Shown here piece by piece: positions 1 through 64,000 of a stretch of DNA of 64,000 nucleotides (the stretch's first letter is position 1; each line of letters opens with the position of its first letter). Location of the stretch: the NCBI GenBank assembly GCA_977018835.1, contig OZ361256.1:6386001-6450000 (forward strand), in the 5' to 3' direction. The notes beneath the pieces are model-generated. The model did no database searches and was not told where the DNA came from. It saw nothing but the letters and a program-made list of their open reading frames with translations. Made by a program: the position numbers and the translations under genes. The DNA is from Minutocellus sp. GHC0000111 (Eukaryota).

Positions 1-2
1 AT

Positions 3-269
3 CTGGCAAAAAAGATTGAAGATGGAGTTGGAAGATGCAAGTCAATCGATGCTGGTGGTCTTGGTAGATCTACCGAAGCTGGATATGATGAAGGAGATCA
101 AAGCTCTTCGTCACCGGCGTTCGGGTGGATCGATGAATCGTACCATCAGGTGGCAGAGAAGCAGAAGGAATGGATCCGACAAAGAGAGTCGGTGGAGAAG
201 GAGCTGATTGAATGGACTTCAGCCCGCGTCCAAAAATCAGAGCAAGAAAAAAAAGAAGAAATGAACTGA
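3..269 (+). CDS. 3' end of a hypothetical protein running in from the left edge
   Basis: Frame 3 is open from the window start to TGA 267-269 (LAKKIEDG...KQKEWIRQRESVEKELIEW...EEMN*), with charged helical composition. Not in the ORF track because it has no start codon. Confidence 0.55.
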   Translation: MAKKIEDGVGRCKSIDAGGLGRSTEAGYDEGDQSSSSPAFGWIDESYHQVAEKQKEWIRQRESVEKELIEWTSARVQKSEQEKKEEMN

Positions 270-417
270 CAGTATGGTTGCATACGGCCTGCGCATGTGA
301 TAGAATCTAGTAGTAGTTACCGCACTTGGAGCCAAGAGCGATATACGGTACAATGTGGTCTTTCTCTGATGTGTCGAGCACGGTACACACGTTGCAACGT
401 ACCGGTAGAGAAAGCTA

Positions 418-1920
418 CAGAGTGATTCCACGAGACCGCCGACAAAATCGCCGTAAATAGTAAGGCACTAGGAAATTTTTTTGTGCGATACTTTATGCAG
501 CGCAAAAATGAACCCACTAAATGGCCTCTCTCAACACGGCGAAAGCAAGGAGAATTCATCTCCACAAGAAGGCCACCAAATGATGGTATAACGATAAATA
601 ACTCCAAGCCAACCGATGTATACGCCAACTACATGCGTTAGGTGAGTATTGCATACTTGAAAGCAAACTCATTCGTACATCATGTGCTATTTTAGCAACA
701 TCTCCTCATGCCCAGAAATTTTCAATATTTTTTTACCCTCAAAATGGCAAAGAATGATGGCTGATGCTTGTCTACATCCATTTCAATCCTCCCTGACCGG
801 CATTACTTTCACTTGGGTAATATTGGGAGCAAGTTTGCGCCAGAGGGTCGATATTGGGCCCCATCTTTGTATCATTGTGGCCGTCACCATGGAAAGCAAA
901 AACATCTGAAAGTAGCAAATCCCCAACTACAACCCCCTTCAAGCCTCAACCACTGTTCCTTCACGCAATATCAGCACGCACGATGCTCATTCTATATTAC
1001 ATCCATCGATCTCACGTGTTGGTTTGGCCGCTTTCTCCGGTTTCGTTCCTCTCGGGCGGCAGAAGCAATGAAGGTGAAATCTGGTGCCGACATCAGACAC
1101 GGGACTTTGGGAATAGTTTTCTCTATGAATTGTCAAGAAATGCCACCACCCCCCACTCAAATGCGCTTGGTATATATATGGGTGAAGCGTCGACGGCTCA
1201 GTGCAACGGAAGTGGTGCATGGACCGCATAAAAGCATCCGGACCAACTTTCGGATGGGTGGTGTAATGGGGGTGGTAATGGCGCTGGGCCACATTTCGCG
1301 GTACAGGCACGCACCGACGCACCGCTATCGCCCAAAAATCCCTTCCAGTAATATTCAGGAAGGCATCTAGGTGGTCAGAGTGTATGCGATGGCCGGGGTG
1401 GTGCTGTACATCGGGCGAACATGGTCGTGATGGAACGTCGGAAACTGTCGAAAAAATCGGGTCTAACGCGAACGAATTTTTCAAGGCTCAAAAAAGTAAT
1501 TGCAAGTCTCCTGCTGCACCACAGTGTTGTGAAAGGCTATTACAAGGGTATGGTGCCCCGTAGTCTTGATTGTTCTCAATGGGAGGCACGTCGGCGACAC
1601 ATGTTGTGGCCCCATTCGTTGAACGAAATGGGTTTTGTTTCGTTATAAAGTTTGATGTATTTTTTCTTTCTTGAAACAGCACAAGTGTATTCTACGACAT
1701 AAAAATAAATTTTCAAACAATAATGTACCAAAAGAAACACTCTAATACCGTATCTATATCATGTGCTAAAAGAGCACCAAGATCATTGTACCAACTTCCT
1801 TTTATTGTTGATTATGGTCTACAATACCCTTCTGAGTAAGGATCATCAATAAAAGGAAGTTGGTACAATGTTTACGAAACATCGCGGAGGGGGTGTCTGC
1901 TCTCTCGTGAAATCACTCTA
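418..1920. mobile_element. Probable non-autonomous TIR DNA transposon (hAT-like termini), ~1.5 kb
   Basis: 419-444 agagtgattccacgagaccgccgaca matches the reverse complement of 1894-1919 (agagtgatttcacgagagagcagaca) at 22/26. Termini read CAGAG/TAGAG. Flanking 8-mers gaaagcta/caaatgta match 5/8. No recognisable ORF inside. Confidence 0.55.
1784..1870. repeat. Perfect 24-bp inverted repeat (hairpin)
   Basis: cattgtaccaacttccttttattg (1784-1807) / caataaaaggaagttggtacaatg (1847-1870); extends to 29 bp with one mismatch. Confidence 0.95.
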
Positions 1921-2321
1921 CAAATGTAGAATCGATCCTACTAGCTAGACTATGGTCTACATAACGGGAGAGTGAATACCGGTATTCTAGATCTAGTAGC
2001 GAACTACTAGAGCTCTCTAGCTAGAGTCTACTATCAAAGATAGATCTACCGGTACTTTAGTTACGGGTAGATCTTCATTGCATCTCTCTTGTCGCCTGCC
2101 TGTTGAAAAGTCTGTTCCACCGAAGTCAGCACGACCAGCAAGTTTGCGAAATTCCTAACCCCGAGGACCCTTTGAAGGGTCCTTTCATCTTTTATGTCAA
2201 CGACGCGATTGCCTCGATTTTTTCAACTTGATGCGATCCTTCCTCGCAGTTCTGAGTGTGGCCGGGTGCTCCATTCTCACCAATTGGTAAGTCACTCAAC
2301 TCGCCATTTCCGTATTGCACG

Positions 2322-2891
2322 ATGTGGCCTGTTTCTAGGAGTGGCGGCATTCTCGGTGCCACCGTGCTTCTCGCACTCTCACCGACTAACGCTTTCGTCA
2401 CAAGGACGCAATCCTCGAGACGACAGTCGTTTCCAATAGAAGCACAGTCAATTCTCGACCTCGATGATTGTAATAGGAGTGAGATTTTGGCCGAGGACGG
2501 GGGAACCGTGCTAATAGATGCATATGCCACATTCTGTGGACCGTGCAAATTAATAGAACCAGTGATCGAGCGTTGTGCAGCCAATATGGATGATGTGACG
2601 TTTGTCAAATATAACGTTGAAGATAAAAACGCAAAGCAAGTGAAATTTGATCTACTCACGCAAAAGGTAGTGATCAGAAAGTTACCAACAATATTGCTAT
2701 GCCAAAATGGAAAGGTATTGGGCACACATTCGGGTTTGATAAGCTACGAGGAATTAGATTCTTTCATTGCCGATGCTTTGCGTGCTAATGGAGAAAATGA
2801 CATCCACGGAGAAGAAAGTAGTGCCACAAGCAGAGGAAAGATTTCCTTTGGCTCCTCCCTCGAAAGAGATGATTATGCTTTGGGGCTATGA
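2322..2891 (+). CDS. Plastid-targeted thioredoxin
   Basis: Trx fold with YATFCGPCK and IRKLPT. Signal peptide ends TNA-F, a diatom ASAF-type bipartite plastid motif. ATG at 2322. Confidence 0.85.
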   Translation: MWPVSRSGGILGATVLLALSPTNAFVTRTQSSRRQSFPIEAQSILDLDDCNRSEILAEDGGTVLIDAYATFCGPCKLIEPVIERCAANMDDVTFVKYNVEDKNAKQVKFDLLTQKVVIRKLPTILLCQNGKVLGTHSGLISYEELDSFIADALRANGENDIHGEESSATSRGKISFGSSLERDDYALGL

Positions 2892-3186
2892 ATGTGTTAT
2901 TTTGGCATTAATAAATTACATATCACTTTCGTTAACTAGCTAGCTACTACTAGACATTCAAGGCCATGCAAATCTGGGCAGGCTGAATAAATAGAGAAGA
3001 TCCCCATTAAAATAAGGCGTATGAAAATGAGTCAGAATAAGTAAAGATAGAGAGATCTGCCCAGTGTACAATTGTGGCAACACTTCAAAAGTATTCATTT
3101 AAGTTATAGATATACCTCGGGCACCATTGCATCGCCTGCTCTAGAATCTAACCTACATTTTCCATCATGAATCGTCGATATTTTCA

Positions 3187-4652
3187 TTAATTTCCAATTG
3201 ACCTCCGAGATATGTCAAGATCAAGACAGCAGACCTCGTCAGGGTCGAGCTTGAGTGTTTCCTCGGCAAGGATTTCGGTAATGTACGAAAAGTCCGGTCG
3301 CTTGGATGGGTTGTTCGACCAGCATTCCTTCATGAGATCTCCAAAGGTAGCAGGCCACTTCGGATCAACGGACGGACGGTAGCCCTTGTGAACGACAAGC
3401 TCGTCGTGCATCTTGCAGGAATACGTGATGAACGGGGGCTCATTCGCAAAGACATGCCAGAGAAGCATACCATAAGAGTACACATCGGCGGAGAGGTTGT
3501 ATGGTTGCGACTTGGCCACTTCCGGGGCCATGTAACGGATGGATCCGGTGAATCCAGTGAGGTTGTAGGTCCCATCCTTGTTCCTTTCGCTGTCTTGCAA
3601 CTCCTTGGCAAGGCCCATATCGAAGACTTTGATCTCTCCGCGCACGTCGAATCCAATGTTGTCGGGTTTGACGTCTCTGTATATGATACTGTTGTAGTTA
3701 GAAGGATAAGTGCGCGCAAGGGCAAGCACAGATAGAGTTGGTGAGACGAGGCAATAATTTATCCAAAAAGCAGCAGCGCACAGTAAAACGAAGGATGAAG
3801 AATGAACGTACCCGTTCGAGTGCATGAACTTGAGAGCCGTGGCAAGGTCGTAGGCCACATGGGCCTTTTCGAGAGTCATCTTGCCCTTCTTCTTCTTCCC
3901 TCCGGTTACCTTTCCTAGAACGCCCTTGGTTTTTGACTCCGTCTTGACCCACTTCCGAAGCCTGTCCTCCAGCGTGTCGGTCAGCTTGTCCAAGACAAGG
4001 AAGTACCCTGGAGCATCAAAGGGTCCAAAGCTCGACGCACCTCTCATCTTGATAATATGAGGGTGATCTAGCACTGCAAGGAACTTGGCCTCGATCGCAA
4101 GGTCGATGGTACCCTTGAGAAACTTGGTCTTGTCCTCCCGAGATTCATCCGACAGTTGCTTGACTGCGTATCGGGCGCCCCCGTCCCTGGTGCAACGAGC
4201 TTTGATGAAGCCTCGCATGTACCCCTGATCTTTCTCGCCGGACTTCTTTTCGTGATCATCTCCAGGACCCGACGAATTGAGTTTTACTGCCTTTACCTCA
4301 TTGACAACGCAAAAGCCGCCACGTCCAAGGACACGGCCGAGGACCAGTTCTGTATTTATTTGGTTGGGTACGTACGATGCACAAATAAATGAAATGAGTT
4401 AGTTATGCGAATTTTTCAGATTTCACACCACATCCCACAGTCAGCAAGCATTCAAGTCTCACCTCCATCGTCAAAACGGGGGAAAATGTCATCCCGAGCG
4501 GCGTCAAAGAGGTTGGTCTTCGCAGCAACTTCGGCAACAACGTCAGAGGCGGTGCCGAGGAGAAGGCCCTCGTCTGCTCCGTCGAATGGGTTGGATGGAG
4601 CGAACTCGGCATCCTTTTCTTGCTGGGCACGGAGAGCTGCTGCGGAGGGCAT
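3187..4652 (-). CDS. TKL-like Ser/Thr protein kinase (diatom-expanded family), 3 exons
   Basis: Motifs LGRVLGRGGF, YAVK, YRDVKPDN, DMGLAKE, GSIRYMAPE, DVYSYG. GT-AG introns at 4350-4462 and 3689-3811. Confidence 0.9.
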
Positions 4653-5034
4653 TATGAATAGTTTTTCCTGCGAAGGTACTTCGGTATAACAATACTGGGT
4701 CTGTCTCTGTGTGGCTTCAGACGGTCCAGTTTGTGCGTGCTGCCTGCTTGCCGGTGATGAAATTTCCTTGAACAAAAATCTATTTTTCGTGGCCACGGCA
4801 AGAAGCGTCCTTCCGTGTGACGATGACGTGTGCGCGTGATGACCTTTTTGCGACTTTCTTAGCCATCTTGTGCTTCCCTCTCATTTTTTCGTAACAGAAA
4901 CATGACCCTGCCGCGCCATCGCCGCCGCGCCGTTCGACCGTCACGTGTTGATGAGTGTCGAACGTGGCCGCTGACCGCGCAGCAGCCGCTGCTACCCATG
5001 CTATTATATTATCGTGCTCATCAGCAGTAGCGAG

Positions 5035-6520
5035 ATGAGCGCCTCCAACCCAAACCTAAGAAGCTTAAGGCGGCGCCGTCCGGGCGGTCTCACCCGAAAC
5101 ACGTCATCATCAAGGCGGCTATCGTCTATTGTCAACCCAGATCTGCTGCACGATGTTGTTTTCCACACAGCGGACGAGCAATCACGGGCGAATGACAGTG
5201 GTCTCACCCGACGGCATTCGATTGCCGGTGGTCGCGGAGGTCTCCTCCAACTGTCTCGGTTGGAATTGCCGGGAGCGCCAAAGTCGGCGGGGAAACCACG
5301 AGTGCGGGCGGTATCTGAACGGGCCGGTGCAATCAGCCAGTCCGATGCGGCGGCATTGCTTGCAGAGTGGAAGGAAAGCGAGAGGAAAGAGCAGGGCATG
5401 CCTCAAAAGCTCAAGACCTCGCTGAGTGATTTACCGGAAGATTCTCAGGAAGATGAGTGCGAGGAAGACAGGGTCCTTCTCATTGAAGACGACTTCGCGG
5501 ATGACGAGATTGTGTACGACGAAAAGTCTACACCGTCGCATTGGAGTGTCAATGTTCTCGTCGGCGCGTTGTATTTAGGATATGTCTTTGCCAGTTTTGC
5601 GCTGCAGTATTTGAATCAATTACAGCCCGGCTGTGCACAGCTCGTCTCTTTACTTCAGTACCTCTCGGTTGTCGCTGAGAATGGCTCCCATGCTGTCCAA
5701 TATTTTCAGTCGAATATTGTCCCATTCAAATTCCATCTCTTTTTGTCGGTATGAACTTCGCATCTGTCGCAGCGGCAAATAGATCTCTTGCTGTCGGCTT
5801 ACCCTTTGCCTTGTTCTTGGTCATCAAGAATACGAATCTTCTCTGGAGTCTTTTGCTTGGCATGTTTGTCTTCGGCCGATCTTTTACATCCGTACAGATC
5901 ATCAGCATTGCCACCATCACTTGCGGCATCATTATTTGCGTGCTTGCTCAGAATGAGCAGGGCGCCGCTAGCGACAGCGCTACCGAAACAGTCGAAATGA
6001 AAGATGGTGCCTCAAATATCGAAGAATCAGCTGCCGATAGTGCAAGTTACATGCTTGGAGCTGGGCTGGCTGCGTTCTCGACTTTTGCAATGGCGCTGCT
6101 AGGATTGGTTCAAGAAAATTTATTTTCTAATTACCATGAAGCGGACGGCGAATGTCTTTTCTACACACAGTTTTTGGGCCTTCCTCTGTTCTCCCTCGGC
6201 GATGGTCTCGGCAGCATCAAGACGGATGTGATGGTATTGGCGCAGACTCCATTCCTGACAATTTTCCTTCTTGTCCTGAACATTTTTCAACCCTGTGTGT
6301 AAAGCATTCCTTTGTTCATCTCTTGGAGGAAGGCCAGGCTCTTACAGCAACGCTCACAATAGCTCTCGCTAGAATGAGCGGCGTATTGTTGTCGCAGCTC
6401 ATGGCCGCTGGGAGCACCGCGAATTTTTCCTTTTGGATTGGCATGGTACTGGTTGGATCCGGCAGTCTTTCTTATGCCACGGGTGGTCAGATTTTCTCGA
6501 TGTGTGGTATGAAGAGGTAA
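5035..6520 (+). CDS. Nucleotide-sugar transporter (SLC35B4/YEA4 UAA-family-like), with two apparent 1-nt deletions
   Basis: Multi-TM DMT-type pattern (GLVQENLFSNY, ECLFYTQFLGLP) split over three frames. Frames join at ~5749 and ~6286 (T run) with no usable introns. Confidence 0.7.
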
Positions 6521-6735
6521 CTTTAAAGCTTTTAGAGTCTACATGAAATATTTGTGGCAAGCACGCATCGTCGGAACAAGCCAGCCACTCACTCTATCAA
6601 TACTATCTCTATTTTCTTTTTATAATCTCATGCCCCCACGTACATGCGAAGCACTACGTAGGAATTTCTACCAGTGCTTTAGCTACGTAGTAGAGCTAGC
6701 TAGAGCTACCTCTGCTTCCCACCGATCGATCCATC

Positions 6736-7959
6736 TTAGTGTCTTTCTTGCTGCTCTCTTAATGTGAATCGAATAATCAAATCGCCTCGGCTTGGTCCAT
6801 CTTTGGCGCCGTTTTTCTTTCTTCTAATTGGCATGCCCTTCCCAGAAATCCTCGTTGTTTCGCCGGAGTTCATTGGCGCTCTGCTTTCTGTTGACATTTT
6901 AAACGTTTCGCCATTCGGTAAAGGTATCGATAGCTTAGCCCCCTTGTTTGCCTGCCTCGATGATATTGTACAATCCCAGATCAAGTCGTCCCCGCTACGT
7001 GTCAAAAACGAGTGCCCCTTCTCTTTCAAAACAAACGAAATGGGGGGGAAGCCTTGCTGTGCCTTGAATTTCACCTTGGTTCCTCCTTTCCATCCTGGGA
7101 GGACATTGATCTCATAAATTCGCTCCATCATTACCTTTTCGCCCGTTGTTGGATCAACTCCTGCCGGATGCTTCACTTTAAGTTTCTTAGTGCATCCCTT
7201 GGTATTAGCTAGCTCTTCTAGAGAGCAGTAGAATGGCTTTCTGTATTCTCTCTCATTGTTGGGAGGTGCACTTCTGGCGCTGCTGCTGCCTCCCATCCCT
7301 TTCATACCACTCATCCCAGAAAAGTCACCGGAGGAACCAAACAAGTGACTGAATCCAGCACCAAAAGAACCTGGACCACTAGTGCCGCCTCCCGCCTGAC
7401 TCTTTAATAGCTCTTCCATTAGCGAAGAAATGTCAATGCCAACGGTGCTGGCGCCAGGTGTGCCCCCACCCATACCCGCACTGCCATCGCCAGGAGAGAA
7501 GTTGTAGGGGAAAGGCTGAGGACCAGCACCACTTCTCCTCCTGCTGCTCCCACTACTGCCGTTCCCGCCACCGCCGCCTCCGCCAAATCCAGCAAAGGCT
7601 GGATTGAAATTCGGGTCCAATGCTGCTTCCCCATATTTGTCATACAATGACTTTTTGTTTTCATCTGACAGTATCTCATAAGCTCGGTTAACGTCCTTGA
7701 ATTTCTGCTCGGCTTCCGAGCGCTCGCTTTCTCCTACTTTATCCGGGTGCAGCTTGAGAGCTCGCGCGCGATATGCCTTCTTAATTTCTTTCTGCGAACA
7801 TCCCCTAGAAAGACCGAGGGCCTTGTACGGGTCGAGGCCAGATGCTGCAGCAGCAGTTGCAGAACCTGAACACAATAGCAAGAGAAGGATGGACTGAGCG
7901 ACTCGCCGGCTTCCACTGTTGCATGGACTGGCCGCCATGCTACGACCGGCAGTAGCCAT
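6736..7959 (-). CDS. DnaJ/Hsp40 type II (DNAJB-like) with N-terminal signal-like segment
   Basis: J domain with HPD, G/F-rich region, C-terminal domain (CSLEEL, PGWKGGTKV, GKGMP, RGDLIIRF). Confidence 0.92.
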   Translation of the reverse strand: MATAGRSMAASPCNSGSRRVAQSILLLLLCSGSATAAAASGLDPYKALGLSRGCSQKEIKKAYRARALKLHPDKVGESERSEAEQKFKDVNRAYEILSDENKKSLYDKYGEAALDPNFNPAFAGFGGGGGGGNGSSGSSRRRSGAGPQPFPYNFSPGDGSAGMGGGTPGASTVGIDISSLMEELLKSQAGGGTSGPGSFGAGFSHLFGSSGDFSGMSGMKGMGGSSSARSAPPNNEREYRKPFYCSLEELANTKGCTKKLKVKHPAGVDPTTGEKVMMERIYEINVLPGWKGGTKVKFKAQQGFPPISFVLKEKGHSFLTRSGDDLIWDCTISSRQANKGAKLSIPLPNGETFKMSTESRAPMNSGETTRISGKGMPIRRKKNGAKDGPSRGDLIIRFTLREQQERH

Positions 7960-8259
7960 GCAGATGCCCCCCTCCTCCTCCTGACTCGTCTCTAGCTAGC
8001 TAGTCTTCGCGGCTCTGCCCGATCGCGCAATAGTGCTTGAGTTGCCGTAGAGCAGAGGTGCGGTGAGTAACCCCGTCTGCTCTTTTGTGATCTGGTCGGT
8101 GTTCCGCGTTATCTAGCTACGTAGTTACACGTGGAATCGAATCTCGAATCGAATTAATCCAATGAAACGGCCTACATACATGTATCATCGCAATGCTGCT
8201 GCTGCTCCACAAAAAAATGTTCACCAAAAACTGTTGCTAATTTACCGGTACAATATACT

Positions 8260-9447
8260 TTAATCAAAAATAAATCTTGGCACCTGGCGCTCTACACCTT
8301 CTGTAAAGTATGGGTGCTTTAGAGCCTCTTCGCCCGAGATTCTTTGCTTTGGGTCCAGCGTCAGGAGCCTGCTTAGCAAATCAAAGCCATTGGGGTCCAG
8401 ATACGTTTGACCACCCGTGAATGTGTTGACAGGAAACGTTGTAGAAAGCGTGGGAGGGCCCTTGCTACGCCAACGGAACATCTTGGCGTTGGGGAGGGAT
8501 TGGAAGTCTGGCCAATTGGTCTCGGTAGGCGCCCCAACCAAGTCAATAATTTTGTTTATTTGGTCCAACTCGCCTTGACCTTCCATGAGGGCCTTCTTCT
8601 TCAAAAGCTCTCCGAATATGCACCCTACGCTCCACATATCGACCGCGGGTCCATAGACCGATTCGCCATACAGCAACTCCGGGGGGCGGTACCACAGTGT
8701 GATTACCATCTGGGTCATCGCCTTTAACGGCGTCTGATACTTTCGAGCAAGTCCAAAATCACAGAGGGCAATCTTCCCCGACTGGTGAACCAAAATGTTG
8801 CTCGTTTTCATGTCCCGGTGTAGATACCACTTTTCGTGAACATGAGTGATGGCCGACAGGATCTGGTACATCATGTTCTTCAGCTCACTTTGAGGGAAGG
8901 GCGATTGGCCCGATCGTTCGATCGCATCCTTGAGATCCATCTGCATAAATTCCATTACCATAAAAACCTGATTGTCATTGTCACCGACGACCATTTCCCG
9001 GACGGTGACGATGCATTCATGGCTAAGATCGAGCAAGACACTGATTTCCCGCAGCGCCGCGATTGGGAACCCCTCCTTGGTCAGAGTCTCGTCGAACTTC
9101 ATCTGCTTGAGTGCCACAATTTCACCGCTAGAAGTGTCCTTCGCCTTCCATACAATTCCATACGTCCCCTCATCGAGTCGAGCTATTCTATCGTATGAAT
9201 TGTATACCAAACGACATCCCTGGAGGAGAGGATTGTGTTTGCGGACAGCTGGTTTTGTCATCGATTGTGAATGGGCATTTGTATCTGCGTCAGCAGTACA
9301 TGAGCCGGCCGTTATTGTTGCATCTGGCAAAGACGATGTGTTGGTTTTCTTCGTCTCGACACCCGTACCCGAGAATGAGCCAGCACCTCCGCCTTCTTCT
9401 TCATCGGACGATGAGTCCCAGCGGTCTCTTTTCCTGCTGGACGACAT
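8260..9447 (-). CDS. CDK11: Cyclin-dependent kinase CDK11/CDKG (PITSLRE class)
   Basis: EGTYGIV, EGFPIAALRE, HRDMKTSNIL, CDFGLAR, VITLWYRPPE. ATG at 9447. Confidence 0.88.
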   Translation of the reverse strand: MSSSRKRDRWDSSSDEEEGGGAGSFSGTGVETKKTNTSSLPDATITAGSCTADADTNAHSQSMTKPAVRKHNPLLQGCRLVYNSYDRIARLDEGTYGIVWKAKDTSSGEIVALKQMKFDETLTKEGFPIAALREISVLLDLSHECIVTVREMVVGDNDNQVFMVMEFMQMDLKDAIERSGQSPFPQSELKNMMYQILSAITHVHEKWYLHRDMKTSNILVHQSGKIALCDFGLARKYQTPLKAMTQMVITLWYRPPELLYGESVYGPAVDMWSVGCIFGELLKKKALMEGQGELDQINKIIDLVGAPTETNWPDFQSLPNAKMFRWRSKGPPTLSTTFPVNTFTGGQTYLDPNGFDLLSRLLTLDPKQRISGEEALKHPYFTEGVERQVPRFIFD

Positions 9448-9611
9448 TATTAGTAGTTGTCCCTGGTACTCAGTGTACCGGTAGTTCCCCACCGCCGAGA
9501 GGTGGTATGGTTGCTTCGCTTGTTGTTTACGTTTTATTATCAGCAGGGTGGTCTGTCCGTCGTTAATTGTTCGGCATCTTCTCGGCGCGGCTTCACGGCC
9601 CCGTTTGATGA

Positions 9612-9646
9612 GTAGGCCTACCTAGGCCTAGGCCTAGGCCTAGGTA
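9612..9646. repeat. Palindromic (TAGGCC)n tract; insertion target of the mariner, continued at 13128-13144
   Basis: gtaggcctacctaggcctaggcctaggcctaggTA ... TAggcctacctaggtac. Confidence 0.85.
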
Positions 9647-12600
9647 CCTTTCGGTTTCAGAGGATTTGTAGAGGGTATACCAATAACCCCTAAAAAAGGT
9701 CATTCTTGCACCCATTTCTCATTTCCCACCCCACGTGTTTTGTTAGTCGACATTCTCTTCGGGAGGAACGCAAATACTCCTCAACTCGTGGATATCTACT
9801 GGACCTGCTCATTCAGTAGGTTGCCACCGACCAGTAGTATCCACTGAATTCGCAGGTCCAGTAGATTCTGGCAGGAACACATGTGTTTTTTGGTCCCCCG
9901 CACACCCTCTCACACACACCGCAACCCCCCGCAAATTTTGTGACGATGACGACGACCAACCAGACCACGCCCAAAAAATACAAACGCAGCAGAACTTCGT
10001 TCTCAGGGAGCAAGAGAGGCAACACCAAGGCATCCAGGAAGGCGGCAAAGGCGGCAGCTGAGCCGAAAACACCATCGCCGAGCGCAAACACGTCGAAGAA
10101 GCGGCCACGGTCAAATTCGCCCCCGCGCCAAACCGTCACCGTCGTCGGCGAAGAAGAGGACGGCCCCTCCTCCTATCCCCATGGCCTTTCTCCTTGCAGC
10201 AGATGTCATTCGAAGGGCTGGTAAGGATCTGTGGTGGAGAGTAACCCCCGATTCCTGCGGCAAAGATGACATTTGTGTTGGCTCTCGGCAGAAATGGGAA
10301 GACGTCCTCCCTGCTTTCATCGAGGCCGACTTGTTGCGTTCCAAGTCCGTCGGTGGAGGAAAGTATGAGCTACAGTGCAACGAGGAAAAATGGAAGGATA
10401 TGCAGCAACATCTCAAGGAGCATTGTAGTTTGAAGTTGCACTTGTCGACGAGTCGGCCGACCGAGAGGGAAGACAAGACGCAGGGCGCTTTGTGTTTGTG
10501 TGCTCACAGGTTGCGTAAAAAGAAGGAGGACAACCACCCGAAATTCTCTGGACCGGAGGGACAGAAGGTGCACGAGAAAAGAAATCCCGATGAAGTTCTG
10601 TTCTCTGGGCGCTCGACTGTCTCTTAGCTACTGAGCTAGGTGAGAGGTTGTCAGCTCACAGAAAGGAGGCACAGTCAGCGCATTGCGAAGCAAGAGTAAA
10701 ATCACTAGTCGACGAGGCCAAGAAACTGGGTTGGATGCCAGCAAGTCTCCTCAGCATGCTGAAGGGAACTGGTGATGCTACTTCTTCCGCCACTGAAGCA
10801 GCAGCTGCAGCCTCCGCCACCAATGATGAAGGTTTAGGAGGAGCCGACACTTCCGTTGTCTGTGCCACCTCCAGTGACATTGATGAACAGGTAAAGGTCG
10901 CTCTCGGCCTCGACTTTGTTGTTCGGATGGCCAACGATGACATGCTCCGTCCTCCTCGTCCCAATGCAACCAACCGTCACCGAACCAATGCCAATCAGAA
11001 AAGAAAAGCAGGCGAATGAAAGAATGCGGTTCAGCGCCGTGGCTCTCGCGGATTGGTGGGGATGCGGCGACCCAACTCGCACGCATGAAGACCGGCAACA
11101 AATTGCAACTGCCGCGTGTCGGCAAGTTGCGTGCGATCACGGTTGTGCCAAGTCAACCGGTGGTTCTCAGCTTTACAAGTGGAGAGACCAGCTCTACAAA
11201 AGCCTTACTGATGGCATCAGCAATCCCATCGGCAGAAAGGAGGTTCGTGGAAGGAAGGCACACACGGACATGATCGAGGAGAAGGAGCCAGGATGTCTCC
11301 GCGAGCTGCATCGGTGTGCTACTCGGATGAAGGGTGCGATGGCAACCTTTAAGGAGCTAGCTGACTGTGTGAGCGCAAAATCAGCTACTCCAGATGAAGA
11401 CAGGCTGACAATTAGTCTCCATCGTCTTCAGCTTTTTCGCTGGTGGAAAAAGCAAGGCGGCAAGGAGAAGTCGTCGATCGAGAAGCCGAGGCTCACCCCC
11501 GAACAATGTTGTAGGAAGCGACTTGATTGGATCGAAAAGTGGGAGGACATTACGACCGATCCCAACATTCCTGTAGCGCATCTTGATGAAAAGTGGTTTT
11601 ACACTACTACTCGGCGACGAAAGATCAAGATGTTGCCACTTTCTGACGAAGAACTAAGTAGTCCGAACCTCGCGTCTGTCCATGCTTCCGAGGCAAGCCC
11701 GAAAATTCGATCCAGAAGATGCCCTGTCAAAGTTATGTGTCTTGGAGTTGTTGGCCGACCAATGAAGGATGAAACCAAAGACGTTGATTTCAATGGGCGC
11801 ATCATGATCAAGAGAGTCGCCAGGGAGCAGAAGGTGGAAAAGCTTGCGCGCAATCAGAATTATTTCTCTCCAGATGCTAAGGTCAACGATGCGCTAAAAA
11901 ATGACAAAGATTGGCGCGACATTTACGACGAGAGTGCTGACATGACCACCGGCCATCTTTGCGACCACATTGCCGAAATCTACGGCCTTTCTGAGTTTGT
12001 TACACAGCGATTGGAACTTCAATGCGAGGACTATAAATCCGACGGTCAGGCAAAAAGTCGCAAGCATGCCGCTGTTGGCTACACAATCAAAAGATCTCGA
12101 GTCTCAAGCGACACACTCCTGATAGCAATGGAGAGAAGGTGAAGGTTGAGATCGACGACCTTGAGCTCGGGGTGCGGTATCAACGGGGCGATAAGGTTAC
12201 CAAGGACTGTAGCTGCAACTCCAAATGGATGTTGGAGACTATGAATGAGGTCGGGGAGGCGATTCGAGACGCACATCATTGGGTGAAGTGGGATCCACAA
12301 AACATTCAGGAGTCTGATGTTATGTATCTTATGATGGACAATGCCGGCGGTCATGGGTCCAATGAAGCAGTTGAGAAGTACACCGAGGACCTCAAAAACA
12401 AATATAAGATTGAGATAATCCAGCAGGTTCCTCGGTCGCCCGAGACAAATGTTCTTGATCTCGGCATCTGGATGTCTTTGCAGTCGGCCGTCGAAAAGGA
12501 GCATCGCGGTCAGAAGAATGATGCGAATGCTCTTGACAAGACTGTGATGAAAGTATGGGCCAATGTCGCATCAAAAGAGGCCTTTCTCAATGTATTTGGA

Positions 12601-13127
12601 AAACTTCCAGTGATATATAACAACATCAAGAGAAGTCGTGGCGGTAACAATCTTGTGGAGACCAGACGGGGAAAGGCTGGTCTCGCAAAAATTGCCGAGG
12701 AAGAAGCTGAAGAGGATGGTGAACCACTCTGGCCAATTGATGCTCCCGGCGAAGATGATGACATTGAGGACGACATAGATGAAAATGATGAAGACGATGG
12801 AGTCATTGATTTGCTATAACTTATCATAGCATGTCCATTTCTATTCATTACATTTGGTGCTTCCAAAAATGTATTTTTTCCCGGGGTGAGGAATGCAAAT
12901 GTCGAAAAAAATCATCACATAATGTACATTTATTGGTTCTGGTGCACAACATCTCTCGACTATATGTAGAAGTTGGTGACCATAACTTGGTTCTTGCCCC
13001 GACTTCCATCTTTGCCGTCATTTATTCCTCGGAGTTAGAAAAAGTGAGCTTGGATTTTTGGTCTGGTGTGGTCGTGTTTCTAATACGTCATCATCACGTC
13101 ACTTTCAAATCCTCTGAACTCGAAAGG
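9647..13127 (+). mobile_element. Tc1/mariner DD39D DNA transposon, full length (3481 bp)
   Basis: 22-bp TIRs at 9647-9668 and 13106-13127 (20/22 identical), TA TSD at 9645-9646 and 13128-13129, internal transposase. Confidence 0.93.
9946..12819 (+). pseudogene. DD39D transposase, frameshifted into about five ORF pieces
   Basis: LDEKWFY (D 11585), KVMCLGVV, MDNAGGH (D 12337), PRSPETNVLDLG (D 12457); 39 residues between D2 and D3. Confidence 0.88.
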
Positions 13128-13249
13128 TAGGCCTACCTAGGTACGACACGAGTGCATGCTTATCCTTGACGCAAGCCAGCTCCGTCTGGGCGGCCTCTGA
13201 TTCCGTCTTGGCGACACTTGTCTCGGCCTTTTGTACGGCGGTATCAGTG

Positions 13250-14020
13250 ATGCCATTCGCCTTTCGACAACATTTGCAACGCTGTTTGGTGGCAGCAGTT
13301 GTTGCTGCTGCCATGCAGCACGAGACTGTTGCTGGATTTCATTCACCGACGAATACAGCACAAAGTCATGGGGTGCTGCGATCGCGACTGCAAATGTCCG
13401 AGCCATCATTCTTTGATGAGCCGGCAGAACCTGCTGCAAAGGATGTGCGCGGTGCGACGCAACCGTCCATTGATGAGATAGCGGCGGCATCGGAATTCGA
13501 GGAGCACATTCCGAGAGTAAACAGCGTCACACTAACCGGTAGAGTCGGGAATGATCCCGAGCCGCGATATTTCGATGATGGAAAAGTGGTAATCAATTTG
13601 TCACTGGCCTGCAAACGCAAGTACCACCCCCTGGAGCGCAGGGTGCGCAACATCAAGTATGGCGAAGAGGAGACCGACTGGTTCACCTTGGAGTTGTGGG
13701 GTCGAGATGCCGAATATGCGAATAATTTTGTCACCAAGGGAGCCCGAATTGGCATTACTGGGAGTATGGCCAAGGACGAGTGGACAGATAGAGCCACTGG
13801 CGATCCTCGATCCAGGCACAAGGTGCAGGTGAAGCATTTGGACATATTGGAAAGCAAGGCCGAAGCGGATTTGCGTCGGGGCAACAGTGGTCGGTCGTAT
13901 GGTGGAGGTGGTGGCGGTGGCGGCAACAGCTATGGAAGTGGCAATTACGGCGGCGGAGGTAGTTATACCGATGACGACGGCGGACCAGAGCCAGCTGGTA
14001 CCGGAGGCTTCTTTGACTGA
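13250..14020 (+). CDS. SSB: Organellar (probably plastid) bacterial-type single-stranded DNA-binding protein
   Basis: VNSVTLTGRVGNDPE, ETDWF, KGARIGITG OB fold. Gly-rich linker and acidic/aromatic tail. Signal peptide ends VAG-F. Confidence 0.9.
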   Translation: MPFAFRQHLQRCLVAAVVAAAMQHETVAGFHSPTNTAQSHGVLRSRLQMSEPSFFDEPAEPAAKDVRGATQPSIDEIAAASEFEEHIPRVNSVTLTGRVGNDPEPRYFDDGKVVINLSLACKRKYHPLERRVRNIKYGEEETDWFTLELWGRDAEYANNFVTKGARIGITGSMAKDEWTDRATGDPRSRHKVQVKHLDILESKAEADLRRGNSGRSYGGGGGGGGNSYGSGNYGGGGSYTDDDGGPEPAGTGGFFD

Positions 14021-14105
14021 TTTGCCTTTGACTTTCAAGGTGGCTAAGAGGCAACGAAGCGCCATTAGTAAAATTAAGCGATCAAATAAGTCTACAGTAG
14101 ATCTA

Positions 14106-14921
14106 TCAATTCAGTCCGCCGGTATTCTTCTCATTCTCTTCTTGCTGCTTCTTTACCAACCATGCTGGCAGATTCGATGTGCCTCTTCCTCGACCCCTCC
14201 CTCTTCCAGCTCCTCCAACAGATGCCGCCACACTGACAGCACGGCTCTCCACGATGCGATCCAAATCCCCGGCTTCCTCGGCTGCCCTCCTTTCCTCCTC
14301 GATGCGCTCCCGAACTCGGCGATGTACCTCGAGCTGCTCCTTTGCCGCACGTTCCATTCGAATCTGCTCCTGTTCATGAGCCTGCCGTTCCCGAAAGGCG
14401 AGGTAGTCATTCGGTACCAGCGGATCGCACCGATCTTGGGGCTGGACCGATGCATGCAATTGCCGAAGCCATTCTGGCTCTTGGTTCTGGATACCCTCTG
14501 GTGCACGAGTGAGAGGAGGAGTGGTGCTACTAGTAGTACTCGTTTTCGTGCCGATATCTTCTTGTAGCTGCTGCTGCGCATGCGATGATGGCAAACCAGC
14601 ACCCTGGGCTTGAGCGGTTCTCGGTCTCTTGGCTCCAGGACCTGCACCACTGAGGCCACCGGCCGAGGTAGCTGCCGGTTTCTTCCTTCTCAAGGCTGCC
14701 GGAACAAAGGCAAAGGTTGTACCAGCGTTGCCGATGCTCTCCACCAAAGAGGTCGATTGAGGAGCATTAGCAGCTGATGGAGTGGATTGGTTGGCCTCTC
14801 CTGCCGCTGCCGCTGCCCCACTGCTCTCACTGGCACCGCAACCACCTTTCGATTGCTCTTGTGGTGCCTTGCATTCGTTCTGGGCCGACTTGGCTGAGGG
14901 AAGGTCACCGAATAGGTCCAT
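14106..14921 (-). CDS. SPF45/RBM17 N-terminal-like splicing-related protein (no G-patch or UHM visible)
   Basis: MDLFGDLP start, FVPAALRRK, DPLVPNDY plus coiled coil, RGRGRGTSNLPAW. Confidence 0.6.
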   Translation of the reverse strand: MDLFGDLPSAKSAQNECKAPQEQSKGGCGASESSGAAAAAGEANQSTPSAANAPQSTSLVESIGNAGTTFAFVPAALRRKKPAATSAGGLSGAGPGAKRPRTAQAQGAGLPSSHAQQQLQEDIGTKTSTTSSTTPPLTRAPEGIQNQEPEWLRQLHASVQPQDRCDPLVPNDYLAFRERQAHEQEQIRMERAAKEQLEVHRRVRERIEEERRAAEEAGDLDRIVESRAVSVAASVGGAGRGRGRGRGTSNLPAWLVKKQQEENEKNTGGLN

Positions 14922-15221
14922 GGTTGCGCTTCCGATCGATCTCTCACGCACTCAGCCGGCATCGGAAATCGGCAATGGAGAAGAATAAATAGTCCAGCCA
15001 GAGAAATTCGTACGGGAGCGTCAGTCCGTCGGCCGTCGGCCGTCGGCCTGTCCGCCATGACGCGACGATGACGTCGAAAGGCTAAGGAAAGATAGAACGC
15101 GTCGTCAACACATTTTTCTCCGTGTTGAATGAAGGTTGAAGAGCTCATTGACTGAAGACTGGATTACGCTCTGCCCGAAATGATTTCCACAAGCGATACC
15201 AGGTGATAATTGACGCCTGCC

Positions 15222-16889
15222 ATGTCTTCTTCGGACGAGGATGATGATTCGTCCTACGAATCCGTGGCAGAAGAGCGGATCGGCGGGATACTACACGAGG
15301 CTGTTCTCGAGGTGAATGAGGAGATTGCCATTGCCCAGAGACCGGCGTCTCCTCCTTGTACTGATGCAGGTCACCAAAACGTGGCGACGGACGACAATGG
15401 CATAGAATCAAGGCGCTCCTCTCTACGGGCTGTCTTCCCGCCCTTCTTCTTCCCGACCCGTTCGGGTAGCGCTTGCAATAGTACCAGTAGTGGCGGCGGC
15501 GGCGGCGGCGGCGGTGGTGGCTTGCACTGTCCCATCCAATCCTTCCACCTCAATCGACGTCGGACATGGGGGTCGGCCATAGCCCATCGGTTGGTGATGG
15601 AATCGGTCTTCCCCGCAACTGTATTCCGTGCTGTTGTGACTGTATTTCATCTTTGGTTGGAGAGAAGTGGTGGCGATGGCGATGATTGTGATGATGACAG
15701 CTACGATCCGTCTCGGTCTCGACACCACGGTACATGCTCAAATCCCTGTGATGACACGATAGCATCTGCCCCGATGGAGGAGATAGTTTCTTACTTGAAA
15801 TTTTTGGCCCAAGAGTGTGGTGTTGGAGATGCTATCGCAAGAGGAAACCACCATGTTGACGTCAATGATGACATAGATCCCACTGCAACCTGGCATCACT
15901 TTCTTCCTTCTCTAGCCGAGGCGTCGAGACTATCCATTGCAGAAAAGACCATCATTCGGAGTATGGAGGATACCGCCGATCCCATGGCACTAGAAATAGA
16001 TCTAGAGGCATGCTGATCCATCACGCTGGGAGAATGGAAGGCATTCTTGGGCATTCCTCGAGAGCACGTGCCCTCGGCAGATCAATTAGCGGATGGTTCG
16101 TCGGATTTCATCGCTCTTTTGGAATGGTGGAATTCATTGCCCCAACTTTTGGGTGCTAAAAGTGCGGTGGAGGTTTCAGATGAGCAGTCTCTGTACAATT
16201 TTCTCCTTGAGTATTGTCGGGCGATAAATGTGTCTGTGATGAAGTATACGTGTCATGGTTGGACATCTGCCATTGGCTGTGTCCATCGCCGAAGATGTGG
16301 CGTGATGTTGAATAGGCTCGGTCATCCTGCATCGGCGAGGAGGGCATTCTATAATGGTGCGATGGGACGACTTGTGGCTTGTGATTTGATTCGCACACAC
16401 GGCAAAATGAAGCTGAGCGTTGGGTTTGTGCGCAACGGCTGTCATACTCGGAATATACCGGTGATTGAGGAGGCGGAGTACACTGATGAATGCGATCGCT
16501 CAGTATCTTGCTCGGAACCAATGAAATCCTGCGATGACGCAAAGTTGGACACCAGTGATGACGCAGCATCAATGAAAGACGATGAAGAGCAAAAGGTGAA
16601 AGCTTTGCGCAGTGAGAAGCTCGTGGACTTGTTTCCAAGTGAGGATGAAGATGACATTTCAAACGAACCAAGACGAATATTTCGAAGGATAAAAGGAGGG
16701 ATAGCAACGACGATACCAACACATGAAGGTACCGTTGGTACTGTTCGCACCAGCATATCCAATGCAGAGAAAAGATTGCGATGTGAAAAGAAGAATAACG
16801 CAAACTATTGCGAAGTGTCTCGCGCTTGGGCAGATGCACGGGATACATTTGGAGTACACTCAGATGAAGACGATCACGATAGCTTGTAG
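15222..16889 (+). CDS. Hypothetical protein with an in-frame TGA at 16014-16016
   Basis: ORFs 15210-16016 and 16047-16889 share one frame and are separated by a single TGA. Confidence 0.5.
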
Positions 16890-16999
16890 TCAATTAGATT
16901 GGCTGACATGCTGTCATGTTATGTCCACATACAAATAATTTATCCCTTTTTAGAATTATGAAATGGTAAAGGTGGTAATTTCTTGATTCGATGTGTACT

Positions 17000-17998
17000 T
17001 CACACTTGAATTTTTGATATGGCAAAGCCAGCTCGCCTCAATAGAGCGGAGGCTGTCTTGAGGAAGAAATCGTTCGTCACCTTGACGCCTTTCCGTAATT
17101 GTAGAGCTTGACCCGACCATAACGTAGCAGGTGCCGTCAAGGTTATCGTGAATTCCGTTCCGACCGCTGAGCTAGCCTTTGTTGCCGACTCTTTGGATAT
17201 AACTGCGTTGCCGTCGAAAGCAAAACCAAATAGAACGGTAAGCTGCTTGAGTGCCTTGAGCACGGTTGCTGAATCTGATGATTTGTCTATTGCTGGTATT
17301 TGTGCCTCTGTGCCTCCAAATACTTCAGCCAAGCGATTCAGTACTTTGTCCCCTACCATTTCGTCGTGCATCGATGGGAGCAATGCACTTTCAACCTTCC
17401 GCTTGATGACAATGGGGACAAATTTCTGCGGCTCGCCTTCTGGTACCTCCACAGGTTGCTGTTCCTCAAATACCGTCTCGGGATTCAAGATCTCTCGGTT
17501 GATGGTTGCATATTGCGCAAAGGAAATGAAGTCGAAATACGCTGGATTGGTCAAATCCCCCTGTTGGACGGCGCCTGGGCCAAGCAGGTCAACATACGTC
17601 TGGTACTCGGCAGAACGTATGAGAAAGAAATCCCGCTGGAACTGGTCCATTGCCACGACGTCCAACTCATCGAGTGCATTGTATGACGATCGCATTAAAA
17701 GGACTGAAAAATCCAAGTTGAGCTTATTGCGAAGAACTTTGGGAGGCTTCTTACGCATGGATCGCTCGAACCGAGCTCCAACATTGTCGGCCTCACCAAC
17801 AGTCACGGGCGGAGCAGCATGAGCAATGGCCGGAAGTAGTGTTGTGCCTAAGGTTGTGGACGATAGAAGAGTGGTCAGTGCTTGCCGCCGCGTCGTTGCA
17901 TCGGCGGCACATGTTGGCTTCTCTGTGCTCAGCGCATAGCCTTGGTGAGCTCCCTGCACCGCCAACAGCAACAGCAGCTTCGAATTCAGCAGCATCAT
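17000..17998 (-). CDS. Hypothetical plastid/thylakoid-lumen protein
   Basis: Signal peptide, then twin-Arg TTRRQAL, hydrophobic stretch and AHA cleavage site. Core FSVLLMRSSYNALDELD...QGDLTNPAYFDFISFAQY looks conserved. Confidence 0.7.
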   Translation of the reverse strand: MMLLNSKLLLLLAVQGAHQGYALSTEKPTCAADATTRRQALTTLLSSTTLGTTLLPAIAHAAPPVTVGEADNVGARFERSMRKKPPKVLRNKLNLDFSVLLMRSSYNALDELDVVAMDQFQRDFFLIRSAEYQTYVDLLGPGAVQQGDLTNPAYFDFISFAQYATINREILNPETVFEEQQPVEVPEGEPQKFVPIVIKRKVESALLPSMHDEMVGDKVLNRLAEVFGGTEAQIPAIDKSSDSATVLKALKQLTVLFGFAFDGNAVISKESATKASSAVGTEFTITLTAPATLWSGQALQLRKGVKVTNDFFLKTASALLRRAGFAISKIQV

Positions 17999-18302
17999 CT
18001 TGCACGAAAAATGACGAATGACGATTGCACTTACGAGTGGGTGTTCCCCGAAAGATCAAATCCCCTTTATAAAACTCAAAACCCACTTTTCACATCTAAA
18101 CATTTATTGGTCCAGAAAGTTGTGACGCGCCAGCTAAACGATACCAGCGCGTATGTTTATGCCAACGTCGACCCAATGTCGACCCATTTATGCCACCTTT
18201 CATTGCATTCGACCATTGTTTGGACCACTGTGCACTTGGTATTGGAAATAATAATAATAAGCTTGAATTGGCATTAGGTGCAGCTCGATCCCGTTCGTAC
18301 TC

Positions 18303-19648
18303 ATGATGTCTCAGGCCGCCGCGAATAAAAATCCCGACCTTTCGAAGATGGCTGCTGCGGCTGCTGCCGCTTCTGGAATGGTCCTTCCTCCTGGATTTGC
18401 CTTCGCTCCGGGCATGGCTAATTTTGCCGTTGCTGCTCCCCCTGCTGTTGGTGCTGCTGCCATTGGTGGAGGGGTGGCTGAAGGTGCCAAGGCGGCAGAC
18501 ATTAAGAAGGACGGGGTTGCCAAGGCCAAAGCTCCGCGCAAGAAGTGGAAGAAACCGGCCGACAAGCCCAAGCGGCCTCTTAGCGCGTACAATTTGTTCT
18601 TTGCTGCGGAACGGAGCGAATCATATCCGAGATGGACGCGGCGGGTCAGTTGGACAAGGATGCCGTGGCTGCATCCTCCGCTGTTGATGAGGATGTCGCC
18701 AACACCGATCCCAAGAGGCGTCCGCATCGCAAGACGAGTGGCGTCGGCTTTCGGACGCTCGCACAAAAGATTTCGGAGCGCTGGAAGAATCTCGACGCCA
18801 AGACCAAGGCTCCCTTCGAGAAGGAGGCGGCCAAGGAGAAGGAGAAGTATCTGGTCCTCCTGGCGGCCTGGAAGGAGAAAAAGGCGAAGGAAGATTTGCA
18901 GGAGAAGGCCGTGCAGATTAAAGTGCAGGAAGAGCAGGGCAGAATGCGTCAGATACAGCATGAGCAGATCCGAGAGCAGCAGGCTGCCTTGGCGGCAGCA
19001 GGGGCTACTCTTCCAGCGATCGGTGCCGCCGCTGCCCCAGCCCTTCTTGTTGTTCCGCCCGGTTTGACGCCTCAACAGCAGCATCAGTACATGGCATCCT
19101 TGAGTCTTGCAGGCATCGCCATTCCCCCTGCAAATGCTGCTCAGTTCGCCGCCCCCAAGGCCATGACCAACCTTGGCGTTCACAACACTTCCCTCTACGC
19201 AATGGCCAAGCCCGTAAATCCTGCTACAAATGATCAGCAGAAGAAAGCTACTAGTGGTACTGCTGGCAGTGAAGCCTCGACGAGCAACAGAAATGCGTCT
19301 CTTCCGGGAGCTCCGCTTCCTCGTGTTCACCCCATCAACTCCGATGTCAAAGAACCGTCGTCCCTCCTTCAACAGCAACAGGCCCAATCAACGACAACAA
19401 CCACACCTGGTGCTACCGGAGCCAATGGCATTGGAGCTCCCACCCCAGGCGCCAATGGCACATCCCAGGTGGACTGGGAATCCATGCGCACCGTCGTCAA
19501 CCAGTCCGATCCGACCAGTATGGCGGCTGCCGCCATCAATGCCGCCTCGGGAGGAGATGAAAATCCCATCGATGCCATCAACAGGGCTCAGGCCTTCCTC
19601 TCCAATCTCAAGGCGTCCTTGGAAACTGGCCAATCGGCCCAGGTCTAA
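18303..19648 (+). CDS. HMG-box transcription factor with an apparent 1-nt deletion at ~18613
   Basis: KPKRPLSAYNLFFAAER in one frame continues as RIISEMD...VGFRTLAQKISERWKNLD...AAKEKEKY in another. Confidence 0.85.
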
Positions 19649-19811
19649 ATTGGGCAGTAGGCCACCAAAGAGCTGTACAATTTTTTGATGTGGAAAAAAA
19701 TACATACTAGTAATATTATTATGAAGAATTTAGTTTGTGTTCGACCGTTTTCCATACCACCGTAAAGCCCCGGTTGTACGAGTCGGTACAGAATATATAA
19801 AGTTGAATCAT

Positions 19812-21648
19812 CTATTTGAGCTTCAGCAGGGAACGATATTGGCGCAAGGTATCATCGTATATTTCGCCGAGCTTGGCCTTCTGTTCGTCTTTGCTACCAC
19901 ACGCTCCTAGCTCTTCGCGATGAACCTTCAAAAGTCTCTTCTTCACCATTAATCGGTACTTCTTTTCCATGCCCTCGATGGTCTCTTCAATGGAAGAGGT
20001 TTCGTTCGATGAGCGGAGACCTTCAATTTTTGCTTCTACTGCGCGAAGTTTCGACATTTCCGAAGCAATGAGAATTTGTTGAGGTGTAACTCGAAGCTCT
20101 GCAGCTCCACTGGCTACTAGGTCCTCAGGGAGAGGTGACCAGAAAGCGTTCGAATCAACGTCGGTAGAAATACTCTGCAGGCCTCCAAGGTTCGATGAAT
20201 TTTGGAATCGCCTAAAATCAACCTTGTTGCGGAGAGCGACGAAGCCAGGGCATGGATCTTCAACGTTGACCTCAACAATTTCGTCGCTGCCTGACTCGGC
20301 ACTTCCATCAATACCACTACGACCCTCGGCAATTTTGTAAACTTCATTGAGCATCATACTTCCGTGTCCACCGCGCTGGTATGGGGGGAGGACAATCGCC
20401 TGGCAAACTCGCATCACAATACCAGGCTTGGGCTTGCAGAAGGGTGAATTAAAGTGAAAGAGCGTCGTGTAGCCAACGAGCGAATATTTGTCGGCTTCGT
20501 GACGACGGTACACATAGATACATTTCCAGTGCCCACCACCCTCGTTGGACGAAAGATCGACATTGTCGGCTGTCTCGATGAAGAACATGGTCATTCCCTG
20601 AACCTTGTTGTGATAATCGGCGACCATCTTATCGGAACCATCGGCCAACGTAAGGACAAATTCTGCCTCGATGCCATCACTCTTTGCATCTGCTTCGTCG
20701 GTATTGTTGCCTTGAACTGTTCGCTTGTATTCGGAAAGAACACGACCAAGTGGCTGCTGGAGATATCCATCATTCAGGGTACTGCAGTCATTGATACTGC
20801 TACTCTCAATTAAACTAGGCAAAGCCTTGCGCAAGCAGGAGATGATGTCCTTCACGTCCATTTTGTTCTCCAGTGATGATGTAGCATTGTCGACCGAAGT
20901 CGAGGCACTGCCATCTCCCTGATGATCGGCGAATGATACTGACGGCTTTTGACGTTTGGCGTCAGGAGAGACGGCCTCAGTGCTGCCATCACCGACATTT
21001 GAATTCGTCGTGTCGATGATTGGGCGTTTCTTGGTACCGATGGCACCAGAAGCAGCAGCATTGCCACTGTCATCACCATCGTCGTCATTTGCGCCAGGAC
21101 TGCTGGTAGTTTCCGACGGCATTGCTTCGGTCTGCTGGGCTGTGGCAATACAATTCGTGCAGTCTGGTGAAAGCTCGATACTTATCTCCAGCCGCGGGTC
21201 GTTTCCTCTGTGGTGAGAGTAGGAGCTGTGTGGTAGCATATTGCTGCTGTCCGTGTTTTGCAGATTGGCCTCATTTCGGATCCGATCTGGTGTGAGCAAT
21301 AAAAACAAGCACATAATGTGCAACGAGAGAGGAGAGCAAAGAGCGAGTTAGATGAACTCATCTGAAAGGATATAATAAGAGAACGGACACAAAATACCAG
21401 TTGGTTGCAACTGGTTCATGGGAATGCATGCACACACCTGCGGTTGCCCGAGCCTCCATCTCTGCCTCGGCGGTAGGCCGTCATCCTGGGATTCGCTCGT
21501 CGGGGAAGACTTGATGAAGGTACACGGGCCGAAAAGTAGAGCCCAGCAATGACAGCTTGATGCACGACGATGCCGAGGAAAGGCCCGCTGCTGGCTCCAG
21601 ATCTTCTACTGGAATGCCAGCATCGTCTGGAGTGAAGGTGCTCGGCAT
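19812..21648 (-). CDS. HAT1: Histone acetyltransferase type B catalytic subunit, 2 exons, with an in-frame TGA in exon 1
   Basis: Exon 1 (21648-21438) has the Hat1_N motif FRPVYLHQVFPDERIPG*. Phase-1 intron 21287-21437. Exon 2 has MFFIETAD, RVCQAIVLPPYQRGGHG, VEDPCPGF. Confidence 0.85.
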
Positions 21649-21706
21649 TCTTGGACTGCAGATGTGGCCGTTGGCAAAAACAATCGAGGGGGGCGGACCG
21701 GCTCGA

Positions 21707-21794
21707 GGTCGAGCGGTTGCACGGTTTTTTGAATTTTCCGGGAAATTTTCGGTCGAGCGGTTGCACGGTTTTTTGAATTTTCCGGGAAATTTTC
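21707..21794. repeat. Perfect 44-bp tandem duplication in the HAT1/RRM divergent promoter
   Basis: ggtcgagcggttgcacggttttttgaattttccgggaaattttc at 21707-21750 and 21751-21794. Confidence 0.95.
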
Positions 21795-22055
21795 GTGCGG
21801 TATTTTTCGTGCCAATGCGCTGGATTCGACTCATTCGATTCACTGGAAGGACCTCGCGCAAGTTGGTGCCCAACATGTCACCTAAAAGCGCTTTATTTAC
21901 GAGGTCTATCAATATCTAAATAATTGGGTTATGATCCTTGTCTGACCGTCAACCGTTAACAGTGCAATCCAGGAGCCGAGTGCGATTTCAGCTGGCTTTG
22001 GCCCTTTCCACTTCGTTCATTCAGTTCCAGACCGGAGCGACGCCTGCATCTAATT

Positions 22056-24100
22056 ATGGTAAGTCTGTCGAGATTTGTTCGCGGTGGTTGGTCGATTGCT
22101 TTCTCGATGAGGTGACTGTGAGAGTGGGTATCTTTTTGTAGGACTGAGCTGCACACTACCGGCAGTATTCGTCGCGCCATCTGACCTCTCCCAACGAACG
22201 GAAACCGAAAATCTCCCTCCGACACGTGTTGGAGGGAGTTTTGCCGGCCGAGACCCTTTTTGATATGGACAACTCTCTTTTACTTGGATGATCAAAGATG
22301 ATTGGCTGGGAATTAACTGAGCATCTCGTATTCCTTCTTCGGTCCTTCAAATGCTAACATTTCTCGTGCTTCTTTTCCTTTCATTTGCTCCTGCTTTGTG
22401 CCGTGCCGTGCTTCCTCCTCCCTCCATCGTCATCTGATGGGCTCCCTCCGTCCTGTTTATCGTGGTCATGTGCGGAACGTTCCCAATCGGTCTGATTGTT
22501 TTCCATAACAGTCTGATCCCACGCCTGCCGAAGCCCAGTCTGGCGACGCCACCGAAGTCCCGGCCGACACCCAGGCCGAGTCCTCGACCGGCGGCACCCC
22601 CGGCCGCAGGTACAACCGTCACAACAACCGTGCCGTTTACCAGCCCGACACGGGTACGGACCCCGCCTGCCGCGTCTACGTTGGCAACCTCAGCTGGGAT
22701 GTCACCTGGTCCGACCTCAAGGACCACATGAAGAGCACCGGCTGCGAGGTCACCCGGGCCAACGTCCTGGCCTCCCCCGACGGCCGGTCCAAGGGATGCG
22801 GAATCGTGGAGTTCTCCTCCGCCGAGGGTGCCCAGCGTGCCATCCTCACCCTCAACGATACCGAGCTCATGGGCCGCCAAATCTTCGTCCGCGAGGACCG
22901 CGAGGGTTCCTCCGGCGGCGGATACTACACCCAGCAGCAGGGTGGCGGAGCCGGCGGTGCCCGTGGTGGTGGATTTGTTTCCGGTGCCGAGCACCAGAGC
23001 CGACGTGTCTACGTCGGAAATCTTAGCTGGGACGTGGCCTGGCAGGATTTGAAGGATCACATGTAAGTTGTTGTTTTGTTTTGTTGTTCTTGTCTTGTCC
23101 TTTGGCATTCTCTTGCTGCCCTTTGTTGGAAAAGGCCGGCTGCGGAAGCCCTCGGTTTGCCCATCACTCATATATGTTTTGTTTTTTCACCGACCCGACC
23201 ACCCTACTATTTTACTTCTCTTCAGGCGTGAGGCCGGTGAGGTTATTTACTGCGATGTCATGAAGGAGCGCGATGGCCGATCCAAGGGATGCGGAATCGT
23301 TGAGTTCTCCACCCCCGAGGAGGCCCAGGAAGCCATCAAGACCTTGACCGACACCGAGATCAAGGGTCGTATGATTTTCGTCCGCGAGGACCGTGAGACC
23401 ACCAGCAGCGCCGGCGGTTTCGGAAACCGCGGTGGATGCAACGTCTACGTTGGCAACCTCTCTTACGAGACCTCCTGGCAAGATCTCAAGGATGTAAGTC
23501 ATCAATCAATCGTCTCCTCAAATAAATTCTTTTACTATCGGATGTTGCAACCATGTCCGAGTTGATCTTTTACTCACAATATCCTTTGCTTTCCCTCTTC
23601 CTTCTTGACCGCCTCGCCAACAGCACATGCGCCAGGCAGGCAATGTCGACAAGGCCGATATTCTCCAGAGCCCCGACGGCCGCTCCAAGGGGTGTGGCAT
23701 CGTCCAGTACCAGAGACCCCAGGACGCCGCCCGTGCCATCCGCGAGCTCCAGAACTCCGAGCTCAACGGAAGGCCCATCTTTGTCCGTGAGGATCGTGAG
23801 GCCGGTGGATTCCGTCGTGGTGGAAACCGCCGTGGTGGAGGAGGCTCCCACAATGTCCCTGCTGATGGTACCCAGCTTTTTGTTGGCAACCTCAGCTACG
23901 ACACCAACTGGCGCGAGCTCAAGGATTACTTCCGTCAGATCGGAGAGGTTGACCGCGCCGATGTCAAGCGAGGCTTCGGTACCGTCCGCTTCACGAACGC
24001 CGACGATGCTCAGGCTGCCATCGAGCGCCTCAATGGCACTGAACTTGGTGGCCGCGAGCTAGAGGTCAGGCTTGACGAGAAGGTCGGAGGAGGATTTTAA
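22056..24100 (+). CDS. Four-RRM RNA-binding protein, Gbp2/Hrb1/hnRNP M-like
   Basis: Exons: ATG 22056-22058, 22512-23062, 23226-23493, 23624-24100. Repeated YVGNL..W.DLKDHM and DGRSKGCGIV. Confidence 0.88.
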
Positions 24101-24703
24101 AGGCGCGCTTTATCGTACGATCGTACGTACCAGTAGTGAGCCTGCAGCCGTGCGAGAGGGTTGACAAGTCTACCTTGTTCGATGCCTCCGCTGTATTTGT
24201 TCCGTTCCAACCAAATTGTCTCTGTTGACCCAAGAGAGCGCTACCTACCAAAGCTTTGCTCCTTGCGATTTATCTCCCCCTTTTCCGTTACTCATACCAT
24301 CGTTCAGAGCAGTATATTTACATCCCATAGACCTGTATCTATGAAATCGTTTGAACCTGCGACTAGTCATCACATCACATACCACAGACCCGCTTCTTTC
24401 GAGAGTAGTAAGATATAGTTAGACGTCATATCAACAACAATGTTTCATCTAGTAGTGGTGCTGCTACGTTTTAATCATCTCGGACATGAGACAAAAGTTA
24501 TCGACTGGCAAAATCATCTCGGTTTGGCCGATGATACGTGGCCAGACTGATTTTTGAACCCCTGGGAGCTTCTCATATGCAATAAAATGAACCTTCCAAT
24601 CAAATATCCCGTTGATCGATTCTCGCTCTGCACAATCCATTCAATGGGGCTTTGAAGATAAGCGAGTGGATACAAAACAAAAACGTCAGATCTGACAGTC
24701 CGT

Positions 24704-26047
24704 TCATTCCTCTCCTTCGTCCTCCTCCTCCTCTTCTCCCTCATCTCCGCTCTCCTCCAACTCGGCCAGCATCGTCGGGTCGGGTTCCTCTCCCAAAACT
24801 TCGGCGCAGAAGCAAATGACTTGCTTCCTTCCAATCTCCAGATGAGATCGTGGACCCATGGCGTATTGGATTTGGCCAGCATCGGATGCGGCAGCCCCGA
24901 CGGGCATCACCTTCTCCTTGATGAGGTAGTCCATGTGAAGGAAGCGCTCGATCGCCGTATCGACATCGGGAGTGCCGTACGGGCCGGATCCATCGTCATC
25001 CTCGTCGTCGGCGACAGAGGAGGCATTGGCCGTCCGACTCCGACCAGAAGCCTTCTTGCCACCGCTGGAATGGGCCGGAGGCTCTTCCGGGATGTTCTCA
25101 TCGATGGAATTGAGGAGACGGTACAGCGCATCCTCCGGAATCCATCGGTGGCCCTGCCGAGTGTCACCCTTGCAGTAGGCCAACGCCAGGACCAGCATGA
25201 GTAGGCCCTTCTCCACGGCGCTGGACGTGTGGACGCTGTGCATCATCTTGGAGTGACTTCCGTCTTCATGGACCTTGTTGAGGACGTAGTAACGGTTCTG
25301 ATACGTCTTGGGCAGATTCTCGAGCTGGTTCTCGGGGACCATGGCCAGCTCGAAGCCAAACACATCCCGCAGGCGCTTCTTGGCCTCCTCGAATGCGGCA
25401 GTATTCACCTTCTTGGTCAAGCTATCGGTAAGCTCTGCCTTGGCTTCATTGTACACCTTGGTCTGAACGTAACAAGGGTAAGCAATGCAGTGAAACATGG
25501 TGAGGTCGAGAAGGAGATTTACATGTGAACGTGCACTTGATGATACCGTTTCATTCCAACACCGTGGACCACACGGTAACCTCCCACTCCCGACACTCTT
25601 TGCAGCCCAATAATTTGATGTGATATCAAGAGGATATTTACAGGCTGACACAAGCCAAAATACTGCAATGAATGTTTTGTTCATTCGCCCACTGCCCATA
25701 ACTGCATTTAAATTCCCGCCCCCGCCAAACGGTACATCTCTCCCTCTCATATTTCCATCTTTTCGCTCGCTCACCTTGTCAATCGTCTCGCCCGCCAATG
25801 CCTTGAAGAGGAGGAGGCGGCTGAGCGTCGTCAACAGCTTCTCCCGCACGTGCGGGTCGAGGGAGTCCAGGTTCTGCTTCTCCCGGTCCTTGGCCTCAGG
25901 AACGGCCTGGCTCATCTCGGGCATGTGCTGCGAAAACATCATGGCCATTTCCTCGTTGTCGGAGTACTCTTCGGGTTCGGCGGCCGCGGCGGCAGCGGGA
26001 GCGGCAGCAGCGGAGGCCTTCTTGCGGGAGGAGGCTGTTCGGGGCAT
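24704..26047 (-). CDS. NSE3: MAGE-domain SMC5/6 subunit NSE3
   Basis: LRDVFGFEL, KGLLMLVLAL, YAMGPRSHLEIGRKQV. Intron 25463-25774 (312 nt, in frame). Confidence 0.82.
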   Translation of the reverse strand: MPRTASSRKKASAAAAPAAAAAAEPEEYSDNEEMAMMFSQHMPEMSQAVPEAKDREKQNLDSLDPHVREKLLTTLSRLLLFKALAGETIDKVSERKDGNMRGRDVPFGGGGNLNAVMGSGRMNKTFIAVFWLVSACKYPLDITSNYWAAKSVGSGRLPCGPRCWNETVSSSARSHVNLLLDLTMFHCIAYPCYVQTKVYNEAKAELTDSLTKKVNTAAFEEAKKRLRDVFGFELAMVPENQLENLPKTYQNRYYVLNKVHEDGSHSKMMHSVHTSSAVEKGLLMLVLALAYCKGDTRQGHRWIPEDALYRLLNSIDENIPEEPPAHSSGGKKASGRSRTANASSVADDEDDDGSGPYGTPDVDTAIERFLHMDYLIKEKVMPVGAAASDAGQIQYAMGPRSHLEIGRKQVICFCAEVLGEEPDPTMLAELEESGDEGEEEEEDEGEE

Positions 26048-26325
26048 TCTTACAATTGTATTGCTGGCAGTCCGGCGAGAGTATTGCTTGGGGCGGCACT
26101 TTATGACCAAAAATGGCGGCAAAGCGGCACCGCGGCACCGAGCGAGCAAGCAAGCCGGCCGGCTTTTCACTCGAACTCCCCAGCAGTCGAATGCAAGCAA
26201 GGCAAATGGGAATCGAATCAAAAAGCCCCCCGCCCCCTTGCCACGACGGTGGCAGCGGCGCGAAGATCGAACGAACAGAGAGGGAGCAGCAAAGATCGAA
26301 CGAACAGTCAGAGGCAAAGCATGCG

Positions 26326-29300
26326 ATGGGCCTCCTATCGAAGCTCTCGATAGGGGCCATCGACCTGCCCGTCGGTCCGCAGGCCGATGCGCGGGAGCTC
26401 GAGTACATATGCTGCCTCCTCCAGACGGCCCTCCCAGATCTTCGTGACGATGCCACCATCTCCGCCACTGATATTCGACTGTATCTCCGGAGCAGATATG
26501 GCCTCAGCGTCACGCCCGACTTGGCGATCGACATAGTGAATGGACTTGGCGGTGGAGATGATGAACGGCGGAGAAGAAGGAGACACGTGCGTCGTCAGCA
26601 TCAACAGAATCTCAGTGATGTTGAGGGGTGTGATCGGGTGGGAGGAGATGAGACTGAATATAATGATGACGACAAAGCCAGTGATGCGCATGCGCCAACC
26701 CAGGATATTGTTGACGATTCGAAGCGTACTAATGACAATCCGTGCGAACAGGTGGAGGCTGATGAGGAAATGGGCCTATTCGAGTCGGCCAGGGCAAGTG
26801 GTATCATTGACAGCAACAATATAGGTAAAGTTGGTGCTGATAAGGGAGCACTTCCCGACACCTCGAGTCGGCAGTCTTCTCTCTTCTTTGATGCTATGGA
26901 GTCTGCAACTGATATCGGTGGTGGTATTGATACGGCTGATGGAGATGATCAGGAAGCAGTTGATAGACAAGCAAAGGCTGGACCAAACGGTTCTGGTACT
27001 TCCACAGCTCTTGAAGTAAATACCGACCTTGAACATTCCATCATGACGACGGATGATTCCAAAAGGAGGGTGCAGTGGTCAAAGAAGTTTCCATCAGTTT
27101 CCAAAGCACCTAAATCGGAATCGCCTCCACCAGTATCGCACAGTAGTACCAATGCTAGCGACAATAGAGAGGTGTATTTTGACCTGGTTCAGGTGCTGGG
27201 GGCAATACTCATACCTACGCTGATAAAGTCGAAACGAGAGGCGGATATTGCCAATGGCATTATCGAAGAAGACCCACCGATACCGGATAATCCAGGAGTA
27301 TCTTTTCGTCTACTCTTGCACCAGCCCCGTCAATTCTTTGCCAACCACCACGAATCCATGCGGCTGAAACGAAAAAGAATAGAGAGGGCAGAGCAAAATT
27401 CTCTCCGACCACACAAGCGTCTTATTCGAGATGTACTGATTATGCTGGTGCACCACGTTGATGAATCCAATCCGAACCTGATGCTTCACAGGGCGCAGGA
27501 ATCCAAGGATGTGCGCAACAAGAGTCCAGCAAATAATACTCCCCGTCTTCGTCGGGTAGTGATTAGCGAAGACTTTGTGAGGGATCTTTTACTTTCCTTC
27601 GGTGAAATCGGAGCAGCTGATGACGATGAACTAATCAGAGAGATGGTCATTGTCGCAGGAGGAGACGGTACCGTCCTAGATGAACTAGCATTTGCTCGTG
27701 CCCTCACGAGCGATATTCTTGCGTGGACTTGTGGAATGGAAGATGGCATAAACGAGACATTTGTAGACGTATGGGGGTTTGATCCTGTGGCAAAGAATGA
27801 ATATGATCTAGCTCGAACTGTGCTCGCAGCTAGTGCCGATGTTGTTGCAGATGCTGCAGATTTGGCCATTGCAACTGGCATTACGGCTGCGAATGTGGCC
27901 ACGGAGGCGATAGATGTTGTGAAACCAGCGGATACAAAACAAGATTCATCGAAAACAGATCCTGATGGAACTGCAACCCAGTCCGTAGCGGGTCCAAACA
28001 AGGAAGAAGGACAAGGACAAGAGGGGGGAATCAAGTTTGTCCATACAGCACACTACATCGACTATGTGTGTGATAGCTTCCGGTCCTTGTTCTTTCAGAT
28101 GGCTCTTTATGGTGAGTTGAGATTATCTGCATGCGATTCAATTTACATTCTGGGATTTTCTTTGCAACATCAGAAATCCAAGACCCCGATTCTCAACCAC
28201 TGTCTGGACCAACTCTAATCTACTTTGTTTTGCTACGTATCTGTTGTGATATATTCTCTTTAGTCTTTTATCTATTCTCGGCAGCGATTGGAATGTCAAT
28301 GATAGGAACACTAAACATGAGCCGCTTCATCAGTAAGTTTTTAAATTGATAAGCCCCTTGTCGGGTTCTATTTATTATTCGTTCTTTGTCCATGCATGAC
28401 ATTCACATTATGTCTAATTATTTTTACACAAACGCTTGGCTCTCGTCTTACCTACATGCAGAGTGCGAGCCTTCATTTTGGTGCAACCTAGGCACTCAAG
28501 TCTGGCAATGGTTTGGTAAGTCTCGATTAATTCTTTGATGTGTAATTGAATGCTGTTAATGTTCTCACATCATTCTCTTGCCACTTACATGTAAAGTTCT
28601 GGCCTTAATACTGAGTGCAAGTGGCGTCATCATCATTGGGCCGATCTCAATGGCCAACGACCCCTATAACCGGAGCTGGAAGAAAACTTCGCTCTCTGTT
28701 TTGTGGCTACTTGCAATTACATTGACTACTTTTTTGCCATATTTTTCTACGAAAAGGGAATTCCGCATGATGAAGGCAAACTAAATGATCTCGAGCGTCT
28801 AGTTCAGGGCTTCTATTTTCAGCTTGGCATTCGAGTCTACCTTGCGTTTGGAATAGTATTGTGTCTCTTCATGCTTCGTTTTATATTTCAGATGTGTGTA
28901 TCGAGAGAATTTATTCGCAACAACAGGGTTTTGCGGGCGTTGACTCTCCCATATGGTGTTCGTCGAGCAACCGATACGAAAAGAGCTTCTACGAGGAAGA
29001 TCAATTCTGTTTTGGCGAATGCCGTAAAAATGCACTTTAGAGATTGGGATGGCGTGAAGGTGACAGCAGCTGAGCGATTTATCATAGAGCCCGAGAGGAG
29101 CATGCGAGTCGGCGGCTTAATTTGGTCTTGGTGGAATCTATTGACGAGGAAATTGTCAACTCACTATGGGATCTGGCTTCAGAGTCGGCTGTCAATCGCT
29201 CAAGAGTGTCAGGTAATCGTCCTCCTTTTCAGTATCGCTCTTCTCGTATGGGGCGCCGACTCACTGGCATCTGATGCCGAGAGGAAGCGAGCCGAACTCC

Positions 29301-30643
29301 AAGCTGAACCAGACGGTCCTTTAAAAGATGAAGCTCTTCGCTTTGTTCCAAAACCTTGGGTCATTAAAGCAACATTTGCTTTCGGTGGATTCTTTGCCAT
29401 CACTGTTGCTATCGTTATTATCCCTATTTATCTTCCTTCCACGGTCGCTACTATCCTTGCCTTGCGGTGTGGGAAAATTGCAACATTTCGAGATCAAGAT
29501 CACTTTTTCCTCAATCGAAAGGCCTCTGATAAAGTCTTTTACAACGTTGCTAACGCGGTAAGTCTCAATACTTACTGTGGTGTGGAGTCAATTTCATCTT
29601 TACTTTTTTGCCAATACGTCGGACTCATCTCCTTCTTCACACTCTTTTGTTGCCATACATGTAGATATACGCGCTGTTGGGCTCAGCAGGACTATTCTTT
29701 CTCATCTTCGGAGGCATCTTATTTCTCTTCTTATGGCCTGTAAGCTCTGAGACGATGTTTCTCTTACTATCCTGGTGTCTCGGTCTGGGCATTACGATTG
29801 GAATAAAGACGGTACTTATGATGCTCTCGAGGAAGGAATGCCATCAAGCGTTGATGAGAAAGCGTGTGAAGGCGTCGAATTACAATGCCCTTGCTATGGA
29901 GTGCTGGCAACTGGGGGTGGGTGGTGGCGCGTTGTTGTCTAGGTGAGACTTCTGACATGAGTAGGAGGATTTTCCAAGATTTGGCTCGTTTGTTCAACAC
30001 ACTTTGCAACTCACTAAACCTGAATGTCCACTTCGTCCTAACGACAAATTTCATTCCTTCTTTCTTTTCAAAACCCTCTCCTAGGCTGTGCCAATTTCTC
30101 TTTGCCGCGGCGTTTTGGATAGGAAGGATAGACGTAGTATTTCTTGATGAAGACGTGTCACTGTTTGGATATAGTTTCGACTACGTTCCAATCAACTACC
30201 GGACTGAGCTCGTTGTACACGAGGTCCATAAGCATCCTTGGATCAACCGTCTGGGCGGTATGTTTCTTATGCGCATTAAGCATGGCCAAGACTTTTCTTC
30301 TGCGGCAGGTGCAAAGTGGCGTCTGCTCTTTACGCTTAGTTTATTCCCTTGGCTAGCACGGTACAGGAAGAAGAGGGGCGGTGGAGATGATGGTGACTCG
30401 GATGATGATGATGATGGTGAGTTGATGGTGCTATCTTCAATAAACACCCCAAATCGAGGGAGAATTGAACGCCTCAAGCGGCGCATTGCAGCCAGAGAAG
30501 GACTACATGTAGGGGGTAGGAGTCCTATTGGAATATTTAGAAAGAAAGGCGGCCTTGACGTTGAAGAGGAAGAAGTTCAAGAACTGCCTATGGAAGATGC
30601 AAGTACTCACAACCGCACCGGATTTGATGTTCTCATGGGTTAG
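26326..30643 (+). CDS. Large multi-exon polytopic membrane protein with STRA6-like C-terminus
   Basis: Long first exon to 28111, then hydrophobic exons. C-terminus reads WIGRIDVVFL...E.HKHP...AGAKWRLLFTLSLFPWLARYRK. Confidence 0.65.
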
Positions 30644-30712
30644 CTGGAATGCATAGGTCGTGTCCTATCGTATAATCATTGAGCCTATCGTATTAATATA
30701 TAACCACCTAGA

Positions 30713-32425
30713 CTAGTATTTCAGGGGCTCGTATAAAAAGTAGTGTTTTTGGTTGGTGTATGCAACCTGATTCACGGGGTGAAACGGCGCAACGTCGCGC
30801 TTCCCGCACAGGAAACCGCACAGATCTGCAGCAAACGTTTGGCAATTGCGTCGAATTTCAGAGTAGGTTTGATCCCTCCTAATATAGTTGAGCAGGTAGG
30901 TGGCGACATTCCGGCGACTCCTGTACGTGAGCCTCGCCTCGTGACTAAAGGTTGGTCTGATGTCAACGAACCGTCCAGTATGGCCTTCGTTCTGCTGCAT
31001 GAATGCGAGGAATGAATCGTATGAATCGTGAGGCACGTCATGAATGCGAATCTCGCTCATGGTCTCCTTCCAAGGCAGAATCATCTCTGGGGGCATGGCA
31101 GCATAGAGTCGAGACTGAGGAACATCCTTATCGACATACCAATTGCTCTTTCCTTTGTATCCACCAACACCGTTCAGATATCCTATCTCTACAACTGTAC
31201 AGTACTCTTGATGGTTCCATTCTAAAAGTACCAGCGCGTGATATGTCAATTGTTCCCTGGGCGTTTCTTTCCGTCCTCCAGTCGCGTAGCGATGACTTAT
31301 CATATGGACTCGCTTTACAAGCGGATCATCTTCCTCTCGATCGCACTTGAAGCGGCTAATCAAGTCTGTTCCATAGGTTACAGTCAGCGGGCCATTGGGG
31401 TGCGCACAAGTTTGGCCCTGCACCCAAAACACAAAGCCGGGGCTTCCGCTCCGCCAGCCGTGAGCAGACCACGGCGCTGCTCGCAGTCTTACTCGGATTT
31501 CGAGGCCGTCCGACTTTGAGTAAGAAGGATCCGTGCCTTTTTCTTTACCATCTTCGATACTGTCCCACAGAGTACTCCATCCCATGCGGCGCCCAACAAA
31601 AGATCGACCTTCCCTTGATTCTATTTTCAACATCTGCAACGGTGTCTTTTGCAACCCGGGCCATCCATTTATGACACCAGTAAATATCCAACGAGGGGGT
31701 GAATTTGTGCTTTCGTCTTTCTTGATTGACATTGCCTGCATCGAGTGGCGAACATCGCGGTCCCACAAGTCATCGTAGCCGCCCTCGGCTTGAACTTCAA
31801 CACTTGGCTTTCCGACTCTCGTAATCGATGAGAAGAAGTTGGCTGCCGTAATCGGAAAAGGCATTTTACGTCGGGGTTTTGGCTGCTTTGCCTTGTCGTT
31901 GTAATCTTTTTCTCGGACAAATTTGAGCTTCTTTCCAGAATTATAATCGTTGGGCAATATGAGCACTTTGTAAAGTAGGCCACCATCTTTATCTTCGCCA
32001 ATCTCACGCTCCAGAGCATCCTTATCGGGTTTTCGGCCATAAGATGAATGAGTGCAGCGTGGGTCCTGTCCTGGCGCGTCGCAGGATGCACCATCGGCTG
32101 TTGCGCCTGGACAGATCCATTTTTCAGCAGCTGCTTCATTACTCGTACCTATAGTGCTCACTTCCAAATCAACGTCGCGAGATAGCAGCTCTCCCATTTC
32201 AGAAGCTGATACCGCAGTGCTTCCGTCGGTTCCATCGTCATCGTCACCATGATCGTAGGAACCAGGCTCAATGAGAATGCCGTCAATTAACTCGAGAATC
32301 TTGTACTTTCCCTTTTGCGGTAACGATGCGCTAGATTCGGATGCTTCAGCTCCGTTGGCAGACCCGCTGACATCAGAGGCTACCGATGAGACCGAGGACG
32401 CTGATCTGCGTTGTTGTGTCGACAT
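30713..32425 (-). CDS. Hypothetical protein with C-terminal permuted papain-like (PPPDE/NlpC-P60-like) motifs
   Basis: 570-aa ORF with TYHALVLL followed by YSEIRRNCQTFA. Confidence 0.65.
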   Translation of the reverse strand: MSTQQRRSASSVSSVASDVSGSANGAEASESSASLPQKGKYKILELIDGILIEPGSYDHGDDDDGTDGSTAVSASEMGELLSRDVDLEVSTIGTSNEAAAEKWICPGATADGASCDAPGQDPRCTHSSYGRKPDKDALEREIGEDKDGGLLYKVLILPNDYNSGKKLKFVREKDYNDKAKQPKPRRKMPFPITAANFFSSITRVGKPSVEVQAEGGYDDLWDRDVRHSMQAMSIKKDESTNSPPRWIFTGVINGWPGLQKTPLQMLKIESREGRSFVGRRMGWSTLWDSIEDGKEKGTDPSYSKSDGLEIRVRLRAAPWSAHGWRSGSPGFVFWVQGQTCAHPNGPLTVTYGTDLISRFKCDREEDDPLVKRVHMISHRYATGGRKETPREQLTYHALVLLEWNHQEYCTVVEIGYLNGVGGYKGKSNWYVDKDVPQSRLYAAMPPEMILPWKETMSEIRIHDVPHDSYDSFLAFMQQNEGHTGRFVDIRPTFSHEARLTYRSRRNVATYLLNYIRRDQTYSEIRRNCQTFAADLCGFLCGKRDVAPFHPVNQVAYTNQKHYFLYEPLKY

Positions 32426-32839
32426 GGTACGAATATAGAAGAACTAAGTTACAGAGCGAGGAGAGAAAATTCAAGTCAATAATGAAGCAAAGATATAAAG
32501 GAAAATGATCTTTGTAAAGCAATGAAAAGGCTCCTCTGCTATCATCACCTCGTTAATTTCGGGGATGAGCGGATGGGGAAGGAGCTCGAAAATCGTCTCA
32601 GGGGGCGGGCGACCTGGGAAACGTCGCGGACACAGCCATATCGGGCGATTACGATCGGAAGCACCTCGAAATACTTCGACGATGACGAAAATAGCGATTA
32701 TCAATAAGCACTTACTGAGACGACAGCAGCAATACATGTACCTGCGGTCCTTTGACGGCATGTCAACGGCCGAATAATAATGACGCCGCCGTTGATTGAC
32801 TGTTGACGCGGAAGCTCTCGCACGCCCACCGCAGCAGCC

Positions 32840-32998
32840 GTAGCCTACGCCTAGGCCTACATGTACCTACTACTAGTAGTACGTGTACCTAGGCCTAGGT
32901 AGCTAGGCACGCCTACGCCTACGCCTACGCCTTCGCCAAGCCGGAACCCGGATGCGACGATCTAACGAGCTCGAACGGCTCGAACGGCTCGAACCTCG
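32840..32998. repeat. Palindromic/simple-repeat tract in a divergent promoter
   Basis: cctaggcctacatgtacc, cctaggcctaggtagctagg, repeated gcctac, gctcgaac x3. Confidence 0.8.
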
Positions 32999-33050
32999 TC
33001 ACCATCATCACACCATACCAGCATAGCAAGCTTCGGGAATTTGGGCAACC

Positions 33051-33836
33051 ATGGAATCGTCGTCCGATGACTCGGATCTAGTGGGACCCTCGAGGGCCCG
33101 GGCTCGAGCAGCTAGTGGTGGCGCCGATGGTGATGATGCCGCAAATGCAAAGGACGATGGAGCCGTCCGAAGTGCACTCCACTTTGCCGTGGGGCGAATA
33201 TGTGAGCAGGAGGAGGACGACGACCCGGACGTTGGGGCTCGGATGAGTTCGGATGCCGTTGGCTCTCTCACCGAGCTCGTGTATCAGTATGCCACGACGT
33301 CTCTGGTGAATGATCTTGTCGCATTTAGCCAGCATGCCGGAAGGAAGACCGTGACGGTAGATGATGTAAAGCTTGCCATACGCAAGGACAAGAAGACGCA
33401 CGATAGTCTCAGCAGATTCTGTGAAAGGAAAGGGCTGGGTTCGTCCACTACTTCAACGGGTGCGGCAAAAGGTCGAAAGAAGAAGAAGGCTCCTGCCAAG
33501 GCAGCCTCCGGCGGCAAGAAGACCAAGACGGCCATGTCTGGTCAAGTCGGCACATCGGCGAAGCGCAAGGCCAAGGGCAAGAATGAGGAGAGGCGACAAA
33601 AGATGAGGGATCATATCAACGCAACAAGCTCTTCTGGTGACAGTGACAACATGGAACCGTCTGGAGATGACGATTCCTCTAATGACGATGAGAGCTGTTT
33701 GCAGTCCATGAAGACTCCCAGTCGGAAGAAACCTGGCTCCTCTGGCGTTGGTGGGGCGAAGAAGTCCGATACTGAAAACGATACAACCGACGGGGGTGAT
33801 ACCGACGATATGGTCATTGATCTCGCTAGCGATTAG
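33051..33836 (+). CDS. CENPS: Centromere protein S / MHF1 histone-fold protein
   Basis: ALHFAVGRICE...DLVAFSQHAGRKTVTVDDVKLAIRK. Confidence 0.9.
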   Translation: MESSSDDSDLVGPSRARARAASGGADGDDAANAKDDGAVRSALHFAVGRICEQEEDDDPDVGARMSSDAVGSLTELVYQYATTSLVNDLVAFSQHAGRKTVTVDDVKLAIRKDKKTHDSLSRFCERKGLGSSTTSTGAAKGRKKKKAPAKAASGGKKTKTAMSGQVGTSAKRKAKGKNEERRQKMRDHINATSSSGDSDNMEPSGDDDSSNDDESCLQSMKTPSRKKPGSSGVGGAKKSDTENDTTDGGDTDDMVIDLASD

Positions 33837-33921
33837 TTAGGAAGTGATATATCCACGAGGTAATCTAAACAACAAATAAAAGACGGGTATAACATCTCAA
33901 GGGTTTACATTTCATCTTCAT

Positions 33922-34763
33922 CTACTTTGCACGCTTTCTTCTCCATTTGTACTGTGCCGGTCGTCCATCTTCTGCTGCCTTGAGCTTCCTCTTCCGGCCC
34001 TTGCCCGCGAGAAGCTTCTCCGTGACCAGATGTGCCTCCGCCTTCTCAATCGCTTCAATCCTCTTGGTTCGGGCCTCGAGCTCTCCGTATGCTGCCGATC
34101 GAGCCCTGGCGATCTTCTTGGCTGTTCTCTTGGCCATCTTGGCTTGTTTGGCCAATTCCTTCTCGGTGGGCTGGTACTGATCTTCTTTGTCGCCAGACCA
34201 ATACTCATCTTCGCCATCGACACTGCCAGAGCCACCTCCAGCAGTGCGGATAGTGTCCACACGAGGCCTGTTGAATGAACGACCTGCAAGTTCTGGCAAT
34301 GTGTTGAAATGAGTGGCTACATCGAAATCCTTGGCCTTGCTTTTGCTGTCCACAAAGACGGTGTGCTTCCGCTTCTTCTTTTTGCCCCTGGCATCATCAG
34401 CGTTGTCGTCGGCACCCAAGTAGTGCAGCGATGATTGCATCTTGGCAATCTTATTGGCGTCCTGCTGCCGCTGCATGCGAACGTAGCTCAGATCCTGGCT
34501 CTTCATAATGCGAACGGCATCGGCACCGATGGTACCCTCCAGCTCCTTCTGGCGGGCCTCTTGCGTCTTCCGGTGCTTGCCATCCTTCACCTCGGCGCGG
34601 TTCATGCCAAAGTAAAACTCATCGGGGTTCCTCATCGACGCCTTCTCGCGCAAAGAGCGGAGCCGATCCTCCTTCTTGTGGTAGTCACGAGATCGTACGC
34701 GGTAGTCCTTTTTCTTCTCCAGGATGCCCAAGTGTGCTTCACCGCATTTCGAAGGGACGACAT
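33922..34763 (-). CDS. UTP11: U3 snoRNP protein UTP11 with an apparent N-terminal deletion and frameshift
   Basis: MSSLRNAVK at ATG 34763, then out of frame HLGILEKKKDY, RNPDEFYFGM, YKWRRKRAK. Confidence 0.9.
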
Positions 34764-35131
34764 GGTTGAGAGTAAGGTTGGCTGTGATGAACGCCAAGCG
34801 AACGGTATGGCCTCCTTGTTCTTCTCCTCGCCTCTGTTGCTACGGCCGTAGCAGCTTGCGGGTTGCAGGTTGTGTCAGTTCAGTGGTAATGTGGTACCTA
34901 GGTAATGCTAATGGTGGCTGAGCGAGAGGCTGAGGCGAGGACGGATGATGGCCAGACGTCGACTCACTCGACTCGACTCATGACTTATTCGACCCTGGCT
35001 TGACCGAAGATCGATGATGCATGTGAGAGGCTGCAAGGCGAGGCGACGATGCGACGATGCATCCGCCCCGTGCCAGTGCCCAGCGACACATGCGATGATA
35101 CATGCTTCCACAGAGCAGTTCGGAGACAATA

Positions 35132-35655
35132 ATGAGCCAAGATGAGAGAGAATTTTTTGGTGCAGCTGGCATGACCCCTCCTTCTCGTACAAAGACGTCA
35201 GCTACAACAACAGACGGACCGACGGCCCTACAATATTTGGCGGGAATCTTGATAGTTGGAGCCTCTGCGGGTGCGTACCGGTAGAGTCAGTCAAGTCTGT
35301 TGTAGTTTGTGGCCTACTCGAGCGTCTGGCTAGCGCTTGGTCTGGTGTGATGTGCACTCGGTGGTGTGCATGCAATTGTTCTCGTCTACGAGCGAGTTGC
35401 AGAGTTCTCAAATGCATCTGCTTACTTTGGATTAATCTTTTTCTCTTCTTCTCAACAATCATCGCCATGGCCCTGTCAGGTCTGACGCTGTACACGAAAA
35501 AGACTAGGTCAATGTTAAATCAAATGGAGCGGGTTGGGAAATCTCAGGCACAGCGGAAGGGTCCTCCCAAGTTTGGGCCAAAAACGAAGGATGAACATGA
35601 AAAGACGAGAGTAAGTTGGATTGATGATTGTGTCGATAGCAATTGTACTAGCTAG
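35132..35655 (+). CDS. Small single-TM hypothetical protein, 2 exons
   Basis: Phase-1 intron 35271-35479 joins LAGILIVGASA to GLTLYTKKT...PPKFGPKTK. Confidence 0.65.
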
Positions 35656-36485
35656 TTAGTTGGATCACGCTGCATGCTTGAAAGGATAATTCCTGTTCTG
35701 ATATTCTGTTTATTCCACATGTCTATGAATCAATCGATCGATCGATCGATGAAGCCGAGGTTGGATGATGACGACTTGTTCTGAATCTGCCTGAATGGAA
35801 TGCATGATGCATGATGATAAGGAAAGGAGTGAATTTGCAGATCCACAGCTGGGCGGTGTGGCTGGCGTGAGATGTGAGATTGATGTGATGCCATGAGATA
35901 TGCACATAGAAAGGAACCAAGCTTTGAACTTGTTAGATTGGGGCTGTGCGGGGGGCATGTTGCAAGTGTAAGTCGTCTCAGTTCAACATTGGCAAGCGGA
36001 GAGAGAGAGAGATCCACCAATTGGAAAGAACCACGCCACCATGGACACAAGAAAATAGACTGGTAGATCTACGTGTAGATCTAAAGCTGTACAAGCTAAA
36101 TTCCATGATAATCACTTTACTGGGTAAAGTGTTGAAGTGAGATTCAGTAGATTCATTTGTTTTGATCGATCGATCATCCATACATCCATCGATCCATCAC
36201 GCTTTTGCTTGTTTGACCAGTCTTTTAACGTGATTACCAGTGTCCTTTTCAGTATTCAGCCGCAAACGCACCACAAAAAGGACCACAAAAGCGCAAACGC
36301 TGCGATCGCGACGCACGGGATACCGCTCTGCCGCTCTTTCGCACCAACCGCCGGTTACAGACCCCCGCACAACGCCCGTTTACGGAACTACGAGTACTAC
36401 AGATACCGGCTGAAAGGAGAGCGGTGTCGGTCTCTATTGCCCTGAAGTGTTCATTGATTTGTACCGTGAATAATACCGGAGGAGA

Positions 36486-37580
36486 ATGGCGACGCACGCA
36501 CAAGCACCTGCTGATGACGATTCGGGTTGGGACCACCACCACCATCGAAACGGTGATGCCACCACCAAAGATGGAGTCGGAACGGAAGATTATGGAGGAA
36601 ATATCGAACGCAATAATGTTCCGAAGCAACCGAATCGTAAGCGGACCTATCAGGAGCGTTCTTCGGGGCGGCGACAGGTCGAGTATGACGATGAGTACTA
36701 CCGACCGTACGAGCCTACCAGACGTACACGACCGGCCGGTGGCGACTTTGAAACGAAGCAGTATCGGCCGCGCCACCATCAGCAACAGCCAGTATTGGGT
36801 GCCTTCTACAATTCCGCCAGGGCCTTTGTGGAGGACGGGCCGCTTGCGGCCATGCACGAGCTCGGTTCGATGGGTCCGTTGGCACTGACATTTCTGGCCC
36901 TTTTTTTCAGTCGTCAAGCGACGCGTCAAATGCTGCTATCGCGGTGCAGATACTTGATTGGTGCGCTACGCGGTGCATTTAGTCACATCAAAGCGGCAGT
37001 CCTTGTTGGGTGGGATACCGTCACGACTTTAGCCTCTGTCATGACGCCCTTGTACGGTGTTGACGACGATGACTCTCTTTGTGGCCATCCCGATGAGTCG
37101 TCCGACGACGTGGGAGCACTGAGTGGACGCGGCGGTAGGCGAAGACGCCGGTTCCTGGAAAGGGGCTCAGATTCAGCCAACATTCCTGCTCTAGAAATTG
37201 TACCGCTGCCCGATCAAGACGGTGAGCCTGCAAATGACGACGATGTCGGGGAGGATGGCAATGGGAGGGTGAACAAGAAAGGACGCCGAAAGAAGAAGAG
37301 GCCATGCCGCTTTTGTGGCATTGTGCACATAAAAGGCGGTCGCAGGATGACAAATGGTGGCTATTGCCATGGAATTGACCCTGCTTTCCGAGACGAGAGT
37401 GAATACCCCTCAGAATGGCTTGTCTATGATGCATCATCTGGAGTAGTGCTCAAGAGACTTGCAGACGAAAAGCAAAAGCAGTCACTACCGTCATCTCCTC
37501 CTGCTCCAGCAAGTACTAGTAATAGGACAACCCAGAGCATGCCGGATGACTCGGTGCCGGAAGAGAAGAAAGAAAATTGA
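36486..37580 (+). CDS. Hypothetical membrane-associated protein
   Basis: 364-aa ATG ORF with a central hydrophobic segment, a CxxC, and a C-terminal PAFRDESEYPSEWLVYD block. Confidence 0.6.
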   Translation: MATHAQAPADDDSGWDHHHHRNGDATTKDGVGTEDYGGNIERNNVPKQPNRKRTYQERSSGRRQVEYDDEYYRPYEPTRRTRPAGGDFETKQYRPRHHQQQPVLGAFYNSARAFVEDGPLAAMHELGSMGPLALTFLALFFSRQATRQMLLSRCRYLIGALRGAFSHIKAAVLVGWDTVTTLASVMTPLYGVDDDDSLCGHPDESSDDVGALSGRGGRRRRRFLERGSDSANIPALEIVPLPDQDGEPANDDDVGEDGNGRVNKKGRRKKKRPCRFCGIVHIKGGRRMTNGGYCHGIDPAFRDESEYPSEWLVYDASSGVVLKRLADEKQKQSLPSSPPAPASTSNRTTQSMPDDSVPEEKKEN

Positions 37581-37799
37581 GAGGAACATGGAATTGGTGG
37601 TACGTCCGTGCGAGTTCTAGCTACCATAGGTAGAGTAGCGTAGTAGTAAGATGTGTAACCTAATATACTTCTGTCGAGGCAAACTACGTAACTACACCGA
37701 CTCTTCACACTCACAAAATGCGTACTTAGCTAGGTACCTACTAGACTAGAGTAGAAATTTGCGTTAAGCGGACTTTCTTTTAGGTGTTTACGTTTCAAT

Positions 37800-40700
37800 C
37801 TACAGGAGACCAAAGCGCCCATTGGTAAGATCAGAAACGAATACTTCGCGGTCCATTTTAGATCCGACAACAGAATTGATGAGGGATTTGCTGTCTCCTC
37901 TCACATAAAGTGTGCCCTCAATATCCGTCTTGTCACGGACTAGGATGCACAAGAGACGCTTAGAGGTCCAGCTCGCGAATGCCCACCCATCAGTGCTGCC
38001 ATTATCGATAGTGACTGACAGATTCACTTGTGAGAGACGAGCGATTTCCCTAGCTGCGCAGCCAGCGCTTGGGCCAATGTAATTGTTTTCTGCTGTGTCG
38101 CTGCTATAAGTCACATTTATCGGCTGAGAGGAATGTGGCAGCCGCGACCACAAGAATCTAAAAGCTGACTCGTCACCTTGGGCATTAGCGAAGAAAACAA
38201 GCGGACAGGGCTGCAAAACTATTGATGGCGGGATTGTGAGTGGTTCTCCCGCGAGGATAAAGTCACAAAATTCGTCTCCCTCTTCTTCGCCTTCAGCCTC
38301 GGACTCCAAAAATCCACCACTGCTACTTCCGTTGCCAGTGCTAAAGTCATCCTCGGCATTATCTTCGTCTCCTTCAGCTACATTGGAAAGGGCCACCTTT
38401 GTTGATATGGCAGGCTGTCGGATCCATTGCTGCGTCGTTGTTTCGGATTCCACGTCGCGAAAGGATACACTGGTCTGCAGATCACCGCCCCCTGTTGGCC
38501 AACCATGTGTTTCGATCGTCCATGCAATGTGATCTCCAGCCTTAATCTCTTGTCTGTGAAAAGCAGTTGTACCCAGCGATGTCTCTGGTACTTCTCCAAT
38601 TTCTATCTCAGGGGTTACGCAGGTATCAACGGACAAGTCCAATCTAATTCCCTTTGGTATTGGAACCGCCGTGATGTTATGGAGTTTGGTGACAAAAACA
38701 AGTCTCCGTTCAATCTCGCCATCGTAGCGCGGACAAAATCGAACAGCAAAGTGACTACGCATCGAAATCGGATCTGAAGTACCGCAAACGTTAACCGAGG
38801 AGTTGGTCCATGTTGGAGTGTCAAATGACAAGAGAGATTGACTCGATTCTTTATGGCAATGCTTGGAGGAGGTGATTGACGGAATAGAAAGTCTCAGGGG
38901 ATCAATAGGGCGCATTGCCTGTCGCGTGGATCCAACGATAATCTGTGCTGTTTCCATTGCCAGTTGCGATCGAAACAAAATGACTTGTCGGTAGTGTTGA
39001 AACAAATAGCCATGGTCGAAGGTATCGCCAATGATTCTGCGTTGTGGTCCTCCCGCATTCTTGTTGTTATTTTTGTTCGAAGTATCGACAGAGAAAGAGT
39101 TCAAATATTGATATCCCGAATCCAAGATCAAGGACATGTTTGTGCCGAGGTTTTTCTCTGTGTGGGGGGTCTGCCCACGGTTTTTCTTCGGTGTATTGAA
39201 ATTGGTGCGCTCTCGCTCAATCAGCGGAGAGCAGTAGACTGGGGCCGTCACTTGCTCTCCGGCAAAATTGGTGCCATTAGAGTACCCTCGATCTTTTCCT
39301 GAGGCAGCTGATTGGATTCTTCTGGATGCCAAGATGCATTCTTCGACCATTCTTTGACGTATCGCTTGCTTGTCTTCACCTGAGATGGGTCCCTTCTCTT
39401 TGTCATCCCGGCCCTGGTCATTCAAGATGGCAGTAGACACGGAAACGATGTACGCGGTGTCATCCTCGGTTGAGGTAGAACTGTTGTAGTTACCGTATCG
39501 TAGTGACCAATCGTTGGCCGCTAGAGCCATGTTTTCAATACAGGCAATGCAGACAAGTAGATCGCGCATGGCTGCATCTCTCGCTGCTGTAGGAGATCCG
39601 TTGGGCGCCAAACTTTCTTGCTCTTCGGTGAGATGAGATATTTCACTCGAGAGCTTCGATAATATTTCTCTCGCGTTCATCTCATTCAAGGTATTTGCAG
39701 GTGCTTCTCCGTTCATTCCCTCCTGCGACTGTAGTGTAAGTCTGCAAACCTGAACCCAGTAGTCTGAGAGCAATGCCAGCAACGCGATGCGAACACCTCG
39801 ATGAGGAATGCCTTCCGAGAGCTTTGTTTCCACTATCCAATCCATGAGATCTGATAACAACCCAAGAACAAAGGTGTCGTCTCTGAGCGGAGCAGCTTCT
39901 GCCAATGCGGCAAGTTCGTTATCGATTTCACCGTTGGCCTGGAAGCTAATCATATTAGCTGAAATAGATGATGAAGCATCCATTAAATCAGTCGCTGCCA
40001 AGCATTGAGACAACAATTGCAAGTAAGCTCCTCGGGCTGCAATTGAGATTGTAGTGCATTTTTGAGGTCTTGAATCAGATCTTCTCTTTTCTTCAACAAT
40101 GCGTGGGACAGGGTCTCTCCAGCTTAAGCAGCATGATAACTCATAAAGGAGAGCAAGAGAGGCACGATGCCAGGCTCCTACTGAATTGATAGTCCAGTCC
40201 CCTTCGCGAAAGTTTGTACCATCCTTGGCGGCATCACGTTGGTCGATGATGAACTGACCCAACAATCTTCTACCTATCAGAGATGCGACTGAACAGAATA
40301 CCAGGACTAGTTCATCAGCTGTGTTGGTGGCACTAAATTTGTCGGCATGGTAGTTTCCTGATCCATCATCGTATACAATGAGCGACTCGGTGCCATGACT
40401 GCCCCCTCCCCTTCCTTTCTTCTTCTTTTTCTTCTGACGATTTGGATCTGATCGTAGCGTTAGGATTGATTGAACTACCGGACTGCTGAGAACATCTCCT
40501 ACCAAGCTTGAACGAACCCCATTGCCGTGATTCTCATCATAAGCGTCACTGTCGCCGTCGGCTGGGTTGGGCATTACTGCGAGCAATGCCGCTTCAATCA
40601 ATAAACCTAATCTCACTGGCCTTCGAACAGACCCGTCAGATAGAGGCAGGCCCGCCGAGCCAACTGTCGCTGGTATCATTTCGGTTGCTGGAAGCATCTT

Positions 40701-42476
40701 AATCATGGCGTCAATCGATAGCGATAGGGCCTCGGCGCGCTCGCCTGGTGGGAATCCACGGAGGGCAATCAAAAGTATGGCAAAAATGGAAGCATCCAGA
40801 GTCTTGTGCGAGGCAGCGGCCGATCGAATAATGTCTGACATGGTCCCAACAACAGCACGACAAACCTCCTCGGTCCACTCAGCAGCGGGGCAGGCATGAA
40901 CGAGCCGCAGGGCCGCAAGCGATGCTGCCTTGCCCATCGATACAGTCCCACCCGCTGCCTTGGCTGCTAGTCCGTCTACTCCGAAGGACGATCCATCTGT
41001 CAATATTGGGAGGATGAGGGTATCAATGGTCTCTCCGGCCATGCCTCGTGCATCCATCTCCGTCCATCGCTTGGCAAATCCCGCTCTGTCCATTCCTAAA
41101 GATGAGCACTTCTCTGTCTTGAGCATGTAGCTCAGGGCTCCGGTCACAAAGGGCAGAGTTCGCTCCACGTGGCTCATCCCAGACGATGCACCGAAAGGTG
41201 GCGTCGGACGGTACTGACGAATCCTGTGCAATATCCTCCGCATCCGAGGAGGAATGAGGCCGGAATAGACCCGGCTGGCCAATTCATGCATAGCCGTGGC
41301 ATTGGGCGATAGCGTCGACAAAGACAGGGCCGAGTCAACTCGGCCACAACCACTTGCCATCCAAGTTGGATCACCAGTCCCTCTCCACGTGGGGTCGGAC
41401 GATACCATGGACGCAATCTCGGCCGCAAGGGCGTCGAAACCCCCATCGAATCGTCCCGCCAGGGCCGCGGAACTGGGCGTTATGGAGGAGGAGCTCAACA
41501 CCAGCATCCCCACCGCCTCAAAGGCCGCGGAGCTCACCCCATCGTCGTCCTCCTCCAGACCCACTCCCAGCAATGTCGCCGCAACGTCGTTGACCACCTC
41601 GTCCGATACTCGGGAGGCAATGCCAGCATCCCTCTGGGCGTAGGTTTCGATGCCCTCCTCACTCTCTCTGGTTCGGGCATACACCGACCGTCCGACCAGG
41701 GCCAGGGTCTGGAGGGCCAGGATGCGACATCGCCGATCGGTATGAGCCGTGCAGCACGTGATGAGCGACCGCAGGGTCGGTATGGCCACCGCGGCATGGT
41801 CCGATGGACACAGGAGGAGGGAGGAGCACACGGTGGGACCAGCACTTCCTGCGCCCGCCGCCAAGTCCATCCCTCCATCGTCGACCGAACCACCCACACC
41901 ACCGGTGGCCCACTGATTCAATGCCAAACAGCTTCGCGAGACTGCTCCAAATGCCGACCGTTCGTCATTGAGGGATGCCAAATGCAATCTTGGATCGGAT
42001 GGGTCGAGCTGCTGCATCAGCTCGGCAACCTCCGCCCTTCCAGCACTACTACTGGCACCACCACTGCCAATACCGCCAAGTGCGCTGGACGAACCCCCCA
42101 AGGTGGAGAGGGAGACGTTGAGATCGGCCATGGCCGCAACAGCCGCCGCGGTGGCATGGGCATTGCCGCCCTTGCTGTTGGACGCCGCGCCCGACGTGGA
42201 ACGGAACGACAGAGATACGACCGAGCTGTCGTCGGCACTGGTCGGCATTCCTCTCCGGCCTCTGCCACCAACACCTGCTCCTCCTATGCCATCGTCGTCC
42301 GACAAGACGCTGGAGAGCGGTCCCCGATCGCCGCCGTTGCTGCCAGCACCAGCATCGCCGCCGCCAGAGGAAGGGGTGTACTCGCCGCCGGCCGATGACG
42401 AACGAGCGGTGGAATTTGTGGAGGTGGTCGAAACGGCAAGGGACCGCTTCGACGCCCTGGATTGACGAGAGGACAT
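37800..42476 (-). CDS. 1558-aa helical-repeat protein with a beta-COP/TPLATE-like appendage
   Basis: Single long ORF with a HEAT-like N-terminal half. C-terminal CGTSDPI...LHNIT and FRFLWSRLP. Confidence 0.6.
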   Translation of the reverse strand: MSSRQSRASKRSLAVSTTSTNSTARSSSAGGEYTPSSGGGDAGAGSNGGDRGPLSSVLSDDDGIGGAGVGGRGRRGMPTSADDSSVVSLSFRSTSGAASNSKGGNAHATAAAVAAMADLNVSLSTLGGSSSALGGIGSGGASSSAGRAEVAELMQQLDPSDPRLHLASLNDERSAFGAVSRSCLALNQWATGGVGGSVDDGGMDLAAGAGSAGPTVCSSLLLCPSDHAAVAIPTLRSLITCCTAHTDRRCRILALQTLALVGRSVYARTRESEEGIETYAQRDAGIASRVSDEVVNDVAATLLGVGLEEDDDGVSSAAFEAVGMLVLSSSSITPSSAALAGRFDGGFDALAAEIASMVSSDPTWRGTGDPTWMASGCGRVDSALSLSTLSPNATAMHELASRVYSGLIPPRMRRILHRIRQYRPTPPFGASSGMSHVERTLPFVTGALSYMLKTEKCSSLGMDRAGFAKRWTEMDARGMAGETIDTLILPILTDGSSFGVDGLAAKAAGGTVSMGKAASLAALRLVHACPAAEWTEEVCRAVVGTMSDIIRSAAASHKTLDASIFAILLIALRGFPPGERAEALSLSIDAMIKMLPATEMIPATVGSAGLPLSDGSVRRPVRLGLLIEAALLAVMPNPADGDSDAYDENHGNGVRSSLVGDVLSSPVVQSILTLRSDPNRQKKKKKKGRGGGSHGTESLIVYDDGSGNYHADKFSATNTADELVLVFCSVASLIGRRLLGQFIIDQRDAAKDGTNFREGDWTINSVGAWHRASLALLYELSCCLSWRDPVPRIVEEKRRSDSRPQKCTTISIAARGAYLQLLSQCLAATDLMDASSSISANMISFQANGEIDNELAALAEAAPLRDDTFVLGLLSDLMDWIVETKLSEGIPHRGVRIALLALLSDYWVQVCRLTLQSQEGMNGEAPANTLNEMNAREILSKLSSEISHLTEEQESLAPNGSPTAARDAAMRDLLVCIACIENMALAANDWSLRYGNYNSSTSTEDDTAYIVSVSTAILNDQGRDDKEKGPISGEDKQAIRQRMVEECILASRRIQSAASGKDRGYSNGTNFAGEQVTAPVYCSPLIERERTNFNTPKKNRGQTPHTEKNLGTNMSLILDSGYQYLNSFSVDTSNKNNNKNAGGPQRRIIGDTFDHGYLFQHYRQVILFRSQLAMETAQIIVGSTRQAMRPIDPLRLSIPSITSSKHCHKESSQSLLSFDTPTWTNSSVNVCGTSDPISMRSHFAVRFCPRYDGEIERRLVFVTKLHNITAVPIPKGIRLDLSVDTCVTPEIEIGEVPETSLGTTAFHRQEIKAGDHIAWTIETHGWPTGGGDLQTSVSFRDVESETTTQQWIRQPAISTKVALSNVAEGDEDNAEDDFSTGNGSSSGGFLESEAEGEEEGDEFCDFILAGEPLTIPPSIVLQPCPLVFFANAQGDESAFRFLWSRLPHSSQPINVTYSSDTAENNYIGPSAGCAAREIARLSQVNLSVTIDNGSTDGWAFASWTSKRLLCILVRDKTDIEGTLYVRGDSKSLINSVVGSKMDREVFVSDLTNGRFGLL

Positions 42477-42860
42477 GCTGACTAAAGGGCTGCGATTATG
42501 CTAATCAACAAATCGCAAGTGCTGCCGGGAGTGGAGCGGCGGGAGGGCAATAATTATATCGTTGCGTATCCTCCGAGTGAGCACAGCGTTTGGCCTTCGC
42601 CGTCCGTCTCGATGTGGCTTGCGGCTATCAGGCCCCGCTTTCACGCCACTACTTTCGGGAAATGCACAGTAGTGCTGTGTGATAAATGCTAATGGACGCG
42701 GCACCGGTAGCGTAGGTCAGAGCGCCGGTATGGTATCTCCTCGTCGGTATTACCTCCGGCGGTTTGGCATTTGGCACGAGATGTGCTGACTGCTGCTGCT
42801 GACCTGCTGACCAACCTCCGGGTTTCCCAACCGCTGCAAAAGTCTTCATTTTCAGCGGCC

Positions 42861-43784
42861 ATGACGTTCCGTCCGAACGCCGCTCTGCAGCAACTGCTCG
42901 TCGCCGCCCTGCTCTGTGCATCGCTGCTACTGCGTACATTCCATGGCGCTGCATCTGATTCGGCATCTACCACTTCTAGATTCTGGAGGCCGCTATCAGC
43001 CGCAGCCCCCACAGCCAGTGATGAGCAAGCTCAGAATGCTGATGACCGTCATGATCACGCCTGCGCCTTCTTTCTGTGGGACGTCCCCTCCCTCATCCAA
43101 TACAAGCTGTGCGAGCATCTGCTCCGGCAGAACGTGTACGAGGCCAAGGGTGGGAAAAAGATGGTGCGGATCCGGCCGGGTTCGGCTCTGGAATATCTCT
43201 ATCCCTTGTCTCGACATGCTCCGGATCGATGTGCGCTGTGTGGTCGTACGTTCGAGGATCATCTGCGCCGTTGGTGGGAGAAGAAGGGTGGGGTCGGCAC
43301 GGCCTACGATCGATTGTTGGATGCTACGTACGATGAGGGCGTGAGTGTGGTCTATCTGGGTACGGGCGGTGCTGGTGCTGGTGCTGGTGCTAGTGCTGGT
43401 AATGACAACAAGAAAAGCTTTCCTGTCTACTCATTCCACAGACGATACGTGGAAGACCTCCCAAAGGAGGACCAAGATCAACCATTTTTATCACTATCTC
43501 GACCAACCAAAGAAAGGGAAATGAGGAGATCGAAAAAGGCCCAAAAGAACAGGGCGGGTCTATTCGATGATGACGACGACGAAGACGATGATGAGTACGA
43601 GAAATACACCAGAGGCCCGGTACCCTACCGGATTCCTCGCTTTTCACCAAAGGGTATGGGCTCATTGTGGAAGGCTCTGGGTCTACTCTTGGCGAGAAAC
43701 ATGGCCCTGGATGAAGTCGACAAGCTCATTGAATTGGAAACGAAGGAGAATCAACTTCTGGAGAGAAGAGCGAGCATGTTTTGA
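42861..43784 (+). CDS. Hypothetical secreted protein
   Basis: ATG 42861, signal peptide LLVAALLCASLLL, CxxC motif. Confidence 0.55.
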   Translation: MTFRPNAALQQLLVAALLCASLLLRTFHGAASDSASTTSRFWRPLSAAAPTASDEQAQNADDRHDHACAFFLWDVPSLIQYKLCEHLLRQNVYEAKGGKKMVRIRPGSALEYLYPLSRHAPDRCALCGRTFEDHLRRWWEKKGGVGTAYDRLLDATYDEGVSVVYLGTGGAGAGAGASAGNDNKKSFPVYSFHRRYVEDLPKEDQDQPFLSLSRPTKEREMRRSKKAQKNRAGLFDDDDDEDDDEYEKYTRGPVPYRIPRFSPKGMGSLWKALGLLLARNMALDEVDKLIELETKENQLLERRASMF

Positions 43785-44000
43785 GTGATGGAGGTGGAAT
43801 GGCTCGATTTGCTTTCCTGTGCTCTCTACAGCTGGGGCACAGTATCTAGACTCTAGCGATGTAGTAGCAAGATCAAAAGAAGCTGAATATTCTTTGGTAC
43901 GTGGTAAGTGAGAGTTCGTTTCTTGATTCAAGTGCATTCTATTGATTATGATCTAATCCCCCCCTCTCGCAATTATTCGATCCGATTCATTTTTTCATAA

Positions 44001-47000
44001 TCATTCATCCCCCTGTTCGATCACCGTATAGAGAAGACCACCATTCCAGATGCGAGGCTGATAGGTAGCTCGAAAGGGATAAACAACCCCAGCACCCTGA
44101 AGAACTTGGAGGTCGGGAGACGATGCATACACCGCACCCAGTTCGTCTCCATCCGAGTATCTCATTTGAGCGGTCGTGAGCGTCACATAAAAGGCCTGGG
44201 TCTCACCTGCATTCACAGCAATGGGTGCGTCAAACAAATCCTCGGGAAGGAGAGTGCGCTGCCCCTTGCCACTGCCCTTGACGGATGCTGTGGCGATGAG
44301 TGTCCAGGCCGATTCGTCCTTCTCGTAGCCACGATAGCTGCCGGTCTTGGTGTATACTTCAACGTCGACCATGTCAAGTGTGTTGGTATGAATGTGGCTA
44401 ATGCCTTGGTTTTCAATGTGATTCAAGGCGACGCAGTCATACATATTCCCGGCCTGGCCGTTACCTCCGGCCAAACTAGTTTCGAGTGTCCGGACAGCTG
44501 GGACTGGCGTTGGAGAGGAAGTAGGAATCTCATTGACACCTGGATCCTCTTGCAACGCATATCTGATCTGTCCCTGCCACAATCGTGGTCGGAACACTGA
44601 CTTGAAGGGATACGATACGCCAACGCCCTCGAGGATGGAAATATCATCGTTGGAGACGTATACCTTGCCCTGCTTGGAACCCTTGGAGTATCGCATCTCG
44701 GCAGTCGTTAGTGTCACGTACAGTGCTTGAGTATCTCCTGCCTGGATTCGAATGGGATCAAAGGCATCCTTGGGCAATGGTGTGAGGTGACCTTCGCCTT
44801 TGCCCTGAACGGTGGTCTTGGCGATTCGATGCCAAGCGTTCCGATTCTTCTCGTAACCTCGGTAGGAACCTTGTCTGGTCCATACTTCAACCTCCACGCT
44901 GCTTGTGGAACTGGTGTGGATGCCCATCTCCAGCAGCACAATGTCCTTCTCTGCGACCAGGTTTAGCATATTCCCTGCCTGTCCCGTCCGAGCGGTAAGA
45001 GGAGTGGACAGCGTCGAGGTTGGGATTGTGGGAGGTGGCGTTGGACTCGGCGAAGGTTTGGGCGTCGGGCTGGCCGTGGTCGGCGTTGCGGTCGGACTGA
45101 CTGTCGGCAGCATCGAGGGAAAGGCAGACCAGTAGGGATCTGAGGGCATATTGGTAGGCGATACTGTGGGAGTGTCGGGAGGCTCGACGATTTGGTATTG
45201 GAGGACTCCATTGAAGGCTCGGGGTGAAAAGACGTCGCCCCAGGGATACTTGATGCCAATACCCACAAACAGATCGAGGTCGTCATTGCCGGCAAAGACA
45301 GCTCCCAGCTCATCGTGCTCGGAATAGCGAATATCGGGCGTCGTCAACGTTACGTACATGGCTTGCGTGGCACCAGCCTGGACTCGGATGGGATGAAAAA
45401 AGGAATCCAGAGGTAGAGGCGTCCGGTTGCCAATGCCTTGGCCGAGGACGGGCGTGTCCACAACCTTGGTCCAACCAGCCGAGTCGCCCTCGTGGCCCAC
45501 GTACGATCCCGATCTAGTCCAGACCTCAACGTTGACGGTATTGGTGCTGACGGTATGGATGTCCAACGAAGTTATATCAATGGTCTTTTGAGGGACAAGG
45601 GAGAACATATTCCCCGCTTGTCCGTTTCCACCGGCAAAGCTCGTAATGAGCTCGTTGGATCCAGGTGGAGGGGTCGGAGGTGGACTGGGCGCTGGCGTTG
45701 AGATGGGAGCCGGTGGTTCTTCACCATCAAAGGTGAAATAGAAGGACATATCTTCGCCTGGAGAGCTGATCTGGCTGATACGGATACCGGTCGATACAAT
45801 GTTGCCATTCTGATAGGCATCGGTGTTGGGATGGGGGCCGGTGGAGGCATTCGTCGACGGACCAATGGAAGCTCCGCTGTGCCATACGTCACCACCATCA
45901 CCCCGGCCGTTGCCCTTTTCCAGATCGTACTTGCCATCGGCTTGCAACAGCGCCACGCGATAGTGCTTGCCATTGGTCGGCCAACCATCCTGGCCGGGAT
46001 AGCCCTCATCGCTGCGAGGTGCCCTGTCGTCAATGTGGAAGATGGTGAGACCAGCCTGGGGCATCTTGGCATCAAAGCCGATCCTTTGGCGATTCTCAAT
46101 CAAGAGGTATTCACCGGAGGGAAATCCCTTGTCTATGCGATAGACCTCGGGAGTGCTGGCCCATGGACTCAGCGAGTACGATCCTCCTGAAGTAAGCACC
46201 GTCGGTGAGGCCCATCCCAGCTGAATCTTGGACCACGACGATAGGATGGGTGGATAGTATTGATCTCCTCGAAAGCCCCACGAGTTGCCCATCAGATCGT
46301 ACGATCCGACTCCCTCACCACCAGATCCGTCGTACAGATCGGGCAGACCCAAGAAGTGGCCCAGCTCGTGAGCAATGACACCGATCCGACCAATGTTGGA
46401 GTTGCACGTTCCCCACATGCTCGGCGAGATGTGATACTTGTTGACACGAACTCCGTCATCGCTGTACCAGTGAAACCGAGAGGGCATGGTCCACTTGTGA
46501 GACCATATCCTCTGTGCGTTGGTGCTGCCGTAGCAGTCGGTGCTGGACCACTCGGCGCCGTAACCGGAGTGGAGAAAGGTAATGGCATCGATGGTCCCAT
46601 CACCGTCGACATCGAAGTCGGTGAAGGAGAAGGAGGGGTCTTGATCGATGATGTTGAGCGCATCGTGCAACGATTCGACAAAGATGTTGGAGAAACCGTT
46701 CTGATTGTCGGCATAGTAATGCTCCGTGCGGGGGAGGGTGACCCAATCGTACACGGTCGACTCGACCGTCAGCTGTCCATACGAGCCCTGGGTGTAGACA
46801 TCGCGTACCGACCCAGTGGGAGCCAACAACGGATCGCCACCAACGCTGTTCATCAGTACGTCAATATCATTTCTCGATGGCAAAGTACGATCGATGTGGT
46901 CTGAGAAGCGCATCAGTACGACCAGGTTCTTGAGCATTCCTGTGCTGGTGGTGGCAGTGGAGGAGGCGGGACTGGAGACGGCGGTGGAGGTGGCGGCGGT

Positions 47001-47471
47001 GGCGGTGCCAGTCGTCCAGGCTGCTTCTTCTACCACCTTCTCTTCCTCGAGCCGCCGTTGGTTGCCATCGTCGTCGTAGTAGTCGCAAAGGCGACCACAC
47101 TGCTCGACTTGGACGCTGCTGGCAGGGACGACTCCCTGATGGATGCCCTTCTTCTCGGGGTTGCCACGACCGACGCGCATTCCGCTCGATGATAGCCTGC
47201 CAGATCCATCGGGTGCATCCTCGGCATAGACGAGCCAATGATTCTCATCTTCAATGACGGTATAGCCCCTGGAATCCGTCACGTAGTGGAGTCTTGGCCC
47301 ACCCTTGGCTGATAGTGGTGGTGTCGTGGTGCCATCTGGCTGCTTCTCACGGTACGGATGAGGACTGCTCTCGATTGCTTCAACAGCAACAAAGGCGAGG
47401 AGGGGCAGCAGCAGGGCTACAAAATTGTTGGCGATGGTGTATGTGGTTGGAATGATGCAGCGTTGCCTCAT
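44001..47471 (-). CDS. Secreted M6-family (immune inhibitor A-like) metalloprotease with three C-terminal repeats
   Basis: Signal peptide, NLVVLMRFSDH, RIWSHKW, HELGHFLGLPDLYD, YLLIENRQ. Three GQAGNM-starting domains separated by P/T linkers. Confidence 0.92.
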   Translation of the reverse strand: MRQRCIIPTTYTIANNFVALLLPLLAFVAVEAIESSPHPYREKQPDGTTTPPLSAKGGPRLHYVTDSRGYTVIEDENHWLVYAEDAPDGSGRLSSSGMRVGRGNPEKKGIHQGVVPASSVQVEQCGRLCDYYDDDGNQRRLEEEKVVEEAAWTTGTATAATSTAVSSPASSTATTSTGMLKNLVVLMRFSDHIDRTLPSRNDIDVLMNSVGGDPLLAPTGSVRDVYTQGSYGQLTVESTVYDWVTLPRTEHYYADNQNGFSNIFVESLHDALNIIDQDPSFSFTDFDVDGDGTIDAITFLHSGYGAEWSSTDCYGSTNAQRIWSHKWTMPSRFHWYSDDGVRVNKYHISPSMWGTCNSNIGRIGVIAHELGHFLGLPDLYDGSGGEGVGSYDLMGNSWGFRGDQYYPPILSSWSKIQLGWASPTVLTSGGSYSLSPWASTPEVYRIDKGFPSGEYLLIENRQRIGFDAKMPQAGLTIFHIDDRAPRSDEGYPGQDGWPTNGKHYRVALLQADGKYDLEKGNGRGDGGDVWHSGASIGPSTNASTGPHPNTDAYQNGNIVSTGIRISQISSPGEDMSFYFTFDGEEPPAPISTPAPSPPPTPPPGSNELITSFAGGNGQAGNMFSLVPQKTIDITSLDIHTVSTNTVNVEVWTRSGSYVGHEGDSAGWTKVVDTPVLGQGIGNRTPLPLDSFFHPIRVQAGATQAMYVTLTTPDIRYSEHDELGAVFAGNDDLDLFVGIGIKYPWGDVFSPRAFNGVLQYQIVEPPDTPTVSPTNMPSDPYWSAFPSMLPTVSPTATPTTASPTPKPSPSPTPPPTIPTSTLSTPLTARTGQAGNMLNLVAEKDIVLLEMGIHTSSTSSVEVEVWTRQGSYRGYEKNRNAWHRIAKTTVQGKGEGHLTPLPKDAFDPIRIQAGDTQALYVTLTTAEMRYSKGSKQGKVYVSNDDISILEGVGVSYPFKSVFRPRLWQGQIRYALQEDPGVNEIPTSSPTPVPAVRTLETSLAGGNGQAGNMYDCVALNHIENQGISHIHTNTLDMVDVEVYTKTGSYRGYEKDESAWTLIATASVKGSGKGQRTLLPEDLFDAPIAVNAGETQAFYVTLTTAQMRYSDGDELGAVYASSPDLQVLQGAGVVYPFRATYQPRIWNGGLLYTVIEQGDE

Positions 47472-48470
47472 CTTGTTGTTCTGGCAACGCCGCTGCTGGT
47501 AATAGTATTGCAGTGATTCGTGGTTTGGTTATTCTTGAGAAATGAAGGTGAAACACGCAGTCGGTTGTGTGTGTTGAGACTGCGTTGATGGGTTTTGTCG
47601 GAGGAGCGTCATCCTGCGTTGCGTGTCTGGCGCAACCATGAGCTCGGTGACAGCAGCGCTGGCCTACTGCTACATGTAGTGTTCGCGACGCACACTATAT
47701 AATCTGCAGAAGTCTGCTGCTGCGATGCACATACATTTCACAACGGGCCCTTGACGGGCCTGCCGGCTTGCTTTCCACTTTCCACAATGAGTCAGTCTCG
47801 GCATTTTTGACCGACCCGGCCGCGCCGGCGCGCATCAGTGGGAAAGAAATCATTTTTTCACGAAAAAGAGAGAGCCAAAGCTTCCGTGGCGGGACCTACT
47901 TCGATGTATGTGCATCCCTATCAGCTACTTAGGTGCATAGTACTTCCTTTTCATGCATGTGCATCCTACTCCGTCGAAATTATCCTCTCAAGCAATATTT
48001 GAATAATTGGAGATGTGGTGGGAATCTTTTTTCATTTTGCGCTCTCATTGAGCCGGTCAATACTCAAAGAGAGGAGAGGAACTTTCAGAGTGAGACATAC
48101 TATTCGTGTAGAACCCGCAGAGAAATCAATCCTTGATTTCAGAGTTCCCTACACTTCATTGCAACCCAGCCAAGACGATCGTCATATCTCCAATTGATTG
48201 ATTCACTCTCTTATCTTCTTCACATCGATTGCTGATCTCTGTAGCAAATTTCATTGCATTATCTTCATTGGGTAAGTCTGGGCTCTCTTCTCGACGTCGT
48301 CGCATCGTCATTGGTGTCTTGGTAATTTGATCTTGCTCTCGTCTTTCTCGCCGGTATATGCACACATTCGTTCTCTCAGCAATTTTCCTCGCTTCTCCTC
48401 TTCATACTCTCTACAATTGTATGCTTGATCACCATCTTGACCCGATATTCAGGCCGCCAAGGACAAAATC

Positions 48471-51400
48471 ATGAGTCGTCGTACTCGGCAACGACAGCGA
48501 CGTCGCATCCGTCTTCATCTTACTTTCAGATTTTTCCTTCCCTTCATCGTCATTGGTCTATCGTGTCTTCTATGTGTCCTCTCCGGTGGCGTGGGTGCTG
48601 CGTCCTCACCACCATCTTCCGATCTTGATAAGGAGGAGGATGCTATCGCCGATGATGATACCTTTCAGACCATTCACGTGCCGCTTTCACCTCTGGAGTT
48701 TCACATCAGTGGCAAGCTACATACCGATGATACAGAGCTCGCCAGGGCCAAGGATTCCTTGACTCTTGCCTTCTTCCGTCTTCTTCGTTCGCATTATGGC
48801 GCCTGTCTCGGCAATGTGAATCTCAAGCTATCTCTTGAACAGATTGAGCCGATTCCAATGCCGATGTCCTTGGCCGCCATGGACGAGAATGAGGACGCAG
48901 ACTCCAGCGGCCCGTACTCGCTGGATCGTGGGAAGGAGACCGCCATCCTCGTCGCTGGGGCAACCGCTACTTTTTTACATTGCAGAACGTCTGATATGCC
49001 ATCACTCTCCGCCAAGGACATTGATGAGATCATTAGACGGAGCAGTGAGACCTTCAAGCATGTCGCATCCATCGTCTTCACTTCGTCCTCCCCGAGCAAC
49101 GATAATCTCTATCATTCTCTTGTGAGAATCGCATTCAATGCCTCTAGTCGAAGGACCTTCCTACCAGCACTAGTACATCGCGATCAACCGACAAGGTTTC
49201 TAATCCTGCTTCCATCAGTAGCGCTCGCGAGCTGAATGTCGTCACTGCCAATGAAGGCAGTAGCGCCATTTCAACAAGGGTACTTGAGTCTGATGTGACT
49301 TGTATTCCTCAGGTCACCGGTAGTATGAAATTAATGCGAGGAGAATTCATCTGCTCACCAAGTCTAGAATACAGCTTTGGGATGACTCAGAAAGGAGACC
49401 TTTCCCTATTGCGCAATGGAGAGACAATCTGGTCGGTGAGCATCATCTATGAATAGTATTCTTGCATTGATTGTGCACATTTGTTTGGCTCTATGAATGA
49501 TGTTTCGCCGCTTTTCTAACTCATGAGAATACTGTTTTTCACTCTTTGATTTGATTTGATTATTGTCAAGGCCAATACTCAAGGAAGCTACGCGTTGATG
49601 CAGGTCGATGGCAATCTGGTCGTACGGTCATCATCTCTCTGGCCGCTTTGGGCTTCTGGAACGAGCGACAATCGCAATGCCTCCCTCTCTCTTGGCGATA
49701 ATGGAGTTGTTAAAATAGATAACAAGAACGGCAAAAGGATCTGGAAGATCGGCAAGGCCTCCAATCCTACCGACAATCCCAATGATGACTCCAACGAACC
49801 CTCCGGCCTTGATATCTCTGAAGGCGACGACAGTAAAGACACGGAACAGGCTGCCATTACTTCCATTGAACAGGTCATTGGAAAGATCAGGCTGTACGCC
49901 AACGAGTACATATGCTCCCCTGACAGGCGCTTCGTCTTTGGTATGTCCAGCGACGGGGACCTCTCTCTCCTCGATCAGATCACCCAACCCAGCACCAAGT
50001 TGTGGAGCACAAATACTTCGAGTCAGACTTCATCAGATGACGAAGCCTATGCTAAATTTCAGAAGGATGGTAATCTAGTGGTTTCGACAACCTCCGGTAC
50101 CACCCTCTGGACTTCGAAGACAGCAGGAGCCGGTGACCAGGCATCTTTGGTCCTTGATAATAATGGAATCGTCTCAATCCTTGATTCAATGGGCCGTAGA
50201 GTTTGGTCCGCTCGTGGCATTGGCGTCGATGTCGACTATTATTCCGACGACATGACCGACAACAAGTTTCAACAGGGCAACGCCAACTCCAATTCTCTCC
50301 CTCTTTCGTCATCATCTGCTCTTGATGGCTATACCAGCCTTGATCAGGTCGTCGGTGACAGAATGACCTTCGACCAAGGCCAGTTCATTTGCAGTCCTGA
50401 TTCTACTTGGATGTTTGGCGTCGATAACGACGGAGACCTATCGCTCTGGGCCGCTACTACCAAGGTCTGGAGCGCTGGGACGGCAGTAGGCGAACCAACG
50501 TCAGCAAAATTCTCACAGAAGGGCAACCTTGTCGTCAAGGTGGTATCTAATAACAAGCAATTGTGGTCATCCAAGACTTCTGGCAATCCAGGAGCCTCTC
50601 TCTTCCTTGGAAATGTTGGCAACGTATTGATCACCGACGTCGACGGCAAGAAGCTTTGGATTGTTCGTGGTGGGGACTCTGTTCCTAACCCAACGCCTTC
50701 TCCGACTGCAGATCCCAACCATTTTATCTGCAAGGACCAAGTCATTGGCAAGATTGCTCTGGAAAGAGGTGAATTCATCTGCTCCGACGCTTACCGGTTC
50801 GGTGTGTCTCCTGACAATGGCGACCTTTCGCTTTGGGTCTCGGTCGATTCTTCTACCAGTATTAAGATCTGGTCGGTGGATAGCGAGGGCGCCTCCAAGG
50901 CCACCCTTCAAGTTGGTGGAAATTTGGTCGTTCGCGATAGCGCTGGCGATCCACTCTGGACCTCCAAGACTTCGAACAACGAAGGGGCATCTTTGGTTTT
51001 AGGTAGTGATGGCATCGCCAACATTGCGAGCACCGACGGAACAGTGCTTTGGACAACAAGCACTCCCTTTGATGGTCGAGGAGCAGGCAACGGTCCAACT
51101 CCTCCGGCGCCCCCCTCCTTCCCTCCCACTCCCCGAGTCACTACACCTCCCACACGTACACCGATTGCAACTGCTACACCGGCTCCTGTAGAGGTAGGTT
51201 CTCCTACTTCAAGTGCTCCCACATCTACCAGCGGATGTATCAGTGTTCTTGAAGGTGGCGGTAGGATCGAGCTCTACCCTGGACAGTTCGTGTGCTCCTC
51301 AAGTGGAACGTATCGGTTTGGAATGGATTCGACTGGAGATCTTGGTCTCTGGAAAAAATAAAACAAGAAGTGGTCTGCAGGAACCGATGGAAGCAACAGC

Positions 51401-52924
51401 GGCAGAGATAATTACGCCAAGCTTAGAGATGATGGTACTCTCGTTGTTCGAAATTCGGAGCGGGTCCTTTGGTTGTCAGGCACCTCATCATCTGGCTCCT
51501 CTTACCAAGGATCAACCATTGAAGTGCACGACGATGGTGTTGCCACCATTACTTCTTCGACCGGATTTTATATTTGGTCTTCTGCGGCTGCGTCGGATGA
51601 GCTAATTGCCGATGCATCGACCTTGGAGGAGAAGATTATGGCAGGCTATCAAGGCTGGTTCTATACCGATTCCGATGGTAAGTCAGCCAGCGGCACTTAT
51701 TGATTCACCTTCTCATCTTGCACTAGGATTCCTTATCAATGCCAACGATATTTTTTTCCTTTTGCACCTCTATTATTGCATCGTCCCGCAGGTGGGCTCA
51801 ACAGATGGCAACACTGGTCCGACGCTCGGACAATTCCCGATAGAAACACCGTCACGATCGATATGTGGCCAGATCTGCGAGAGTACGATGCCGATGAGCT
51901 CGCCGACACCGATTTCAAGTACAGTGATGGCTCCACTGCTGGACTGTACAGTGCCTACACCACCAAGACCGTCGAGCGACACTGTTGTTGGCTCCAGGAT
52001 TATGGAATTGACGGACTCTTTGTCCAGCGATTCATTGGTGATGCTCTGAAGTGGCCCCACATTCGAGACCAAGTGCTGAATAACGTCCGCAGCGGATCCG
52101 AGAAGTACGGAAGAGTCTTTGTCAACATGTATGATATTGGCAACGGAGACCAGAGGACCCTCGTCGAGGACATCAAGAGAGATTGGATGCATCTGGTTGA
52201 TGATGAGCGCATCACTGAAAGCAAGAGCTACCTTCATCACCGAGGGAAGCCCGTACTCGCAATGTGGGGGTGGGGCTTCACCGACCGCATCGGCACTCCC
52301 AGCCAAGCCAAGGAGCTCATCGCATGGTTCCAGGAGACTGCCGATCCTCGATACCAAGCAACTGTGATGGGAGGTGTCCCCGCCGGCTGGAGGACGCTCA
52401 GCCGAGATTCCAGAACCAACTCTGGATGGAGCGGTGTCTACCGTAGCTTCGACATCATCAGTCCATGGACGGTCGGGCGCATGGTTGACTCCGCCAGCGC
52501 CGACTACTTTCAGAAGAATTACATTGATCCCGATATGGCAGAATGCAACTCGCTCGACATTGATTATTTGCCCGTCGTCTTTCCAGGCTTTTCCTCCCAT
52601 AATCTCAAGCCCGACAAGCCCTTCAATGAAATCCCTCGCTTGGGGGGTAGCTTCCTCTGGAAACAGCTGCACAACGTCATCCGCTCCGGCACAACCATGG
52701 TGTATGTGGCCATGTTTGACGAAACTGACGAAGGTACAGCCATCTTCAAGACTGTTGAAACAGCCGATCAGAATCCCACGAGAGGCAAGTTCCTCACCCT
52801 CGACGCCGATGCCGGCTATGGCAACATCCCCAGCGATTGGTACCTCCGTCTCACCGGAGCTGCTGGCAGAATCCTCAAGGATGGCAATCAGGATATTACC
52901 GAGACCGTTCCTGCGAATCCTTGA
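48471..52924 (+). CDS. Membrane-anchored protein with five bulb-type lectin modules and a GH99/GH71-like glycoside hydrolase
   Basis: N-terminal TM segment; repeated EFICSP...GDLSL...DGNLVV...LW.S.T; C-terminal MAGYQGWF...VAMFDETDEGTAIFK. Introns 49436-49570 and 51678-51791. Frameshift at ~49148 and TAA at 51359. Confidence 0.8.
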
Positions 52925-53124
52925 GGGAGAAAGAGAGAGCAAGAGACTGATGGTAGAATACGTGCAATCTGTGCGAAGGATTAGAAGAGAGAAATGATCT
53001 ATATGTTCCGGTGCTGTTCGTTTCCTCGTACCGGTACCGCCGCGAAATTGGACAAAGGAGAGAAATATTTAAATATAGGATTCCTAAGTGGTGAATCACT
53101 AGCAAATGATAACTTGTAAAGATA

Positions 53125-53506
53125 TCTCTAGACTAGATCTAACTACATGTACTAGAATCTACGTGTAGTAGTACATGTACTAGTACAGCTACATGTATAA
53201 TTTTTTTAAGACGACCACGACTTTCTCGATCTCCCTTCTTCTGGCTACTACATGTATAAGCTGGCAGTGCTCGTTCTCAGAGAGAGAACATAGCTGTACT
53301 GTAGAATAGACTGCTTTTATGTACCGTGCGATGAGATGTGACCCATAGTGTGTGTACCAGTGGTTGGTGTGGTGGCCTGGCGCTCCTGCTGCTGCTGCTG
53401 CTCTCCTTCTGCGCTCTGCTGCTGCGCTGCTGCTTGTTGCGGCTTCTGCTCTGCTGCTGCGGCTGTACCTAGGTACGTACACATGTGCGTACATGTACGA
53501 GCATGC
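53125..53506. repeat. Palindromic TA-centred tracts and (CTG)n-like low complexity upstream of SMC2
   Basis: ctagactagatct, tacatgtactag, gtacctaggtacgtac, gctgctgct runs. Confidence 0.75.
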
Positions 53507-53821
53507 AAGAACCCGGATACGGATTGAGTGAAAAGTAACCCGGACTTCAGACCAAAAAAGTACCGTTGCAATGGTATCAGTCCTCGCATACTGGTACAGC
53601 GTATTGGTGGTACGATAGCTGCCGCCTATTGATATTGTTGTTCCATACGACGAGAGGGAGAAGAGCGGTTCGATTCGATTCAATTCGTTTCGTTTCGATT
53701 CCGTCCTCATTGTATCCCGAGCGAGTTCAGTTGACTTGCCATCGGGAACACAAAAATCTGTGGTTCGAAACATCGAATCTGTTCCAAGGAACGCATCATT
53801 ATCGAACGAACGTAGTCAGCC

Positions 53822-56800
53822 ATGTACATTCAGGAGATCGTCGTCGATGGCTTCAAGTCCTACGCTCACCGGACGGTGATTGCGGGGTAAGTTCCGATGC
53901 TGGGCTGGGCGCGCATCGTCTGCTGTGGCTGTGGTTGTGCTGTGGAATTGTTGATAAATATGGCACATCTCTCGACTTTGATTCTCTCTCCTCCATCTTC
54001 GTATACCTCAATTGTTCTTACCACCAACCGACTGACAATCAAATCACTTCTCCTTGACCACTTCCTTAAACCCTCATCAGATTCGACCCCCACTTCAATG
54101 CCATCACTGGTCTTAACGGATCTGGCAAGTCCAACATTCTCGACTCCATATGCTTCGTCCTTGGCATTACCAATCTGTCCCAGGTCCGTGCCGGCAACCT
54201 TTCGGAGCTCGTCTACAAGCAGGGCCAGGCCGGCGTGAACAAGGCCAGCGTTACCGTCGTCTTCAACAACGAGGATGAGTCCACCAGTCCCGTCGGATAC
54301 GAGCAATGTCCCGAGGTGACCGTTACCCGTCAGGTCCTCCTCGGCGGACGGAGCAAGTATCTCATCAACGGCCGGAATGCTCCCGCCGGACAGGTGGCCA
54401 ACCTCTTCCATTCCGTCCAGCTCAACGTCAATAACCCTCACTTCCTCATTATGCAGGGCCGCATTACCAAGGTCCTCAACATGAAGCCCAACGAAGTTCT
54501 GGGCATGGTCGAGGAGGCTGCCGGTACGCGCATGTACGAGACCAAGCGCGTCGCCGCCATCAAGACCATCGAGAAGAAGCAGACCAAGGTCGACGAGCTG
54601 AACTCCGTCCTCTCCGAGGAGATTACTCCCACCCTCGAACGATTGAGGGGTGAGAAGCAGCACTACCTCAAGTGGTCCAAGAACAACGCCGACATTGAGC
54701 GCATCGAGCGCTTCGTCGTGGCCAGCGACTATTCCAATGCCGAGGAGATTGTTGCCTCCAGCGCCGGCGAGGTCGATGCCCTCCAAGAGAAGGTGGCCGA
54801 GTACGAGACATCCGTCAACGAATGCCGAGAGGAGATCGCCGCCAAGGAGGAGGAGATCGAGGCTACCTCCTCCAAGCTCAGTGGCGTCGTCGAGGAGCAG
54901 CACAAGACCGCCAAGGCTGCCGAGGAGAAGCAGTCCAAGGCCCTCGTCAAGGCCACCTCGGCTTGGCAGAACAGCAAGAAGGCCGTGGCCAGCGCCGAGA
55001 AGGACCTCGAGGCTGCCAATGCACTTGTAGTTGAGAGCAAGGCCACCGTTGTGGCCAAGGAGGAGGAAATTTCCAGCGACTCTACCGCCATTGAAACTGC
55101 CAAGGCCGAGGCGACCGCCGCCGAGGAGGAGGCCGAGAGGTTGGGTGTTGAATATCAGAACATGTGCGCCGGTATCAGCTCTGGAGAGGGCGATGAGGGC
55201 ATGACGCTGCCCGATCAGATTAGCAAGGCCCACAGCGATGCCAACAATGCCGAATCCCGATCCAAGCAGGCCAAGATGAAGATTACGCACCTTACCAAGA
55301 CGATGAAGGTACGTCTATGAAAAGTCAAGTGTTCTTGAGGTTTGCTCACATCGTTTCCTCGTGGAAATCTCACATATTTATGTTTGATCCCTCTATCAAA
55401 ATCTACAGAGCGTTGAGAAGGATATGAAGAAGGAGCAGAAGTCGGCAGAGAAGTTGTCGGCCAAGAAGGACAAGGCGGCCGAAAAGGTGGAGTCCATCAA
55501 GACCAAGATGTCCCAGATCGACTTCAGCGAGACCGAGTTCAATGCCCTCGAGACCGAGAAAATCGATCTTGAGAACGAGGTATCTGGCTTGCGAGAGACC
55601 GTGGAGACTCTTTCGGCTCAGCTCGAAGGCCGTCTTGCTTTCAACTACTCTGATCCCGTCCGTGGTTTTGACAGGAGCAAGGTGAAGGGCACCGTTGCCA
55701 AGCTCATCAGCGTCAAGCAGCCTAAGCATTCTACGGCCCTTGAGGTCGTTGCCGGAGGACGTCTTTACCAGGTTGTCGTCGATGAGGCCATTACTGGCAA
55801 GGCCCTTCTTGCCAAGGGCAAGCTGAAGCGCCGTGTTACCATCATCCCCCTCGATAAGATCCAGTCTCGTCGTGTCACCGACTCTACCGCCGAACACGCA
55901 TCCTCAATCGCTCAGAAGATGGGCACCACCGCCAATACTGCTATTGAGCTCGTTGGATTCGACGAGGAGGTCCGAAGCGCTGTGGAGTACGTCTTTGGCT
56001 CTAGTATTGTCGTTGATGGTATGGAGGCCGCTAGCAAGATCTGCGATGCCACCAAGACTCGCACTGTTACTCTTGACGGCGATGTTTTCGACCCCACCGG
56101 TACCATCTCGGGCGGTTCAAAGAACAATTTGGGCTCTACCCTCGGAAAGCTGACGGAACTTACGACCGCCAAGACCGAACTCGATGCCAAGGAGATTCGT
56201 CTCAATAAGGTGACGACCAAGCTCGACGGCATGCAGTCCATGTCGAAGAAATTTGGCAAGCTCAGCGATGAGCTTGAGATTGCCGAGGCAGAATATGCCG
56301 GCGCCGAGAAGCACCTGTCCCAGACCTCTTACGGTATGCTTTCCGAAAAGTACGAGAATATGAAGCAGGAGGTTGACGAGGCCAACGATGAATTCGAAAC
56401 GATGGAAGAAGAGAAGGAGGCCAAGTGGAACCTGTACAATGAGCTAAAGGAGAAGGAGGCTGAGCTAACACGGCAGAGGGAGGAGCGGCTAAAGGAGATT
56501 GACGCCAAGGTCAAGAAGGCGAAGAAGGTCGCAGCGGCCAAGGCCAAGGAGGCACGCGAGGCAGAGAGCAAGTCCGAGACGTCTGTACTCGAGCTTGAAA
56601 GTCTCAAGGCCGAAGTTGTTGCCGCTGAAGAGGCCGTAGTTGCCGCCGAGAAGGCTCTGGAGGAGGCCAAGGAGGCCGAGGGTGATATGGAGATGAAGGT
56701 TGGCGAGATCAAGGCCCTGTACGACGAGGCCAAGGCCGAGCTTGATGAGGTAGAGAAGCAGATTGCGTCTTGTTCCAGCGAGCTCAAGGCTCTCAATAAG

Positions 56801-57899
56801 GAAAAGAGTCGTCTCACCAAGAAGGCCGAATCCTCCGAGCTTGAGGGCAAGAAGCTTGCTATCAAGGTACAGAAGATGCAGAAGGAGCGATCTGGAGCCG
56901 AGAAGCTCATCAAGAGTATGCTCAAGAAGTATCCTTGGATCGAGAGTGAGAAGGAGGCCTTTGGTGTTGCTGGTGGTGACTATGATTTCAGTGCGGCGGA
57001 CCCTGCGCAGATGAGCAGCCACCTCAAATCCCTCAAGCACGAGCAGGAAACTCTTGGAAGAAAGATTAACAAGAAGGTCATGGGTATGATCGAGAAGGCC
57101 GAAGGAGAATACACTGAGCTTCTTCGCAAGAGAAAAGTTGTCGAGAACGATAAGAAGAAAATCCAGGCAGTCATTGAGGAACTTGATGTTAAGAAGAAGT
57201 CCGAGCTTGGTAAGTGCGCTTTGTCAAATAAACGGCGCTACTATTTGTTCTTTCCTCTCCCCGTGATACTATTCTCACATATCATCATTGTTCCCCTTAT
57301 TTTTCACCTCTTCTCTCAATTCAGAGCGGACATGGGTCAAAGTCAACCGCGATTTTGGTTCCATCTTCTCAACTCTTCTACCGGGAGCATCTGCCAAGCT
57401 CGAACCTCCAGAGGGTATGGAAGCTTGGGAGGGACTCGAGGTCAAGGTGGCATTCGGAGACGTATGGAAGGAGAGTCTGTCGGAGCTCAGTGGTGGTCAG
57501 CGATCGCTTCTGGCTCTGTCCCTGATTCTTTCCCTCCTCCTGTTCAAGCCAGCTCCCATGTACATTCTTGATGAGGTCGATGCTGCCCTTGATTTGAGCC
57601 ACACCCAAAATATTGGTAATATGTTGAAGACACACTTCTCCCAGAGTCAATTCATTGTCGTTTCGCTCAAGGAGGGAATGTTCAACAATGCCAACGTTAT
57701 CTTCAGAACCAAGTTCGTCGATGGCGTTTCTACAGTCACGCGAACGATTGGCACCGGTGCCAGCGACAAGGCTCGAGCACTCGCAAACAGCAACACGGCC
57801 ATGGAGGAGGACGAAGCCCCGGCGAGGAAGAGACAGGCCAAGGGTGGACGATCAAGAGGAGGAAAGGCTGGTAAGGAGAATGCTACCGAGGTCATGTAA
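53822..57899 (+). CDS. SMC2: Condensin subunit SMC2, 4 exons
   Basis: [21 protein letters not shown], hinge, [17 protein letters not shown]. Introns 53887-54080, 55309-55408, 57210-57324. Confidence 0.97.
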
Positions 57900-58207
57900 A
57901 TTAATTGATGACCTATAGTGTCGGTGATACTATTCTTCACCATCCAAGTCAAGCATCTTGATCGGACATATACTCGTGGAGATCTTGGGGAAATCTCTTC
58001 ATTATTTGTCTCTTTTCTTTTCGATAGAAACAGAACATGACGCATCTGGGTCTATCTATTTTCTGTGCATTGATAAATACAACAATAATAATATAGTATA
58101 AGATAAAGTCTCTTGTAGTATTCATTATTTTAAAACGAGTATAAAGAATATGCATATAAATCTCTAAAAATCGGAATATGTAATGCTCTCGGCGACAAGG
58201 TGCTTAT

Positions 58208-59029
58208 TCACCTATTTATTTCTGGAAAGAGGTCACGAAGAATTTGCAATTCGTCGTTGGGCCAGTCATCCACGCCACCTTCCGTAGAGCAAGGCATGTC
58301 AGTATCATTCGTGGGAGCAACGACGTGCTGATGAGCCATGGTAGGTTCTCCCAGGTCATCGAAGAGCTCGAGCACGTCATCCACGCCGCCTACCGTTGCG
58401 AGTGTATCGCTAGACGTGAGATCTTTTTCGACTTCTACAACTGGAGTAGAGAAGTAGATTGGAACAGCGACTGAAGTAGGAGTCCTAGTAAGCTCAATAG
58501 ACTCGAATGACTTCTCATTATCACTCGTTGGAGTAATGACGTGCTGACGAGCGACAGTAGGTTCTCCCTTTGGCGTAGAAGGAGTGGTGTCGGTAGCAAC
58601 CTTCGCGGCCTTAGAGACATTTGTATTAGTACTCTTGACGATCTTGCAAGACTTCTTCGTCTTGTCGGCCTTGGAAACCTTAACCTTCTTAGTAGTTTTG
58701 GCGGCCTTGGCCTTCCTGGCCCTGTACGCCCTTTCGTCGCAGAATCGCTGCATGACCCTGTCCACGGCATCTTCCGTGCTGAGGACTTTCCACTGTCCAT
58801 TGTCCTTCTTCATGAATCTACCCGGAAGGAGGGCTTTAACAATATCTTCAGCAATCTGTCTCTTTTTGGGAGAAAACTTTTCCTTGATTTTGATGTATTT
58901 CTCGTAGCGCTTTTTCACACTGCCAAGATAGTTCCTTGAACCCTTTGTCTTCCTCTTGGCCCCATTTGTAGTGATGGCAATGTCAATATCGGTTGGACCG
59001 GCTTTGTCGGTGATACCGGTACTTGACAT
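58208..59029 (-). CDS. Divergent DUF6824-like diatom protein
   Basis: KKRQIAEDIV...PGRFMK..NGQWKVLSTEDAVDRVMQRFCD pattern followed by a low-complexity tail. Confidence 0.6.
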   Translation of the reverse strand: MSSTGITDKAGPTDIDIAITTNGAKRKTKGSRNYLGSVKKRYEKYIKIKEKFSPKKRQIAEDIVKALLPGRFMKKDNGQWKVLSTEDAVDRVMQRFCDERAYRARKAKAAKTTKKVKVSKADKTKKSCKIVKSTNTNVSKAAKVATDTTPSTPKGEPTVARQHVITPTSDNEKSFESIELTRTPTSVAVPIYFSTPVVEVEKDLTSSDTLATVGGVDDVLELFDDLGEPTMAHQHVVAPTNDTDMPCSTEGGVDDWPNDELQILRDLFPEINR

Positions 59030-59808
59030 TTTGATTGAATTTTGACGCTATGTCTGAAGAGATAAAAAGTCGCTCGTTGGGCGGGACGGAAATAAGGATG
59101 AGAATAAGATTTGGCTCGTTCGTTTTGGACGATGATGAAGATGAGGGTTAGTGCTGTATGGATGATATGATGTATCAGGTTGGTTAGGAATGTGATGGCG
59201 ATTGTTGCAGGCTACAATTGATCAACAGTACGAAACAGAAATTGCACATGAATAAAGCATGCCATGCTATACATGCCAACGATCGATGATACCCAGCCAT
59301 CAATTGAACGGATCAAACGATCAAACACGTTCTTGGGACAGGCATCTGTGCAAGTCCCGGAACACAACACACAAAGTATGGTATCGGCATTCGGCACCTC
59401 TTCGTCAACAAATTCAAATTCGACCGGTCGCCACGCCGTCGAATTCAAACCCGATCAACTTGACTTACCTTTTGCCGATCACTGCGATTGTTATCAAAGC
59501 GAATGGGGTGAATGTTTGCAAGTAGTTAGTTGATGGATTGATTGGGTATTTTTCTCGATGTTTTGCTACTGGAGGATATCGCGTGGCGGGCGGAACAACG
59601 TGTCGACGTCTTCCTCTCGACAAAAATCTGAATCGTGCTTCAGGTTTCTGATAACTGTCACAATGACGCCGATGCGAAGGACGTACGTAGAAGGTACGTA
59701 CGTAACTGTGGCAGAACGGCCGCTCGGAGCTCGGAACTCGGAAAGGTACCTAGCCTAGGTACAGTATCTCCACCGCACCGTCGTATCGTTTGCATTGGGC
59801 TTCCCATC

Positions 59809-62800
59809 ATGTCCTCGCGTGGCAGCAGCAGCAGCGGCAGGGACCGATACCCAGCGGGGGGAATGTCTTCATCGTCGACCGGCTCCCGGCGGAGCCACCA
59901 GCAGTCTCAACAGAGGGACCGGGTCAGTACCAGCGGTGGTGGAAGCCGAGGTGGTGTTGGTGCTCCCCTTCCCCAACAGCAGGCTATGCAGCGAATGTCG
60001 GGAGATTACGACAGCATCGAGCGTGCGAGAACGGGGAGCAGCATCGATTCTTGGCAGATGCAGCAGCGGCAGTATCATGCTTCGGCTGGTCGAGCCGGTG
60101 CAGGTGCTGGCGCATCAGCAGCGGGGGTTCCGCCCCCACCTCCTCCGCCACAGCAGCCGCCGCCGCCGCAGCAGGTTATTCATGCCGTCCCATCGAATGT
60201 ATCGGCCAACACCTCCATGCTCTCCACAACGACGCCGGCTCAGGCCATATCGGTGGAATCGCCCCTCCCGCCCGTGGTCCAGCGCTCCCTCGGCGACCGG
60301 TCCTACGATAAGCGGAAGAATGCCGCATTGGAAATTGAATCGCTCGTAAAGTCCCTGCAGGAGAGCGGCAATTCGGCAATGGTCCATTCGGTACTGGTCA
60401 TCTTGTCGAAGGACTTTTGCACCAGCATGAATGCGAATTACCGCAAGGGTGGTCTGATCGGTATCGCCGCCACGGCAATTGGACTAATGGCAAATACGCG
60501 GCATTATCTTGATGCAATGCTCCCCCCGGTCTTGCAATGCTTTGACGACCCGGAGAGTCGGGTCCGATATTACGCCTGCGAGAGTTTGTACAACATTGCC
60601 AAGGTCGCCCGGACGGCCATACTGCGGTACTTCAACGACATATTTGACGGCTTGACCAAGCTCTTTGCCGACGTCGACGTCGACGTGAAGAATGGTGCCA
60701 GCCTCCTCGATCGGCTCATCAAGGATATTGTGACTGAATCCGATACCTTCCAAGTGGAACAATTTCTTCCTCTCCTGCAGAACTACATCCGACGGACCAA
60801 CCCGTACATCCGCCAGCTGCTCGTGAGTTGGATTACAGTCCTGGACTCCGTCCCGGACATCAACATGATTGACTACTTGCCGGACTTCCTTTATGGGCTG
60901 TTCAACATGCTTTCCGATTCTAACCGGGAGATTCGGCAGGCGGCCGACAGTGCTCTGTCGGAATTTCTCCGGGAGGTCCGAACGTCGACCGTGGTGGAAT
61001 TTGGCCCCATCGTGTCGATATTGGTTTCGCAGTGTCACTCGCGTGATCCGCTAAATCGGTTGACGGCCATGACGTGGATGGCGGAGCTCATCCATCATCC
61101 TCATTCCGGTGGCGATGCCCTCCTTCCCTTTCACGCGGAGGTTTTGGCCGCCATCATGTCGTGCCTGTCAGATACCGAGGCCGAGATCCGCACCGTGTCA
61201 GAGCGCACCAATGCCGACCTTCTCACCCTGGTTCGCGACACGGAGGGTGGTTTCGAACTAAGGCCCCTGCTGGATACACTGACCAAGGAGTCGTTGGGGA
61301 AAGACGACGTTCCGACCAAGATGGCGGCGCTCCGGTGGATCAATATGTTGCTCGAGAAGAGAAAAGATGACATGAAGGTGTTTATTCCCGACCTACTTCC
61401 AGTGCTTCTTCGCACACTATCTGATCCCAGCGATCCTGTCGTCATTCTTACCCTCCAAGTGCTCTCTAGAATATCACTCGCCGATCAAAAGGGAATAGGA
61501 CGAGCGTCTCTCTTGGGTTCATCATCTTCATCTAGCAGCAGAAAGTCGACGTTGGAAAAGGCGAGGCAACTTCGTGCTAGGCAAAAGGGTGAAAGGGGCT
61601 CTCTTGAGTCGGCTTCGTTGGCTGACATTCCCGGCGTCCCTCCGCCCGAAGATCAATTTCAGATGGTCTTGAATGCAATTCTTGGTCTATTTGCCTCTGA
61701 CAGACGATTGCTCGAGACGCGCGGATCTCTCGTCGTGCGCAAGCTCTGCGTTTTGTTGAATGCCGAGAGTGTTTACATTCGCCTGGCAGGAGCTCTATCT
61801 TCTGTGGACTTTGCTTTGTCCGGTGAAGGAGATAATGCAACTATTGTTGGTACTACAATTGGAGATCAGGGTCCGGAGGTATCAAATTACAGCCTCGAAT
61901 TCGTTGGTACGATGGTTCAGACACTGAATCTCATCCTACTTACCGCGCCAGAACTTCACGGCTTACGTTCACTCCTATCGAAGAGCTTTGCCAAGAAGAG
62001 TGCTGCTAGTGGCCAAGAGAGCAAGTTGGCAGATGACGATGCAGTTGATGGTGCCCGAGTCTTTACAGCTCTCTTCCATTGCTGGTGTCACAATCCCGTT
62101 GCCACTTTTTCGCTTTGTCTTTTGGCCCAGGCCTACGATGTCGCCTTCGCCCTTGTCAAGAAGTTTAGCGAACTCGAGGTGACTGTTGGCTTCCTAATGC
62201 AAATTGACAAGCTGGTTCAGCTCCTGGAAAGTCCAATCTTTATTCATCTTCGGCTACAACTGCTCGACGTTGAAAAGCCACAGCACCCGTATTTGCTCAA
62301 ATCTTGCTATGGTCTGCTCATGCTGGTTCCACAGAGTGATGCGTTCCGATCGCTGAATGATCGCCTTGCAACAGTGTGCAACCTTAGGGGCAACCTTGGG
62401 GTCAGCCAAACCATCACGTCGAACGAACCGATGGCATTGTCTACTAGTCAGTGGGCTCCTTCGACGAAGCATCTGTTGGAACGATTTAATGAGGTTACCG
62501 AACTTCATCGGATCGAAATGGAAAGAGCGAGAGAAAAGGCAGAAATGGAGATTCAGCCACCCTCAGTTGATGTCTCCAACAATCATGATGGAATAGCCCC
62601 ACCACTAACCCCATCGGGAGTGTCTCTGGCCCCTTCCACCCCTGGAGGCAAAAGCGTGTACATCCCCGGCGGTAGTGTTGTTGGCGTGAAGGGACTGGCA
62701 CAACCTCATTTGGGCCCGCCCCCTCCACCGTCGCCAAGCAGTCGGCCTGGTTTCCTACCTCAGACTGGGCCGAAAGCAATACGTCCAAGCGGCCGAGTCA

Positions 62801-62814
62801 CGGCGGAAATGTAG
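59809..62814 (+). CDS. VAC14: PIKfyve/Fab1 complex scaffold VAC14
   Basis: LGDRSYDKRKNAALEIE, RKGGLIG, RVRYYACESLYN, WCHNPVATFSLCLL, QIDKLVQLLESPIF. Confidence 0.97.
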   Translation: MSSRGSSSSGRDRYPAGGMSSSSTGSRRSHQQSQQRDRVSTSGGGSRGGVGAPLPQQQAMQRMSGDYDSIERARTGSSIDSWQMQQRQYHASAGRAGAGAGASAAGVPPPPPPPQQPPPPQQVIHAVPSNVSANTSMLSTTTPAQAISVESPLPPVVQRSLGDRSYDKRKNAALEIESLVKSLQESGNSAMVHSVLVILSKDFCTSMNANYRKGGLIGIAATAIGLMANTRHYLDAMLPPVLQCFDDPESRVRYYACESLYNIAKVARTAILRYFNDIFDGLTKLFADVDVDVKNGASLLDRLIKDIVTESDTFQVEQFLPLLQNYIRRTNPYIRQLLVSWITVLDSVPDINMIDYLPDFLYGLFNMLSDSNREIRQAADSALSEFLREVRTSTVVEFGPIVSILVSQCHSRDPLNRLTAMTWMAELIHHPHSGGDALLPFHAEVLAAIMSCLSDTEAEIRTVSERTNADLLTLVRDTEGGFELRPLLDTLTKESLGKDDVPTKMAALRWINMLLEKRKDDMKVFIPDLLPVLLRTLSDPSDPVVILTLQVLSRISLADQKGIGRASLLGSSSSSSSRKSTLEKARQLRARQKGERGSLESASLADIPGVPPPEDQFQMVLNAILGLFASDRRLLETRGSLVVRKLCVLLNAESVYIRLAGALSSVDFALSGEGDNATIVGTTIGDQGPEVSNYSLEFVGTMVQTLNLILLTAPELHGLRSLLSKSFAKKSAASGQESKLADDDAVDGARVFTALFHCWCHNPVATFSLCLLAQAYDVAFALVKKFSELEVTVGFLMQIDKLVQLLESPIFIHLRLQLLDVEKPQHPYLLKSCYGLLMLVPQSDAFRSLNDRLATVCNLRGNLGVSQTITSNEPMALSTSQWAPSTKHLLERFNEVTELHRIEMERAREKAEMEIQPPSVDVSNNHDGIAPPLTPSGVSLAPSTPGGKSVYIPGGSVVGVKGLAQPHLGPPPPPSPSSRPGFLPQTGPKAIRPSGRVTAEM

Positions 62815-62968
62815 GCCTGGTGCATGTATGGAGTGCACTTGGGAAAGAACAAATATATTGTACGATCGTAATGATAAAATTAAATGGTATACACTATATA
62901 TTTCGATCGCATTGTTTTTTTACTTAGTATTATCATTGGACAGACAGATACTACTTCACTTATTCTGA

Positions 62969-63811
62969 TTAAGGAGGCATCCTCAATGCTCCATCCAAAC
63001 GAATTGTTTCTCCATTGAGCATTGGATTCGTCAATATACTACCAACCAATTTTCCAAACTCATCGGGATCACCCAAACGGGAGGGGCAGGGAACACTCTG
63101 TCCCAGCTCAGCCTGCACTTTCTCCGGTAGTCCCTCGAGTAGGGGTGTTTTGAATAGTCCAGGCGCCACAGTCATGACACGTACTCCGTATTGTGCAAGA
63201 TCGCGGGCCATGGGAAGTGTCATGCCAACGACAGCACTTTTGGACGCACTATAGGCAACTTGCCCACATTGGCCATCAAACGCTGCTATCGAACTTGTAT
63301 TGACAATGCAGCCTCGGATCCCATCACCACCAGGCTCTCTTTTAGCCATTCGCTGTGCTGCAAGTCGAGCTACATTGAAGGTACCGACTGTATTTACCTG
63401 TATAGTCTTGGTGAATTCTTCCAGTGAATGAACTCTTGGCATCACATCACCTTCCTTTGGACGCGAAAGTACCTTTCTCGCAGTACCAATGCCGGCACAA
63501 CTAATGGCCGCATTTACCGGCTCGCCAAACTGTGACTCTGCCAAATCAAGAGCTGCCGATACCTGATCTTCGTTCGTCACGTCCGTCTCTGCGAAGGCAA
63601 GAACTGGCGATGACACTGTAGTGTCAGCAGCGGCGGCCACTGCCGCATCGGCACATGACGCCGCGGCGAGACGCAGGAAAGATTCATGTTGCGAGGCCAG
63701 ATCGGCGACCACAACTCGACCCCCATTACGAACGATATAAGCCGCGGTTGCTGCTCCGAGGCCTGACGCGCCACCCGAAACGATTCCCACGACGTTCTTG
63801 AGGAGGGCCAT
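62969..63811 (-). CDS. HSD17B10: 3-hydroxyacyl-CoA dehydrogenase type 2 (SDR5C1)
   Basis: SGGASGLG, YSASK, MTLPMARDL, NPMLNGETIRLDGALRM. Confidence 0.93.
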   Translation of the reverse strand: MALLKNVVGIVSGGASGLGAATAAYIVRNGGRVVVADLASQHESFLRLAAASCADAAVAAAADTTVSSPVLAFAETDVTNEDQVSAALDLAESQFGEPVNAAISCAGIGTARKVLSRPKEGDVMPRVHSLEEFTKTIQVNTVGTFNVARLAAQRMAKREPGGDGIRGCIVNTSSIAAFDGQCGQVAYSASKSAVVGMTLPMARDLAQYGVRVMTVAPGLFKTPLLEGLPEKVQAELGQSVPCPSRLGDPDEFGKLVGSILTNPMLNGETIRLDGALRMPP

Positions 63812-63916
63812 TGTTCTTGTTCTCGTATCTTTTGTGTTGACGACGTGTTTGTTGTTCTTGTTCTCGTATCTTTTGTGTTGACGACGTTCTTGAGGAGGCG
63901 AGGGCCATTGTTCTTG
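63789..63916. repeat. Nested direct duplications over the HSD17B10 start and 5' UTR
   Basis: 36-bp unit at 63811-63846 and 63852-63887. Segment 63789-63819 is recopied at 63881-63916 with a 5-nt insertion. Confidence 0.9.
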
Positions 63917-64000
63917 ACAGCTTTTGTTGATGCAGCGTTCGCGATTTTGCGTCTACGACGAGAGTATGCGAGCACGGGTTGTGCCGAATTTCGCCATTTT

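Follow-up and report, generated by a model that had tools for sequence, protein, structure and literature searches.

Context-specific TpA-to-TpG/CpA hypermutation among copies of a putative mariner-like transposon in the diatom Minutocellus sp. GHC0000111

To our knowledge, the known mutagenic genome defences, such as RIP and APOBEC, make C-to-T changes. The action of RIP is weaker near the edges of repeats. Fungal RIP resembles the process described here in that dinucleotide-specific transitions pile up independently in dead transposon copies, however RIP turns CpA into TpA, whereas the diatom process turns TpA into CpA or TpG, with C>T before A occurring at 0.0007 per call. A closer counterpart is found in the rhizarian Bigelowiella natans, in which TpA>TpG/CpA mutations, verified with both Illumina and Sanger sequencing, arise de novo in integrated viral DNA at ~1000 times the background (Mettrop et al., bioRxiv 10.64898/2026.01.13.699255). 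The same preprint proposes ADAT2 as a candidate enzyme, reports that TpA-poor genes are enriched in DDE and reverse-transcriptase domains, and cites DNA editing by ADAT2 of amphioxus, whilst itself stating that natural ADAT2 action on double-stranded chromosomal DNA at such a scale is unproven. Its main text gives no 3′ pyrimidine rule or gradient, and the words “diatom”, “context”, and “flanking” are absent from it, with the supplementary mutation table being a place where context might be shown.

The signature at the diatom locus is shared with B. natans in its near-exclusive A:T>G:C change at TpA, its yield of both TpG and CpA, and its restriction to foreign or selfish DNA (in the diatom, one element in one window). 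The B. natans mutations are de novo and lie in single-copy, silent viral inserts of 25–186 kb, whereas those described here are historical and lie in a multi-copy, 3.5-kb intergenic transposon. The signature is already known from B. natans, and this is not its first report; the diatom transposon extends it, with a young cut-and-paste family caught part-way through the process, a centre-peaked gradient, and founder-fixed changes being the new features. No published report of TpA hypermutation in a diatom was found in the literature covered, which lies mostly outside the subscription journals.

The window, a stretch of 64,000 nucleotides (contig OZ361256.1, positions 6,386,001 to 6,450,000), holds one copy of the element, with no second copy found within these 64 kb, and no other recognisable transposon seen among the 35 of 56 long window ORFs inspected by eye. 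Judged by triad spacing, terminal inverted repeats (TIRs), TA target duplication (a feature of the PlantMar family), and size, the element appears to be a PlantMar-type DD39D mariner-like transposon (Table 1), the 39 residues that separate its second from its third catalytic aspartate (12337 and 12457) matching the DD39D spacing. The PlantMar (DD39D) Tc1/mariner elements likewise have the DD39D triad, short TIRs, and a length of 2–6 kb, and their range is given as plants and stramenopiles, with oomycetes, and not diatoms, named as non-plant hosts in the portion of the source covered (PMC7325037). The window element differs from these in a long insertion between the first two aspartates and in scores under the Pfam cut-offs, its homologues giving weak DDE_3 and HTH_Tnp_Tc3_2 matches below the cut-off, and the ORF pieces of the window giving nothing above it.

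Several further features of the element are recorded here for their own sake. An inverted repeat of 24 nt, its arms 25 nt apart, lies at 9794–9866 in the 5′ non-coding region and is a possible hairpin. A run of self-complementary TAGGCC/CCTAGG motifs surrounds the element (9612–9646 and 13127–13145), with similar palindromes, mostly intergenic, at 32850–32910, 34897, 53468, and 59754, and like motifs in the flanks of other copies, which suggests that the element may prefer these TA-rich palindromes as targets. The palindromes themselves stay unmutated, and are mostly of YTAR context.

Table 1. Coordinates of the element and of the regions of TpA loss in the window.
Feature	Coordinates	Strand	Remarks
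Putative DD39D mariner-like (PlantMar-type) cut-and-paste DNA transposon, dead copy, ~3.48 kb	9647..13127	+	Inverted arms, weak domain matches, siblings
Left TA target duplication (9645–9646) and 22-nt terminal inverted repeat	9645..9668	+	Contigs from other copies part from the window sequence about here
Right terminal inverted repeat and TA target duplication (13128–13129)	13106..13129	+	X2 and X3 contigs diverge directly past 13129
Predicted transposase ORF, broken by small insertions	9946..12819	+	Start approximate; catalytic Asp 11585, 12337, 12457
3′ part of transposase ORF	12177..12820	+	Lower TpA loss; 8 RTAY kept in window copy
RTAY-free core	10402..12176	.	16 inferred ancestral RTAY, all converted here (10 to TG, 6 to CA), plus 1 altered at 10451
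Peak TpA loss	11063..11740	.	351/388 family calls mutated at 10 RTAY Tyr codons (90%)
Family-fixed Tyr>His	12112..12276	+	12112 His 20/20; 12274 His 39/40; close relatives Tyr

The window contains 799 RTAY sites (ATAT, ATAC, GTAT, or GTAC), none of which falls between 10398 and 12177, leaving a gap of 1779 bp compared with 484 bp for the runner-up. The number expected in this gap is 27.7 at equal base frequencies and 22.8 at the rate seen elsewhere in the window, in agreement with the preliminary description of this DNA, which had reported RTAY to be absent over ~1775 bp where ~28 were expected; its count of eight RTAY in 12177–12820 is reproduced by our recount. At the rest-of-window rate the probability of an empty gap is 1.2e-10, or ~1e-7 once window position is allowed for, and the probability that none of the 37 TA steps within the gap is an RTAY is 1.3e-7. 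RTAY is, however, only fifth by gap × rate among 576 degenerate 4-mer patterns, two pattern pairs having larger gaps inside host coding DNA, so the gap alone is no proof and the claim is carried by the comparison of copies. Another RTAY-poor stretch lies near 61471–62658, within an intact host ORF of 1060 aa. Neighbouring host DNA retains RTAY, as first stated, at 16 and 14 sites per kb in the two flanks.

The earlier reading of the coding sequence stands in most respects. The segments 10916–12142 and 12177–12820 do belong to one ancestral ORF, however they lie in different frames in this copy, owing to a 2-nt insertion at 12081. All eight Tyr codons of the first segment are preceded by a pyrimidine, as described, two of these (11861 and 12080) being at small insertions private to the window copy, and 15 of its 24 Cys/His codons follow a purine, close to the ~14 originally given. 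The codons at 11294, 11309, 11315, 11720, and 11738, picked out as Tyr-like positions, are Tyr or Tyr/Phe in homologues from other hosts and mixtures of His and Cys in siblings. The upstream stretch ALCLCAH, also proposed as former Tyr, proves so for its first Cys only (CTT-TAT, a YTAY site, from the DNA row at 10492 and sibling sequences), and not for the rest.

Protein searches recovered hundreds of sibling proteins of ~90% identity on megabase contigs, in clusters of up to 275 members, together with more distant relatives (40–77% identity) on short contigs. The analysis set, which samples only part of the family (the largest cluster, for example, is represented by 15 of its 275 members), comprised 175 usable sibling fragments and 803 codons, with most counts taken from translated fragments and silent changes thereby missed. 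The window's own product (P0069), two near-duplicates (P0055 and P0061), and residues by gaps or in low-identity stretches were removed before counting. P0256 was reassigned to the close relatives partway, for the context model and later counts, and sites 10632, 10941, 11269, 11461, 11947, and 12216 (ambiguous) and 12323 (a compound site) were kept out of the context model. A metagenome scan produced one confirmed locus (a 143-bp match) from 453 candidate stretches, which was left out of the analysis.

Tabulation of substitutions by context across copies, the check that the preliminary description had proposed, reveals a marked excess of A>G at TpA, at 0.214 per residue call (925/4326 in the 175 fragments) compared with 0.0006–0.0043 for the other classes. 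A>G occurred at 0.0030 per call after A, 0.0038 after C, and 0.0009 after G, with C>T at 0.0043 at CpG and 0.001 elsewhere, and transversions at 0.0006, equal at TA and at other steps. Recurrent polymorphisms were TA/CA/TG in 36 of 37 cases in the initial set and, after its enlargement, in 47 of 50 (one of the three others being a compound TA site), and take the form of Tyr/His/Cys, Ile/Thr/Met, and Val/Ala, or of Thr/Ala or Met/Val where the preceding codon ends in T. A few recurrent A>G/T>C changes, in 2–4 copies each, were also seen at the apparently non-TA steps 10941, 11269, 11461, 10595, and 11102, possibly reflecting off-target leakage or an ancestral TA that could not be placed.

The direction of change is given by the ancestral state. 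Across 25 Tyr codons the siblings carry Tyr in 464, His in 277, Cys in 236, and Arg in 2 of 979 calls, whilst other-host homologues at these codons carry Tyr 187, Phe 36, His 10, Cys 1, and Arg 0 times; the homologous transposases of other hosts thus keep Tyr/Phe where Cys/His might have been shared. Close relatives of 82–95% identity (P0020, P0296, and P0256) have Tyr at nearly all of the hot sites that they cover, and with outgroups and close relatives in agreement the ancestor held TA. Three close relatives on short contigs (P0256, P0296, and P0307) are internally deleted derivatives with Tyr at nearly all covered hot sites, and appear to represent hosts or subfamilies in which TpA is lost rarely if at all, which makes them useful negative controls. 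That TAY>TGY and TAY>CAY represent one event on opposite strands, as originally argued, is evident from the presence of both products in the copies and from paired DNA rows. Were both strands to stay targets after the first change, ~184 CG double mutants would be expected; only 2 were observed, which indicates that an intact TpA is required.

Resolved by strand, the mutation rate is 0.33 at RT[A]Y (679/2073), 0.19 at YT[A]Y (180/970), 0.04 at RT[A]R (32/784), and 0.006 at YT[A]R (2/343), with the 3′ pyrimidine raising the rate ~tenfold in the fitted model. Of the A>G change specific to RTAY that was first proposed, the direction (TA to TG or CA) therefore survives and the motif does not: the target is T[A]Y on each strand, and not strictly RTAY, with YTAY also mutated (19%, compared with 33% for RTAY). 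RTAY seems erased because both of its strands qualify as T[A]Y. As an exception, 11144 is mutated on the predicted T[A]A strand (His 18/46), and YTAY sites are uneven, with six YTAY Tyr codons nearly spared (12/226) and some YTAY junction sites 60–75% mutated, so the outer bases must matter too.

The loss of TpA also varies along the element. RTAY Tyr codons are mutated in 39% of calls at 10364–10376, 90% at 11063–11738, and 38% at 12023–12616 (90/238 over six codons), and a centre-peaked position term strongly improves the fitted context model. The identical hexamer GGTATC is mutated in 27 of 28 calls at 11720 compared with 15 of 31 at 12178 (p = 3.5e-5), whilst for TGTATC the difference between 11738 and 12325 is not significant (p 0.35). 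In seven of eight long copies spanning the core and the 3′ region the core is more mutated, with P0243 fully mutated in both; position and wider sequence context are, however, partly confounded. The RTAY gap of the window copy arises because RTAY presents T[A]Y on both strands, because the core is the hot zone, and because all 16 core sites were lost in this particular copy.

Association at p<0.05 was found for 19 of 271 site pairs, where chance predicts 13.6, and at p<0.01 for 3; it was strongest among the 3′ sites 12403, 12613, and 12616. The sites are essentially unlinked, so each copy was mutated largely on its own, once inserted. Descent from a small number of mutated masters can be rejected for want of general linkage, with founder-fixed sites and the co-mutation of 12403/12613/12616 as the exceptions. 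The family-fixed Tyr>His codons probably represent changes that occurred in a founder before amplification. Load is overdispersed among copies (variance of z 2.4, 63 copies), which is compatible with a process that is on in some lines and off in others, as in B. natans; in the least-mutated long copy, P0041, 4 of 17 RTAY Tyr codons are changed. Background substitutions per copy correlate neither with TA load (rho 0.03) nor with insertion load (rho 0.20; n = 71), hence a simple age clock is not seen.

Small insertions form a second peculiarity of these copies. In the window copy 9 of the 11 listed insertions of 2–4 nt (region 9729–12081) are exact tandem repeats, and the siblings show 41 in-frame insertions compared with 5 deletions, with 26 of the 41 repeating a neighbouring residue. 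Host ORFs run unbroken for up to 4.7 kb, so a general assembly error is not the source, and the micro-duplications may reflect either a genuine process biased towards duplication or an effect of sequencing peculiar to repeats; no useful literature on them was found. A tie to the TA process is not supported, with none of the 11 listed window insertions containing TA, no correlation between insertion load and TA load among copies, and no centre peak.

Contigs of four runs were aligned to the element, with 40 of 60 differences listed, and 31 of these 40 are TA/CA/TG steps, including the silent sites 10399, 10848, 11368, 11659, 11851, and 12303 and the non-coding site 12950. X2 and X3, which are Illumina RNA libraries from two studies, contain both CA and TG alleles, with CA at 11315–6 and 11720–1 and TG at 11261–2 (fully in X2, partly in X3); these are assembled contigs rather than raw reads, possibly from another individual, and bear on the alleles of the family rather than on the letters of the window copy itself. 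In X1, summed contig depth leaves almost no TA at 11315 and 11720. The X2 and X3 contigs cover the whole element (window 9600–13200) and have a common 3′ flank beyond 13129, unlike that of the window, which hints at one common, possibly transcribed insertion, with carry-over of DNA also possible. The copy comparison, together with Illumina RNA contigs carrying CA/TG, supports a heritable change in DNA, one of the two readings first offered, over a basecalling effect. RNA editing was rejected, as A-to-I change of a sense transcript cannot give CA, and the DNA-type runs agree. Two further candidates were set aside: GC-biased conversion, which is expected to be context-free where the change here is confined to TA, and selection removing the element's own TA targets, which would not account for conserved Tyr being destroyed in dead copies.

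In the window, the change is confined to the transposon and host DNA is spared, so the claim that repeats are targeted is upheld only as far as one family in one window. In the host SMC2 gene 13 of 14 conserved Tyr are kept and one is Phe, with exons free of frameshifts, a control that is weakened by purifying selection; the SMC2 protein is 66–74% identical to its diatom matches, with the top match, at 92%, being a transcript.

The reading that we consider probable, albeit with considerable room for doubt, is that the copies independently gained TpA to TpG/CpA changes in chromosomal DNA through what is likely a mutator of the host directed against mobile DNA, for which an adenine deaminase of TadA/ADAT2 type, working on DNA, is the most likely candidate. 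We infer the identity of the enzyme, its recruitment, and its defensive function. Adenine would be deaminated to hypoxanthine and read as G at replication, and the resulting TG or CA step would no longer be a substrate. The enzyme would be recruited to the body of the element, perhaps via silent chromatin, fading toward the ends and the flanking genes, and the outcome would be inactivation of the transposase, whose conserved Tyr codons are seen to be converted. The cut-and-paste life cycle has no RNA step, so the change arises on DNA, and the transition-only spectrum, with transversions not raised, points to a miscoding base rather than to polymerase bypass. The TadA/ADAT2 enzymes share A>G change through inosine, and early TadA-derived editors favour YAC (PMC12703980), whereas the diatom target admits both T[A]T and T[A]C and requires T, not C, on its 5′ side. 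Counting against the favoured reading, the element is present in RNA libraries, whereas the B. natans region is silent; carry-over of DNA could account for that signal.

The same targeting may instead act through a different lesion, either the thymine of R[T]A, oxidised or alkylated so as to pair with G, or a 6-methyladenine that is later deaminated, produced by a repeat-directed modifying enzyme. Formyluracil and O4-methylthymine both miscode, and the strand-symmetric data fit a T lesion in R[T]A and an A lesion in T[A]Y equally. Diatoms also possess a RID-related DNMT4 of unknown function (PMC9998398). However, the strict requirement for a 5′ T and the preference for a 3′ pyrimidine recall TadA-type editors (PMC12703980), and we consider this route unlikely. 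Less likely again is that no dedicated defence exists, with ordinary TpA lesions or polymerase errors going unrepaired in silent chromatin, or with an error-prone repair polymerase at work there. Both the centre-peaked gradient and the overdispersion of load fit an effect of this kind at the level of a chromatin domain. The rate of A>G after A or C (0.003–0.004) lies slightly over that of non-CpG C>T (0.001), and small insertions are frequent in the copies; these insertions do not, however, follow TA load. Pol eta favours a WA motif and gives a mixed spectrum, and a Pol eta-type error, as raised in the preliminary description, is disfavoured here, with A>G after A only 0.003, 70 times below that after T, and transversions at TA at background. 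A rate ~1000 times background that is on in some lines only, as in B. natans, also speaks against repair failure (bioRxiv 10.64898/2026.01.13.699255).

Two further explanations fare worse. Miscalling of a repeat-specific base modification by long-read sequencing draws on the fact that most sibling proteins are encoded on long contigs that probably share the window's assembly, however the CA/TG alleles of the Illumina RNA contigs come from two studies and from libraries not expected to carry DNA modifications, the depth in X1 leaves almost no TA at two of the hot sites, and miscalling would give neither family-fixed changes nor the exclusivity of CA/TG; we regard it as very improbable. Ordinary CpG decay from CG ancestors is scarcely credible. 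Decay of 5mC classically yields TG/CA polymorphism, and CpG decay does occur here to some extent (11948 and 12217; rate 0.0043), but with TA as the ancestral state it is ruled out as the source of the pattern: outgroups carry Tyr or Phe and not Arg, near relatives carry Tyr, Arg makes up only 2 of 979 sibling calls, and decay is seen in 7 of 869 calls at true Arg-CGN codons.

It was only in 2026 that an A-to-G process specific to TpA came to be reported, from a single alga and with no enzyme or targeting rule as far as the main text goes (bioRxiv 10.64898/2026.01.13.699255). The present family gives a hunt for the enzyme its strand motif (T[A]Y), the rule that one change protects a site, near-independent copies, and a gradient, with hundreds of near-identical substrates in one genome. 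We further suggest, as a tentative extension that may well prove wrong, that an A-to-G counterpart of RIP is common to diatoms and chlorarachniophytes. In it, a natural adenine deaminase of double-stranded DNA, favouring T[A]Y, would load onto the body of every new transposon copy while leaving the ends and the adjacent genes untouched, and cut-and-paste elements would be killed in the course of a single burst. If true, such a deaminase would be a new kind of base editor. Partial TpA loss of the kind seen here, with a TpA rho of 0.44 for the whole element compared with 0.62 for the rest of the window, escapes TpA-depletion scans, and the process may therefore be wider than composition surveys suggest.
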